The translations under genes were made by a program, and so were the position numbers. A DNA stretch of 64,000 nucleotides from Myxococcota bacterium (lineage in GTDB: Bacteria > Myxococcota_A > UBA796 > CAJQPC01): assembly GCA_036012755.1 (NCBI GenBank), contig DASCPX010000129.1:32001-96000 (forward strand). The letters are read 5' to 3'. The notes under the pieces were generated by a model. That model was not told where the DNA came from. It ran no database searches and saw nothing but the letters and a program-made list of their open reading frames with translations. Shown here one piece after another: positions 1 to 64,000 of this stretch (position 1 is the stretch's first letter; the number at the start of each line of letters is the position of its first letter).

Positions 1-521
1 AAGCTCGGGTGCGCCTTGTGGGGGAGGGTCTGGATCTCGCCGCCGACGAGCTTGGTGCGCGCGTCGCTGGTGACGATGTCGCCGCCGGGGTGGTCCGTGC
101 GCTCGGTCGCGTAGACCGACTTGATGTAGGCGGCCTTGTCCCAGTCGTAGACCGAGCCGACCTTGAGCATGCCGATGACGCTGCCGGTGGAGTCGATGAT
201 CGCCGCGGGCCTGCCGACCTGGAGCTTCGCCGCCTCCGCGTCGGTGATGGGGAGGGCCATCGGGATGGTCCAGGCGTAGTCGACGCCGTCGCGCGTGATG
301 TTCCGGCGAGCCAGGACCTGGTTCCACTCGTCCTCGTTCATCGGGCCGGTCAGCGGCGACAGGGTGCCGTCGGAGAAGCGGTAGACGGCGCTGCGGTCGG
401 CGTTGGTGACCGTGATCCTGGGCATGTCGATGGCTTCGGCCGCCAGGGCCTTGGCCTTGGACAGGGGAAGGACGAGGTCGACAGGCTCGGCGAGGCCGCC
501 ATGCACGGGGACGAGGGACAT
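1..521 (-). CDS. sat: Sulfate adenylyltransferase (ATP sulfurylase), N-terminal part; runs off the window edge
   Basis: Manual translation from ATG at 521: MSLVPVHGGLAEPVDL...FSDGTLSPLTGPM...YAWTIPMALP...VYATERTDHPG...LVGGEI, matching Sat N-terminal motifs (HGG, SPLxGxM, WTIP, DHPG). Absent from the ORF track because it is truncated. Confidence 0.88.
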   Translation of the reverse strand, partial: MSLVPVHGGLAEPVDLVLPLSKAKALAAEAIDMPRITVTNADRSAVYRFSDGTLSPLTGPMNEDEWNQVLARRNITRDGVDYAWTIPMALPITDAEAAKLQVGRPAAIIDSTGSVIGMLKVGSVYDWDKAAYIKSVYATERTDHPGGDIVTSDARTKLVGGEIQTLPHKAHPS

Positions 522-613
522 TGTGGCTCCGGGGAAAACGGGGGGTAGGGGCCCCCCAATGGCACGGTGGGGCCGCCGTCGCAAGGTCTCAGCGGAAGGT
601 TAGGTGCGCTCCC

Positions 614-1885
614 ATGGGCCCCGCAGACCTCGATCTGAAGCACGTCTGGCACCCCTTCACCCAGGCGGACGAGTGGGAGGCTTCGGCTCCGCTGGTCATC
701 GAGCGGGCAGAAGGCGCCTGGCTCTTCGACACAGAGGGTCGGCGCTACCTCGACGGTGTCGCGTCGCTCTGGGTCGGTGTCCACGGCCACCGGCACCCCC
801 ACGTCGACGCCGCGGTCACCGAGCAGCTCGGCCGCGTGGCCCACTCGACGCTGCTGGGCCTGGCGAACCTGCCCTCGACCGAGCTGGCGGCGCTGCTCTG
901 CCAGAAGACCGGCTTCGATCGCGTCTTCTACAGCGACTGCGGCTCCAGCGCTGTCGAGGTGGCCCTGAAGATGGCCTTCCAGTGGCACCAGCAGCGGGGC
1001 GACACCGGTCGTCGCCGCTTCGCGGCCCTGGCCGAGGCCTACCACGGGGACACCCTCGGAGCGGTCAGCGTGGGAGGCATCTCGCTCTTCCACGAGGTCT
1101 ACGGGCCCCTGCTGTTCCCCAGCCTGCGCCTGCCCTGTCCGGCGGATCGAGAGGCCGAAGAGGCGCTGTCCGAGATGGCGGTAGAGGCTATTCACGACGC
1201 GGGTGACTCCCTGGCCGCGCTCATCGTCGAGCCCTTCGTCCAGGGCGCAGCGGGCATGCGCATGCACACCGCTGCCTACCTCGAGCCGGTCATCGCAGGG
1301 GCCCGAGAGGTGGGAGCCCTGGTCATCTGCGACGAGGTGGCCGTCGGCCTGGGCCGCACCGGCCCCTTCCTCGCCAGCGAGCGGCTGAGCGCGCCCCCCG
1401 ACATCGTCTGTCTCGGAAAGGGGCTGTCCAACGGCTACCTGCCCCTGGCCGCGACCCTCACCACCGAGCGTATCTACGACGGCTTCCGCGGGGACCACGG
1501 CCGCACCTTCTTCCACGGACACACCTTCACCGGCAACCCCCTGGCCTGCGCCGCCGCCAGGGCCTGCCTCGAGCTCTTCGACAGCGAGCACACCCTGTCC
1601 AACGTCGAGGCCCGGGCCCTGCAGCTCTCGGGGGGCCTCGAGCGCCTCGCCGGGCTCTCCTCGGTGAAGGGCGTGCGCCAGCTGGGCCTGATGGCGGCGG
1701 TGGACCTCGCCTCGGACGCCAAGCGCCAGGGACACAGGATCTGCCTGGCTCTTCGCGAGCACGAGGTGCTGCTGAGACCGCTCGGGAACACCCTGGTGCT
1801 GATGCCTCCCCTGTGCATTTCAGCGATGGAACTCGACCACCTCGTGGATGCCTTGGAGCGGGTGCTCGGACCCGTGGTCAGCTGA
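614..1885 (+). CDS. bioA: Adenosylmethionine-8-amino-7-oxononanoate aminotransferase
   Basis: HVWHPFTQ, YLDGVASLWV, YHGDT, DEVAVGLGRTG, PDIVCLGKGLSNGYLPLA (PLP lysine), FFHGHTFTGNPLAC. Start taken at ATG 614. Confidence 0.93.
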   Translation: MGPADLDLKHVWHPFTQADEWEASAPLVIERAEGAWLFDTEGRRYLDGVASLWVGVHGHRHPHVDAAVTEQLGRVAHSTLLGLANLPSTELAALLCQKTGFDRVFYSDCGSSAVEVALKMAFQWHQQRGDTGRRRFAALAEAYHGDTLGAVSVGGISLFHEVYGPLLFPSLRLPCPADREAEEALSEMAVEAIHDAGDSLAALIVEPFVQGAAGMRMHTAAYLEPVIAGAREVGALVICDEVAVGLGRTGPFLASERLSAPPDIVCLGKGLSNGYLPLAATLTTERIYDGFRGDHGRTFFHGHTFTGNPLACAAARACLELFDSEHTLSNVEARALQLSGGLERLAGLSSVKGVRQLGLMAAVDLASDAKRQGHRICLALREHEVLLRPLGNTLVLMPPLCISAMELDHLVDALERVLGPVVS

Positions 1886-2288
1886 GGTCGGCGGGCTCCA
1901 CCCGGCGCAGTCCGGCGATCCGATCGAAGTCCCTGTCGAAGGTGCAGAACGCGCTCGCCTGCTCCTCCAGGTAGACAGCCGCGTGCAGGGCGTCCCGCGC
2001 CGAGAGCGACGGGTCGTCGTCGAGGAGGCATCGAGCCCGGTCTAGCGCCCTCAGGTCGACCGGGAGCCAGGTCGGCACGATCTGCCGTGCGAGGTCGAAG
2101 ACGCGCTTGCCGTCGGCCCACCTGCCGATGGCCCTGTACCGATGGAGGATCTCCTGGAGCACCTCGACGTCGGCGCCAGCATCGACGTGCCCCCGCGCCA
2201 CGCGCTCGAGCAACTCCAGGCTGGGAGCCTTGTTGGGGTGCTCCGCGCCGGCCGCGTACATGATGATGTTGGCGTCGAGCAGGATCAC
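1878..2288 (-). CDS. vapC: PIN-domain VapC-type toxin
   Basis: ILLDANII, EVLQEIL, RDALHAA, TFDRDFD acidic PIN motifs; directly downstream of a small RHH gene. Confidence 0.88.
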   Translation of the reverse strand: MILLDANIIMYAAGAEHPNKAPSLELLERVARGHVDAGADVEVLQEILHRYRAIGRWADGKRVFDLARQIVPTWLPVDLRALDRARCLLDDDPSLSARDALHAAVYLEEQASAFCTFDRDFDRIAGLRRVEPADLS

Positions 2289-2539
2289 GGGACGGGCTCG
2301 TCCCCGAATGGGACGGACTCGGCCTTCATCACGGCAGGGCTGTCGACCGGCAGCGCGAGCTCACCGAGCAGGCGCACTGCGTCCGCGCGCGCCTCCGGGT
2401 CGACCAGGCCGTACTGGGCTTCGACCGCGTCCCGGATCAAGCGGCCCATGCTGACTCCTCGGCGTTGGGCGAGGCTCCTGAGCCGTTGATGCTGCCTGGT
2501 GGTCAGCAGGATCGTCGTCCTGTGTTGGGTGGGTTCCAT
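2285..2539 (-). CDS. Ribbon-helix-helix/CopG-type antitoxin
   Basis: RTTILLT..QHQRLRSLAQRRGVSMGRLIRDAVE RHH pattern; GGAGG precedes ATG 2539; 4-bp overlap with the PIN toxin start. Confidence 0.8.
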   Translation of the reverse strand: MEPTQHRTTILLTTRQHQRLRSLAQRRGVSMGRLIRDAVEAQYGLVDPEARADAVRLLGELALPVDSPAVMKAESVPFGDEPVP

Positions 2540-2548
2540 ATCCACCTC

Positions 2549-2586
2549 CATATGCATATGTTAGATCCAGTGGTGGGATCGGTCAA
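2549..2586 (-). promoter_or_regulatory. sigma70-type promoter with candidate operator for the TA operon
   Basis: Minus strand TTGACC (2586-2581), 17-nt spacer, TAACAT (2563-2558); perfect palindrome CATATGCATATG at 2549-2560 overlaps the -10/start region. Confidence 0.65.
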
Positions 2587-2643
2587 GCCTCCGGGCCGGA
2601 TCCGCGACTCCGGGTAGAATCGCTCACCTGAGAGGGGTTACCG

Positions 2644-3621
2644 ATGTGGGTCGTACTCATACAGCTGGCGCTCGCCCAGGATGTCACCGGCGGCGAACTC
2701 CACTCAGAGGCCACCGACGAGGTCTACGGCCACCTCGCGCTGAAGAAGCGGCTCTACTGTCACGTGCGGGCCGAGATCGACGAGGCCGGTCGGGTCTTCG
2801 TGGCCCAGGCGCAGGACTGCGTGTCCGGACTCGAGGAGGCCTCTGAGTCCCTGGTCCGGCGGTCGGGGTACACGCCGGTGCGCCTCGACGTCGAGCCCAC
2901 CCTGGCCTGGCTCGATGTCACCGTGATGTGGCAAGGCGGCCACCCGCGCAGCTGGGTGAACCTCGTGATCCCCCTCGCCGTCGAGCCCCTCCCGCCAGAG
3001 GTGGCGGTGGCCCGCACCGCCGAGCTGAGCCGCGCGGAGAAGGCACGCATCGGGGGAGCGGAGTGCATCTTCTCGGTGCTGGTCAGCGAGGACGAGGGGC
3101 TCGAGGTCCTCGACGTCGAGCGCTGCCCGGAGCACCTGGAGGAGCTCGCCCGGCTCGTCATGGTCACCAGCACCTACGAGGTCGAGGGCCAGCTCGCCGC
3201 TCGGCTGTCCGTGACCTTCGAGTTCGACAACCCGGTGACCTTGGCCTTCCTCCCGACCCGCCTGCCGCCAGAGCTCACCCCCGAGCAGGTCGAGCTCCTG
3301 CGCCGGCCGCGCATGCGCGACGAGCCGGTCGGCTACCCCAAGCTGGCGTACTTGAGGGACATCTACGGCCAGTGCTCGCTGCAGGTCGCCGTGGCCCCGA
3401 GCGGCGAGGTCGTGGACGTGGTCGTCGGCGAGACCTGCCACTCGATCTTCTCCCGCCATGCCCGCCGTACGGCCTACGCCACCACCTACTTTCCGCTCCA
3501 GTACGAGACACCGGTGAGCTTCGGGACCGGCATCGACTACTGCTTCCCGATGGTGGGGATCGCGACCGCCGAGCGCGTCGACTGCGACCCTCGGGCCCAC
3601 ACACCCGGGTGGGTGGACTGA
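2644..3621 (+). CDS. Secreted protein with TonB C-terminal-like domain(s)
   Basis: Short signal peptide; C-terminal YPKLAYLRDIYGQCSLQVAVAPSGEVVDVVV...FSRHARRTA...YFP resembles TonB_C; two weaker similar segments upstream. Confidence 0.55.
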   Translation: MWVVLIQLALAQDVTGGELHSEATDEVYGHLALKKRLYCHVRAEIDEAGRVFVAQAQDCVSGLEEASESLVRRSGYTPVRLDVEPTLAWLDVTVMWQGGHPRSWVNLVIPLAVEPLPPEVAVARTAELSRAEKARIGGAECIFSVLVSEDEGLEVLDVERCPEHLEELARLVMVTSTYEVEGQLAARLSVTFEFDNPVTLAFLPTRLPPELTPEQVELLRRPRMRDEPVGYPKLAYLRDIYGQCSLQVAVAPSGEVVDVVVGETCHSIFSRHARRTAYATTYFPLQYETPVSFGTGIDYCFPMVGIATAERVDCDPRAHTPGWVD

Positions 3622-3648
3622 GTGATACAGCCCTCGCTGGAGGGCGCG

Positions 3649-5088
3649 ATGGCCGAAGAGAAGACCGAAGACAAGGGCGGAGACAAGAGCGACAAGCCGG
3701 TCGAGCGCCCCGAGAAGCAGGTCGTCACCCAGCACTCCGCAGTGATCGCCGGCGGCGAGGTCGACTACACGGTCACCGTCGAGACCGTGAACCTGAAGGA
3801 CGACAAGGGCGAGGACCGCGCCTCGATCTTCGCCGTCAGCTATGTCCGCGACGCGGCGGACACCCAGCGTCCCGTGACCTTCTGCTTCAACGGGGGCCCG
3901 GGCTCCTCGGCTGTCTGGCTGCACTTCGGCGCCTTCGGGCCCAAGCGGGTCGACATCCCGGACCTCGTCACGGTCAAGCCCCCGCCGCACACGCTGATCG
4001 ACAACCCGGAGGGGCTCTTCGACCTGAGCGACCTGGTCTTCATCGACCCGGTCGGGACCGGCTTTTCACGGCCCGCCGGCGAGAAGAAGATCGACGCCTA
4101 CACCGGGGTGAAAGAGGACATCGAGTCCGTCGGCGAGTTCATCTGGCGCTGGCTCTCGAGGAACGGCCGCTGGAACAGCCCCAAGTTCATCGCAGGCGAG
4201 TCCTACGGCACCACCCGCTGCGGCGGGCTCGCCAACTGGCTGCAGGAGAAGGGCATCGCGCTCAACGGTGTGGTCCTCGTGAGCCTCGCCACGAACTTCC
4301 AGACCTTCGTCGCCGAGACGGGCAACGACCTCCCTCACGTCCTGTACCTGCCGACCTTCGCCCTTGTCGCCAGCTACCACGGGGTGATCCCGCAGGTGGA
4401 CCTCGACGAGGTCAAGCGCTTCGCCGTCGAGGACTACGCCCCGGCGCTGATGAAGGGAGACCGGCTCCCCGACGAGGATCGCGACGCCCTCGCCGAGCAG
4501 CTCGCGGCCTACACGGGGCTGCCTGCAGGCCAGATAGCTCGGCGCCAGCTGCGCATTCCCTACCTCTGGTTCGCCCGCAACCTGCTGGAGCTTCCGGACC
4601 ACACGGTGGGCCGCATGGACGGCCGGTACATCGGCCCCGACAGCGACCCCTACGCCCAGTCCATGGCGCGCGATCCGGCCATCGACGCAGTCTGGCCGAG
4701 CTTCACGGCGGTCGCCAACGACACGCTCCGGCGTGTCTATGGCTTCGAGAGCGACGAGCTCTACCAGGTCCTCAACATGGACGTGAACAAGGCCTGGCGC
4801 TGGTCCCAGGAGGGCCGCCTGGGCTTCATCAACACCAACGAGGACCTTCGGGCCGCCATCGTCGCCAACCCGCACCTGCGAGTCATCGTCTGCAACGGCG
4901 TCTACGACCTCGCCACGCCCATGTTCGCCGCCAGCTACAGCATCGACACCCTCGGCCTGCCCCAGGACCGGCGCGGAAACGTCTCGGTGGAGTTCTACGA
5001 GGCCGGCCACATGATGTACTTCCACCCGCCGAGCCTCGCGAAGCTCCGAGCGGACCTGGAGTCCTTCTACGCCAAGGCCCTGGGCTAG
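3649..5088 (+). CDS. Peptidase S10 family serine carboxypeptidase
   Basis: FNGGPGSS, FIDPVGTGFS, GESYG nucleophile, YDLATP, YEAGHMMY; GGAGG before ATG 3649. Confidence 0.92.
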   Translation: MAEEKTEDKGGDKSDKPVERPEKQVVTQHSAVIAGGEVDYTVTVETVNLKDDKGEDRASIFAVSYVRDAADTQRPVTFCFNGGPGSSAVWLHFGAFGPKRVDIPDLVTVKPPPHTLIDNPEGLFDLSDLVFIDPVGTGFSRPAGEKKIDAYTGVKEDIESVGEFIWRWLSRNGRWNSPKFIAGESYGTTRCGGLANWLQEKGIALNGVVLVSLATNFQTFVAETGNDLPHVLYLPTFALVASYHGVIPQVDLDEVKRFAVEDYAPALMKGDRLPDEDRDALAEQLAAYTGLPAGQIARRQLRIPYLWFARNLLELPDHTVGRMDGRYIGPDSDPYAQSMARDPAIDAVWPSFTAVANDTLRRVYGFESDELYQVLNMDVNKAWRWSQEGRLGFINTNEDLRAAIVANPHLRVIVCNGVYDLATPMFAASYSIDTLGLPQDRRGNVSVEFYEAGHMMYFHPPSLAKLRADLESFYAKALG

Positions 5089-5118
5089 CCACCGTCTACA
5101 ATCCGCGGCGGAGGACCG

Positions 5119-6789
5119 ATGCTCGCGGTGCTGTTGTGGATTGGGGTCGCCGAGGCCCAGGACGCCGACACCTTCGCGTTCTCCGGCTCGGCCTGGGACG
5201 ACCAGGGCACCCTCGAGCTCAGCCACCCCTCCCTGGGCGCGGCCAACAGCTGGTACGCCGGTGTGGGCCTCGTCTACGCCGACGACCCGCTGGTCATCCA
5301 GTACGAGGACGGGCGCGAGGAGTCCGTCGTCTCCCGCCAGTTCTCGACGCGGCTCCAAGGCGGCTACGACATCAACGAGGCCGTCCGCCTGGACCTCGAG
5401 GTGCCGCTCTACCCCTTCATCGTCGTGCAGGACCAGCAGGCCTTCGCGATGGGAGACATCCAGCTCGCCGCGATGATCCCGATCGCCGAGTTCGGCGACA
5501 CCAACGACGGCATCGGCTTCGGCCTGCGCCCTGTCATCGTCGTCCCCTCCGGCCGAAACAGCGGCACCTTCACCTCTCGCGAGAGCATCGGCGGCAGCCT
5601 CGCGGGCGCCGTGGGCGGCTACATCTCCCAGATCGGGTGGCGGGTCAACCTCGGCATGGACTTCGGGCCGAAGAGCTCGCTGGAGGAGCTGGACTTCGGC
5701 ACCTCCTTGGACGCCGGGGGTGGCTTCTCCTACCGGCCCATCGAAGAGGTCGTCACCGGAGCCGAGCTGCAGTCGAAGGTCACCCTGTCCGGCGGCACCG
5801 CCTGGAACAAGAACCCGATGGAGGCCCACGTCTACGGCGGCTACCTCCACGACAGCGGCTTCCACGCCATGCTCGGGCTGGGCACCGGGCTCATCGCGGG
5901 CATCGGCGCTCCGGACTACCGGGTCGCCCTGGCCCTGGGCTACCGCGACGACGGGGACCCCCCGGACCTGGACCACGACGGCGTCCTCGACGACGTCGAC
6001 CGCTGCATCGAGGACCCAGAGGACCTCGACTCGTTCCAGGACCTCGACGGCTGCCCGGACCCCGACAACGACGCGGACAAGATCCTCGACGAGGCCGACA
6101 GCTGCCCGGACGATCCCGAAGACTGGGACGGTTGGGAGGACACCGACGGCTGTCCCGACAACGACAACGACGGTGACGGCATCCCCGACGGCGGCGACGA
6201 CTGCCCCGATCTTCCAGGAACCGCCTCGGTCAACGGCTGCCCCGACAGTGACGGCGACGGCCTCGCGGACGACATGGATCGCTGCCCGGAGGTGCCCGGA
6301 CCGCTGGCGACCGAGGGCTGCCCCGACCGGGACCGAGACCGCGTCCCCGACTTCCGCGACGAGTGCCCGGACGAGCCGATCTCGCCCAAGGCCGATCCGC
6401 GCCGCAGCAACGGCTGCCCGACCAGGGTCATCGTGACGCACAAGGCCATCGTCATCGTCGACCGGGTCTACTTCCGGACCGACAAGTCCACCATCAAGTC
6501 GGTGAGCTACGACATCCTCGACGAGGTCGCCGCCGTGCTCGTCGCGAACCCGGACATCGAGCTCGTCGAGATCGCCGGTCACACCGACAGCGACGGCCCG
6601 CAGTCCACCAACCTGGAGCTGTCCCAGCGCCGCGCCGAGGCGGTGGTCGCCTACCTGGTGAAGGAGGGGGTCTCTGCGGACCGCCTCGTCGCCAAGGGCT
6701 ACGGCGAGAGCACGCCGATCGACTCCAACAGCTCGTCCGAGGGCAAGGCCAACAACCGGCGGGTGGAGTTCGTCATCCTGAAACAGTGA
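5119..6789 (+). CDS. OmpA-family outer membrane protein (beta-barrel + TSP3 repeats + OmpA_C)
   Basis: Signal peptide, barrel-like N-terminus, DGCPDxDxDGD repeats, IAGHTDSDG..NLELSQRRAEAV..GYGE..NRRVEF. Confidence 0.9.
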   Translation: MLAVLLWIGVAEAQDADTFAFSGSAWDDQGTLELSHPSLGAANSWYAGVGLVYADDPLVIQYEDGREESVVSRQFSTRLQGGYDINEAVRLDLEVPLYPFIVVQDQQAFAMGDIQLAAMIPIAEFGDTNDGIGFGLRPVIVVPSGRNSGTFTSRESIGGSLAGAVGGYISQIGWRVNLGMDFGPKSSLEELDFGTSLDAGGGFSYRPIEEVVTGAELQSKVTLSGGTAWNKNPMEAHVYGGYLHDSGFHAMLGLGTGLIAGIGAPDYRVALALGYRDDGDPPDLDHDGVLDDVDRCIEDPEDLDSFQDLDGCPDPDNDADKILDEADSCPDDPEDWDGWEDTDGCPDNDNDGDGIPDGGDDCPDLPGTASVNGCPDSDGDGLADDMDRCPEVPGPLATEGCPDRDRDRVPDFRDECPDEPISPKADPRRSNGCPTRVIVTHKAIVIVDRVYFRTDKSTIKSVSYDILDEVAAVLVANPDIELVEIAGHTDSDGPQSTNLELSQRRAEAVVAYLVKEGVSADRLVAKGYGESTPIDSNSSSEGKANNRRVEFVILKQ

Positions 6790-6818
6790 GCGCGATACTC
6801 GCTGGGACGGAGGTCCGG

Positions 6819-7658
6819 ATGAAGACGATCGCCATCCTCGGTGCCGGCACGATGGGCCATGGCATCGCTCACGTCTCGGCGCTGGCCGGGTACGAGGTCG
6901 GGCTCTTCGACATCTCGGGCGAGGCCATCGACTCGGGGCTGGCCAGGATCAAGGCGAACATGGAGGGGGGCCTCGCCCGCGGAAAGCTGGGCGAGGGAGA
7001 CATGAACGCGGCGCTCGCGCGCATCAGCGGTGGGACCGATCTGGCCGCGATCTGCGAGGACGTCGACCTCGTCATCGAGGCCGTCCCTGAGCGCATCGAG
7101 CTCAAGCAGGAGCTCCTCTCGGAGGTCCAGCACATGACCTCTGGCATCCTGGCGACGAACACCTCGAGCCTGTCGATCGCCAAGATCGCCGAGGCAGTGG
7201 ACGACCCCTCGCGGGTGCTGGGGCTGCACTTCTTCAACCCCGTCCACATCATGAAGCTCCTCGAGATCGTCGTGCAGCCGCGCACCTCGGCCGAGGTCCT
7301 CGCCAGCTGCAAGAGCTACGGCGAGAGCATCGGGAAGCAGTGCATCACCGTGCGTGACGTCCCGGGCTTCGCGACCTCTCGGCTCGGGGTCTGCCTCGGC
7401 ATGGAGGCCATCCGCATGGTCGAGCAGGGTGTGGCCTCGGCAGCGGACATCGACGCCGCCATGGTGCTCGGCTACCGCCACCCGCTGGGGCCCCTGAAGC
7501 TCGGGGACCTCATCGGGCTCGATGTGCGCATGCAGGTCGGCGAGTACCTGGCCAAAGAGCTCGACAACCCGGCCTTCGAGCCCCCGGAGCTCCTGCGGCG
7601 GATGGTCGCGGAGGGTCGGCTGGGCCAGAAGACCGGCCGCGGCTTCTACGACTGGTAG
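6819..7658 (+). CDS. 3-hydroxyacyl-CoA (3-hydroxybutyryl-CoA) dehydrogenase
   Basis: GAGTMGHGIA, IEAVPE, ATNTSSL, GLHFFNPV, GPLKLGDLIGLD, GRLGQKTGRGFY. Confidence 0.92.
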   Translation: MKTIAILGAGTMGHGIAHVSALAGYEVGLFDISGEAIDSGLARIKANMEGGLARGKLGEGDMNAALARISGGTDLAAICEDVDLVIEAVPERIELKQELLSEVQHMTSGILATNTSSLSIAKIAEAVDDPSRVLGLHFFNPVHIMKLLEIVVQPRTSAEVLASCKSYGESIGKQCITVRDVPGFATSRLGVCLGMEAIRMVEQGVASAADIDAAMVLGYRHPLGPLKLGDLIGLDVRMQVGEYLAKELDNPAFEPPELLRRMVAEGRLGQKTGRGFYDW

Positions 7659-7659
7659 C

Positions 7660-8859
7660 TCAGCAGCGCTCGATGAGCGTGGAGACTCCCTGGCCGACCC
7701 CGACGCAGAGGGTCGCCAGGCCCCGGTCGCCGCCGGTGCGGTCCAGCGCGCCCATGAGCGTGGTCAGGATTCGGGCTCCAGAGCAGCCCAGGGGGTGGCC
7801 CAGGGCGATGGCGCCGCCGTGGAGGTTCACCCGGGCCGGGTCCAGCTCCAGCTCCCTGATCACGGCGATCGACTGGGAGGCGAAGGCCTCGTTCAGCTCG
7901 ATGACGTCGAGGTCTCCGGTGGTCCAGCCTGCCAGCGACAGCGCCTTCTTCGTAGCCGGGACCGGGCCGATGCCCATCACGGTCGGATCGACGCCGGCGG
8001 CGGCCTTGGCCACGACGCGGAAGCGGGGCCGCAGGCCGAGCTCCCGGGCTCTGGCCGCGGTGGTCACCAACAGGGCAGCGGAGCCGTCGTTCAAGGTCGA
8101 GGAGTTGGCCGCCGTCACGCTGCCGCCCTTGCGGAAGGCCGGCCGCAGCCGGGCGAGCTTCTCCATCGTCGAGCCCCGGCGAGGCCCCTCGTCCTGGCTC
8201 ACGACGACTGGGTCACGCTTGCGCTGGGGCACGCTCACCGGCGCGATCTCCGGGGCCATCCAGCCTTCGTCGGTGGCGCGTATCGCTTTTTCGTGAGAGG
8301 CCAGCGCGTAGAGATCCTGCTCCTCGCGAGAAAGCCCGTAGCGATCGACGAGGTTCTCTGCCGTGCAGCCCATCGCCTCCAGCGGGAACATCGCCTCCAT
8401 CTTGGGGTTCGGGAAGCGCCAGCCGAGGCAGGTGTCGTAGCCGGTGATGTTGCCGGCCTTCGGCGCCACCGACCCCCGGGGGAAGACATAGGGCGCCCGG
8501 CTCATGCTCTCCACGCCGCCGGCGATGTAGACGCTCCCGTCGCCACACTCGGCCGCCCGGGCTGCCTGGTTGACCGCCTCGAGTCCCGACGCGCAGAGTC
8601 GGTTGAGCGTGACCCCGGGAACGGTTTGGGGCATCCCCGCCAACAGCAGGGCCATGCGCGCGACGTTCCGGGTGTCCTCGCCGGCCTGGTTGGTGCAGCC
8701 CATGAAGACGTCGTCCACCAGGGCCGGGTCGAGGCCCGTCCGCGACAAGAGCGCGGCGATCGAGTGGGCGGCGAGGTCGTCGGTCCGCACCTTCGACAGG
8801 CCCCCCAGGAAGGACCCGATCGGGCTGCGGACGGCATCGACGATGACGGCTTCGGACAT
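7660..8859 (-). CDS. Acetyl-CoA C-acyltransferase (thiolase, PcaF/PaaJ-like)
   Basis: [56 protein letters not shown] before ATG 8859. Confidence 0.92.
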
Positions 8860-8933
8860 GCGACCTCCTCGAGCTTCCCTAACGCAGCAGACCCGTGGGA
8901 TGTGGGCGTAGACTCCGGCCGTCCGAGGATCCC

Positions 8934-9425
<492 letters not shown>

Positions 9426-9536
9426 GGCGGACAAGCTCCGCCCCTTGACGAAAGCGGCAGGATATTGGGACCGTCCTCCCGTCCGGGCACAACGAGTGTC
9501 CGCATCTCTCCACTTGCAAGACCGGCGAGGCACCCT

Positions 9537-11327
9537 TTGAGCACGGCCGTCAGCACCCCGGACGTCGATCTTCTCCGTCCGTATGTCGCGGAGTACTTCA
9601 CGAACCCGAGCCAGGACCTGCTCCGTCGGCTGAGCTTGGAGCACACCCCCGCGGTGTCGACCACCGCTTCGGGCAACCTGGTGAAGGTCGCGCGCAACAA
9701 GGCCCGCCAGGCGAAGCGGACCTTCATCATCGGCCAGCCCCGCGACGCCGCGCGCTACAGCCACCCGGTGATCCCGACCCGGGACGCAGATGCGCTCATC
9801 GATGCCCAGCGCGCCTACATAGAGGACAAGGGTCAGCTCATCGAGGTGCAGGGCTGGGTAGGTGTCGGCCCGCGAGCGGTCGCCGTGCAGTGGCTCTACA
9901 CCACAGCCGGCGCCAACATCGCCGGCATGCAGTCGATCCTGGCCTTCCCGCGGGCCGAGGTCGAGGGCGAAGAGGCCGCCGCAGATCCGGACGGCTTCGA
10001 CCCGACCTTCCGCATCGTCTACACCCCGGACTTCCGTCCAGAGGGTGTCGACGGCGCCCAGATCATCCTCGTCGACCTCTCGATCTACACGACCTTCATC
10101 ATGGGCCCGGACTACTTCGGCGAGTCCAAGAAGGCCGCGCTGCGCATGTTGAACCACAAGGTCTACCGCGAGGGCGGTCTGACGCTCCATGCGGGCGCCA
10201 AGGCCGTCGCGGTGGGCGGTCGTCGGGTCTCGATGACCATCATGGGGCTCTCCGGCACGGGCAAGACCACGACCACCTTCTCCAAGCAGGGCGAGGTCAC
10301 GCAGCCGATCCAGGACGACATGGTCAGCCTCTGGCCGGGTGGCGAGATCTCCGTGACAGAGAACGGCTGCTTCGCCAAGACCTTCGGGCTGACGGAACAG
10401 AGCGAGCCGGTCATCTACAGGGGCACGGTCAGCCCAGAGGCCTGGCTCGAGAACGTCTACACCGACTCCGACGGCTGCTTCGACTTCTTCAAGGGCGTCC
10501 TCTCCGCTGCGGAGGTGGCCCGCCTCCGGGACGTGCTCGTCGCCACCGGCGCGGACCCCGAGAGGGTCTCGGCCTACGCCTCGGGCGCGGTGAGCTTCGA
10601 GCAGATCAGCGACGACGGCATCCCTCCTGACGGCTGGGACTTCGTGAAGTGGACCGAAAACGGCAGGAGCATCATCCCGATGAGCTCCGTCGAGGACGCC
10701 GCGGACCTCCACGACATCGACACCGTCGAGTACATGGGCATCCTCAACCGGGACGAGGGCGCCGACGCCTGCACGCCCGGCATCGTGAAGTTCGACGATC
10801 CCAGGCAGGCCGCGGGCTTCTTCATGCTCGGCGAGACCACCAAGACCTCGGCCGCCGGCAAGGAGCGAGGCAAGACCCGCAGCCCCTTCACCCAGCCCTT
10901 CTTCCCCCTCGCGCACGGCCTCCAGGCTCGCAGGTTCTCAGAGCTCGCCGCCACCATGGATGGAGTCGGTCTGTGGATGATGAACACCGGCTACGTCGCT
11001 GGCGACGCGCGGAGCGTTGGACTCGGCGAGGGCTTCAAGGTCAAGATCCGCCACTCCTCCGCGATGCTGGAGGCGCTCCTCACCGGCAGCGTCGTATGGA
11101 AGAAGGACCCGGACTTCGGCTACCTCGTCGTCGACACCGAGCACCCGGACAACGGGCCGCTGCTCGAGAAGGTCCCGGCGGCCATCCTCGAACCTCACCG
11201 TCATTACCAGGCCACGGGCCGAATGGACGTCTATCGGGCCTGGGTCTCGACGATGAAGGACAAGCGCGCCGAGTTCCTGCGCGGCTACGAGGTCGACGAG
11301 GCCATCATCCGGGCCACCTGCGGCTGA
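9537..11327 (+). CDS. pckA: Phosphoenolpyruvate carboxykinase (ATP), divergent
   Basis: YFGESKK, LHAG, GLSGTGKTT P-loop, IQDD, ENGCFAKT, WMMNTG, DPDFG; start uncertain (TTG 9537). Confidence 0.82.
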   Translation: MSTAVSTPDVDLLRPYVAEYFTNPSQDLLRRLSLEHTPAVSTTASGNLVKVARNKARQAKRTFIIGQPRDAARYSHPVIPTRDADALIDAQRAYIEDKGQLIEVQGWVGVGPRAVAVQWLYTTAGANIAGMQSILAFPRAEVEGEEAAADPDGFDPTFRIVYTPDFRPEGVDGAQIILVDLSIYTTFIMGPDYFGESKKAALRMLNHKVYREGGLTLHAGAKAVAVGGRRVSMTIMGLSGTGKTTTTFSKQGEVTQPIQDDMVSLWPGGEISVTENGCFAKTFGLTEQSEPVIYRGTVSPEAWLENVYTDSDGCFDFFKGVLSAAEVARLRDVLVATGADPERVSAYASGAVSFEQISDDGIPPDGWDFVKWTENGRSIIPMSSVEDAADLHDIDTVEYMGILNRDEGADACTPGIVKFDDPRQAAGFFMLGETTKTSAAGKERGKTRSPFTQPFFPLAHGLQARRFSELAATMDGVGLWMMNTGYVAGDARSVGLGEGFKVKIRHSSAMLEALLTGSVVWKKDPDFGYLVVDTEHPDNGPLLEKVPAAILEPHRHYQATGRMDVYRAWVSTMKDKRAEFLRGYEVDEAIIRATCG

Positions 11328-11331
11328 GCGC

Positions 11332-12762
11332 CTATTCGCCACCACCCGAGTAGATGTAGACGGCACCTGGCCCCTTGTCGTTGGTCGAGGTGTCGAACTC
11401 GAAGGCCGGGGAGCCGATGGCGATGTCGAGCACGCCGTCACCGGTGAGGTCGTCGCCGCCATGCACGGTCCAGCCAAAGAGGCTGCCGGGGTGCTCGCAG
11501 CCGTCGGTTTCGCAGGAGGAGAAGGGCTCGACCTCACCCTGGAGGATCCCGAAGGCGTCATCTTCGAGGACGTAGGAGCCGGATACGGGGCCGAAGACCA
11601 GGTAGACGGTTCCCGGACCGGGATCCTCGACGAAGGGCTCGTTCAGCCCGAAGACGAGGTCGACGCTGCCGTCCTCGTCGAGGTCCCCGGCAAAGTCGGC
11701 CGCGATCCGTCTGCTGTCTGGGTTCGCGGACTCGAAGGTCGCCCCCTCGGACGGAGCCGATGATCAGGTCCGTGATTCCGTCTCCGGTGATTTCCGCGAA
11801 CGACGTTGCTGAACCGGCAGCACCGCCTCTGGGCCCTTCCAGAAGGGCGTCGGTAGAGTCCGCGCTGTGCCAGCCATCGACGGGCCCGTTGTATACGGCG
11901 ACCGTCCCTCCAAGTTGGGTTCCAGCGTAGAAGGGCTCCCCGATGATCAGATCTGGAACGCCATCTCCTGAGATGTCACCGGACGCGAACGACATCAGGT
12001 ACCGCTCTGTCGCTTGCATGTTGAAGGACGCCCCGGCCGTGCTCGTGTCGCTACCTCCAGAAAACGGACCATGGAGGAGCTTGACCTCCGTCCCGCTGCT
12101 CTCGCTCCACAACACGAGGTCGGAGAAGCCGTCCTGGTCGAAGTCCGTGCCGCCGTGCATGAAGTACCTGGCGTCGGAGCCGCAGCAGGCGATGGATGTG
12201 TCCTCGCCGAGATCACGGCCGCCGGCTCGCCTGAGACGACACCGCCGAAGTACTGGCAGTCCGTGTCGATCTCTTCGTCGCAGTCGTTGTCGATCCCGTC
12301 GTCGCAGTCGTCGGGGTATGGCGAGCCGTCACCGTCGAGGTCTAGCAGGTCCTCTCCATCACAGTCCTGGTCGATGCCGTCGTAGGGCAACTCCTCCGCC
12401 CCCGGGTACACGGTCTCCTCTGTGTCGTCGCAGTCGGTGTCGTCCGCGACGTGGTCGTCGGGGGCGAAGCACGCCTCCGTGGGATCCCCTGCCCCGAAGC
12501 CGTCTCCATCAGCGTCGGCATACCAGTCTGTGGCGTCCGCGGTCTCTTCATCGACCTCTCCGTCGCAGTCGTCGTCCTTGCCGTTGCACGACTCCTCGGC
12601 GTCGGGGTGGATGGTGGCGTCGGAGTCGTCACAGTCTCCGGAGACCCCGACGTGGCCTGCCGGGGCCTCGCAGGACAGCGCGGCCTCGTCGCAGTCCTCT
12701 CCGGAGCGCCACCCGTCACCATCGCCGTCCACGGTGCGGCATGCCAGCCAGAGCAGGATCAT
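11332..12762 (-). pseudogene. Lipoprotein with Cys/Asp metal-binding repeats + FG-GAP (integrin-like) repeats, two frameshifts
   Basis: MILLWLAC..DCDD..E.CNGKDDDCDG in one frame. Continues as GEDTSIACC..DFDQDGFSDL..GDISGDGVPDLIIG in a second frame (shift ~12208), then AGDLDEDGSVDL..DLTGDGVLDIAIGSP..GAVYIY to TAG at 11332 in a third frame (shift ~11750). Confidence 0.7.
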
Positions 12763-13090
12763 TCGCCGTCCCGCTCGAACCGGAAGGTCCTCGGCCCGTC
12801 CTCGACGAGCAGTTCGTGGTCTTCCATGTGGAGGAGGTAGCGCCGGTCACCGGCTTCGACGGACAGGGAGTCGCAGTCCGGCGTCATCGGCGTGAGTATG
12901 GCCGGCTCCGCGTGGCGCCGCGTTCAGGTCGGTATCCAAATCCGACCTCGCTCACGGCCAGCGATGCCTCGAACTCCGGCGGGGGTAGCTCCTTGCCCTT
13001 GTGGCTGGCGCCGGTCTGGCGCCAGGAGCCATGAGACCAGGCGCAGGGGTCGGTGCCGCAGGCCAGCAGGAGGAGTGCTGCGGCGGTCAT
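12759..13090 (-). pseudogene. Small lipoprotein, apparently frameshifted
   Basis: MTAAALLLLACG.. stops at 12884; coding-like sequence resumes in another frame (MTPDCDSLSVEAGDRRYLL...FRFERDGE*) and ends in an ATGA overlap with the next gene. Confidence 0.4.
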
Positions 13091-13506
13091 CGGGCGTCGA
13101 AGGTGTCGGTGTGGACGCAGGGGCTCGGCAGCGAGCCGCACATGGTCGCGGTGGCGTCCGAGTCCGCCGGGCTCGTCCACTCGGTGTCGATCGACCTCTC
13201 GATGTACGGGTACGGGAAGTCGATGAAGGAGAGACCCTGGTAGACCGCGGGGCTGTCGAAGGTCGCGCCTTCGCAGTTGACGAACGTGACCGTCGGGGTC
13301 ACCTCGAGCCCGGCCAGGTCGCTCGTCCTCGCAGCCCATGAGGAACGTCCCGGTCGAGAGCAGGGAGGCGACCGACTCGGACGGCGAGCCGGATGCTGCG
13401 TCGGGCACGTAGAGGTGCCAGTTCGAGTCGACAACGAGGCCGCCGCTTTGGCAGTCACCCGGCTCGTGCTGGCGCGGGATCCTCGGCGTCTCCTGAGCGC
13501 GCGCAA
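13087..13506 (-). pseudogene. Gene remnant, frameshifted near 13325
   Basis: HEPGDCQSGGLVVDSNWHLYVPD...LMGCEDE in one frame, DLAGLEVTPTVTFVNCEG...DTFDAR* in another; no clear start. Confidence 0.35.
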
Positions 13507-13693
13507 CCCCGCAAGATCGATGCCACGATCGAGATCGCCAGCAACCTACCAATTCGGCCCCACATGGTGCCCTCCCAAGAGTGTGTCCAACCCGACGGTC
13601 GCTCTGGGGGAGGCGAGGATCAAGAGGAATCGACTGGCGATCCGCCTCCGGGGTGTGGGCCGCCACCCAGCTTCAGCGCATCCTGCGGCTGAT

Positions 13694-15358
13694 TCAGTCC
13701 GGCATGCCGACGACCGTGCGCACGCCGTCGCGGGCCACCCAGACCTTCTGGTTCGCGTCGACGTCAGCGTGACGCGTCACGGTGCCGTCCGGCCAGATGA
13801 CGTCGAGGCGATCGACGGTCTCGTGTTCACCCAGGCCGAAGTGGGCCTCGTTGGGCCCGCCGTACCCCAGCGAGGTCCCCCCGGCGACGATCCAGCGGAT
13901 CTGTGACTCGCCGTCGACCACCACGCGGACCTTCGCGCCGATGGCGTGGGTGTTGGGCGCCGGGTGGGCGAGGCGGACCCTCAGCCAGTTGTCTGTCCCG
14001 CAGCGGGAGAGGTGGAGCGTCGCTGGCTCGTAGGCCATGCGCTTGACGATGTCCAGGTAGCCGTCATCGTTCAGGTCGACGGGCGCGAAGCCCCGCCCGG
14101 CCCCGAGCTGGTCCGAGAAAGCCCAGTCGTCGGCGACGAGCTCGAAGACGCCGTCGTCGTTCTGCAGCCAGAGCCCGTCCGGCTGCTCTTCGGGGTTCTC
14201 GGGGTGCTCCCGTCGCGCTCCCCGGATGGACTCGCCGAACATGACGACGAGGTCGAGGTCCGTGTCGTTGTCCAGGTCCACCAACTCGGCGCCCCAGGCG
14301 ACGATGCGGTCGTCCTCCTTCGGCAGGGTCAGGCCGCGGACCGCGGTCGTGTCGTACCAGGACATCGGCCCCGCCGACTCGAGGAGCCACAGGCGTCCCC
14401 AGTCGGTGACGAGCATGTCGATGTACTCGTCCCCGTTGAGATCCCCGATGCCAAGGCCCATCCCGTCCATGTCCAGGAAGGCGGAGGATTCGCCGCTGAT
14501 GTCCTCGAAGAGCAGCTCCCCGTCCTCGATGCGGTTCTCGAGCAGGCGGTTGCCGTACATGATGTGGCCGAAGGCGTTCACCGAGTAGAGATCGGGGTCG
14601 AGGTCCGCGTCGAGGTCCAGCCAGGCCGTGAGGAAGGTGTAGCTGACGCTGGCCTCGCGGGACAGGATGTCCTCGCGCAGCTCGAAGCTGCCGTCGCCGA
14701 GGTTCTCGTAGACCTGGTTCGGAGGCCCGTCGTCGGGAGGATCGTAGAACTCCTCGTCGGCGGTGGAGGTCTCGTTCGACACGACGAGGTCCAGGTCTCC
14801 GTCGAGGTCCATGTCGCCCCACGCGCTGCCCTTCGAAGCGTAGACCAGCTCTTCGAACACGCTGGTCCTCGTGGCATCGGTGAACCAGCCCCCGTCGTTG
14901 CGGTACAGACGGTTCTTCAAGCCCACCGCCTGCGCAAAGACGTCTATGTCCCCGTCACCGTCGTAGTCCGCGGCGCTCCCTCCCCACAGGTTGTGTTCGT
15001 TGCGATCCGGCAGGATCTCGTCACTCAGATCGCTCATCGACCCGTCGTCCTTGAGCCTGAAGACCCACGAGGCCGACTTGTTCGTGAGGAAGATCTCGTA
15101 GCGCCCGTCCCCGGTGATGTCCGCGACGACGAGGCCCGGAGAGTCGCGCCGTTCTCCGCTGTCGTAGGGCTGGTCGTTCCACGTGTCGCCAAGGTCTGGA
15201 GCGTAGAGCGGCCCCTCGGTCTCGCGCAGGGAGGGGTCTTCGCAGGTGATCTGTTCCCCGAGGATCAGGTCCCCGTCCACGAGGATCTCGCCAGCGTTGT
15301 CACCGGCCTCCGCGCCGGGTCTCGGCGTCGGTCCGCTGCAGGCCAGGAGCCAGATCAC
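13694..15358 (-). CDS. CRTAC1/ASPIC-UnbV family FG-GAP repeat lipoprotein
   Basis: Repeated DxDGDxD motifs (ADYDGDGDID, WGDMDLDGDLDL); C-terminal NTHAIGAKVRV..AHFGLG..LDVIWPDG; start GTG 15358 (VIWLLAC). Confidence 0.88.
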   Translation of the reverse strand: MIWLLACSGPTPRPGAEAGDNAGEILVDGDLILGEQITCEDPSLRETEGPLYAPDLGDTWNDQPYDSGERRDSPGLVVADITGDGRYEIFLTNKSASWVFRLKDDGSMSDLSDEILPDRNEHNLWGGSAADYDGDGDIDVFAQAVGLKNRLYRNDGGWFTDATRTSVFEELVYASKGSAWGDMDLDGDLDLVVSNETSTADEEFYDPPDDGPPNQVYENLGDGSFELREDILSREASVSYTFLTAWLDLDADLDPDLYSVNAFGHIMYGNRLLENRIEDGELLFEDISGESSAFLDMDGMGLGIGDLNGDEYIDMLVTDWGRLWLLESAGPMSWYDTTAVRGLTLPKEDDRIVAWGAELVDLDNDTDLDLVVMFGESIRGARREHPENPEEQPDGLWLQNDDGVFELVADDWAFSDQLGAGRGFAPVDLNDDGYLDIVKRMAYEPATLHLSRCGTDNWLRVRLAHPAPNTHAIGAKVRVVVDGESQIRWIVAGGTSLGYGGPNEAHFGLGEHETVDRLDVIWPDGTVTRHADVDANQKVWVARDGVRTVVGMPD

Positions 15359-15409
15359 CCGAGCTCGATGAAGGGAGAGGACATGCACCGAGTGTAGTCT
15401 CCCGCCCTG

Positions 15410-17287
15410 ATGTTCGGCCCTCTTCCGAAGTGGAGGCACAGGCCTCCGCTCGACGGCCTGCGGGCAGTCGCCGCGCTCGTGGTCCTGCTCTTCCACGCCG
15501 GCATGCAGTCTCTGTCAGGGGGCTACATCGGGGTCGACGTCTTCTTCGTGTTGTCCGGCTTCCTGATCACCTCGATCCTGCTGCGGGAGCTGGGCAAAGG
15601 TGGCATCGGCTTCCTCGGCTTCTATGCTCGCCGAGCCAGGCGGCTGCTACCCGCTGCGCTGGTGGTGCTGCTGGCCACGCTGGTGGCCTATCGGCTGCTG
15701 CCCACGACCACCCCGCTGGACTTCCTGCGGGTCAGGCCGGGAGCCATCGCCGCGGCGCTCTACGGCTCGAACTGGTGGTTCCTGGCAGAGGCGCAGGACT
15801 ACTTCGCCCGGGACCACGGCGTCTCGCCCTTCCTCCACTACTGGTCGCTCTCCGTGGAGGAGCAGTTCTACCTGGTCTGGCCTGTGTTGCTCACGGCGCT
15901 GGGGGCCGTCGCTCGCCGCAGCACCAAGGCGGCCTTCGCGGTGGTAGTCGCCCTCACCGTCGCCAGCCTGGCGGTGAGCCACGCCGTCGTTGTGGAGAGC
16001 CCGATGCAGTCCTACTTCGGGACCCACGCGCGGGCCTGGCAGCCGCTCGCGGGCGCGGCGGTCGCGCTGGGGCTGGCGATCTGGCCCGCTCCCCGATCGG
16101 GCGTCGCGAGGGTGCTCGGTGTGCTGGGCCTCTCTGGCCTGGTCGCCGCTTCCCTGGACGTCGTCCCGCTCTCCGAGGCGCTGCATCGCGGCGAGCTCGC
16201 CGTCGGCTCCATGGTGCTGCTGCTGTTGGGGCTCGAGGGTGCGCCAGGCAGCTCCGTCGCCCGGTTGCTGTCACTCCGTCCAGCCCGGGTCCTCGGGAAC
16301 TGGTCCTACGCCATCTACCTCTGGCACTGGCCGGTGGTGGTGCTGCTCGACCACGAGGACCTCCTCCCTCCCTCGGGTCTCGTGCGCGTCGCCGTGCTCT
16401 GCGTGGTCACCGTGCTCCTGAGCGCGCTCAGCTACGAGCTGGTCGAACAGCCCGTGCGCCGCATCTCCCTCCAGGGCCGGCGCGGGCTCTTCGTAGGTGG
16501 GGCGCTGGTCACCGCGCTGGTGGCCGCCGGTGCGGCGATCGTGGTGCTGCCGGTCGATGACGACACCCGGGCTCTCGCCGCCCGGCTGGAGGAGCTCCCC
16601 GTTCGTGTAGGCGGCCGGCTCGTCGGCACCGGTCCGCACGTCGTGCTCGTCGGGGACAGCCACATGCGGCTGTGGCAGCCCGCCTTCGAGGCCTTGGCGA
16701 TGGAAAACGGCTGGTCGCTGTCGATGCGGTCTCACGACGCCTGCCCCTGGCCTGACCTCGTCTGGCTCGATCGCCACGACCGCGAGCGGGTCTGCGACTA
16801 CGCCCTCGAGGAGGCCGACCTCGTCGTCCTCGCCAGCCGCTCCGTGATCGGGCGGCCGGTGGCGACCTCGCAGGGGCCTCTCGTCGCTGGGGACGCCGGT
16901 TGGCTCGACGAGGTCGTCGCCGGGAGCCGTCGCGCCGTCGAGGGCTACCTCGAGATCGCAGAGGCCGTGGTCATCCTGGAGCGCTTGCCGGAGATGGAGG
17001 TGGAGCCCGGGCGCTGTCTCTCCAGCGGTGAGTCGGACTGCTCCACCCCCGCGGTCGAGCAGCCAGGGGACGCGGAGCTGGACGCGGCATGGAGGGCGCT
17101 CGCGGCAGAGGACTCGCGGGTCCACTCCATAGACTTCGACGAGCTGATCTGCCCGGGTGGTGTCTGTCCGGCCGAGGTCCAGGGGGTGGTCACTCGCAAG
17201 GACACCCACCACCTGACAGCCGACTACGCGAGGCTCCTCGCGCCCGAGCTCGCCGCCCGCCTTCCCGAGGGCTACGCGCTCCGGTAG
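15410..17287 (+). CDS. Acyltransferase 3 + SGNH domain O-acetyltransferase (OafA/OatA-like)
   Basis: LDGLRAVA, GGYIGVDVFFVLSGFLIT, HYWSLSVEEQFY, SYAIYLWHWP, then VGDSH and DTHHLT. Confidence 0.9.
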   Translation: MFGPLPKWRHRPPLDGLRAVAALVVLLFHAGMQSLSGGYIGVDVFFVLSGFLITSILLRELGKGGIGFLGFYARRARRLLPAALVVLLATLVAYRLLPTTTPLDFLRVRPGAIAAALYGSNWWFLAEAQDYFARDHGVSPFLHYWSLSVEEQFYLVWPVLLTALGAVARRSTKAAFAVVVALTVASLAVSHAVVVESPMQSYFGTHARAWQPLAGAAVALGLAIWPAPRSGVARVLGVLGLSGLVAASLDVVPLSEALHRGELAVGSMVLLLLGLEGAPGSSVARLLSLRPARVLGNWSYAIYLWHWPVVVLLDHEDLLPPSGLVRVAVLCVVTVLLSALSYELVEQPVRRISLQGRRGLFVGGALVTALVAAGAAIVVLPVDDDTRALAARLEELPVRVGGRLVGTGPHVVLVGDSHMRLWQPAFEALAMENGWSLSMRSHDACPWPDLVWLDRHDRERVCDYALEEADLVVLASRSVIGRPVATSQGPLVAGDAGWLDEVVAGSRRAVEGYLEIAEAVVILERLPEMEVEPGRCLSSGESDCSTPAVEQPGDAELDAAWRALAAEDSRVHSIDFDELICPGGVCPAEVQGVVTRKDTHHLTADYARLLAPELAARLPEGYALR

Positions 17288-17295
17288 GCTCCGAC

Positions 17296-18417
17296 ATGCG
17301 CATCCTCTACGGCGTCGTCGGCGAAGGCATGGGCCACGCGACCCGCTCGCGAGTCCAGCTGGAGCACCTGCTGAGCCAGGGCCATGAAGTGAGGGTGGTG
17401 GTCTCGGGGCGCGCCCACGACTTCCTGACCTCTCGCTTCGCCGAGCGCGAGGGCATCTCCATCCAGGAGATCGCTGGTCTCCACATGATCTACGAGGACA
17501 ACGAGGTCGAGCGTCGGCGCTCGCTGCGGTCCAATCTCTCTGGCGCGCCGGAGGGCTATCGCCAGAACTACACGGTCTATCGGCGACTGCTCGGCGACTG
17601 GATGCCGACGGCCATCGTCAGCGACTTCGAGTCCTGGGCCTGGTACTTCGGGCGGCGTCAGAAGATCCCCGTGATCAGTGTCGACAACATGCAGGTCATC
17701 AACCGCTGCGAGCACGACGGCTTCGTCACGAGGAGCCGCTGCAGTGACTTCCGCGTCGCCCGGCTGGCCGTGAAGGCGAAGCTCCCACGGTGTTTCCACT
17801 ACCTCGTCTCGAGCTTCTTCTTTCCGCCGGTCCGGAAGAAGTACACGACCCTGGTCACTCCGATCCTGCGGCCGGAGATCCTGGAGGCCCGGCGGGAGCC
17901 TGGCGAGCATGTCCTCGTGTACCAGACGGCGGCCTCCAACACGAAGCTGGTGCCGGTGCTCCAGAAGCTGCCGTTGTCCTTTCGGGTCTACGGCATGAAC
18001 CGCGACGAGGACCTCGGCAACGTCACCCTCCGCAGCTTCTCCGAGACCGGCTTCGTGGACGACCTTCGCACCGCCCGGGCTGTGATCGCCGGCGGCGGCT
18101 ACTCGCTGATGGGCGAGGCCGTCCACCTCCACGTGCCGATGCTCAGCGTGCCCATCGTCGGCCAGTACGAGCAGGAGCTCAACGCCCGCTACCTCCAGAG
18201 CCTGGGCTACGGGCGCTTCACCTCCGAGCTCACCGACGGCGTCGTGCGTGACTTCCTGGCCGGGCTCGAGGCCCACGACGAGGCCCTGAAGCGGTACCTG
18301 CCGCAGGACAACTCGATGCTGTTCTCCCTCATGGACGAGTGCCTCCACCGCATCGACATGGGCGAGAAACGGCCGGTCACGCTCGATGCGCCCTCGATGG
18401 GGGACCTGCGCGGCTAG
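17296..18417 (+). CDS. Glycosyltransferase, MJ1255/VC2487-like family
   Basis: MRILYGVVGEGMGHATRS, VSDFE, ISVDNM, GGGYSLMGEA, GQYEQELNA. Confidence 0.85.
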   Translation: MRILYGVVGEGMGHATRSRVQLEHLLSQGHEVRVVVSGRAHDFLTSRFAEREGISIQEIAGLHMIYEDNEVERRRSLRSNLSGAPEGYRQNYTVYRRLLGDWMPTAIVSDFESWAWYFGRRQKIPVISVDNMQVINRCEHDGFVTRSRCSDFRVARLAVKAKLPRCFHYLVSSFFFPPVRKKYTTLVTPILRPEILEARREPGEHVLVYQTAASNTKLVPVLQKLPLSFRVYGMNRDEDLGNVTLRSFSETGFVDDLRTARAVIAGGGYSLMGEAVHLHVPMLSVPIVGQYEQELNARYLQSLGYGRFTSELTDGVVRDFLAGLEAHDEALKRYLPQDNSMLFSLMDECLHRIDMGEKRPVTLDAPSMGDLRG

Positions 18418-18595
18418 GAGCACCAATCAGGTTTTCTCCCGTCGCATGCTCGGCGGTCTCCGCGCCTGCCGGCCTGCCTCCTCGGTCGATTGCCTCGGCA
18501 GGCTCCCTCGTCGGCACCGGGCGCCTGGGGCGCCCTGGCCAGCAGCCACGCAGCCTGCGCTTCGCCTGCTCGGTCCGACTACCTGATTGGTGCTC
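18418..18595. mobile_element. MITE-like non-autonomous element, 178 bp
   Basis: Perfect 15-bp terminal inverted repeats GAGCACCAATCAGGT (18418-18432) and ACCTGATTGGTGCTC (18581-18595), flanked by TAG direct repeats (18415-17, 18596-98); no transposase. Confidence 0.75.
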
Positions 18596-18765
18596 TAGGG
18601 CCGGTGGATCGCCTGGTACTGCTCGGTGGTCATCGAGCGTCCCACGGCGTCGATGCCGGCGTCGGACCAGAACAAGAAGTGCACCGCGACAGGGAGGCTG
18701 AGCAACAGGGCGATCTCGGCTGCGGTGAGGAGTCGGTCGCGCCAGGATGAGTAGGGAGACAGCAT
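18595..18765 (-). CDS. Small (56 aa) putative membrane protein
   Basis: MLSPYSSWRDRLLTAAEIALLLSLPVAVHFLFWSDAGIDAVGRSMTTEQYQAIHRP*; one hydrophobic segment; shorter than any ORF in the track. Confidence 0.45.
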   Translation of the reverse strand: MLSPYSSWRDRLLTAAEIALLLSLPVAVHFLFWSDAGIDAVGRSMTTEQYQAIHRP

Positions 18766-18810
18766 GAGGGGACTGAGTCCTCTCGAGGCGCCCGGTTCGT
18801 CAGGGCCTTG

Positions 18811-20529
18811 TCAGGGCACGCAGTCCAGGGCGAGGTCTCCCTCGCTCAGCTGTGAGTACAGGCCCTCCTGCGTCGCGTCCGAGTCCGCCCTGCCTCCGTG
18901 GAGGTAGACGAAGCCCTCGTCGCTCGTCGCCACCGAGTACCACTCGCGCGCCTTCGCCAGGGACGCGACCTCAGCGAAGGCCTCGCCAGGGGCCGCCGAG
19001 AGGACGCCGAGGCCGTCGGCGTCTGCGCCTGGGAAGACGTAGACGTAGTCCCCGTCGGACTCGACGTTCAGCCACAGACCCATGAACGTCCCGAAGTCGA
19101 TCTGTGTCCAGTTCCCGAGCGAGCCCCTCGACTCCACGGGTGCCCGGTAGCCTCGCGTGATCCAGTCGCTGTCGGAGCCCGAGCGCCAGGAGCCGACTAC
19201 GACGAGCTCATCGGCGGCGAAGGCCGCGCCGACGTAGCCGCCGTCGAGATCCTCTGGGAAGTCCGAGCTCTGCTGCCAGCCCTCGGGCAGGTTGTCCTGG
19301 TCCAGCTCGGTGAAGTACACGCGCTGTCGCGTGATGCTGTAGAGGACATCCTCGCGGTGCCGGATCACGTTCGCGTAGCCGGGGCTGTCCGTCATGGTCC
19401 AGCCTTGGGGCTCGCCGTCTGTGAGCAGGGCGGTCCAGGCGTTCTCTCCGTTGATCGCGTACAGACGATCGCGGCCGGCGTGGAAGCGTGTCTCCTCGCC
19501 CGAGTCGAGCTGCGGGCCCTCTCGCCAGCGCCCGACCCGTCCGTCGTCCAGGATCGGAGCCCAGTAGGTGCTGCCGTCCTCGTCTCCGCCGCCGACGTAG
19601 ATGGCGCCCTCCCAGACCCGCGCGTGGTGGGTCTGGAGGTAGACCGGCAGCGAAGAGGTGTCCCCCCAGGTCGCGACGGTGGAGATGAGCTCGACGCTGT
19701 CCTGCCACGAGCCCTTCAGGCGGTCGCGCTCGAAGTCCAGCCCGAGCACGTGGCTGCCGTCGTCGACGTCGCTGCACCACGTCGCCAGGACCAGGGCGTC
19801 CCGGGTGTCGAGCAGCCTCTCGAGGACCTCGTTGGCGATCTCGGGCAGATCCGCGATGTCCTTCGCCTTCCAGCTGCCGTGGGTCGCGACGTCCTCGTGG
19901 TCCGTGCCGACACCGACAGCCATCACCGCGAGCTCGCCCCGGGCGGCCTGCACCGACTCCAGCGAGGTGTCGTCCACCGGATCGCCCCCGTCGCTCAAGA
20001 GCACGATGACGCTGCGCTCGAGCGGCTCACCCGTGAGCAGCTGGTCCTCCACCTCCGCGAAGGCGTCCACGAGCGCGGCGTTTCGGTTGGTGGGCCCCGA
20101 AGCCGCCGTGAGCGCGTCGATCGCATCGCGCATCTTGTCGGTGTCCGTGGTCTCCGGGCGCAGCACCTCGACGTCCTCGTCGAAGCCGATCATCGTGAAG
20201 GTCTGGTGCTCGTCGAGGTTCTCTGCGATCTTCGTCGCGAAGCTCTGGATCTCGGCGAGGTCGCCGGAGTCCTCGAGGGCGAGGTCCACCAGGAGGACGA
20301 CGGACTGGGTCCCGTCGAGCTCTTCGAAGCCGCGGTAGCGGGGCAGCACCTCGGAGCCGTCGATGGTGGTCGTCAGCTCGTCTCCGGACCACGCCACGCC
20401 GCGTCCTCGCGCGTCGACGAGCTCGACGAGGATGTGGGCGCGGTTGGGGGCCGATGCCCCGGCCCACAGCCCCTTCGCGGAGACGGGGCCCTTGTAGTCG
20501 GCGTTGCAGGCGAGCAGCAAGAGGAGCAT
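18811..20529 (-). CDS. Lipoprotein with vWA-like domain and C-terminal kelch-like propeller
   Basis: MLLLLLAC; VVLLVD..IGFD..GPTN..IVLLSDGGD vWA pattern; AIYVGGG and FVYLHGG kelch-like motifs. Confidence 0.7.
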   Translation of the reverse strand: MLLLLLACNADYKGPVSAKGLWAGASAPNRAHILVELVDARGRGVAWSGDELTTTIDGSEVLPRYRGFEELDGTQSVVLLVDLALEDSGDLAEIQSFATKIAENLDEHQTFTMIGFDEDVEVLRPETTDTDKMRDAIDALTAASGPTNRNAALVDAFAEVEDQLLTGEPLERSVIVLLSDGGDPVDDTSLESVQAARGELAVMAVGVGTDHEDVATHGSWKAKDIADLPEIANEVLERLLDTRDALVLATWCSDVDDGSHVLGLDFERDRLKGSWQDSVELISTVATWGDTSSLPVYLQTHHARVWEGAIYVGGGDEDGSTYWAPILDDGRVGRWREGPQLDSGEETRFHAGRDRLYAINGENAWTALLTDGEPQGWTMTDSPGYANVIRHREDVLYSITRQRVYFTELDQDNLPEGWQQSSDFPEDLDGGYVGAAFAADELVVVGSWRSGSDSDWITRGYRAPVESRGSLGNWTQIDFGTFMGLWLNVESDGDYVYVFPGADADGLGVLSAAPGEAFAEVASLAKAREWYSVATSDEGFVYLHGGRADSDATQEGLYSQLSEGDLALDCVP

Positions 20530-20549
20530 GCACGCATTATGAGCGCGAG

Positions 20550-21974
20550 ATGCTTATCCTCGCTCTGTTGGCCTGCAAGAAGGACCCCGAGTCCCTGCTG
20601 TTCCCGGAGGGCTTCCTCTTCGGGACCGCCACCGCCGGCTTCCAGGTCGAGGCGGGCTGCCCGACCATCGCGCCAGAGGACTGCGAGGACCGCAGCTCCG
20701 ACTGGTACCAGTGGGTCACGGACGAGGAGCTCGTCGCCGACGGGACGACCTTCAACTCCGGGGACCCCATGACCTGGGCCCCGGGGCACTACGAGCTCTA
20801 CGAGGACGACTTCGAGCGCGCGGCCGAGTTCGGCGGCGCCTTCCGGTTCAGCTTCGAGTGGTCCCGGCTCTTCCCCGACGCAGCTGCAGAGGACGCCGCG
20901 ACCGTCGAGGAGCTGGCGGAGCTCGTCGATCCGACGGCGCTTGCCTGGTACCACGACTACCTCGACGCCATGAGCGCCCAGGGGCTGACGCCGGTGGCGA
21001 CGGTGAACCACTACACGCTGCCGCTGTGGGTCCACGACGGCAAGGTCTGTCGGGACGACCCCACGGGCTGCGAGGCCAGCGGGTGGGTCGACGGGGACCG
21101 CATGATCCCGCTGATCACGCTCTTCTCCCAGTACCTCGGGCGGGAGTTCGGCGATGACATCCAGCTCTGGCTCACGCTCAACGAGCCGCTTGCCGTCATC
21201 GTCAGCGGCTACCTCTTCCCGAGCGAGGACCGCACGAATCCCCCGGGCGTCTCCGACCCGGAGCTCGCCCTGGCGGTTGCCTGGAACATGGCTCGGGCTC
21301 ACGCCGCGATGGCAGAGGCCATCCGCGCAGAGGACGCTGACGCAGAGGTCGGCGTCGTCGTGAACCTCGGCGTCGCCTACCCGGAAGACGACACCGACGT
21401 CGACGATGTCCGCGCAGCCGAGCACCTCGACTACGTCTACAACCAGGCCATCCTCGAGATGTTCCTGGAGGGCAGGCTGGACAGCAACCTCGACGGCCTG
21501 GTCGACGAAGAGGACAGCAGCATCGCCGGCAAGACCGACTGGCTCGGTCTGAACTACTACTTCGCCTTCGAGGTCGGCGGCTTCCCTCGCTCGATCTACT
21601 CGGCCTACCCGTACATGGACTTCTTCCCGAAGACACTCGACTCGGATCCGGCCTACTTCGGCGAGGCCATCGACATGACCGCCGAGTGGGGTCTGCCCAT
21701 CTACATCACCGAGAACGGCGTAGCAGACCCGACCGCAGACGACGCCGTGGCCTACCTCGACCCGGCACTGCGCACAGTCTGCGAGAAGGCCGTCGAGCAC
21801 GACGTTCGCGGATACATGTACTGGTCCCTCATCGACAACTACGAGTGGAACCACGGCATGGGCATGCGCTTTGGTCTGTACGAAGTCGACACGGACACGA
21901 AGGCGCGCACCCTCCGGCCCATCGGAGAGAGGTACGCAGAGATCGTGTCGGATCACGGCTTCGTCGGAGAGTAG
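20550..21974 (+). CDS. Glycoside hydrolase family 1, lipoprotein
   Basis: FPEGFLFGTATAGFQVE, FRFSFEWSRLFP, TLNEP (acid/base), ITENG (nucleophile), WSLIDNYEW, RFGLY; starts MLILALLAC. Confidence 0.92.
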   Translation: MLILALLACKKDPESLLFPEGFLFGTATAGFQVEAGCPTIAPEDCEDRSSDWYQWVTDEELVADGTTFNSGDPMTWAPGHYELYEDDFERAAEFGGAFRFSFEWSRLFPDAAAEDAATVEELAELVDPTALAWYHDYLDAMSAQGLTPVATVNHYTLPLWVHDGKVCRDDPTGCEASGWVDGDRMIPLITLFSQYLGREFGDDIQLWLTLNEPLAVIVSGYLFPSEDRTNPPGVSDPELALAVAWNMARAHAAMAEAIRAEDADAEVGVVVNLGVAYPEDDTDVDDVRAAEHLDYVYNQAILEMFLEGRLDSNLDGLVDEEDSSIAGKTDWLGLNYYFAFEVGGFPRSIYSAYPYMDFFPKTLDSDPAYFGEAIDMTAEWGLPIYITENGVADPTADDAVAYLDPALRTVCEKAVEHDVRGYMYWSLIDNYEWNHGMGMRFGLYEVDTDTKARTLRPIGERYAEIVSDHGFVGE

Positions 21975-21977
21975 CTC

Positions 21978-22400
21978 TCAGCGCTGGGGCATCACCAGCG
22001 GCCAGTCGAGGTCGTAGTAGTCGTAGCCCTCTCGCAGTGTCTGGAGCACGGCCTGGGACTCGTCGGAGTGCATCGTGCGGGTCTCGACGGCGTTCTCGAT
22101 CTCCTCTGTGGTCGGCAGGACCTCGGCCGGGTTGGTCCCGTTCTTCCGCGCCGCTCGGTCGAGGACATCGGCGGTGCGCATGAAGAAGTCACGCATCTCG
22201 GCGCGGACGTCGACGTCGTCCTCTGCCTTCGACTGCTCCTCGAGGGGGTCGATGCCGGCGACCTCGGCGGGCTCGTCGACGATGAAGACGAGCATCACCC
22301 CCAGCATGCCGAGATTCAGCAGTGTCAGCCCGCCGACGGCGACCAGCGCTCGGTTCAGGCGCTTCAGAGCCTGGTGGATGTCGACCGGCGAGTCGCTCAT
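21978..22400 (-). CDS. Hypothetical single-TM protein
   Basis: MSDSPVDI.., hydrophobic segment then acidic helical domain; typical codon pattern. Confidence 0.6.
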   Translation of the reverse strand: MSDSPVDIHQALKRLNRALVAVGGLTLLNLGMLGVMLVFIVDEPAEVAGIDPLEEQSKAEDDVDVRAEMRDFFMRTADVLDRAARKNGTNPAEVLPTTEEIENAVETRTMHSDESQAVLQTLREGYDYYDLDWPLVMPQR

Positions 22401-22469
22401 CGTGGGAGGGTAACCGTGGCATGCCGTGTTCGTGGTTGCTATGCGCAGTACCGCTGCCTGGAGTCGTGA

Positions 22470-23591
22470 ATGCTGCTCGCCTTGACCTCGCTGTCCCTGG
22501 CGCAGGACTGCAATGTCCGAGCGCTCGAGAAGGAGCTCGAAGAGGTGAGCCCTTCCAACGTCCCAGCCGCCTTCGACGAGCTCGCTGCTTGCGACGCTGT
22601 CGCCGCGAAGGCAGCGGCTTCCGTCGCCTTCGAGCGGGTGCTGTCCGGAGAGGGCGGAAACCAGCTCGTGATCTCGGCGGTCAAGGTCCAGGCCTGGGAC
22701 GAGCCGCGGACCTGGATCACCGGCCTGCAGTCCGACGAGCGCAGCCGCACCATCGCTGCCCTCGGCGCTGCCTGCGGCAAGCACGAAGAGGTCGCGAGTT
22801 TCCTCGTCTACACGCAGACCAAGCTGGGCGACGGCTTCTGGACGAACCGCTGGTACCGCAGCCTCGCGGAGTGCCGGCAGCCCGCTGTGCAGGAGATGCT
22901 CTACAACGAGGTCTCCAGCGGCCAGAAGGACCGCACCCGGTACTTCGGGGTGCTCGAGGTCTACAGCCGCAACCTCGGTGCCGGTGCGATCCCGCTGCTG
23001 AGCGAGCAGCTGGCGACGATCACGGACGAAGAGGAGCTCACCTACATCGTCAACGCCTTCGCGGACGCTGCCCACGTCGGCGCGCTCGAGGGTCAGGACC
23101 CCGAGGCGACGAAGCTGGCGGTCGAGGCCATCGTCGCCGCGGCCCCCGACCTGCCGCCGCGGGCTGTGGAGCAAGGCCGCACCACCTTGCGCAGCCTCGG
23201 GGACGAGGACGCCGCGAACAAGCTGGTCGCGATCCGGTACCAGGACGTGATGCGGGACGACGGGCTCCACTGGGGCCTCGTGGCCGTCGAGACGGGCACC
23301 TGCAAGAAGGACACGCGGGTGAACATCCACACGGGCAAGGTCATCGAGGCCGGAACGATGTGGCCGGATCAGGTCGCCGCGGTCATCGAAGAGGCCACCA
23401 GCGCCGCCTGGAGTTGGCCGCTGGCGAAGAAGTGCGAGGTCCAGACCCAGATCATCATCTCCGCCGAGCCGATGGACGCCGCCGGGATGAATGCCTGGAC
23501 CAAGGAGCAGGTGCACGACGCGACCCGGGCCGCCACGTCCACGGCCTCCAAGATCGCCACAGTTCCGGAAGAGAGTCCGGTCTCCCTCTGA
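22470..23591 (+). CDS. Hypothetical secreted alpha-helical protein
   Basis: MLLALTSLSLA-QD signal; 373-aa ORF with typical codon usage. Confidence 0.65.
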   Translation: MLLALTSLSLAQDCNVRALEKELEEVSPSNVPAAFDELAACDAVAAKAAASVAFERVLSGEGGNQLVISAVKVQAWDEPRTWITGLQSDERSRTIAALGAACGKHEEVASFLVYTQTKLGDGFWTNRWYRSLAECRQPAVQEMLYNEVSSGQKDRTRYFGVLEVYSRNLGAGAIPLLSEQLATITDEEELTYIVNAFADAAHVGALEGQDPEATKLAVEAIVAAAPDLPPRAVEQGRTTLRSLGDEDAANKLVAIRYQDVMRDDGLHWGLVAVETGTCKKDTRVNIHTGKVIEAGTMWPDQVAAVIEEATSAAWSWPLAKKCEVQTQIIISAEPMDAAGMNAWTKEQVHDATRAATSTASKIATVPEESPVSL

Positions 23592-23646
23592 TCCTTGTGT
23601 CGTGGTCCACTCGGGTGGATCTCGTGATTCCAGGGACTTGAACCCG

Positions 23647-23662
23647 TGGCACGGCCTTTGCT
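23647..23662 (+). promoter_or_regulatory. sigma54 (-24/-12) promoter
   Basis: TGGCACGGCCTTTGCT, exact TGGCACG-N4-TTGC consensus with GG-N10-GC spacing, intergenic. Confidence 0.7.
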
Positions 23663-23674
23663 TCACCAGAGGCC

Positions 23675-24199
23675 ATGCACCGACACGCCTTCATCGCCAC
23701 AGCCATCGCCTCAACCCTCTTGTTCGCCTGCTCGCAGCCTTTCTGGGACGTCGAGGAGAGCGCCGATCTCGGCACCTTCGAGGCCGCGGGCGACGACATC
23801 GTCGATGTCCGCCTGAGCTTCCAGGGCGACTCCCGCGCAGAGGAGATGGAAGGTCACGTCGTCATCAGCGAGCTCGCCTACGACCTCGACGACGACGTCG
23901 TCCTCACCGTGTGGGCGCGGGACCCGGGGGACTCGGTGCTCGACGGCAACCTGGCGACGGTCGACATCGTGCTTCCGGTCGCCAACAACGCCGACACCCG
24001 CCTGAACTTCAGCCCGGAGTGCTTCGAGACCAGCTGCGACCATGACGTCGAGATCCGCTTCCAGCTGGATCGCGAGCTCGAAGATGGTGAGTTCGTCGAG
24101 CTCGACCTCGCCGCATTCGCCAGGGCGGAAGGTGACTATCCCGATGGCAGCGTGGTCGAGGACCACCAGGCCGCCCTCAGCTTCTCGATCGTGGAGTAG
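23675..24199 (+). CDS. Hypothetical lipoprotein
   Basis: MHRHAFIATAIASTLLFAC lipobox; acidic beta-rich mature part. Confidence 0.7.
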   Translation: MHRHAFIATAIASTLLFACSQPFWDVEESADLGTFEAAGDDIVDVRLSFQGDSRAEEMEGHVVISELAYDLDDDVVLTVWARDPGDSVLDGNLATVDIVLPVANNADTRLNFSPECFETSCDHDVEIRFQLDRELEDGEFVELDLAAFARAEGDYPDGSVVEDHQAALSFSIVE

Positions 24200-24237
24200 A
24201 CGGAGCCTCTGTGACGAGATCGAGACCCTGGAGTCGA

Positions 24238-25059
24238 TCACCCAGGAGTGAGCAGTAGCTCCCGCAGGGCACGTCCGGCTGGAGACAGGCGGTCGAGCCC
24301 CGGGTGGCAGAGGACGAGCTTGCGCTTCAGGGGTGTGCGCGCCTCTGGGACCTCGACCAGGGTCCCGAGCGCCAGGTCGTTCTCGACCGCGGCCCTGGAC
24401 AGCAGGGACAGCCCGATGCCAGCTCGCACGTGGCCCTTCACCGAGGCGATGCTGGCCAGCTCGGCGACCACCTCGACCTCGGGAAAGTGCTGGTCCTGCA
24501 GTTTCCGCATCGAGGCCCCGTGGGTGAAGGCGACGAAGGGCGCCCCCGGTCCGGGTTCCAGGTCGCTGTCGGCTGCCCTGACGATGATGAGCTCGTCCTC
24601 GCACCAGAGCTCACCGTCGCCCTCTGCGATGCCGAGGTCGACGCGGCCCGCGCGCAGCTCCTCTCGCACCAGCGGCGTCATGGTCTCGCGCAGGCGCACC
24701 CGCACGTCGGGGTAGCGCTTGCGAAAGGCCGCCAAGAGCGGCGGCAGCATGTAGGTGCAGGCGGTAGCCCCGCCGCCGAGGCGGACCTCTCCCGCGTCGA
24801 GGCCCTCGACCTCCATCACGGCGCGGCGACCGGCCTCGACCGCGGACAGCGCAGCCTGTGCGTGGGGGATGAGGGCCCGGCCGCTGGCGGTCGGCCTGGC
24901 GCCGCGGGGCAGGCGATGCAGGAGCCGCCCGCCCATGGACTCCTCCAGTCGCTTGATCGACGCCGAGAGCGAAGGCTGCGCGAGGTGGGCGTGGCGCGCT
25001 GCCCTGGTGAAGGTGCCGTGCTCGACCACGAGGAGGAAGTGCCGTAGCTCGTCATGCAT
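24238..25059 (-). CDS. LysR-type transcriptional regulator
   Basis: ELRHFLLVVEHGTFTRAARHAHLAQPSLSASIKRLEE HTH; VRAGIGLSLL. Confidence 0.93.
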   Translation of the reverse strand: MHDELRHFLLVVEHGTFTRAARHAHLAQPSLSASIKRLEESMGGRLLHRLPRGARPTASGRALIPHAQAALSAVEAGRRAVMEVEGLDAGEVRLGGGATACTYMLPPLLAAFRKRYPDVRVRLRETMTPLVREELRAGRVDLGIAEGDGELWCEDELIIVRAADSDLEPGPGAPFVAFTHGASMRKLQDQHFPEVEVVAELASIASVKGHVRAGIGLSLLSRAAVENDLALGTLVEVPEARTPLKRKLVLCHPGLDRLSPAGRALRELLLTPG

Positions 25060-25072
25060 AGACAAATACTAT
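25058..25072. promoter_or_regulatory. LTTR box (T-N11-A dyad)
   Basis: ATAG-acaaata-CTAT in the AT-rich divergent spacer, overlapping the LysR start. Confidence 0.5.
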
Positions 25073-25129
25073 CGAACCCACAGAAACAATCCATTGGAGT
25101 TATCTCTCCTGGCGGGCGACCTTGGCAAC

Positions 25130-25831
25130 ATGGTCGTGCTCCTTGCTCTCCTCGGTGTCTTCGCGGGTGCCCTCACCACCGTCGCCGGAATGGGCGGCGG
25201 CTTCGTGATGGTCGTGGTGCTCTCGCTCTTCATGTCGCCGGTGGAGGCCCTGGCGATCACCGCGCCTGCGCTGTTGTTGGCGAACGCACACAGGGCCTGG
25301 ATGTACCGAGCGGAGATCGCCTGGAGGGAGATCAAGCCGCTCATCCTTGGCGCCTTCCCCTTCGCGGTGCTCGGGAGCTTCATCGCGACCGCCTTGCCGG
25401 ACGCAGTCATCCGCTTGTCGATGGCGGCCATGGCGGCGATGGCGGTCGCGCGGGTGGTCTTCGAGCTGACCTGGGCCCCGAGCCGCGTTTGGAACGGCCC
25501 CGCGGGCGCGCTGACAGGCTTCGTGTCGGCCACTACCGGCGGCGGTGGCACGGTGATGGGGCCCTTCCTCCTGGCTCGGGGGCTCTCCGGCACTCGCTAC
25601 GTCGTGACCGGCGCCTGCACCGCTGGCGCGATCCACATCGCCCGCATCGGCAGCTACACCGCCGCCGGCGCCGGGGTCGACCTCATCGTAAAGGGCGTCC
25701 TGCTGGCGTCGATGCTCTTCATCGGCAACCTGCTCGGGGACCGCGTCCGCCGACACCTCGGTGAGAGCGGTCAGCACCGCGTCCAGCTCGGTGTGATGCT
25801 CGCTTGCGTGGGGCTGGCCCTGGTGGGGTGA
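25130..25831 (+). CDS. TauE/SafE-family membrane transporter
   Basis: AGMGGG and TGGGG motifs, about 8 hydrophobic segments, divergent from LysR. Confidence 0.8.
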   Translation: MVVLLALLGVFAGALTTVAGMGGGFVMVVVLSLFMSPVEALAITAPALLLANAHRAWMYRAEIAWREIKPLILGAFPFAVLGSFIATALPDAVIRLSMAAMAAMAVARVVFELTWAPSRVWNGPAGALTGFVSATTGGGGTVMGPFLLARGLSGTRYVVTGACTAGAIHIARIGSYTAAGAGVDLIVKGVLLASMLFIGNLLGDRVRRHLGESGQHRVQLGVMLACVGLALVG

Positions 25832-25855
25832 CGACAGTGGTTGCCCGCCCCGTAC

Positions 25856-27982
25856 CTAGAACGCGCAGCTGTACAGGTAGCTGATCTCCTCGCGCGTCAC
25901 GCCCCCGGGCGAGACCACCACCACCTCGAGGTGGGTCCCCTCGAAGGAGTGCACCCACCCGCCGAAGACCGTGCGGTCGCGGACGCGCCAGGCCGCCACG
26001 TATTGCGGCACGTGGCGGGGGTGCTCGAGGTCGAGGGGCTCTGTTTCGAAGCCGTCCATCAGGGTGGTCGAGACGTCGAAGTCCGCCACCACCACCTCGT
26101 CGAGGAGGAGCTCGGCCGTGTACTCACCGGTCTTCATCAGGACCAGCTCGTGGCCTCCCGCCTTCCAGCTGCGATGGCGCTCCCCGACGTGGGCCTCCAG
26201 CTCCAAGGCCGAGGCGTCCGTTCCGGGCTCGACCAGCCAGGTGAGACCTGGACGAATCGGGGCCCCGAACAGCGGCGACAAGGTCAGCGCGGTCCCCTCG
26301 CAGCCGTAGCGGCCCTCCTCTGAAGGGCGGACCTCGAGCACCCCGCCGTCGAGGGAGACGATGGGCTCGTAGGCGGGCAAGGCGCCCCCGAGCACCACGA
26401 CCGGTGATGAAGCCACGACGTCGAACCAGCCCCCCGACACGATGCCCAGCCAGCCTGGCAGGCCGGCGAGGTCGGGCTCCGGCCAGATCACGCCGAGGCG
26501 CTCGGCGTCGAGCACCGGGAGATCCTCGTCGAAGTCACCGGAGGCGATGACCTCGTCCCCAGAGGCCACCAGCCAGTCCGTGGGTCCGTGGAAGAGCCCG
26601 TTGATGCCCTCGATGTCCTCGTCTACGGATGCCGCGTAGAGCACGATGGGCACCTCGACGTCGTCTGGGTGGGGACGAGTGATGATGAGCCTGGGCCGCT
26701 CCACGTCGAAGCGCTGACCGTCGACGAGCACACCGGTCTCGTCGATGGTGATCTCCAGCTCCTCCAGCCACGCCGCCAGCGCCGGACTGGACATCGGGGA
26801 GCCGTAGTGGACCTCTGCCACGGGTGTATCGGAGCTCCAGTCGAGGCCGACCCGCTCCACCCCCCGCTTCCGCATGAAGTGCTCGTACATGGCGTCCGCG
26901 TAGGCGAGGTCCGCGGGTGCGACGAACACGCTCCCAGGACCCAGCCGCTCGAAGGCGGCGTTGATCGGACCCCGGAAGCCCGCCGGGTAGGTCGGCTCGG
27001 CTCCCCACTCGGCGAAGATCGTGGCGAGGTCCTCTGCGGCACTAGCCAGGTCGACCTCGCCCTCCCGGCGCAGCCCGTCGAGGTAGGTGACGACCTCGCC
27101 GACCCAGTAGAAGCCTCGCCCGATCTCGTAGCCCAGGGCCTCGCGCCCTGCCTGGACACCGTAGGCGTCGAGGGCGTAGAGCACCGTCAGCGCTCGCACG
27201 CCTGTCTCGTTCACGACGATCTGCCAGTCGCCATAGGCCTGGTCCCGCATGTGCGTCCGGACATGCCCGAAGACGCTCTCGCCTGCGGACTCCAGCACCT
27301 CTGACCGGGACTCCAGCGCCGGGTTCACGTAGGCGTGGCCGAGCTCGTGAACCAGCAGGTACTGCAGCCCCCTGCCGCTCGAGCCTGGACCCAAGACCGG
27401 TGAGAACTGCACGTCGCCGTCGATCTCCGCGCTGACGCCGTAGTTGTTGGGGCCCACCAACAAGCCGGGGATCACCGTGTAGGAGGCGCCCTCGGCCGGG
27501 CCGAAGAAGCCATCGAGCCAGCTCACGACCTGGTCGCCGCCGGCCTCGCGGAAGTGGGCCTCCACCTCCGAGCGGTGGTCCGCGTGGTCCTCGTAGAAGG
27601 TTGCAAACTCGCTGTCGGCGGCGAAGTCCCTGAGATGACGCAGGAACTTCTCTGCGTCGCGGGCCGTCCAGCGGTCGTCGAGGCGAGCCGGGTGGGGGTC
27701 CAGCGGCACCGCCGGTCGCAGGAGGGGATCGAGGTGGACCGCCAGGTCGACCGGGGCGTTGTAGGCGATGCCTCGCCGGATCCGGAGCCGCCTGGCTGCC
27801 TTCACTGCGCTGTGCCGCTCGTAGGGGGCGAAGTGGTCGTCGACGGCCCGGGCGTAGTCGTCGTCGGCGATGTTGTACTCGTGGGCCCCGCTGAGCCTGA
27901 AGACGATCGAGACGAGCTCGACGCGGGGGTCCACCCGGACCTCCAGATCCGCTGCCGAGGCGAGGGAGATGATCCAGATCAT
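25856..27982 (-). CDS. DUF4932-like secreted putative metalloprotease
   Basis: VDPRVELVSIVFRLSG N-terminus, LVHELGHAYVNP (HExxH), YGDW..VNE.GVRA. Confidence 0.7.
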   Translation of the reverse strand: MIWIISLASAADLEVRVDPRVELVSIVFRLSGAHEYNIADDDYARAVDDHFAPYERHSAVKAARRLRIRRGIAYNAPVDLAVHLDPLLRPAVPLDPHPARLDDRWTARDAEKFLRHLRDFAADSEFATFYEDHADHRSEVEAHFREAGGDQVVSWLDGFFGPAEGASYTVIPGLLVGPNNYGVSAEIDGDVQFSPVLGPGSSGRGLQYLLVHELGHAYVNPALESRSEVLESAGESVFGHVRTHMRDQAYGDWQIVVNETGVRALTVLYALDAYGVQAGREALGYEIGRGFYWVGEVVTYLDGLRREGEVDLASAAEDLATIFAEWGAEPTYPAGFRGPINAAFERLGPGSVFVAPADLAYADAMYEHFMRKRGVERVGLDWSSDTPVAEVHYGSPMSSPALAAWLEELEITIDETGVLVDGQRFDVERPRLIITRPHPDDVEVPIVLYAASVDEDIEGINGLFHGPTDWLVASGDEVIASGDFDEDLPVLDAERLGVIWPEPDLAGLPGWLGIVSGGWFDVVASSPVVVLGGALPAYEPIVSLDGGVLEVRPSEEGRYGCEGTALTLSPLFGAPIRPGLTWLVEPGTDASALELEAHVGERHRSWKAGGHELVLMKTGEYTAELLLDEVVVADFDVSTTLMDGFETEPLDLEHPRHVPQYVAAWRVRDRTVFGGWVHSFEGTHLEVVVVSPGGVTREEISYLYSCAF

Positions 27983-28655
27983 GAAATGGCCCGAGCCAGG
28001 GTCAGGACGAGGTCCACGGCCTCGGCGAGGCCCCTCCGCAGCTTGCCTTCGCAGACGAGCCGGACGCGATCATCGTAGAGCGCGCTGCCGGGGTGGCCGT
28101 GGACCACGGGCAGGAGCGCCTCGTCCACCCCGGGTCTCGCGACCAGCGCGCGGGCGGCCTCCGGGTCGGGGCAGCGCACGGCGAGGAGATGGTCGAGCAC
28201 GGGGTTGTGGGTGTCTGTCCGCGCACCGCGGGCCCGCTCTCCGTGGACGATGGACAGGCGCGGTGGCAGTCCCTCCACCCAGCAGACCAGCGAGGTGGTG
28301 TGCCTCCCCGGAAGAGCACGTCGAGGGGGAAGCCGTCGAGCTCGCACGCCAGCACGGCCTCCTGGACCTCGAGCCTCGCCAGGGAGACCCCCTGCGGCAG
28401 GCCGTCTTCGATGAGCTCCCGCCCCTCGCCCGCGACGAGGTCGTCCGAGAGGTCACTCTCCAGCACGTGCCGCAGCTGGAGCTGCCAGCCAGCCGGCCGG
28501 GCGAAGAGCTGCACCCACCAACCGGGACCCTGTCCGCGGGCCCCGCGGACCTGATCCACGACCCAGGTCAGAAAACGGGTCTCGCAGAGCTCGCGCAGCG
28601 CCTCCTCCGCGTCGGCGGAGCGCTTCAGCATGCGTCCGGCGCCGATCCACTTCAT
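27979..28655 (-). pseudogene. Hypothetical gene with a frameshift near 28310
   Basis: MKWIGAG...LDGFPLDVLF in one frame, GRHTTSLVCWVEGLPP...VLTLARAIS* in another; both ends ATGA-coupled to neighbours. Confidence 0.5.
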
Positions 28656-29071
28656 GCGAGCTCGAAGTCCAGGAAGTCGAAGCCCGGGGCGACGACACAA
28701 CCGACGAGAGCGTAGCCGGCGGGCCCGTCCAGACAGACCGCCGACTGCCAGCGCCCGCCGGGCACCGTGGCCTGGAAGAGGAGGTCCTCGCCGAGGAGCA
28801 GGTCCGGCTCCCCTTCGACGGACAGCCGCACCGGGTCCCCCTGGTGGTGCATCCAGATCTCGTCGCTCCGGACACGGTGGCGGGCGCTGGAGGCAGCGGT
28901 CGGGAGCAGGAAGAGGATGGCGGTGACCGCTACGCGTGAGCCGCCGTAGCTGCGCGGGAGAGCCGACGACGGGAGCTGGCGATCGCTGCGGAAGGTCTCG
29001 CGGTAGTAGCCGCCCTCTGGGTGGGGCTCGAGCTGCAGCTCGGCGATGAGGTGGCGGACGCGCTCGTTCAC
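28652..29071 (-). CDS. Cupin_5 (DUF985) family protein
   Basis: [60 protein letters not shown]. Confidence 0.9.
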
Positions 29072-29111
29072 AGCCCCCAGGTTAGTCGCAACAGACACCC
29101 CGGAGACTCCC

Positions 29112-30095
29112 ATGAAGGCCCCCATTGTCGTCGCAGTGACCGGCGCCGCCGGCAACATCGGCTACGCCCTGCTCTTCCGTCTCGCCTCTGGCGACTGCTA
29201 CGGAAAGGACCAGCCGGTCATCCTGCAGCTGCTCGAGATCACCCCGGCGCTGTCCGCCCTGGAGGGGGTCGTGATGGAGCTCAACGACGGCGCCTTCCCT
29301 CTCCTGCACGGCGTCGAGATCAGCGATGACGCCAACGTCGCCTTCCGCGGTGTCAACCAGGCCTTCCTCGTCGGCGCACGCCCCCGCGGTCCCGGCATGG
29401 TCCGCGCTGACCTGGTCGCCGCGAACGGGCCCATCTTCGTCGGCCAGGGCAGGGCGCTCAACGACAACGCCGCGGACGATGTCCAGGCCATCGTCGTCGG
29501 CAACCCCGCCAACACCAACGCGCTGATCGCCATCCACAACTCGCCGGACATCCCCAACGACCGCATCCACGCCATGACCCGGCTGGACCAGAACCGCGGC
29601 AAGTCCCAGATCGCCGCGAAGGCTGGGGTCACCCCCGGCGAGGTGACGAACCTCGGCATCTACGGCAACCACTCGCCGTCGATGTTCCCGGACTTCCTCC
29701 ACGCCAGGGTCGGTGGGCAGCTCGCCATCGAGGCGATCCCCGAGAAGACCTGGTGGCACGAGCACTTCATGGGCGTCGTGCCGACCCGCGGCAAGGCCAT
29801 CATCGCGGCCCGCGGTGCCTCCTCTGCAGCCAGCGCGGCCAGCGCCGCCATCGACCACGCCTCCACCCTCTGGAACGGCACCCCGGAGGGCGAGGTCGCC
29901 AGCATCGGTATCTACAGCACCGGCGACTGGTACGGACTGCCAGAGGATCTCGTCTACAGCGTGCCGTGCACGGTGAAGGACCGGGTCGTCACCCCTGTCA
30001 CCGACATCGAGCACGGTCAGTGGGCGACGGAGCGCATCGCGGCCTCTGCAGAAGACCTCCTCGGAGAGCGCTCGGCGGTCGCTGAGCTGCTGTAG
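29112..30095 (+). CDS. mdh: Malate dehydrogenase
   Basis: [64 protein letters not shown]. Confidence 0.95.
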
Positions 30096-30198
30096 TTCGG
30101 GTTGGATCTGGGGTCCGGTGATCCCATCCCCGTGAGACAAAGAGATCGCAGTTGTCGGACTATCCCGACAAGTGCTTGACATTCTGGGGCCGCCCAAC

Positions 30199-30214
30199 TG
30201 GCACGCTTCTTGCG
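30199..30214 (+). promoter_or_regulatory. sigma54 (-24/-12) promoter
   Basis: TGGCACGCTTCTTGCG, exact consensus, 70 nt upstream of ATG 30284; dyad TTGTCGG-N6-CCGACAA at 30152-30171. Confidence 0.72.
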
Positions 30215-30283
30215 AAGTGAGAAGTTGACCGGGTGTGCGTTCGCTATCGAACATGCAGGCACCCCAACGTCCGGAAGGAGCCC

Positions 30284-31843
30284 ATGTCCCGCACCGCTCT
30301 TGTCATAGGCGCTCTTGGAGCGACACTCATCGGCTGCTCCGATCAGAGCCTTCACGCCATCGACGACGCCAACGGCGCCGGAGGGCCCGAGATAGCGGTC
30401 GATCCAGAGGTCATCGACTTCGGGACAGCGAGCCGCGGGGAGTACCGGAACGACGTCTTCACCGTCACCAACGTGGGCGACGGCGATCTCCACGTCAGCG
30501 AGATCGTGCTCGCCGACGACGACGCGGGCTTCTCCATCCTGAGCGAGACCCTCGACTTCTACCTGCCGGCGGGCGCCTCGCAGGAGATCGAGGTCGACTG
30601 GACCCCCTTCGGTGTCAGCCAGAAGAACAACGTCTTCGTGACCAGCGACGACGAGGACGTCGAGAAGGCCACGGTCGAGCTGCGCGGCGAGGGCCTCGTC
30701 CCCGAGCTCAAGATCGACCCGGACCCCTACGACCTCGGCAACACCTACGTCGGCTGCCCCCGCACGGGTCAGATCGACCTCGTCAACGTCGGGACCGATG
30801 TGCTCGACGTCGAGTACGTCGACGTGTTCAACGATGGCTACTTCGAGATCGAGAACCCCAACACCCTGCCGGCGACCCTGCAGTCCGGCGAGTCGATCCC
30901 GCTGTACGTCACCTTCGATCCGGACGAGGACATCTCCTACGACGGCGAGATCGTCGTGACCTCTACCGAGCCGAAGGGCACGCGGACGGGCACCCAGACC
31001 GGCCTCGGCCTGTACACGGCCGAGTACAAGGAGAAGTGGGAGGTCCCCTACGACCCGCCCTCGGACATCATGTTCCTGGTCGACCAGTCCTGCTCCATGG
31101 ACGATGACCAGACCCGGCTCGCCAACAACTTCGAGCTCTTCGCAGACACGCTCAACGACTACACCTCCGACTGGCAGATCATCGTCGTGAACGATGACGA
31201 CGGCTGCACCAACAGCGGCATCCTGGTCCCTGGTGGCAGCTCCTGGCGCGATCGCTTCAAGAGCGCCGTGAAGAAGGGTGGTGGCAGCTTCACGGAGTCC
31301 CTGTTGACCCCTGCTGCCTACGCGACCGGCAAGAGCGGGAGCGGCCAGTGCAACGCCGGCTTCATGCGTGACGGAGCGCTCCTTCACATCATCGCCGTGT
31401 CCGACGAGCCGGAGCAGAGCCCCTACACCAGCGGCTACTCCTGGAGCCAGCTGGTCGACATGATGGTGGCGAACAAGGGCAGCGCCTCGTTGGTCAAGGT
31501 CTCCGCGATCGTCGGTGACTACCCCAGCGGGTGCTCCACGGCCGATCCGGGCACCGGCTACTACGAGGCCGCCAACTACACCGGCGGCGAGTTCCTGAGC
31601 ATCTGCGCCAGCAGCTGGTCGGGCTACATGTCGGCGCTGGCCGAGGCCTCCGTCAGCATGGACACCTACGAGCTGAACGCCACGCCGGTCGAGCACACCC
31701 TCTGGGTCGCCGTGAACGACGTCGAGCGCACCAGCGGCTGGTACTACGACAGCGGCGGCAACTCGGTGATCATCACCGAGAACATCCCGGAGGGCGGCGA
31801 CGTCGTGAAGGTCACCTACGCGGGGCTCGCCAACTGCGACTGA
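30284..31843 (+). CDS. Lipoprotein with two Ig-like (choice-of-anchor D/ASH-like) domains and a vWA domain
   Basis: LIGC lipobox; IDFG..VTNVG and YDLG..LVNVG repeats; DIMFLVDQSCSM MIDAS; IIAVSDEPEQS; AAGGAG RBS. Confidence 0.8.
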   Translation: MSRTALVIGALGATLIGCSDQSLHAIDDANGAGGPEIAVDPEVIDFGTASRGEYRNDVFTVTNVGDGDLHVSEIVLADDDAGFSILSETLDFYLPAGASQEIEVDWTPFGVSQKNNVFVTSDDEDVEKATVELRGEGLVPELKIDPDPYDLGNTYVGCPRTGQIDLVNVGTDVLDVEYVDVFNDGYFEIENPNTLPATLQSGESIPLYVTFDPDEDISYDGEIVVTSTEPKGTRTGTQTGLGLYTAEYKEKWEVPYDPPSDIMFLVDQSCSMDDDQTRLANNFELFADTLNDYTSDWQIIVVNDDDGCTNSGILVPGGSSWRDRFKSAVKKGGGSFTESLLTPAAYATGKSGSGQCNAGFMRDGALLHIIAVSDEPEQSPYTSGYSWSQLVDMMVANKGSASLVKVSAIVGDYPSGCSTADPGTGYYEAANYTGGEFLSICASSWSGYMSALAEASVSMDTYELNATPVEHTLWVAVNDVERTSGWYYDSGGNSVIITENIPEGGDVVKVTYAGLANCD

Positions 31844-32185
31844 CGATCTGAGGCAGGATGGCGGCCATGTCGCTGCTGCTGCTCCAGAAGGTCGTCAAGC
31901 AAGTCCTCGATGTCTACGGTGCACCGGTCGGCGGGTCCACGCCCGCCGAGGTGACCGCTGCCATCGACGGGCTCTTCGGCGCCAACCCGTCATTCGACAC
32001 CTGGAGCGCTGGCGGCTCGCTCGTCGGCCCCTCCAGGGCGACTCCGGGCCTCGGTCACCTCGTCCTCGAGGGCGTGCCGCGAAGGGAGCCCGCATCCTGG
32101 ACTACCGCAGCGTCAACCTCGATCCACTCGAAGAGCAGCTCCTCAGCGAGTGATCGCGCGGAGTGCTCTTCACAACCGGGCACGA

Positions 32186-33802
32186 CTACCAGGAAGGGGA
32201 CACCGCCGACCGGGTACAGACCCGGTGCTCGTCATCGACCTCGTCGCACACCCAACCGTCTGGAGTTGGTCTCTTCCCCCGGTGATCGATGACGAGGTCC
32301 ACTCCGAGCGCGTCGAAATAAGCCACAGCGGATGCACCAGGCCAACGGCCGGCGAGCTCGTTGACACTGTCCAGCTCCCTGGAAGGCCGGGCGAAGCGCC
32401 CACCCACCACAGGGCGCTGGTGTGTGGCCACGGCGGTCACGCGCGCGCCGTCGTAGCAGGAGCAGCGTCTGCCCACGAGGTCGACGATTGGTCCATCGCC
32501 GCGCAGAACGTGCTCATAGACAGTCGGGACCTCGAAGGTGTCCGCCGGGACGATCTCGGGGCGTGCCTTCTCCATCAGCACCACCGGGACGATCAGCACG
32601 GCAGCCAGTCTGCCCGGTCGGCCGAGGTCCCAGATGCGCTTCCACCCCGCGGCACCGAACAGACCAAGACACATCTGGCTGATCACCAGCCATCGCGCTG
32701 GCGCTCGCATCCGACCGGCGAGCGGCTCCACCAGGAGCGCTGGCCCGGAACCCAGCGAGACTCCGCCGATTCGTATCTCCGGGCCCAACGCGAGGAGCCA
32801 GGTCGCACAGAGGGTCCCCAGCACCGCCAGCCACACCCATCGCAGGTCCGAGCGCTTCCGGAGGACCACCACGCCCCCGAGCATCGCCAGAGCGAAGGCT
32901 GCGTAGCCGTCGGTCTGGGGCTCGAGGGTGCCCGCTGGCCAATCAGCACCGAGCAACCCATGAAGCCACAGCCGGCCATCGGGGAGGATGAGCCTCAGCG
33001 GATCGAGGCTCGTGTGCACCCGCTCGCTCATGGAGATCTCGGCATCCCATGAGGCCGCGGCTCGCGCGTAGACGGTCGCTACCGGCAGCGCTGTCATCAG
33101 GCCAGCCGCCCACCCGGCGAACCCGGCACAGATCGTCTTCCAGCTCGAAGCACGGAATGCTGCGGCGGTCAGCAACAGGACGATGATCGGGACGCCGAGG
33201 TGGGCGCCGACGTAGAAGCCTCCATGCACCGCCAGCCCCACGCACCCGCCACCTACCGCAGCCATCCAGACCCGCCGGCGGTGTAGTCCGAGCCCGAGGA
33301 GGAGGAGCCCGAGGAGTCCAGGCCAGTGCGTGACGAGGTTGGCGTGGCCGAGGTGAGCCACCGAGACGGAGCCGAACCCGACGAAGAGCCCGACGACAGC
33401 GCCCTCCGGGCCGAAGTCCAGGAGCGCCGTGGCCATTCGATAGAGGATCCAGGCGCTGAGCCCGAGGCCGACGACCGACAGCATCGTGTAGCCGGAGATC
33501 GCATCGATCCCCATGGCTCTCAGTGGGACCGAGAGCAGGCCCTGAAGGCCGAACCAGTCCGTCAGCGCCAACCGGTCTGGAACGGGCCATCCCAGAGGTG
33601 AGCTCAGCAGCTGGACGTCCCCGACCAGGCTCCGCCGAACGTGCTCCACTGCGACGGCGCTGAACAGGGCGTCTCGGTGGCCCGCGAGTGACCGCCCGAA
33701 CGGGAACGCGGGCGCGAGGACCGCGGCTCCGATCAATGTGATCGTGATCGCTGCGATCGCTTCGCGGAGCAGCCTCTTCGCCTTGCTGCCCTCCGTCTGC
33801 AT
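32186..33802 (-). CDS. Polytopic membrane protein, GT-C/YfhO-like
   Basis: Many hydrophobic segments, LLALGP and RMRAPARW motifs, soluble C-terminus; start uncertain. Confidence 0.6.
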   Translation of the reverse strand: MQTEGSKAKRLLREAIAAITITLIGAAVLAPAFPFGRSLAGHRDALFSAVAVEHVRRSLVGDVQLLSSPLGWPVPDRLALTDWFGLQGLLSVPLRAMGIDAISGYTMLSVVGLGLSAWILYRMATALLDFGPEGAVVGLFVGFGSVSVAHLGHANLVTHWPGLLGLLLLGLGLHRRRVWMAAVGGGCVGLAVHGGFYVGAHLGVPIIVLLLTAAAFRASSWKTICAGFAGWAAGLMTALPVATVYARAAASWDAEISMSERVHTSLDPLRLILPDGRLWLHGLLGADWPAGTLEPQTDGYAAFALAMLGGVVVLRKRSDLRWVWLAVLGTLCATWLLALGPEIRIGGVSLGSGPALLVEPLAGRMRAPARWLVISQMCLGLFGAAGWKRIWDLGRPGRLAAVLIVPVVLMEKARPEIVPADTFEVPTVYEHVLRGDGPIVDLVGRRCSCYDGARVTAVATHQRPVVGGRFARPSRELDSVNELAGRWPGASAVAYFDALGVDLVIDHRGKRPTPDGWVCDEVDDEHRVCTRSAVSPSW

Positions 33803-33920
33803 TTGCGAAGTGCCCATCGTCGTCAGGGCCCATGGGGGTGGCTGGGCAAGGTACTCGGTTCCGGCCTGGTACGAGGTGATTGCGCTCCGGCTCGAATCGG
33901 CGAGCGCGATATCCACGCAC

Positions 33921-35485
<1,565 letters not shown>

Positions 35486-35489
<4 letters not shown>

Positions 35490-36496
35490 TCGACCTCCGC
35501 AGCGACACAGTCACCCGCCCTACGACCGAGATGCTCGAGGCGATGATGACCGCCGAGGTGGGCGACGACGTCTTTGGCGACGACCCCTCTTGCAACCGCA
35601 TCGAGGCCCTCGCCGCCGAGCTCTCCGGCAAGGAAGCGGCGCTGTTCTTGCCGACCGGGACGATGGCCAACCAGATCGCCATCCGCCTCTGGACCCAGCC
35701 CGGTGACGAGGTGCTCATGGAGGCCGGCGCCCACCCCTTCAACTACGAAGCCGCCGGCGCCGCCGTCATCAGCGGCGTTCAGATCCGCACCCTGACCGCG
35801 CCTGGTCGGGGACAGCTCGACCCGGCACAGGTCTGGGCCGCCTTGCGGGTGGACGATCCCCACTTCGCGCCGGCGACGCTGCTGTGCGTGGAGAACACCG
35901 CCAACCGCGGCGGCGGCTCCGTCTACCCCCAGGACGTGCTCGATGCGCTGGTCGGCGGCGCCAACGACCGCGGCCTTCGTGTCCACCTCGACGGCGCCCG
36001 GATCTTCAACGCTGTGGTGGCCAGCGGCCTCCCCCTGGCGCGGGTCTGCAGGGGCTACGACTCCATCAGCTTCTGCCTCTCCAAGGGACTGGGAGCGCCC
36101 GTCGGCTCGCTGCTGTGCGGACCCGCCGATGAGATCCATCGGGGCCGGCGCTTCCGCAAGTTCCTGGGCGGGGGCATGCGCCAGGCGGGCTTCCTGGCCG
36201 CGGCGGGCATCTACGCCCTGCAGAACCACACCGAGCGGCTCGCCGAGGACCACGCTCGGGCGCGCGAGCTGTGGTCAGGCCTGCGAGACCTCGGCTTCAC
36301 CAGCGAGGAGCCCGAGACGAACATGGTCTACGTCACGGATCTCGAGGACGCGGTCTCCGGCGCGGCGCGGCTCGCCGAAGCGGGGGTCCGTGTCGTCTGG
36401 GTCAGCAGGAGCTCGATCCGCCTCGTGACCCACCTCGACGTGGACGACGAAGACATCGGACAGACACTGCGCGCGTTCTCGGAGTTGCGGCAATAG
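35486..36496 (+). CDS. ltaE: Low-specificity L-threonine aldolase
   Basis: MIDLRSDTVT, VGDDVFGDDP, GTMANQ, HLDGARIFNA, CLSKGLGAPVGS, GGGMRQAG, IRLVTHLDV. Confidence 0.95.
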
Positions 36497-36559
36497 CCTT
36501 CGCCGCGTTCCGGTCTGCGTCGCTGCTTTCTCGGTAGACTGCGCCCCCGGAGGCCCGAG

Positions 36560-37174
36560 ATGTTCGCTCTGCTCATCGCCTGCGCCGCCAATCCGCCTGG
36601 AGTCGACCTGGTCGACCCCAGCGGTGGCAAGCCCGGGGACAGGGTCCGCGTCGTCGGGAACGACTTCCAACAAGGCGCCAGCGCCACCCTTGGAGGCGAG
36701 GCCGCCGAGCTCTCCTACAAGGGCGTCATCAGCCTCGAGCTCACCGTCCCGGAGCTGACCCCGGGGGAGCACGAGCTCGTCGTGACCAACCCGGACGGAC
36801 AGACCGCCACGGTACCGCGCGCCTTCGCCGTCGCCCCGCCGCCAGAGGCTCTCTCCATCTGCTCGGGGGCCTACACGGCGTACTCCCAGCTCGCGGCCAG
36901 CCGGAAGATCATCAAGATCGACCGACACCCGACCGGCGATGGTGAGCGGGAGACCCTCCAGATCGACTTCTCGGACATCGCCGCTGTCGAGTACGAAGCT
37001 CGCGTCCAGGGCGATGACTACTGTTCCGCGATCATCCTGCGCCTCAAGGATGGCCGCCGCGAGGTCTATGAAGACAGCAAGGACCTGGTCTTCCGAACCA
37101 AGGCCCAGGAGTTGGCGAACGTGCTCGGGACGCCGGTGGATGTCACGCACGAGGACCCGAGAGAGGTGGACTGA
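36560..37174 (+). CDS. IPT/TIG-domain lipoprotein
   Basis: MFALLIAC; VDPSGGKPGDRVRVVGNDF..VVTNPDG IPT pattern. Confidence 0.75.
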   Translation: MFALLIACAANPPGVDLVDPSGGKPGDRVRVVGNDFQQGASATLGGEAAELSYKGVISLELTVPELTPGEHELVVTNPDGQTATVPRAFAVAPPPEALSICSGAYTAYSQLAASRKIIKIDRHPTGDGERETLQIDFSDIAAVEYEARVQGDDYCSAIILRLKDGRREVYEDSKDLVFRTKAQELANVLGTPVDVTHEDPREVD

Positions 37175-37227
37175 GGTAGCATTCCGGTCCCTGACACCGG
37201 ACCCGTGAAGGCCGGCACGGAGGCGGC

Positions 37228-40200
37228 ATGTTCCTGCGCATCCTGGCCCTTCTGGCCGCCACGTTCGTTCTTGGTGGAGACGCCTCCGCAGCAACCACGT
37301 GCGGGGACGGTGTCCTGGACGCCGGAGACGAGTGCGACGACGGAGGCAAGGTCGACGGCGACGGCTGTGACAGTCGCTGCGACATCGAGCCCGGATGGGA
37401 CTGCGTCTTCAGCTCTTCGTTCGAAGAGGACTTCAACGAGAGCCTCGTCAGCTCCGGCACCTCGGCGTCCTGGAGCACAGCGACCGACAGCATGAGCGTC
37501 AGCCAGAGCGCGGACTCGGTGCCAGCGGTCTACCTGACCACCCTGCCCACGGAGGGGGTCACCATCACCTTCGACCTGGAGGTCACCTCCTCGAGCGACG
37601 ACGACTACATCGGCTTCGTCGTGGCCTACGACAAAGAAGAGAGCGAGGAAACGGACGCCCACTGGATGCTCTTCGACTGGAAGAAGGCCGACGGCAGCGG
37701 CAGCGGCTGTACGGCCGCCGAGGGCTTCGTGATGAGCCGGGTGACGGGCGAGGTCAGCCAGGAGGAGCTCTGGTGCCACAGCGACGAGGTGAGCGAGGTC
37801 GCGCGCGGCGACAACTACGGCTCGACCGGGTGGACCGCCGGCACCACATACGAGATCGAGCTCGTCTATACGGCGACGTCGATCACGGTCAGCATCGACG
37901 GGGTCGAGGAGATCTCCGAGACCGGCAACTTCCCCAGCGGACGCCTGGGCTTCTACGTCAACTCCCAGGACAACGCCTCCTTCGAGCTGACCAGTCCCGA
38001 CCAGAGCGGGTTCTGCGTGGACGGGCTCGACACGGACGGAGACTCGATCGAGGACCTCGTCGAGGTCCTCGACGACGAAGACACCGACCGCGACGGGCTC
38101 GACAACTTCCAGGACCCTGACGACGACGGCGACGGCATCTGGACCTCGGAGGAGTACTACGGCTCCGCCACGAGTCCGGTCGGGCAGGACTCCGACGGCG
38201 ACGGCACGGACGACTACCTCGACGATGACGATGACGACGACGGCGTCGACTCCATCGACGAAGACATCGACGGCGACGGAGATCCGCGAGACGACGACAC
38301 CGACGGCGACGGAACCAACGACTACCTCGACACGGACGACGACGACGACTCCATCCCGAGCGCGGACGAGTCGCTCGAAGGGGACACCGACGGCGACGGC
38401 ACTCCCGACCACATCGACACGGACGACGACGGCGACGGCATCCCCACGGAAGACGAGGCCTATGACGGAAACGCCGCCTTCGAGCAGGACTCGGATGTCG
38501 ACGGCACGATGGACTACCTCGACGAGGACGACGACGAAGATCTCGTCGACACGATCGACGAGGACGTCGACGGTGACGGTGACCCCACGAACGATGACAC
38601 CGACGGTGACGGCACCTACGACTACCTGGACCTCGACGACGACGACGACGGTATCAGCACGGAGGAGGAGCAGGCCCGCGGAGACACCGATGGCGACGGC
38701 AAGGGTGATCACATCGACGCGGACGACGACGGCGACGGCATCCTGACGGAGGACGAGGTCTACGACGGCACGACGGATCCGGACGACCAGGACAGCGACG
38801 GTGAAGGCACCGCCGACTACCTCGACGCGGACGACGACAACGACGGCGTGGACACGATCGACGAGGACGTCGACGGTGACGGCGATCCGACCAACGACGA
38901 CACCGACGGCGACGGCACCTACGACTACCTCGACATCGACGATGACGGTGACGGCGTCCTGACCGAGACCGAGCAGGGCGCTGGGGACACAGACGGCGAC
39001 GGCACGCCCGATCACATCGACACCGACGACGACGGTGACGGCATCCTGACAGAGGACGAGGTCTACGGCGGCACCACGGATCCCGAGGACCAGGACAGCG
39101 ACGGTGACGGCACCCCCGACTACGTCGATGCTGACGACGATGGTGACGGCGTCGACACCATCGACGAGGACATCGACGGCGACGGCGACCCGACGGACGA
39201 CGACACCGACGGCGACGCCACCTACGACTACCTCGACGACGACGACGACGGAGATGGCCTCTCCACCATCGACGAGGACACCGACGGCGACGGTGACCCT
39301 ACGAACGACGACTACGACGGTGACGGGACGGCGAACTACCTCGACACGGACTCCGATGGGGACGGCATCGACGACGATGTCGAGGTCGCGGCGGGCTACG
39401 ACCCATACGACAGCGACAGCGACGGCGACGGGGTGGACGACGGCACAGAGGTCGCAGACGGCGGAGACCCGCTGAACGATGACGACGACGGCGACGGCGT
39501 GGACACGGAGGACGAGGACGTCGACGGCGACGGCGACGCCAGCAACGACGACACCGACGGTGACGGCATCCCCGACTACGTCGACACGGACGATGACAAC
39601 GACGGCGTCGACACGATCGACGAGGTCGACGAGAGAGACTCGGACCGTGACGGGACCGACGACTACCTCGATGAGGACGACGACGGCGACGGGGTCGACA
39701 CGATCGACGAGGACGTCGACGGTGACGGCGACCCGATGAACGACGACAGCGACGTCGACGGCGACGCTGACTACCTCGATGAGGACGACGACGAGGACGA
39801 CGTCGACACGCTGGACGAGGACGTCGACGGCGACGGCGACCCGATGAACGACGACAGCGACGGCGACGGCATCGCTGACTACCTCGACACCGACGATGAC
39901 GGCGACGGCATCCCGACCGCCGAAGAGGACGACAGCAGGGACTCAGACGGCGACGGGGTGTACAACTACCTGGACGACGACGAGGACAACGACGGGGTCG
40001 CGAACATCGACGAGGACATCGACGGCGACGGCGATCCGCGCGGTGACGACAGCGACGGGGACGGAGACGACGACTACCTCGACGAGGACGACGACGAGGA
40101 CGGCATCGACACGATCGACGAGGACATCGACGGCGACGGCGACCCGATGAACGACGACACGGACGGAGACGGTACGGCGGACTACCTCGATGAGGACGAC

Positions 40201-43200
40201 GACGGTGACGGCATCCCGACCCACGATGAGGCGGTGCTCGTGGACTACCTCGACTCCGACACAGGGGACACGGCGGACGACTCCTACGTGGACCTGGCGG
40301 ACACCGATCTGGACGGCACCTACGACTACCTCGACGCCGACGACGAGGGCGATGGCGTCGACACCATCGACGAGGACATCGACGGCGACGGAGACCCGAC
40401 CAACGACGACAGCGACGGCGACGGGACGGTCGACTTCCTGGACGAAGACGACGACGGCGACGGTGTCCCCACCGCCGACGAGTCCTACTCCGGCACCCCT
40501 GGGTCCACCGACACCGATGGCGACGGGACCGCTGACTACCTCGACACAGATGACGACGGTGACGGCATCCCGACCCTGGATCAGACCGACGCGGATGAAG
40601 ACGGGGTCTACGACAACATCGACGAGGACCTCGACGACGACGGTGATCCGACCAACGATGACACCGACGGCGACGGCACGCCCGACTACATCGACGATGA
40701 CGATGACGGCGACGGCATCGACACGGTCGCAGAGGACACCGACGGCGACGGGGATCCGACAAACGACGATCTTGATGGCGACGGCGTCGCGAACTACTTC
40801 GACGACGACTCCGACGGTGATGGCCTGACGGACGCAGAGGAGGGCCTCGGCGACACCGACCCCTTCGACGACGACTCCGACGACGACGGCATCACTGACG
40901 GCGACGAGGAGGCGATCGGGAGCGATCCGACGGACACCGAGACGGACACCGACGGCGACGGGCTGACCGACGCGGACGAGCTCGGCGTCTACGGCACCGA
41001 CCACGACGACACCGACAGCGACGGCGATGGCCTCGACGATGGAGACGAGGTCGACATCTACGGGACCGATCCCGACAACGCCGACACGGACCTCGACGGC
41101 CTGGATGATGGCTACGAGACCAACACCTCCAAGACGGATCCGAACGACAGCGACACCGACGGTGACGGCGCCCGCGATGGCCTCGAGCTCAGGGTGCTGG
41201 TGACGGACCCGCTCGACAAGGACACTGACGCCGACGGCCTGAGAGACGGCGACGAGCTCGACTGGGGCAGCGATCCCCTCGACACCGACACCGACAGGGA
41301 CGGCCTCGAAGACGGCGACGAGGTCGATGTCTGGGGTACGGATCCGTCCGACGACGACAGTGACGGTGACGGGCTCTTCGACGGCGATGAAGTCGACTTC
41401 TGGGGCAGCGACCCGGCGGTCTACGACAGCGACGGTGGCGGTGCCTCCGACGCCGAGGAAGCGGCTGCTGGAACTGATCCGAACGACGACACAGACGACG
41501 CACCCGACGCCGACGACAGCGACAGCGACCTCGTCCCCGACTCGGTAGAGGAGCTCATCGGCACCGACCCAGCGGACGACGACACAGACGACGACGGCCT
41601 CATGGATGGCGAGGAGCTGACCGCGTGGCGGTCGAACCCGCTGGTCCCGGACACCGACGGCGACGGCCTCACGGACTACGAGGAGGCCACGGTGTGGAGC
41701 TCTTCGCCCGCGAGCCGTGACACGGACGGTGATGGGCTGGAGGACGGCGCAGAGGCCGAGCTCTACGGCAGCGAGCCGGGTCTCTCCGACACGGACTCCG
41801 ACGGCATCGACGACGGCGAGGAGGTCGGCCTGTACGGCTCGGATCCCGGTGAAGCCGACAGCGACGGCGACGGCCTCGACGACGGCGAGGAAACCTGGAC
41901 CCACCTCTCTCACCCGATGCGGCTCGACAGCGACGGTGATGGGGTCGGCGACGGCGTCGAGGTGGAGCTCTGGGACAGCGACCCGGCGGACGATGACACC
42001 GACGGCGGCGGCGAACGCGACGGCGTGGAGGTCCGGGCGGGCAGCGATCCCCTCGACCCCCAGGACGACGGCTCGAGCTCCGACCTCGACGGTGACGGGC
42101 TCACCAACGCGGACGAGAGCGTCATCGGGACCGATCCGGCCGACGAGGACACCGACGGTGACGGGCTCTCCGATGGCGATGAGTCGCTCGAGCTGGGGCT
42201 CGATCCGGACGACCTCGACAGCGACGGCGACGGCCTCGACGACAACGACGAGATCGACGTCCACGGAACGGATCCCACGATGTGGGACACGGACGCGGAC
42301 GGGCTCGGCGACGGCGCCGAGATCGCCGACGGGACCGACCCGCTCGATGTCGACAGCGACGGCGACAGCATCTCCGACGGCGAGGAGCAGGTGGTGCATG
42401 GCACCGACCCGCTCGGGCTCGACAGCGACGAGGACGGGCTCGATGATGACGAGGAGCTCTATGGCTGGATGACCGACCCGTTGGTCGAGGACACCGACGG
42501 AGGTGGCCGCGGCGACGGCGACGAGGTCAACGGCGACGGCACCGATCCGATCGAGCCCACCGACGACCTCGAGGACACCGACGGCGACGGGCTGACCGAC
42601 CAGACCGAGGAGAACATCCACGGGACCGATCCCAACCTGGCGGACACGGACTCCGACGGCATCGACGATGGTGACGAGCTGGACCTCGGCACCGACCCGC
42701 TCGACGACGACAGCGACGACGATGGGCTCCTCGACGGCGAGGAGCTGGACCTCGGGACGGATCCGCTCGACGACGACAGCGACGACGACGGACTCTCCGA
42801 CGGGGACGAGGTCGATGCATACGGCACCGACCCGCTCTCTGCGGACAGTGACGGCGACGGGCTCGACGATGCAACGGAGATCGCGGGCCTCGGCACCGAT
42901 CCGAACAACGCCGACACCGATGCAGACGGCCTCGACGACGGTGACGAGCTGCTGCTGGGCACCGACCCGCTCGATGAGGACAGCGACGGCGACGGACTCA
43001 CCGACGCCGAGGAGGTCGACCTCGGGACGGATCCGATGAACGAAGACAGCGACGGCGGTGGCAAGGGCGACGGCGACGAGGTCGCCGAGGGTCGAGACCC
43101 CCTCGATCCAGACGACGACTTCGATTCTGGCAGCTACAGCGGCGGCTGGGCTTGCGCGAGCGGTCCTGCAAGCCCCGCTGGCTTCCTGCTGGTGCTGCTC

Positions 43201-43236
43201 GGCGCGGCCTTGTTGCGGCGGAGGCCAGGACGATGA
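37228..43236 (+). CDS. Giant acidic surface protein: Cys-rich repeat + thrombospondin C-terminal-like domain + Ca-binding repeats + MYXO-CTERM-like anchor
   Basis: CGDGVLDAGDECDDG..DGCDSRC; DDDYIGFV, FDWKK, GRLGFY..SQ; ~1700 aa of DxDGDG repeats; C-terminal GGWAC..FLLVLLGAALLRRR. Confidence 0.85.
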   Translation: MFLRILALLAATFVLGGDASAATTCGDGVLDAGDECDDGGKVDGDGCDSRCDIEPGWDCVFSSSFEEDFNESLVSSGTSASWSTATDSMSVSQSADSVPAVYLTTLPTEGVTITFDLEVTSSSDDDYIGFVVAYDKEESEETDAHWMLFDWKKADGSGSGCTAAEGFVMSRVTGEVSQEELWCHSDEVSEVARGDNYGSTGWTAGTTYEIELVYTATSITVSIDGVEEISETGNFPSGRLGFYVNSQDNASFELTSPDQSGFCVDGLDTDGDSIEDLVEVLDDEDTDRDGLDNFQDPDDDGDGIWTSEEYYGSATSPVGQDSDGDGTDDYLDDDDDDDGVDSIDEDIDGDGDPRDDDTDGDGTNDYLDTDDDDDSIPSADESLEGDTDGDGTPDHIDTDDDGDGIPTEDEAYDGNAAFEQDSDVDGTMDYLDEDDDEDLVDTIDEDVDGDGDPTNDDTDGDGTYDYLDLDDDDDGISTEEEQARGDTDGDGKGDHIDADDDGDGILTEDEVYDGTTDPDDQDSDGEGTADYLDADDDNDGVDTIDEDVDGDGDPTNDDTDGDGTYDYLDIDDDGDGVLTETEQGAGDTDGDGTPDHIDTDDDGDGILTEDEVYGGTTDPEDQDSDGDGTPDYVDADDDGDGVDTIDEDIDGDGDPTDDDTDGDATYDYLDDDDDGDGLSTIDEDTDGDGDPTNDDYDGDGTANYLDTDSDGDGIDDDVEVAAGYDPYDSDSDGDGVDDGTEVADGGDPLNDDDDGDGVDTEDEDVDGDGDASNDDTDGDGIPDYVDTDDDNDGVDTIDEVDERDSDRDGTDDYLDEDDDGDGVDTIDEDVDGDGDPMNDDSDVDGDADYLDEDDDEDDVDTLDEDVDGDGDPMNDDSDGDGIADYLDTDDDGDGIPTAEEDDSRDSDGDGVYNYLDDDEDNDGVANIDEDIDGDGDPRGDDSDGDGDDDYLDEDDDEDGIDTIDEDIDGDGDPMNDDTDGDGTADYLDEDDDGDGIPTHDEAVLVDYLDSDTGDTADDSYVDLADTDLDGTYDYLDADDEGDGVDTIDEDIDGDGDPTNDDSDGDGTVDFLDEDDDGDGVPTADESYSGTPGSTDTDGDGTADYLDTDDDGDGIPTLDQTDADEDGVYDNIDEDLDDDGDPTNDDTDGDGTPDYIDDDDDGDGIDTVAEDTDGDGDPTNDDLDGDGVANYFDDDSDGDGLTDAEEGLGDTDPFDDDSDDDGITDGDEEAIGSDPTDTETDTDGDGLTDADELGVYGTDHDDTDSDGDGLDDGDEVDIYGTDPDNADTDLDGLDDGYETNTSKTDPNDSDTDGDGARDGLELRVLVTDPLDKDTDADGLRDGDELDWGSDPLDTDTDRDGLEDGDEVDVWGTDPSDDDSDGDGLFDGDEVDFWGSDPAVYDSDGGGASDAEEAAAGTDPNDDTDDAPDADDSDSDLVPDSVEELIGTDPADDDTDDDGLMDGEELTAWRSNPLVPDTDGDGLTDYEEATVWSSSPASRDTDGDGLEDGAEAELYGSEPGLSDTDSDGIDDGEEVGLYGSDPGEADSDGDGLDDGEETWTHLSHPMRLDSDGDGVGDGVEVELWDSDPADDDTDGGGERDGVEVRAGSDPLDPQDDGSSSDLDGDGLTNADESVIGTDPADEDTDGDGLSDGDESLELGLDPDDLDSDGDGLDDNDEIDVHGTDPTMWDTDADGLGDGAEIADGTDPLDVDSDGDSISDGEEQVVHGTDPLGLDSDEDGLDDDEELYGWMTDPLVEDTDGGGRGDGDEVNGDGTDPIEPTDDLEDTDGDGLTDQTEENIHGTDPNLADTDSDGIDDGDELDLGTDPLDDDSDDDGLLDGEELDLGTDPLDDDSDDDGLSDGDEVDAYGTDPLSADSDGDGLDDATEIAGLGTDPNNADTDADGLDDGDELLLGTDPLDEDSDGDGLTDAEEVDLGTDPMNEDSDGGGKGDGDEVAEGRDPLDPDDDFDSGSYSGGWACASGPASPAGFLLVLLGAALLRRRPGR
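38026..43120 (+). repeat. Coding tandem repeats (two classes of Asp-rich Ca-binding units)
   Basis: First half DEDxDGDGDPxNDDxDGDGxxDYLD units; after ~40800, GTDPxxxDxDGDGLxDGxE units. Confidence 0.85.
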
Positions 43237-45020
43237 TCTGGATGCTGGCAGGCCTCGCACAGGCCCAGGACGACGACGTGAGTGCCGGGGACGCCCCGGA
43301 GATCAACGCTCAGCTCTTCCGCCCGTCGATCGACAGTCGCCACACCCTGTGGACCGACGAGTCCGTCAGTGGAGCGACGAGGGACACCTCCTTCCGAGCT
43401 GCCTTGCACTACGTGAACGACCCGCTGGTCTACACCTATGCGGACGACACCCGCGCCGAGCTGGTGAGCGGCTTGTGGCAGCTCTCGCTGATGGCCGGCC
43501 ATGTCCGCGGACCGGTGCGCCTGGGTGTCGACCTGCCCGTCTACCTCCGCAGCTTCGGCACGGCGGGCGGCGAGACTGGGCTCGGAGACGTCGCCGTGGA
43601 TGTCAGGGCGACGGCGTGGGACCGCTACGAGCGTCCCGTCGGGATCGCGGTCGCGGGACGCGTCGGAGTCCCGACCGCTACCGTCCAGGCACCGCTCGGC
43701 AGCGGTGGCATCGGCTGGGAAGCGGCCTTGATCGTCGACAAACAGGTCACCGAGCAGTTCCTGGTCGCCGCGAACATCGGCACCCGTGGCATGCCGGCGG
43801 TCGAGCTCGAGAACATCGAGTGGGACGACCAGCTCTTCATTCGGGTCGGTGGCGGCTACTCGATCGATGACATCACCTCGATCTCCCTCGACGTCGCGAG
43901 CCAGTTCACCTACGGCGTCTCGGAGCCGGAAGGCCGGCCTGTCGAGGCCCTGCTCGGCGGCGCTCGGCGACTCGGCGCGGAGAGCCCCTTCGTGGTCCGC
44001 GGGGGTATGGGCACCGGCCTGAACTCCGGCATCGGGGCCCCCAAGTACAGGGTCGTCGCCGCCATCGCCTACGAACTCCCCGGCGAGCGGGATCGTGACG
44101 GCGACACGATCATCGACCGCGAGGACCAGTGCACGAACGAGGCAGAGGACCTCGATGGGATCAAGGATGACGACGGTTGCCCCGACCCCACGCGCGTCGT
44201 GGTCGAGGTCTACGATCGTCGGCTCCAGCCTGTCGATGACGCGACCTGGACCTTGGAGGGACCACAGAGCTCCAGCGGGCGCTCGTTCCAGTCCGGCGAG
44301 GTCTTCGGCGGCGACTTCACGCTGACCGTCGAGGCCCCGGCCTTCGGTCAGCTCGTGCAAGAGGTCCAGGTCCCCGATGCCAGGGCGCACACCCTCCGGG
44401 TCGAGCTCGGCGTGCCGATGGGCACGCTGACGATCGTCGCCCACACGCCAGGAGGAAAGCCGATCGAAGGCGCGGTCTGGCGTTCCTCGGCGACGAACTA
44501 CGAGGAGGTCGTCACTGGCGAGGCCTACTCCCTGGCCCCGGGGAGCCACGATCTCGTCGTCACCGCCCCAGGTTTCCAGGCGGGCGAGGCCACCGCCCAG
44601 GTCGTGTCCTTTGGAGAAGGAACGGTGGTCGTCACGCTGGAGCGGTCCCGAGCGCGCCTGGTCGGCTCCCAGATCGAGATCAGCGACTCGGTCTACTTCG
44701 AGACGGGCTCCGCGACCATCGAGCTGGAGAGCCACAGTCTCCTGCGCGAGGTCGCGCAGGTGCTCGGCGCCCACCCGGAGCTGAAGAAGGTCCGCGTCGA
44801 AGGCCACACCGACAGCCGAGGCGCGGCGGAGGACAACAAGTCCCTCTCTCAGGAGCGCGCGGAGGCGGTCGTTGCCTACCTCGTCGAGCAGGGCGTCGAG
44901 GCCGCCCGCCTCGAAGCGGTCGGCTATGGCCAGGAGCGTCCCCTCTTGAAGGAGGAGACGCCAGAGGCCCACGAGATGAACCAGCGCGTCGACTTCTTCG
45001 TCGCCGAGCGCGACGAGTAG
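43233..45020 (+). CDS. OmpA-family outer membrane protein, translationally coupled to the giant surface protein
   Basis: ATGA overlap; INAQLFRPSID barrel N-terminus, short TSP3 repeat, two beta-sandwich segments, VEGHTDSRG..LSQERAEAV..NQRVDF. Confidence 0.88.
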   Translation: MIWMLAGLAQAQDDDVSAGDAPEINAQLFRPSIDSRHTLWTDESVSGATRDTSFRAALHYVNDPLVYTYADDTRAELVSGLWQLSLMAGHVRGPVRLGVDLPVYLRSFGTAGGETGLGDVAVDVRATAWDRYERPVGIAVAGRVGVPTATVQAPLGSGGIGWEAALIVDKQVTEQFLVAANIGTRGMPAVELENIEWDDQLFIRVGGGYSIDDITSISLDVASQFTYGVSEPEGRPVEALLGGARRLGAESPFVVRGGMGTGLNSGIGAPKYRVVAAIAYELPGERDRDGDTIIDREDQCTNEAEDLDGIKDDDGCPDPTRVVVEVYDRRLQPVDDATWTLEGPQSSSGRSFQSGEVFGGDFTLTVEAPAFGQLVQEVQVPDARAHTLRVELGVPMGTLTIVAHTPGGKPIEGAVWRSSATNYEEVVTGEAYSLAPGSHDLVVTAPGFQAGEATAQVVSFGEGTVVVTLERSRARLVGSQIEISDSVYFETGSATIELESHSLLREVAQVLGAHPELKKVRVEGHTDSRGAAEDNKSLSQERAEAVVAYLVEQGVEAARLEAVGYGQERPLLKEETPEAHEMNQRVDFFVAERDE

Positions 45021-45021
45021 G

Positions 45022-45594
45022 TCACTCCACGACAGCAGCCGCCCGGTAGAGCTCCTGCATCATGAAGTCCGCGGAACCCACCTGGGTCGCGCGGACGATC
45101 CACTCGGGGATGCTGCCGGCGGGGTCGTAGTAGAAGAGCGCCTCGACGACGACGCCGTCCTCGGCTGGAAGGATGCGGTAGTAGCCCTCGTCACGGTCTG
45201 GGTTCACGCGGCTGGGGTCGACCTCTGGCTGCACCGGGGACCGGACCCAGTCGTGGCGCGTGGCCCCGTCATCCTCGCTGGACCAGGTCCAGGTGAGCTC
45301 GATCTCACGGTCGTCGACACCAGGGAGGTCGTGAACGTGGTGGACGCGGACCTGCTCGTCGGTGCGCTCGACCTCTTCGCAGGTCGCTATGGAGGCCCAG
45401 GTGTCGTCATGGTCGCTGTAGGCCGAGATCAGGGCTTCGATGGCCCCTGCGTCGATGTCGGCCCAGGTGCAGGTCGCGTGCAGCGGACTGTTGTTTTCGG
45501 CTTCGGTGGGGCCCCTCCGAAAGACGCATCCCCCGGACTCCCGGACCACCTCCCAGCTGTCCTGACCGAGGACGACCGGGAGGACGAGCCACAT
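45022..45594 (-). CDS. Secreted START/SRPBCC-like protein
   Basis: LPGVDDRE, EGYYRI, YDPAGSIPEWIV START-like motifs. Confidence 0.65.
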   Translation of the reverse strand: MWLVLPVVLGQDSWEVVRESGGCVFRRGPTEAENNSPLHATCTWADIDAGAIEALISAYSDHDDTWASIATCEEVERTDEQVRVHHVHDLPGVDDREIELTWTWSSEDDGATRHDWVRSPVQPEVDPSRVNPDRDEGYYRILPAEDGVVVEALFYYDPAGSIPEWIVRATQVGSADFMMQELYRAAAVVE

Positions 45595-46166
45595 CAGTTC
45601 GCGGTCGTGTAGGCCCGCAAATCGCCCAGGAAGTCGATGATGCCGGTGCCCTGGAAGGCCCGGATGACGAAGCTCGGCACCGAGCCGCCCGGCGCATAGT
45701 CGAGCACGTAGACGAGCGAGACGCCGCCCTTTTCGTGCTCGCTGATCACCCACTTGCCCGTGTTGACCTCTGTGTTGATGCGGCCATCGGCCACCGCGGG
45801 CTGGGTCTTGGCTTTCGTCCACCAGTGGATGATGGCGTCACCATCGGTCTTCCGTCCCATCAGCTCGACGAGCTCGCGGTCGTCCAGCGGTGGGTTGCGG
45901 TGGACCTGCCTCACGCTGCTGGTGCCGTCTTTTTCCGAGAGCACGGTGCTCTCGATGATGATCGTGAAGACATCATCGTGGATGCCCACGTCGCCGAGGA
46001 TCTGATCGATCTCCTCGACGGTCTGCTCCGGCCAGTGGCACTCGGCGTGGACTGTACCGATCCCTTGGGCGTTCTCTGGCCCGATGTAGATCGTGCAGCC
46101 GTTGCCGGACTTGCCTTCGGCGAAGCCCTTCGGTGCGGCGAGGGCGGTGGCGACGAGAAACAGCAT
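45594..46166 (-). CDS. Secreted START/SRPBCC-like protein
   Basis: PPLDDRE, NTGKWVI, YAPGGSVPSFVI; paralog of the downstream gene, TGATG overlap. Confidence 0.7.
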   Translation of the reverse strand: MLFLVATALAAPKGFAEGKSGNGCTIYIGPENAQGIGTVHAECHWPEQTVEEIDQILGDVGIHDDVFTIIIESTVLSEKDGTSSVRQVHRNPPLDDRELVELMGRKTDGDAIIHWWTKAKTQPAVADGRINTEVNTGKWVISEHEKGGVSLVYVLDYAPGGSVPSFVIRAFQGTGIIDFLGDLRAYTTAN

Positions 46167-46222
46167 GTTGACTCCAGAGACGCCGAACCTAACACCGCGG
46201 CCCCTGGTTAGACTCCGCGCCT

Positions 46223-47440
46223 ATGTCCAGAGCGGTGGTCATCGGCGGAGGCATCACGGGCACGCTGGTTGCCATGGAGTTGCGTCGGTCCGGCCGGGAG
46301 GTGGTGCTGCTGGAGGGGCAGCACGTCGGCGCGGGCTCGTCTTCCCGAACGGCTGCCGGCATTCGCCAGCAGTTCTCTACCCGCGAGACGGTGCTGGGGA
46401 TGCGCTACAGCGTCGACTTCTATCGCCGCTGGTCGGAGATCGTGGGCGGCGGTGGTGATCCGATCCACCAGAATGGCTACCTGTTCTTGATCGACGACCC
46501 GACCCGGTGGGAGGGAGCCGCTCGTCGGGTCGAGGACCAGAAGAGGTGGGGGCTGGATGACGTCGAGGCCCTGTCGCCGGACGAGGTCGCCGCTCGCTTC
46601 CCCTTCGTCGACAGCGACGCCATCTGCGGCGGCACCTGGTGCCCGAGCGACGGCTTCCTGCGACCAGAGGTCGTCTACAACGACGCGGCGGCCGCCTTCA
46701 GGGTGCAGGGCGGTGAGCTCCGCCAGAACGCCGAGGTCACCGGCAGCGAGCTCCTCGGGGGACGGCTCGTCGCGGTCGAGACGACCAAGGGCCGGGTCGA
46801 GGGCGATGTCTTCGTCGACTGCACCAACGCCTGGACCCGGCGGGTCGCGCCGCTGTTGGGTGGGACGCCGCTCCCGGTCGCTGCGCTGAAGCGCTACCTC
46901 TGGTTCTTCGAGCGCGGCGGCCCGATGAGCTCGGCAGAGCTCCTTGCGATGCCGCTGACCATCGTGCCTGGCGGGGCCTACTGCCGCCCCGAGAACTCGG
47001 CGTCGTTGATGGTCGGCTGGAAGCACGACGCAGAGGACGTGAGCGCCTCCTTCACCTACGAGGACCAGGACAGCGTGGAGTCGGGCTTCTCCCACAAGAC
47101 CGGGATCGACGCCCGCCCCTTCGACGCGTGGATGGCCCTGGCGGATGTGCTGCCGCCGGTCGGCGAGTTCGCTGGCATCGCCGCCACGACCGCTGGGTTC
47201 TACGGGACGACCCCTGACCACAACCCCTACCTGGACATCGATCCGCAGGTGCCGAACCTCGTTCGCCTGGTCGGCTTCTCCGGCCATGGGGCGATGTTTG
47301 GCCCCTTTTCGGCGCGGGTGGCTGTGGAGTTGTGCGGCGGGAAGCACCCTGGGAGCATCGAGGTGCTCGGCGAGTCGGTCTCGCTCGAGGCCTTCCGCAT
47401 CGGCCGCCCTTCTGGGGACGCGGAGGCCATGGTCATCTGA
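46223..47440 (+). CDS. FAD-dependent oxidoreductase (DAO / sarcosine oxidase beta-like)
   Basis: VIGGGITG, GSSSRTAAGIRQQF, GYLFL, GFYGTTPDHNP, GFSGHG.MFGP. Confidence 0.9.
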   Translation: MSRAVVIGGGITGTLVAMELRRSGREVVLLEGQHVGAGSSSRTAAGIRQQFSTRETVLGMRYSVDFYRRWSEIVGGGGDPIHQNGYLFLIDDPTRWEGAARRVEDQKRWGLDDVEALSPDEVAARFPFVDSDAICGGTWCPSDGFLRPEVVYNDAAAAFRVQGGELRQNAEVTGSELLGGRLVAVETTKGRVEGDVFVDCTNAWTRRVAPLLGGTPLPVAALKRYLWFFERGGPMSSAELLAMPLTIVPGGAYCRPENSASLMVGWKHDAEDVSASFTYEDQDSVESGFSHKTGIDARPFDAWMALADVLPPVGEFAGIAATTAGFYGTTPDHNPYLDIDPQVPNLVRLVGFSGHGAMFGPFSARVAVELCGGKHPGSIEVLGESVSLEAFRIGRPSGDAEAMVI

Positions 47441-47449
47441 GCGCATGTC

Positions 47450-47833
47450 ATGGCAACGAAAGGCCTGGCGACAGAGATCATGTATATTTTTGTCTCAGTG
47501 GCTCGGAACCCCCCAACCAGCCGAACACATGGCCGAATTCGGTTGAACGGATGGGCGGACTACCGGCAGGGTGAACTCTACGGGTCGTGGGTCCTGTTGG
47601 ATGTGAGCGCAGGCGGCTTCTGCGCCTGTGGGGATCTCGGGGCGCTCGACCTCGAGAAGCCCCTGGACGTGGAGCTGCGAAACGATGAGCGCACGCTGGA
47701 GACCCGCCTGCTGATCGCCTGGCGGCGCTACGAGCCCACCGGCGTGTCGGTCCATGGCTGGACCTTCCTCCACGAGGTCCCGGACATCCTGGACTTCATG
47801 GCATCGCTCACCCGCGGGGCCCACTCGGGGTGA
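47450..47833 (+). CDS. PilZ-domain protein
   Basis: RTHGR (RxxxR) and DVSAGG (DxSxxG); start uncertain. Confidence 0.65.
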   Translation: MATKGLATEIMYIFVSVARNPPTSRTHGRIRLNGWADYRQGELYGSWVLLDVSAGGFCACGDLGALDLEKPLDVELRNDERTLETRLLIAWRRYEPTGVSVHGWTFLHEVPDILDFMASLTRGAHSG

Positions 47834-48474
47834 TCGTCGAGCCGTCGCTGGTGCTGGGGACCCACCCCGCCATCGTCGGACGTGACCGCCAGTGCGACGT
47901 CGCGCTCGACGACGAGAGCGTCGCCGAGCACCACGTCTGCGCCTGGGCGGAGGGCGACCAGGTCATTGTCGCCAGCCTGGGATCCGGGGTTCCGATCGAG
48001 CTCGACGGTCGAGCGGTCGTCGGTCGCGCGAGCGCTCTGTCTGGCTCCTGGCTCTTGCTGGGGAACGCGCCGCCATTCCGCCTGGTGGCTTCGGCGCTCT
48101 CTGATGCGCCGGTGCGCCTCTCGCTGCGCAACGCGCCGCAGCTGTGGGTCCGCTTCGACCACTCCCGCCAGACGCCGCGCCTGACACTGCAGCTGGGACG
48201 TACGGCGGACATCGCCTTCGTCCTGGCCGCTCGCCTGGCCTGGGATGGCACCTTGCGGCTCGGCGCCGACGCCGGCTGGCTCGACGACCAGGATCTCGCG
48301 GACCAGCTCTGGGGCAAGGGCCGATGTGCCGAGGGATCCCTCAACGTCGCCGTCCATCGTCTCCGCGGCGAGCTCGAGGAGCACGGCTTCGCGCGTGATC
48401 TCGTACAGAAGGCCCAGGGGCGAACGCGCCTCCGGCCGGACAGGGTCGGGGTCCACGCCGCGCTGCTGAGATGA
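47830..48474 (+). CDS. FHA domain + C-terminal winged-helix protein
   Basis: IVGRDRQCDVALDDESVAEHH FHA-like motif; LADQLWG..SLNVAVHRLRGEL OmpR-like wHTH. Confidence 0.7.
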   Translation: MIVEPSLVLGTHPAIVGRDRQCDVALDDESVAEHHVCAWAEGDQVIVASLGSGVPIELDGRAVVGRASALSGSWLLLGNAPPFRLVASALSDAPVRLSLRNAPQLWVRFDHSRQTPRLTLQLGRTADIAFVLAARLAWDGTLRLGADAGWLDDQDLADQLWGKGRCAEGSLNVAVHRLRGELEEHGFARDLVQKAQGRTRLRPDRVGVHAALLR

Positions 48475-48531
48475 AAGTTTACTGGTCCAACGCCCACTTT
48501 CTTACTAGTCTGGAGTTCTGAGGGAGTCCAG

Positions 48532-49011
48532 ATGGACCGCAAGCCATCCGTTCCGCGCTCCGGAGTCCGCAAGCGTCTGCCAGGTCACGCCGTGTACCGC
48601 CAGGGCGATTGTCGAGGCCAGTGGCGCCTCCTCGACCTCTCGGAGGGCGGCTTCCAGGCTGCCGGCGACATCGGCGAGCTCGAACTCTCGAAGGACGTCA
48701 TCGTTCGCATCAGGCACGGAGACCGGGACTTCAGCGCTCGTGTCGTGAACGTCTGGCGCCGCCGGACGCCCGGAGGCGACTGTCTGCATGGCTGGGAGAT
48801 CGCCGAGCTCTCGGACGATGCGAGCGTCGGCCTCGAGCTCACCCTCGATGCGGGGGCCGAGAGAGCTCCTCTCCCGAGCCTCCCGAAGGCCCGGCCCGAG
48901 GTCTCCGCCGCGCCGGCACCCTCGACTCCCCGGATTCCATGGGGTGCGTGGGTTGCGCTCCTGAGCCTCACGGCTGCGCTGGTCGCAGGAGTCATCACGC
49001 TCTACCTCTGA
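48532..49011 (+). CDS. PilZ-domain protein with C-terminal membrane anchor
   Basis: RSGVR and DLSEGG motifs, Pro-rich linker, terminal hydrophobic helix. Confidence 0.7.
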   Translation: MDRKPSVPRSGVRKRLPGHAVYRQGDCRGQWRLLDLSEGGFQAAGDIGELELSKDVIVRIRHGDRDFSARVVNVWRRRTPGGDCLHGWEIAELSDDASVGLELTLDAGAERAPLPSLPKARPEVSAAPAPSTPRIPWGAWVALLSLTAALVAGVITLYL

Positions 49012-49092
49012 GCGGCCCGCTCTCGGCGGCCCTGTTGACCGGAGCCGACCCTTCGGCTCTAGTTCCCGCGACCGCTAGCCAGGAAGGCCGTG

Positions 49093-52000
49093 ATGATGGA
49101 CAGCGCGATTCGTATGCTCGGGCTCTGGGGGCTGATCACCCTCGCGCTCGCTCCGGGGATCGCCGCTGCGGCTTGCGGTGACGGCACGCTCGACACGGGC
49201 GAGGACTGTGACGACGAGAACACCACCAATGGCGACGGCTGCGACAGCAGCTGCGCGGTCGAGCTGGGCTGGGAGTGCGTGCAGTCCAGCTTCGAGCTGG
49301 ACTTCGCCGAGGTCGTGTACGACGACGGCCACAGTTCCCCGAGCTGGACGCTGAGCTCGGACAAGGCGACGGTGACGCAGTCCGTCAACGCCGACGCGGC
49401 GGTCTACGTGTCCACCCTGCCCGCCGAGGGCACGGCGATCACGGTCGAGCTGACCGTGAACACCAGCAGCGACGACGACTTCATCGGCTTTGCCCTGGGC
49501 TACGACGCTGGCGAAGGCTCCAGCTCGAGCGGTGAGTGGCTGCTCTTCGACTGGAAGCAAGGCACCCAGTACAGCAGCAACTGCGGCTACGGCAACGCCG
49601 GTACGGCGCTCTCCCTGGTCAGCGGGGCGCTCGCAGTTGGCGACACCTGGTGTCACACGGGCGCTATCAGCGAGATCACCCGGGGCAGCACCTATGGCTC
49701 GACCGGTTGGAGCGACAACACGACCTACACGGTGGTGGTCGAGTGCACCGCTACGACCCTGGACGTGTCGATCAACGGGAGTGTGGACATCGCCGAGACC
49801 GGCACCTTCGACTGCGGCAACTTCGGCTTCTACAACTACAGCCAGGCCAGCATCGAGTACGAGCTCATCGATCCGTTGGACGTCTCGGTCTGTGTCGAGA
49901 TGGACAGCGACGGCGACGGGGTCTACGACGCGGACGAGGACGTCGACGGCTCTGGCGACCTCGACGATGACGACACCGACGGCGACGGGGTCGCCGACTA
50001 CCTCGATACGGACGACGACGGCGACGGCATCGACACGGCGGACGAGGTCTACGACGGCACCACCGACCCCATGGACCAGGACAGCGACGGTGACGGGACC
50101 GCCGACTACCTCGATTCGGACGACGACGACGACGGCGTAGACACCAGCGACGAGGACGTCGACGGCGACGGTGACCCGACCAACGACGACAGCGACGGTG
50201 ATGGCACCGACGACTACCTCGATACGGACGATGACGACGACGGTGTCCTCACAGAGGACGAGGTCGACGAGGGCGACACGGACGGTGACGGCACCGACGA
50301 CTACCTCGACACCGACGACGACGGTGACGGCATCGACACGGCGGACGAGGTCTACGACGGCACCATCGACCCCATGGACCAGGACAGCGACGGTGACGGC
50401 GCTGCCGACTACCTCGACGCGGACGACGACGGTGACGGGGTCGACACCACTGAAGAGGACATCGACGGCGACGGTGACCCCACCAACGACGACTCTGATG
50501 GTGACGGGGACAGCGACTACCTCGATGTCGACGACGACGGCGACGGCATCGACACCATCGACGAGGACGCCGACGGTGACGGCGACCCGACCAACGACGA
50601 CACCGACGGCGACGGGACACCGAACCACCTCGACAGCGACAGCGACGGCGACGGTATCGACGACGACGTCGAGGTGGCAGACGGGACCGATCCCTATGAC
50701 AGCGACTCGGACGACGACGGGCTGGACGACGGCCAGGAGGCGGAGCTGGGCACCGACGCGAACGCGGACGCCGATCTCGACGGAGACGGTCTCAGCGACG
50801 CGGACGAGATCCTCGTCTACGGCACCGACCACGACGACACGGACTCGGACGAGGACGGCATCGAAGACGGGGACGAGGTGACCGAGGGTACGGATCCGGA
50901 CGACGCCGACAGCGACGACGACGGGCTCTCCGACCTCTACGAGCGCGACGTCACCGGCACCGATCCGAACGACAACGACTCAGACGACGACGGCCTCGAC
51001 GATGGCATCGAGCACGTCGTCACCGGCACGGATCCGAACGACTCCGACAGCGACGACGATGGTCTCTCCGATGGCGACGAGGTCACCGCGTACGGCACGG
51101 ATCCCAACCTCGATGACAGCGACGACGACGGTCTGTCCGACGGCGACGAGGTCGACGCGGGGACAGATGCTCTCTCTCGCGACAGCGACGGCGACGGTCT
51201 CTCCGACGGCGACGAGGTCACCGACGGCACGGATCCGCTGGACGGCAGCGACACCGACAACACGGGCACCGACACAGACGGAGATGGACTCTCTGATGCC
51301 TTCGAAGAGGCGATCGGCACGGATCCGGACAACGCCGACACAGACGGTGACGGGCTCTCCGATGGTGACGAGGTCCTCAGCTACGGCACCGACCCGCGCT
51401 GGGGAGACACCGACGGGGACGGCCTCTCCGACGGCGACGAGGTCGACACCTATGGGACCGACGCGCTCTCTCGCGACAGCGACGGTGACGGGCTCGAGGA
51501 TGGGGACGAGCTCCTCGCCAGAGGCACGGACCCGCTCGATGCGGACAGTGACGACGACGGCCTCGACGATGGTGAAGAGGCCGTCTGGGGCACGGACCCG
51601 CTCGATAGCGACAGCGACGGCGACAGCCTGAGCGATGGCGACGAGGTCTGGACCCACGGGACGGATCCGGCCAACGCCGACACCGACGGCGACAGCCTGA
51701 GTGACGGCGAGGAGCTCCTCACCCACGGTACCGATCCGCTCGACGAGGACACGGACGGCGGCGGCGTCTGGGACGGTCAGGAGCTCGACGAGGGCACGGA
51801 CCCGAGCGACGCTGCCGATGATGGCGACGGCACCGACACCGACGGCGACGGGCTCTCGGACGCCTACGAGAACCTCATCGGCACGGACCCCGGGAGCGCT
51901 GATTCCGACGGCGATGGCCTCGATGACGGCGAGGAGGTCGAGAGCTTCGGCACGGATCCGCTGGTGGCGGACAGTGACGGCGATGGCCTCGACGATGGCG

Positions 52001-52677
52001 ACGAGGTCGACGTGTACGGCACCGATCCGGCCAACGGCGACACCGACGGCGACGGTCTGTCCGACGGCGACGAGGTCGATGTGTATGGCACCGACCCACT
52101 CGACGCCGACAGCGACGACGATGATCTCTCGGACGGCGAGGAGGTCGATGTGCACGGCACCGATCCACTCGACGCCGACAGCGACGACGACGATCTGTCG
52201 GATGGCGATGAGCTCCACCAGACCCGGACGGATCCCCTGGACTGGGACACGGACGATGGCGGGCGCGGAGACGGTGACGAGGTGCTGGTGGACGGAACCG
52301 ACGTCCACGAACCCAGCGACGATCTCGCCGACACCGACGGCGACGGTCTCACCGACTGGGACGAGGACAATGTCTACGGCACAGATCCCGAGAACGCGGA
52401 CACCGACGGCGACGGCCTCGACGACGGCGAAGAGGTGAACGACTACGGCACCGACCCGCTGGACGCCGACACCGACGACGGCGGGGTCGACGACGGGGAG
52501 GAGGTGCGCAACGGTACGAACCCGGTGGACAATCCCTCCGACGACTTCCCCGGCGAGTACCTGGGAGGCTGGGGTGCTTGCGCGACCACACCGGCCCCCG
52601 GTGGCGCCGCGGCGCTCCTCTTGATGCTCGCGGGCCTCGTCGGTCTCCGCCGACGGACCACTGGAGGCAGACCATGA
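49093..52677 (+). CDS. Paralogous acidic thrombospondin-like surface protein with MYXO-CTERM-like anchor
   Basis: Same architecture as 37228-43236: [40 protein letters not shown], Asp-rich repeats, [21 protein letters not shown]. Confidence 0.85.
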
Positions 52678-53534
52678 TGTTGATGTTGATTGGCCTCGCA
52701 GTGGCCCAGGAGGCGGTGGAGAGCGGTGGTGTGCCCGCGATCAACGGACAGTTGTTCAGCCCGAGCGTCGACGCGCAGTCGACGCTGTGGACCAACGACT
52801 CCCAAAAGGCGCCCGATGGCTACACGACCGCGCGTTTCGTCCTGCACTACGTGAACGACCCGGTTGTCTACGTCAACGGCGCGGACGAGATCACGGAGCT
52901 GGTGAGCGGGCTGTGGCAGGCCTCGGTGATGGCGGGCCACACCCGCGGTCCGTTGCGTCTCGGTGTGGATCTGCCGGTCTACCTGCGGTCCAACGGCGCG
53001 GGGGGCGGCGAGACCGGACTCGGCGACGTGGCGCTGGACCTGAAGCTCTCGGCCCTGGACAGGACCGAAAAACCCCTCGGTCTGGCCGTCGCCTACAGGA
53101 TGGGCTTCCCGACCTCCACGGTCTCGGCTCCGCTCGGTTCTGACGGCCTCGGCTGGGATCTCGGGCTCATCCTGGATCGGGAGCTCGGCGACAAGACCCT
53201 GTTGGCGTTGAACCTCGGGACTCGCGGCGTCCCTGACGTGGAGCTCGAGAACCTGGACTATCGCGACCAGTTCTACTGGCGCCTGGGCGTTGGTCGCGCC
53301 GTCGGCGATGCGACCGGATTGTCCGCGGACATCGTGCAACACCGGACCTACGGGGCCAGGGGAGTGGAGGGCGGGAATCCGCTGGAGGCGCTCGTCGGTG
53401 CCCATCGCCGCCTGGGCGAGAGCAACGTCATGCTGCGCGGAGGGCTCGGGACCGGGCTCAACGCTGGCATCGGTGCGCCGAAGTACCGGGTCGTCTTTGC
53501 GTTGGCCTGGGAGCCGCCGCGCGACGACGGCTGA
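52674..53534 (+). CDS. Outer membrane beta-barrel protein, paralog of the N-terminal half of 43233-45020
   Basis: ATGA overlap; shares [36 protein letters not shown] with 43233-45020; stops before the TSP3/OmpA_C region. Confidence 0.8.
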
Positions 53535-53573
53535 TTGCGGTTAGATCATGGGTCCTCTCTCTCCGGAGGTCCG

Positions 53574-55774
<2,201 letters not shown>

Positions 55775-55775
<1 letters not shown>

Positions 55776-57574
55776 TGTTGTTGTTCATCGGGAGCGTGCT
55801 CGCCGCCGAGCGGGTGACCATCCTCCACACCAACGACTGGCAGTCGCGCCTGCTGGGCACGCCGAACCAGACCTACTCGCCCGAGACCGTCGGAGACGAC
55901 GACTCCCTTGGCGGCGTCGCCCGCATCGCCACCCTGGCCACAGAGCGGCGTGCAGCTATCGACGGTCCGGTGCTGCTCGTCGACGCAGGTGACATCACGA
56001 TGGGCTCGCTCTTCCACCTGGTCTCCCGCGAGACCGGTGGCGAGCTCGAGCTGATGGCGATGCTCGACTACACGGCGGTCACCCTCGGCAACCACGACTT
56101 CGACTTCCGTCCGCAGGGCCTGGCGGACATGATCGGTGCGGCGGGGGCGGTGCCTCCCATCGTGGCCTCGAACCTGGTCCTCGACCCGAATCACCCCGGA
56201 GACGATGGCCTCGAGGCGCTCGTCGAGCAGGGGGTCCTGGTCGATCGACTGATCGTCGAGGAGGAGGGCCTCGTCGTCGGCTTCATCGGCCTGCTCGGCA
56301 AGGACGCGACGGAGGTGATGGGCCAGGCGGAGCCCGTCACCAGCGCGGACCAGGTGGAGACCACGACGCGCCTGGCCAGAGTCCTGCGGGAAGAAGGGGC
56401 CGACCTCGTCGTCGTGCTCTCCCACTCGGGCATCGAGCTGCAGGAGGACGGGACCTGGGGCGACGAGGACGTCGAGCTCCTGCGCGCCGTCCCCGGGGTC
56501 GACGTGCTCGTCTCGGGACACTCACACACGGCGCTGGAGACAGTGGTGATGGTGGATGGCCGGCCCCTGGTCGCCGCCGGCGCCAACACCCAGTTCCTCG
56601 GCGAGCTGAGCCTCGAGCGCTCAGGCGATTCCTGGGTCGTGCTCGACTACGAGCTCCACAGCATCGACGACCAGATCCTCGGCGACCCGGAGGTCACGGC
56701 GAAGGTCGAGGAGCTCCAGGAAGCTGTGAGCGAGCGCCTCGCCCCTGCGCGCTTCGACGACCTCGTCGCGGAGGTGGATCACCCGCTGGGCAAGGCAGAG
56801 GACGAGCACGAGCTGGCCAACATCGTCACCGACGCGTACCGGCTGGCGACCGGGGCCGACCTCGGCATGACCGGCAACGGCACGATCCGGGCCGAGCTCG
56901 CGCCCGGGCCGCTGCAGCGCTCGGATCTCTTCCTCGTCGATCCGCTGGGCATCGGCTCCCTGGATGACAGCCCGGGCTACGCGCTGGTGGTCGCCTGGTT
57001 CACCGGCGACGACATCCAGGACGTCCTCGACTTCCTCCTCATCGCCCACCTCACGAAGGGCTCGAGCTACGTGCCGCGCATCTCCGGCGCGGAGATCTTC
57101 GTGAACCCTCGCCGAATCCCCCTGGACCAGATCGACGAGGTGGTCTTCGCCGATGGCTCCACCCTGGACGACGAGGAGCTCTACGGGGTCGCGATGACCT
57201 CGTACGTGGCCACCTTCATGCCGCTGGTCGCCGACATGACCAAGGGCCTGCTCGCACCCCAGATGCGGGGCGCGGATGGCGCCCCTGTCGATGTCGCCGA
57301 GCTCTACGACAATGACCCGACGACCCCCGACATCCAGGAGCTGAAGGCCTGGCGTGCGCTGGCGGACCACGTCGCGACCATCCCGGATCTGGACGCCGAC
57401 GGACTGCCCGACCTGCCACCGCGCGGTGTCGCGAGCAACCGATTCGTCGAGCGCCCGTCCTGGCGGCTGTTGAAGAACAGCAGCTGGAGGATGAAGTCGG
57501 TGGTGGGGGTCCCGGCAGCCCTGGTGTTGTTGCTGCTGGTCTGGCGGGTCAGGGCGTCCCTTCGCGCCCCGTGA
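55775..57574 (+). CDS. Bifunctional metallophosphatase / 5'-nucleotidase
   Basis: ILHTNDWQS, VDAGD, LGNHDFD, LSHSG, SGHSHT, NG.IR; C-terminal TM. Confidence 0.9.
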
Positions 57575-57992
57575 CCGTGGCGGAGCCCGTGTTGCCGTCG
57601 TAGTCCTCGATGATCATCTTGAACTCGTACTCGTCCGCGGCGCCGGCGCAGTTGATGCCCAGGACATCGGCGTTGAAGGAGCCGATGCAGTCGCCGCTGT
57701 CGGTGTTGCAGGAGAGCAACTCGGCGTCGGTGACGAGGGCGTCGTTCTTGTAGATCTCGACCATGTGGAAGCTCCTCGGCACGTTGTTGAGGCCCTGGGG
57801 GTCGTCGTAGGTCAGGGACATGCTCCAGTTGTAGAACTGGTCGCCGGTGTCGTGGAGGTAGCAGTAGGCGTCAGCGTCGGTGACCACCGGCGAGACGCCG
57901 TCGTCCACGTACTCGCTGTCGTCGGTCGAGCCCGAGTCGTCCACGGGGTTGTCTTTTCCGTCGCAGCTCAGAGCGAACAAGAGTGGCAGCAT
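57549..57992 (-). CDS. Hypothetical lipoprotein
   Basis: MLPLLFALSC; acidic linker; Cys-containing beta domain. Confidence 0.65.
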   Translation of the reverse strand: MLPLLFALSCDGKDNPVDDSGSTDDSEYVDDGVSPVVTDADAYCYLHDTGDQFYNWSMSLTYDDPQGLNNVPRSFHMVEIYKNDALVTDAELLSCNTDSGDCIGSFNADVLGINCAGAADEYEFKMIIEDYDGNTGSATVTGREGTP

Positions 57993-58036
57993 GGGAACCT
58001 CCATCGAATGATCGAGCCTAACCGGAAGTGACGGCG

Positions 58037-58939
58037 ATGCGCCGGGGTCTGTTGCTCGGGTTCACCACCCTGGTGGTGGGCGCGACCCTCGGGTGGTGGC
58101 AGCAGGACCGCATCATCGGTGAGTTCCGCATCCTGGGACGCCGCGGCGCCCTCGCCTGGCAGGTGGACGGGCAGTGGCGGTCGGTCACATCGGAGGATCG
58201 TCGTCGCCGCAGCTGGGGTCCCCACGACGCCTTCCTTCGGGACGGACTCTCATTCGATGTGCTCGAGCCGGGCTTGGAGCTCGCGCGGCTGCGCTACCGG
58301 AGGGATCCGAACCCCGCTGACTACGAGCTCCTCGTCGTTCGGGTCGACCCGGAGCTCTGGAGCTTCCGAGTTCGTGGGGAGGAGGACTTCCGCCGTGCGT
58401 CCATCTCCGAGCTTGCGGGTGACGCCAACATCGCTCTCAACGCGAGCTTCTTCGCCGAGGAGGGCCCTGTGGGGCTGGTCCTGCAGGATGGCATCGAGCG
58501 CGTGCCCCAGGGCTCGGCGCGGGCGGCCCACTTCCTGGTGGACCCGGTCTACGGACCTCGCGTCGACAACCGGAAGGGCGCGTCCCTCGAGGGGGTGGAG
58601 CACGGCGTCCAGGGCTTCCCGGCGATCATGAGCGGTGGAGAGACCTACTCCTACATGCGCGTGGGTGGTCGGGGGTTCCCGGTCCACCAGCTCAGTCGGC
58701 GGACGGCGGTGTGCTTGGACTGGGAGGGGCAGGTCCTGCTCACCGTGACCGACACGCCGCTCAACGGCTTGACCCTCAACGAGCTCGCCACGGTGCTCGG
58801 GGGACTCGGCTGCGAGGACGCGATGGGCCTGGACGGGGGATCCAGCACCGCCCTGTATGTGCGTGCAGGCGAGCGCAGCGTGACCGTGGATGCTCGGGAC
58901 GGAATCCCGGTGGCCATCCTGGTGGAGCCTAGGATCTGA
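58037..58939 (+). CDS. Phosphodiester glycosidase (NAGPA-like) family protein
   Basis: ALNASFF, RRTAV, GLTLNELA..L..LGCEDAMGLDGGSSTAL. Confidence 0.85.
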   Translation: MRRGLLLGFTTLVVGATLGWWQQDRIIGEFRILGRRGALAWQVDGQWRSVTSEDRRRRSWGPHDAFLRDGLSFDVLEPGLELARLRYRRDPNPADYELLVVRVDPELWSFRVRGEEDFRRASISELAGDANIALNASFFAEEGPVGLVLQDGIERVPQGSARAAHFLVDPVYGPRVDNRKGASLEGVEHGVQGFPAIMSGGETYSYMRVGGRGFPVHQLSRRTAVCLDWEGQVLLTVTDTPLNGLTLNELATVLGGLGCEDAMGLDGGSSTALYVRAGERSVTVDARDGIPVAILVEPRI

Positions 58940-59100
58940 ATTGCCCAACTCAGAATTGTAGATCCCAACACGTATCCACAAGACATTTCGGTAACTTGGT
59001 GCCAGCCGTGCCGAACGTGTGATGGCCCTGTGGACAGGGTTGGGCAGGATTGATCCAGCGTCACTGAGGCTAAGTGCCTGAAATCCCGTTCCTCGAAAGT

Positions 59101-59116
59101 TGGCACGGGGCATGCA
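59101..59116 (+). promoter_or_regulatory. sigma54 (-24/-12) promoter upstream of the putative large ncRNA
   Basis: TGGCACGGGGCATGCA with GG-N10-GC spacing; predicted +1 near 59127, 2 nt before the terminal helix begins. Confidence 0.68.
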
Positions 59117-59128
59117 TATGAGAGCCAC

Positions 59129-60263
59129 GACATCCGGGCATAACAATCCGGAGTCGACCGAGGGGAACCTCGGAACGTTCTTTGACGTCGACAATGCCAA
59201 CAGAAGGGTCTTCGGACCTGGAAGATGGCGAATGAAAGCCCAAGAGAGCAACGGGCGCTCCGCCACCGGAAACGGGGGTGGGACGCAACGGACTCTTCAG
59301 TGGATAAAGCCTTGAAGTCGATCGCCTGGACGGGCGGACTGGCCAAGCGGGACCTGGCAACGGGAAGCGTGGAAGCGGGACCAACCGGACAGAGGTGACT
59401 GGAAGCTGACGGCTCATGCCTGAAGCGGATGGGAATGGGCGGTGGCGCGGAGAGCGCGGCAGTGAGCGAACCTCGAGAACGCTTGGTGGCCGCGAAGGAA
59501 ACGCCAACGTCGTGAAACGGCAAGAAGGCAAGGTCTCGCGGTGACGCGGGAGCAGCTGCTGAGGAGGAGAAAGCTCTGAAGGGTCGGGCGTCGCGGAGAC
59601 GCGTTTGCGAACGAGTGCATTCTCGGGAGTGAGCGAGGTCGAACGCGGCGAACCCCAAGACCGGCTGCAGGGTGCAATAGACCTGCGGAGCCCGGGCGGA
59701 GAAAACCGCTGAGGTGGGGAGGAACCACGAGAGCGGAACGAGCGGGGCGCTTGGCAGCGCAACGCCGAAGGGAAGTCGAGCGAGACGAGACGCGTCCGAG
59801 CGTCACGACTCACAAAGCGAGGCTGACCGGGAGAGGACGCACGGGAAGGCGCTGGTAGAGGGGTGAGACCTGGACCCAAACCCATGAGAGGAGGTCGAGC
59901 AATCGACCAGCACGGAAGCCGCGTGTCTCTGTAGGGGAATCGAAGTTCATGAAGGCAACGCCTGTGAAAGGCGAGAGGTGGAAGCGAAGACCTCGAGGGC
60001 CATCCGGTCAATCAAACGTGTGAACAACGCGGACCGGGCAAGGCCGAGGAGGAGTCGGGAAAGGCCAAACGACCCGATAGTGACCACAACGGAGAGAGGG
60101 CGCGCTGTTTCGGCAGCGAGACCCGCTCAGAGCCCTGAAGGACCCGACAACTCCATGAGAGGCCAACCGAGCGCAATGGAACCAGTTTCGGCTGGGGTAT
60201 GCGCGAGGGGAAGGCGACCGAGGCGTAAGCCTCTGTAGGGAAGTCCCTCCGGGCTCGGATGTC
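59129..60263 (+). ncRNA. Putative large (~1135 nt) structured non-coding RNA of unrecognised family
   Basis: No credible CDS. 5' GACATCCGGGC (59129-39) pairs with 3' GCTCGGATGTC (60253-63), and CCGGAG (59148-53) with CTCCGG (60247-52). Many GNRA/UUCG hairpins on the + strand; promoter upstream, terminator downstream. Confidence 0.8.
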
Positions 60264-60268
60264 ACCCA

Positions 60269-60307
60269 GAAGCCCCGAGAGCGAAAGCTCTCGGGGTTTT
60301 CTGCTTT
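60269..60307 (+). terminator. Intrinsic terminator
   Basis: GAAGCCCCGAGAGC-GAAA-GCTCTCGGGGTTTT followed by CTGCTTT. Confidence 0.85.
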
Positions 60308-60351
60308 GGATCTGGAGGCGTCTCGGCTGGAGACGCCTGTCTCGCAGAGAC

Positions 60352-61365
60352 TCAGTGCACGACGCTGGCGATCGCGGGAGCTCGAAGCATCACGCGGTCC
60401 TCGCCGGGCAGGCGGACTCGGCGGAGCAGGCCCGCCATCATCAGCCGTTCGTCGACCTCGGGCTCGATGGAGAGGGGCTCGCCGGAGAGCAGATCATCCA
60501 GGCGGCAGCTCATCCAGGTGTCGGACCGGACGATGTCGACAGCGGAGCGGATCTCCTGGGCGAGGGGCCCCATGGACTTGACGAGGCCGTCGCGGGTCCG
60601 GGGCATGCCTCCCCCGCGGGCGTCGTCGCCGAGGGCGTCGACGACGGCTGGAATGCCCCCGGAGAATCGGGCCGCGGACTCCAGGGGGGTGCGCTCCGTG
60701 ATCCCCGAACGACCGACGATGGCGGCGGCGGCTTCGGCCTCGCCATAGTCTGCGAGGGGCACGCGCGCGGCGTCCTCTAGCACCAGCGAGGGCACGTCGA
60801 CGGCAGCGGCGAGCAGCATCGTCGTCTTGCGGTTCGCCGGGTACCAGCGCACGAAGTCGGACCAGATGCGGGAGAGGTCCTCGAGGGTCTCGATGGGGAG
60901 GTACTCGGCTCCGTGCCCGAGCAAGGCGACGGCTGCGCCGCGCTCCTCGAAGCGATCCTGGGCGTTCATCAGGAGGTCCAGGGCCAGGGTGCGGAAGCCG
61001 TGCCGGCCGGCCACCATCGGCACCGGGCGATCGTTCCACTCGTCCGAGCAGAGCTGCGAGAGGATCTGCAGGACGAAGTGCCAGGCCTCGGGCGCGCGCC
61101 GGCCCTTCAGGGGACGGAAGGACACCGTGCGGCAGCCGACAGCGGGCTCTCCGACGGCGAGGTCGAGAGCCAGCTCCTCGAGGAAGGTCTGGGGCTTCGA
61201 CCAGCGCGGGGTCGTGAGGATCATCGGCTCCAGCCGGCGGAGGTGCGTGCGCACCTTGCGAGCCGTGCGGCCACGCAGCGCGGCCTCGATGAAGTGCTGA
61301 TCGGGATCGAAGGAGTCCCGCCGGGCCACCCTCAACATCTGCATCCTGCGTGCGAGCCGGCTCAT
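60352..61365 (-). CDS. Degenerate STAND/AAA-like NTPase-fold protein
   Basis: ILTTPRWSKPQTF at the Walker A position, VALLGHGAEYL at the Walker B position, FSGGIP (GxP-like), C-terminal LMMAGLLRR winged-helix-like end. Confidence 0.55.
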   Translation of the reverse strand: MSRLARRMQMLRVARRDSFDPDQHFIEAALRGRTARKVRTHLRRLEPMILTTPRWSKPQTFLEELALDLAVGEPAVGCRTVSFRPLKGRRAPEAWHFVLQILSQLCSDEWNDRPVPMVAGRHGFRTLALDLLMNAQDRFEERGAAVALLGHGAEYLPIETLEDLSRIWSDFVRWYPANRKTTMLLAAAVDVPSLVLEDAARVPLADYGEAEAAAAIVGRSGITERTPLESAARFSGGIPAVVDALGDDARGGGMPRTRDGLVKSMGPLAQEIRSAVDIVRSDTWMSCRLDDLLSGEPLSIEPEVDERLMMAGLLRRVRLPGEDRVMLRAPAIASVVH

Positions 61366-61470
61366 CTTCTGCCTCTACGTAGGGAGAGACAATGGTCGCC
61401 CGCAAAGTCTTGCGATGTCAAGAGTCCAGTAGATGTGTCACTTTAAGGAACACCGCTTATCATCGCGAGC

Positions 61471-63129
61471 GTGAGTCGCCCCCCGCGCCACACCCTGGTC
61501 CCCAACGCCAACAACGTGAGGCTGCTGGCGCGGCTTCTCGAGCTGGTCGCGCAAGGGGTGCGCGAGCCACGCACGCTGGCCGAGGTCCTCGACTGCGAGG
61601 TCCGCACGGTCCACTACTACACCCAGGCTGGGGACTGGCTGAACCTGCTCGAGACCGACGAGCGCACCCACCGTCCCTACCTCACCCGGCTGGGTCTGGA
61701 GTACGTCTACGCCGGCCGAAAGAGGGCGCGGGTCTACTCGCGCGCCGTGTGGGGGACGCAGTTCGTCGCCCAGCTGATGGACGGCCGCCGCACCCTCCCG
61801 GAGAACGAGGCCATCGCGGCCTTCATCCGGAAGAACGTGCCCGACATGGCTGCCTCCACGTCCAGGCGCCGAGCGAGCGCGGTCCGCAGCCTGCTGGAGC
61901 CGGCGATGCGCTACCCGGCGCCGAGCAGCTCGGGTCACCAGCTGAGCCTGGACCTCGGGCTCGCCCAGCCCCCAAGGGTCACGGAGCCGCCGCTGGACCT
62001 GTCGGTCGGCACGGAGGGCTCGCCGGATGTCTACCGACTCGTGCTGAGGGCGCTGCTCGACTTCGGAGAGCTGAGCCTGTGGCACGTCCGGGCGCTGCTG
62101 GACCGGGCCGGAGGGCAGGACTGCCCGGTCGCGCCCTATGTCGAGCTTGCCGTCGAGCGAGGTGACGCCTGGCGCGTCGGGGATCGGATCGTCGTCAGCT
62201 TCGGCGCGGCCTGGCGCCGGGACCTCGCCGACACGGTCGCGGGGGTGGCGCTGAGCGACCCCGGCTACAGGGCCTACCTCACGGTCCTTCGCCAGACCGC
62301 AGACGGGGATCCGGGCGCGGCCATGGACTATGCGCGTCTCCAGGAGCGCTACGCCGCCTGGGACCGCCGCATCTTCGGCCGCGAGGTCCGGCCTCCAGAG
62401 CTCGCAGCGGACCTCGACCGTGTCCTGCTGGGCCGGCCGATCGACGCTTTTCCGCTCGCTGGCGAGCCCGGGCCGGAGCCCTCTCCCCTCACCGGCGCCT
62501 TCCTGTCCATCTGCGAGCACGAAGGGGTCGTCATCGCCCTGCCGCCGTCCCTGGGCCAGCTGGTCGACGGGGTCTCCGGGGCCAATGCTGCGCTGGAAGC
62601 CCGCCGAACCGGCGAAGGCAGCCGCACTCCCAGCCACCTCGACAGGCGCGAGCTGGTCCACGGGGGCCTGTTCCACCCGGGCGAGGTGCGAGGGCGTGCC
62701 ATCCCCGACCGCGTCACCCTGCGGCACCGAGCGCTCTGTCACGTGCCCCACCTGGCCATGGTCGCCGCACTGTTGGTGGCGCACCGGAAGCGGCGTGGGG
62801 CCTTGCGGATCCGGGCCAGCGAGAGCCGCCTGGAGCTCAGGCTGGGCCGACGCTCCATGGGAGAGCTGCTCTACCTGTTGGACGAGTTCTGCTCGGAGCA
62901 GGGCTGGCTGGTGGCCCGTCGCCCCCGGGCGGGACTCTCCGGGGCCAGCATCGCGGCGGTGCTCGAGTCGCTGGGGGTCGCGGTGCGCTTCGATGACCTC
63001 CTCGTCCTCGACGAGGCCTTCTTCGTCCGGCTGCAGTCCGACGCGGAGGATCGGGAGATCTACGAGGGCCTCCTGCCCTTGTCCGAGCGACTCGTCGCCT
63101 TCCTCGAGGAGTGGCGCGGGGAGCCATGA
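61471..63129 (+). CDS. Hypothetical multi-winged-helix protein
   Basis: VPNANN..LAEVLDCEVRTVHYYTQAGDWLNLL HTH-like N-terminus, STSRRRASAVRSLL, further helix-wing-like segments; GTG start. Confidence 0.6.
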   Translation: MSRPPRHTLVPNANNVRLLARLLELVAQGVREPRTLAEVLDCEVRTVHYYTQAGDWLNLLETDERTHRPYLTRLGLEYVYAGRKRARVYSRAVWGTQFVAQLMDGRRTLPENEAIAAFIRKNVPDMAASTSRRRASAVRSLLEPAMRYPAPSSSGHQLSLDLGLAQPPRVTEPPLDLSVGTEGSPDVYRLVLRALLDFGELSLWHVRALLDRAGGQDCPVAPYVELAVERGDAWRVGDRIVVSFGAAWRRDLADTVAGVALSDPGYRAYLTVLRQTADGDPGAAMDYARLQERYAAWDRRIFGREVRPPELAADLDRVLLGRPIDAFPLAGEPGPEPSPLTGAFLSICEHEGVVIALPPSLGQLVDGVSGANAALEARRTGEGSRTPSHLDRRELVHGGLFHPGEVRGRAIPDRVTLRHRALCHVPHLAMVAALLVAHRKRRGALRIRASESRLELRLGRRSMGELLYLLDEFCSEQGWLVARRPRAGLSGASIAAVLESLGVAVRFDDLLVLDEAFFVRLQSDAEDREIYEGLLPLSERLVAFLEEWRGEP

Positions 63130-64000
63130 GCATGCTTCGCGTCGGCCTGGACCTTCGCGAGATCCGACGCGGTGAGGAGGTCTTCGCTCTCAGCCCCCAG
63201 GAGGTAGCGATCCTCCAGCTGCTCAGCGAGTCCGGAGGCCGGCCGGTGGAGCGAGCGGTGCTGCTCACAGAGGCCCTCGGGTACCGGGCAGGAATCGAGA
63301 CCCGCGCCCTGGATCACGCAGTGACCCGGCTGCGCCGGAAGCTGGGCGATCCCTCCAGCCTCCCGAGCGTCTACGGGGTCGGCTACCGGCTCGTCTTCCA
63401 GGCGGAGGACGAGGATCTCATCGGGCGGAGCGAGCTGCTCGCCGAGCTGCGTCGGGCCACGGGGGTCGTGCTGCTGCTCGGACCCGGGGGCATGGGAAAG
63501 ACGCGGCTGGCTCGAGCTCTGGGGGCGGAGATCTGGTGCGACCTGAAGGCCTGTCGGGACGACGGGGCGATGCGCGATGCCCTGGCAGGCACCCTCGACA
63601 CGACCTTGGCGATCGAGCGAGTGCTGGCCCGGCGTGGGGCTCAGACGCTGGTGCTCGACAACTTCGAGCAGCTCGATGGCGCTGCGTGGGGACATCGAGG
63701 GTGCGCTCCGGCTGGCCTCGGCCGCTCTGGTCGAGGTGGACGCCGGCGGCGCCACGGCCATGCGTGCCCCGGTTCTCAGCGGTCTCGCGGCCTTCGCCCT
63801 GGAGGCAGGAGACGCCGAGAGGGCCCGCGGCTACCTGGAGCGCGCCCGAGAGCTCGGGGGCTCCCGCAACACGCTCCATCGGCTGCACCTCGTCCACGCC
63901 CTGGCCCACGTGGACCTCGCGGCGGGCAGCTTCGATGCGGCGATCGAAGGCTTCCGTAGTGTCGCGACAGAGGCGGCGGAGGTCGGGGAGGAGCGCCTGG
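63126..64000 (+). pseudogene. OmpR-type wHTH + STAND ATPase + TPR regulator, interrupted near 63680; runs off the window
   Basis: RALDHAVTRLRRKL..VYGVGYRL, LIGR, GPGGMGKTRLA, LVLDNFEQ. Sequence then continues in another frame as TPR-like helices (LRGDIEGALRLA..GDAERARGYLERAREL..GSFDAAIEGF). Confidence 0.65.

What the first reader, a model, noticed from the sequence alone, without database searches (positions are those of the whole stretch)
59129..60263. Candidate novel ~1.1-kb highly structured non-coding RNA
Seen: (1) the only long gap in a gene-dense window, purine-rich on + and without the genome's codon pattern. (2) The ends pair over 1.1 kb: 59129-39 with 60253-63 (11 bp, one G-U), then 59148-53 with 60247-52. 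(3) Dense tetraloop hairpins on +: CCGAGG-GGAA-CCTCGG 59158, GGTC-TTCG-GACC 59207, CCG-GAAA-CGG 59266, TCTCGCG-GTGA-CGCGGGA 59534, CGCG-GAGA-CGCG 59592, GGTCGA-GCAA-TCGACC 59893, CGCTGT-TTCG-GCAGCG 60103, CCAGT-TTCG-GCTGG 60182, GAGGC-GTAA-GCCTC 60220; their G-U pairs only work on this strand. (4) Promoter right before and terminator right after the closing helix. I see no hallmarks of rRNA, tmRNA, RNase P or group I/II introns. As I recall their sizes, it is longer than OLE, ROOL or GOLLD RNAs. Inference: a stand-alone large RNA gene of possibly undescribed class (ribozyme, scaffold or self-assembling RNA).
Basis: partly seen in the sequence, partly recalled or inferred. Interest (0 to 1): 0.93.

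Follow-up and report, generated by a model that had tools for sequence, protein, structure and literature searches.

The report
Giant sigma-54-driven structured RNA gene
This gap between genes encodes a 1.1-kilobase, intricately folded, abundantly transcribed RNA that makes no protein, belongs to a so far undescribed family of 1-2.7 kb RNAs in Myxococcota, and is among the largest bacterial non-coding RNAs outside the ribosome.

Summary
Window 59129-60263 (+) is a stand-alone gene for a structured non-coding RNA. It has a canonical sigma-54 promoter (TGGCACG-N4-ATGCA, 59101-59116), a terminal helix joining its two ends, and a GC hairpin plus U-run terminator (60270-60307).

- **Rfam:** no family matches it or ten relatives.
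- **Relatives:** homologues occur in 31 of 154 genomes of the same order (BLAST). A covariance model of the core hits 32 of 151 genomes across the phylum.
- **Architecture:** the same layout recurs at lengths of 0.94 to 2.66 kb.
- **Covariation:** 28 of 33 pairs in the core domain show compensatory changes, and 95% of cells are paired against 77% when shuffled. The terminal helix covaries too.
- **Coding:** paralogues show no codon periodicity.
- **Expression:** contigs from four metatranscriptome studies match 59137/59185-60262/60267 without a difference and do not cover the flanking genes.
- **Metagenome scan:** The 80 fetched whole are 1.0-2.7 kb contigs that begin at the RNA's 5' end.

Function is unknown. 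My best guess is a stable scaffold RNA, either protein-bound or self-assembling, switched on by a conserved enhancer-binding protein. Ten full-text searches found no description of it.

The parts
59026..59059 (+). Enhancer-like upstream element: CCCTGTGGACAGGG followed by the imperfect inverted repeat TTGGGCAGGATTGATCCAGC, about 40-75 nt upstream of the -24 element
   Evidence: In an alignment by eye of 35 upstream regions, an inverted repeat of consensus TGGGAAAT-N5-ATTTCCCA lies at the same place. The 8-mers ATTTCCCA and ATGGGAAA occur in 14 and 13 of 35 loci, and the outer repeat CCTGTGGA in 7. That it binds an activator is inferred.
59070..59089 (+). Conserved block CTAAGTGCCTGAAATCCCGT between the enhancer-like element and the promoter (possible DNA-bending site; unverified)
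   Evidence: Recurs as (T/C)AAGTNNCTGAAATNNCGT in L001, L002, L014, L015, L008, L010, L028, L029, L037 and L213.
59101..59116 (+). Sigma-54 promoter TGGCACGGGGCATGCA (GG 59102-03, GC 59114-15, correct 12-nt register). The predicted start is about 59127-59128
   Evidence: The motif is present 427-1487 nt upstream of the core in 27 of 34 oriented loci. Three of the 7 misses were resolved later. Only 27 such sites exist in the 6.7-Mb genome. rpoN is present.
59127..60267 (+). The RNA as seen in RNA-library contigs (59137/59141/59185 to 60262/60266/60267). The 5' limit is taken from the promoter; the primary transcript probably runs to about 60307
   Evidence: one contig per run in 4 runs of 4 studies, with 0 differences and no contig on the flanks.
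59129..59153 (+). 5' strand of terminal helix P1 (59129-39 and 59148-53, with 59140-47 bulged)
   Evidence: MFE; covariation of the arms.
59158..59173 (+). Hairpin CCGAGG-GGAA-CCUCGG, conserved as ACCGAG...CUCGG with variable apex
   Evidence: alignment of 22 genome copies.
59177..59189 (+). Invariant pyrimidine-rich motif GUUCUUUGACGUC (CUUUGACGU 59180-88; contains the palindrome ACGU/GACGUC)
   Evidence: CTTTGACGT is present in 22 of 22 aligned genome copies. It is found near the 5' end of 29 further contigs (the regex there requires the motif). Its role is unexplained.
59239..59249 (+). 5' half of the closure of domain I (CCCAAGAGAGC). It pairs with 59573-59583
   Evidence: The MFE pairs 59245-49 with 59573-77. 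The same motif pair is found in L002 and L015.
59573..59583 (+). 3' half of the closure of domain I (GCUCUGAAGGG)
59650..59863 (+). Domain II, the conserved core. It is closed by CCCC 59653-56/GGGG 59860-63 and ACCGGC 59660-65/GCUGGU 59851-56. Inside it are hairpin 59666-71/59682-87 with the conserved loop GUGCAAYAGA, helices 59706-10/59732-36 and 59714-17/59725-28, and the hairpin with the UGGCA loop at about 59742-65
   Evidence: 30 sequences: 20 of 23 pairs compensatory; 66 sequences: 28 of 33 pairs compensatory; 95.4% paired against 76.7% shuffled, 0 of 500 shuffles as high.
59828..59840 (+). Conserved block CGGGAGAGGACGC (family consensus cGGGAGUGGACGC)
   Evidence: (82 sequences).
59880..59937 (+). 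5' strands of two nested long-range helices: ACCC-AUG-AGAG 59880-90 (partner 60231-41) and UCUCU-GUA-GGGG 59926-37 (partner 60151-62), with hairpin GGUCGA-GCAA-UCGACC 59893-59908 between them
   Evidence: Consensus fold of 82 sequences, 85-97% paired with 2-5 pair types per position (coordinates printed there are 2 too low). MFE.
60151..60241 (+). 3' strands of the nested helices (CUCC-AUG-AGAGG 60151-62; CUCU-GUA-GGGA 60231-41) and the hairpins between them (60182-95, 60220-33)
60247..60263 (+). 3' strand of terminal helix P1
60270..60307 (+). Intrinsic terminator: stem 60272-82/60287-97, GAAA loop, then UUUUCUGCUUU. Not covered by any of the 4 RNA-run contigs
   Evidence: Sequence. Weak Rfam matches to terminator stems. 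A hairpin plus T-run follows the 3' arm in relatives. Contig ends.

Best explanation
Window 59127-60267 (+) is a stand-alone gene for a stable, highly structured non-coding RNA of about 1.14 kb. It is a member of an undescribed family of 0.94-2.66 kb RNAs in Myxococcota.

Shown:
- A sigma-54 promoter with a conserved enhancer-like palindrome upstream.
- A terminal helix that joins the 5' and 3' ends.
- A conserved multi-helix core with long-range pairs.
- Several domains closed by a recurring motif (CCC-ANGA-stem / stem-GNA-GGG).
- A terminator.
- A discrete transcript in RNA libraries.

Inferred:
- Transcription needs RpoN and one orthologous enhancer-binding activator, so the RNA is made on a signal.
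- The terminator hairpin may be trimmed, leaving the end-to-end helix as protection.
- The folded RNA acts in trans as a scaffold, with bound proteins or as an RNA-only assembly, rather than by coding, by antisense pairing or as a simple protein sponge.

I put the identity (a real, expressed, structured RNA gene of a new family) at about 0.95. I put the scaffold or assembly mechanism at about 0.4.
For: **Structure.** The MFE closes the ends. z = -5.9 on + against -1.45 on -.

**Family.** Collinear blocks occur in 13 of 40 relatives and in 31 of 154 genomes of the order including the window's own. The core CM hits 32 of 151 genomes of the phylum, with up to 6 copies per genome.

**Covariation.** Core, 30 sequences: 92.5% paired against 74.8% shuffled, 0 of 500 shuffles as high, slid controls 29-39%. 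Domain II, 66 sequences: 95.4% against 76.7%, score 0.551 against 0.203, 28 of 33 pairs compensatory including long-range helices. The terminal helix covaries and is followed by a terminator in relatives of 0.94-2.66 kb.

**Promoter.** The sigma-54 motif is in 27 of 34 loci. There is a conserved palindrome upstream. rpoN is present.

**Non-coding.** Three 2.6-kb paralogues are 58-71% identical, with substitutions by phase of 431/445/437 and few indels in multiples of three. There is no period-3 signal in 82 sequences and no Pfam match in 8 ORFs.

**Expression.** 13 RNA runs from 5 studies hold 85-93% of the sampled words. In 4 runs of 4 studies one contig of 1078-1151 nt matches 59137/59141/59185 to 60262/60266/60267 with 0 differences, and there are no contigs on the flanks.

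**Metagenome contigs.** All 120 pattern hits carry the core, and 78 of the 80 fetched whole lack a promoter. 48 of the 53 with the 5' block start it at nt 1-15.

**Against a sponge.** No excess of GGA, A.GGA, (ARN)3 or GGAGG.

**Stand-alone.** No protein family is shared among 113 neighbouring ORFs of 22 loci.
Against: - No function is shown. The scaffold or assembly reading rests on analogy (size, conserved core with variable periphery, paired ends, abundance).
- No partner protein is conserved next to the gene.
- The strand of the transcript is not shown by reads, because contigs carry no strand. It is inferred from the promoter, the terminator, G-U pairs and fold energy.
- The RNA-run contigs start 9-14 nt after the predicted start and lack the terminator. 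This may be processing or a loss at transcript ends; some metagenome contigs stop inside the terminator's first C-run.
- Outside the order, only 3 of 20 loci show the sigma-54 motif within the 1.5 kb held. Three copies in one complete genome show none within 2.2 kb.
- The library type of the metagenome contigs could not be verified.
- GNRA and UUCG words are not above composition.
Confidence: 0.7

Rival explanations
1. Protein sponge or decoy. The RNA titrates an RNA-binding regulator (CsrA, Hfq or another), as the sigma-54-dependent CrcZ and GlmY do in Proteobacteria (recalled).
For: The sigma-54 promoter has precedent among decoy RNAs (recalled; the listing shows RpoN-linked ncRNAs such as NfiS and CrcZ/CrcY in Pseudomonas). 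The genome encodes CsrA. The RNA strand is purine-rich. A motif pair CCCANGAGAG / CUCUGNAGG recurs 1-3 times per RNA.
Against: GGA, A.GGA, (ARN)3 and GGAGG are not enriched over dinucleotide shuffles (z from -1.2 to 0.9). The recurring motif does not increase in the 2.6-kb members. The long-range, covarying multi-domain architecture is unlike the simple repeated hairpins of known sponges.
Confidence: 0.15
2. Ribozyme or RNA subunit of a catalytic RNP. The conserved core would form an active site, as in RNase P or self-splicing introns.
For: Size, a conserved core with invariant unpaired nucleotides at helix junctions, and variable peripheral extensions resemble large ribozymes.
Against: No match to any ribozyme family of Rfam. 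No flanking exons, no intron-encoded ORF and no repeated insertion sites. No substrate is suggested by context.
Confidence: 0.12
3. Not an RNA gene of its own. It would be a long untranslated leader or trailer, an antisense transcript, a decayed gene or a mobile-element remnant.
For: Long open frames exist on the minus strand (313-338 aa). Several genomes carry 2-6 copies.
Against: It has its own promoter and terminator, and the next gene downstream is convergent. The RNA contigs stop at the element's ends. There is no Pfam match and no codon periodicity. Paralogues are 58-71% identical rather than near-identical, and no transposase or repeat flanks them. There is no phage or plasmid match, and the own genome holds a single copy.
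Confidence: 0.03

Closest known systems
OLE RNA (ornate large extremophilic RNA)
   Same: A chromosomal, stand-alone, large, conserved and elaborately folded bacterial RNA with high expression and no known biochemical function. Function 'poorly understood' per PMC12286853 (passages).
   Different: No match to its Rfam model. The phylum is different. This RNA is about twice to four times as long. It has a sigma-54 promoter. It has no conserved partner genes next to it, whereas OLE sits with oap genes (recalled).
GOLLD and ROOL RNAs
   Same: Very large ornate RNAs with many long-range helices. They are precedents for RNA-only multimers held by kissing loops (PMC12286853, passages). This RNA also carries invariant loop or linker palindromes (UGCA/GCGC in the core loop, ACGU in the 5' motif).
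   Different: No Rfam match. It is not in phages or prophages and not near tRNAs. It is larger than GOLLD ('many members exceeding 800 nucleotides'). Oligomerisation is untested.
Sigma-54-dependent regulatory RNAs (CrcZ, GlmY, Qrr, NfiS; the Salmonella rsr-Y RNA-rtcBA operon)
   Same: Non-coding RNAs transcribed from -24/-12 promoters under an enhancer-binding activator (recalled; the listing names RpoN-linked ncRNAs).
   Different: Those are 100-400 nt sponges or base-pairing RNAs. This one is 1-2.7 kb with a covarying multi-domain fold, has no sponge motif enrichment and has no Rfam match.
Stable RNAs with paired termini (16S/23S rRNA precursors, RNase P RNA)
   Same: The 5' and 3' ends are joined in a long helix and the terminator is apparently absent from the mature form. 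There is a conserved core with lineage-specific expansions that change the length more than twofold.
   Different: No sequence or model similarity. Processing is not demonstrated here.

Membership tests
Any Rfam 15 family (4227 models, including OLE, ROOL, GOLLD, HEARO, raiA, RNase P, tmRNA, 6S, SRP, rRNAs, group I/II introns) | Match to the family covariance model at its gathering score | tested here: not met
   0 matches in the whole window. At E<=10 in 58900-60400 there are only 3 weak hits, all on the terminator hairpin region. 0 matches in 10 other family members, 43 kb.
ROOL / GOLLD | Location in phages or prophages, often near tRNA islands (PMC12286853 passages) | tested here: not met
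   No tRNA or tmRNA in 58500-60800. No phage record matches. Neighbours in 22 loci are ordinary chromosomal genes.
OLE | Conserved neighbouring partner genes (oapA and others; recalled) | tested here: not met
   No protein family is shared among 113 neighbouring ORFs of 22 loci. The window's neighbours are NAGPA, a 5'-nucleotidase, an unknown protein and DUF7226.
Sigma-54-dependent genes | -24 GG / -12 GC promoter TGGCAC-N5-TTGCW in correct register just upstream of the transcript, with rpoN in the genome | tested here: met
   TGGCACGGGGCATGCA at 59101-59116. Conserved in 27 of 34 loci. rpoN found. Dependence on RpoN itself is not testable here.
Sigma-54-dependent genes | Upstream activator (enhancer) site | tested here: inconclusive
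   A conserved inverted repeat lies 40-75 nt upstream of the -24 element. No activator gene is adjacent and no other site with the same repeat was found.
Structured non-coding RNA gene (general criteria) | Compensatory base-pair changes above controls | tested here: met
   0 of 500 shuffles reach the observed values; slid controls give 29-43% paired against 92-95%.
Structured non-coding RNA gene (general criteria) | Discrete transcript with the predicted ends | tested here: met
   Contigs of 4 RNA runs from 4 studies cover 59137/59141/59185 to 60262/60266/60267 only. Strand and exact ends are not shown by contigs.
Structured non-coding RNA gene (general criteria) | No protein-coding signal | tested here: met
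CsrB/RsmZ-type or CrcZ-type sponges | Many repeated binding motifs (GGA in loops; A-rich ARN runs) above composition | tested here: not met
   GGA 50 against 45.9 expected, A.GGA 8 against 11.5, (ARN)3 4 against 5.7.
RNA-only homo-oligomers (as OLE, ROOL, GOLLD) | Intermolecular kissing loops or multimer formation | not testable with these tools
   The only leads are invariant palindromic words in a conserved loop and in the 5' motif.

The most novel reading that the evidence does not exclude
This is the founding member of a new class of giant bacterial RNAs, 0.94-2.66 kb long and so up to the size of 23S rRNA. The class is widespread in Myxococcota and abundant in environmental transcriptomes. 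It is switched on through sigma-54 and a dedicated activator. It folds into a defined particle, either an RNA-only homo-oligomer or the core of an unknown ribonucleoprotein machine or ribozyme. [quoted passage not shown] I could not test whether that species carries the RNA.
Probability: 0.35. Interest if true: 0.95.

Novelty: categorically new. Interest (0 to 1): 0.9.

Why it matters
Large, elaborately folded RNAs with their own genes are rare in bacteria. Every one studied so far has shown new RNA biology: the ribosome, RNase P, tmRNA, and recently OLE, ROOL and GOLLD.

This family is longer than any of the non-ribosomal ones. It has strong comparative support. It appears in transcript assemblies from many environments. 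It also carries a regulatory handle, a sigma-54 promoter with a conserved enhancer-like site, which makes its induction testable.

The family supplies more than a hundred natural sequence variants. That gives material for structure determination, for finding partners, and for asking what a kilobase-scale RNA does in predatory, developmentally complex bacteria.

Tried and rejected
- **First genome-collection scan.** The pattern was too degenerate. 
- **Regulon approach.** I looked for other sigma-54 promoters with the same upstream palindrome. In the own genome, none of the other 26 strict sites shows the RNA's upstream repeat by eye; my loose palindrome regex flagged one of them, at window ~23647. 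In 5 relatives, palindrome hits were at the level of the reversed-pattern control, and 0 of 15 loci had a promoter beside them.
- **Pairing of the 5' GACGUC with a 3' GACGUC.** This is supported in a few sequences (one compensatory case, L270) but not in general. I dropped it.
- **Contig ends pairing with each other.** Short helices (7-8 bp with G-U) at contig ends occur about as often as chance would give. Only L232, L270, L223 and L272, with perfect 8-10 bp helices, are convincing.
- **Depth in RNA-run contigs** (22-284). Not used to rank expression, as the tool warns. Lack of cover on the flanks and on the terminator is weak evidence only.
- **Sigma-70 promoter scan:** none found.
- **Earlier findings of this scan:** nothing at this place, by sequence or by words.
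- **First fold script:** killed.
- **ORF-based gap finder:** too strict, and it left many false gaps. I replaced it with the periodicity scan.
- **Literature.** Ten full-text searches found no paper describing such an RNA. Subscription journals and supplements were not searched.
Full report
**What is there.**
The region between the NAGPA-family gene ending at 58939 and the convergent unknown gene ending at 60352 is the only stretch of 1 kb or more in the window without codon-position GC periodicity: 58801-60480, with the next longest at 510 nt. Its + strand is purine-rich.

The fold is far more stable than dinucleotide shuffles on the + strand (z = -5.9) but not on the - strand (z = -1.45) or in coding controls (-1.6 to +0.6). 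GNRA and UUCG words as such are not above composition, so the signal lies in the helices, not in the loop words.

**Signals at the ends.**
A sigma-70 scan finds nothing. Immediately upstream lies a textbook sigma-54 promoter, TGGCACGGGGCATGCA (59101-59116). It places the start at about 59127-8, one or two bases before the terminal helix.

The same motif sits in front of the homologous element in 27 of 34 oriented loci. Three of the seven misses were later resolved: a 2-kb longer 5' domain in one genome, and a TGCC variant in two. The whole 6.7-Mb genome has only 27 such sites, and it encodes RpoN.

Some 40-75 nt further upstream there is a conserved inverted repeat (consensus TGGGAAAT-N5-ATTTCCCA; window version at 59040-59059, with an outer repeat at 59026-39), followed by a second conserved block at 59070-89. 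I read these as the binding site of one orthologous enhancer-binding activator and perhaps a bending site. This is inferred, because no activator gene is adjacent.

Downstream, 60272-97 forms an 11-bp GC stem with a GAAA loop followed by UUUUCUGCUUU. Relatives have an equivalent hairpin and T-run right after their 3' arm.

**It is a family.**
- The own genome holds one copy.
- BLAST finds collinear blocks in 13 of 40 relatives and in 31 of 154 genomes of the order, counting the window's own (only two candidates per genome were scored).
- A covariance model of the 136-position core hits 32 of 151 genomes sampled across the phylum, in many families, with up to six copies per genome. It hits none in four well-sampled families: 0/11, 0/13, 0/6 and 0/9.
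- Named records place it in Myxococcota: a MAG so labelled, a 'Deltaproteobacteria' MAG, and one MAG with a doubtful Enterobacteriaceae label.

The architecture recurs at very different lengths: sigma-54 promoter, a terminal helix starting 11-13 nt after the -12 element, the core, the 3' arm, then a terminator. The lengths are about 940-950 nt, 1007-1763 nt, 1938, 2407, and 2617-2656 nt in three paralogues of one genome. The length differences lie mainly between the 5' end and the core.

**Comparative support for structure.**
- In 30 core sequences, 20 of 23 predicted pairs show compensatory changes. 92.5% of cells are paired against 74.8% in shuffles (0 of 500 as high) and 29-39% when partners are slid.
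- In 66 sequences of the whole domain II, 28 of 33 pairs are compensatory. 95.4% are paired against 76.7%, and the covariation score is 0.551 against 0.203. This includes long-range helices that close the domain, at window 59653-65 with 59851-63.
- A consensus fold of 82 sequences from the core to the 3' end adds nested long-range helices, 59880-90 with 60231-41 and 59926-37 with 60151-62.
- The terminal helix covaries between lineages.
- Frequent G-U pairs in these helices fit only the + strand.
- Several domains are closed by the same motif, CCC-ANGA-stem / stem-GNA-GGG.
- An invariant CUUUGACGU lies near the 5' end. Neither feature is explained.

**Not coding, not mobile.**
The three 2.6-kb paralogues are 58-71% identical along their whole length. 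Their substitutions are spread evenly over the three phases (431/445/437), and few indels are multiples of three. The 82-sequence alignment shows no period-3 signal. Eight overlapping ORFs have no Pfam match. There is no tRNA or tmRNA and no phage or plasmid match. Among 113 neighbouring ORFs of 22 loci there is no shared family, transposase or activator.

**Expression.**
Thirteen metatranscriptome runs from five studies (marine, seawater, hydrothermal vent) hold 85-93% of the sampled words of the stretch.

I laid four of them, from four studies, on 57500-62000. Each gave one contig of 1078-1151 nt that matches without a single difference: 59137-60267, 59141-60267, 59141-60266 and 59185-60262. 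In two runs the letters before 59141 are sequencing adapter. No contig lay on either flank.

These are contigs, so they show neither strand nor level, and missing cover is weak evidence. Even so, four studies stopping at the same places fits a discrete RNA. None includes the terminator hairpin, and one small contig carries a poly(A) run after 60268. Other contigs in the same runs are relatives' versions of the RNA.

Of these:
- The 80 fetched whole are entire contigs of only 1.0-2.7 kb.
- 78 of the 80 lack the promoter.
- 48 of the 53 that carry the 5' block start it at contig nt 1-15.
- 39 of the 54 with the last closing motif end 18-53 nt after it, at or just beyond the 3' arm.

They look like assembled transcripts, although I could not verify the library type. 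Whether the terminator is trimmed or merely lost at transcript ends is open, because some contigs stop inside its first C-run.

**How it most likely works.**
Shown: a promoter of the sigma-54 class, a terminator, a conserved multi-domain fold with paired ends, and a discrete RNA in RNA libraries.

Inferred: RpoN and a dedicated activator switch the gene on. The end-to-end helix protects a long-lived RNA. The conserved core with variable periphery acts as a folded particle. I favour a scaffold, either RNP or RNA-only assembly, at about 0.4.

A protein sponge (0.15) has sigma-54 precedents and a CsrA gene in the genome. It has no motif enrichment, though, and sponges do not need such an architecture. 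A ribozyme (0.12) cannot be excluded. A leader, an antisense RNA, a decayed gene or a mobile remnant is unlikely (0.03).

**Comparison and novelty.**
No Rfam 15 family matches the window or ten relatives. It works most like OLE, ROOL and GOLLD, which are large ornate RNAs of unknown function. It is not a member of any of them. It differs in phylum, genomic context, promoter and size; GOLLD, the largest of the three, is given as exceeding 800 nt in PMC12286853 (passages).

Ten full-text searches found no description. A 2025 survey of sigma-54 regulons does not mention non-coding RNAs at all (PMC12316311; term search). Papers outside the library and supplements were not seen, so prior description cannot be fully excluded.

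Noticed in passing
window 23647-23662 (+): Another strict sigma-54-type site (TGGCACGGCCTTTGCT) about 25 nt before an ATG. It is one of only 27 such sites in the genome, and my loose palindrome regex also fired upstream of it.
   Followed up: no
window 60352-61365 (-) and 61471-63129 (+): An unknown 337-aa protein with no Pfam match, and a 552-aa DUF7226 protein next to the RNA gene. A DUF7226 protein also lies about 2 kb from the family member in G016 (L198:12337-13992), but on the other side of the RNA.
   Followed up: partly
L197, L202, L199, L075, L210, L097, L204 (neighbours of family members): DNA-repair or stress genes turn up beside several copies: UvrB, Mfd/TRCF, NAD-dependent ligase, a 5'-3' exonuclease, a photolyase-like protein, and YaaA twice. 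This may be chance or may reflect a core-genome location.
   Followed up: no
L201 (G031:C29:1-14000): Two copies of the RNA gene lie 3.6 kb apart on the same strand, each with the identical promoter TGGCACGCTTCCTGCA. This looks like a recent tandem duplication.
   Followed up: no
L075 (CAYQSE010000051.1): A MAG labelled 'uncultured Enterobacteriaceae' carries a full 1245-nt family member with promoter, terminal helix and terminator. The label looks wrong, or the contig was mis-binned.
   Followed up: no
records 7, 2 and 8 (RNA runs X7, X11): Contigs of relatives' versions of the RNA appear in the same metatranscriptomes. One has word depth 1189, above the window's own RNA, and one is 2168 nt long.
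   Followed up: no
L208-L210 (three copies in a single-contig 9.4-Mb genome), L211, L214: Core matches of 50-57 bits lie in non-coding stretches but have no recognisable sigma-54 motif within 2.2 kb upstream. These may be a divergent subfamily with another promoter.
   Followed up: partly
window 13291-13800, 29941-30450, 48721-49200: Three further stretches of about 0.5 kb lack codon-position GC periodicity.
   Followed up: no
window 59672-59681 and 59180-59188: Invariant words in the core loop (UGCA, or GCGC in variants) and in the 5' motif (ACGU/GACGUC) are self-complementary. This is the kind of feature that marks intermolecular kissing loops in OLE and GOLLD.
   Followed up: partly
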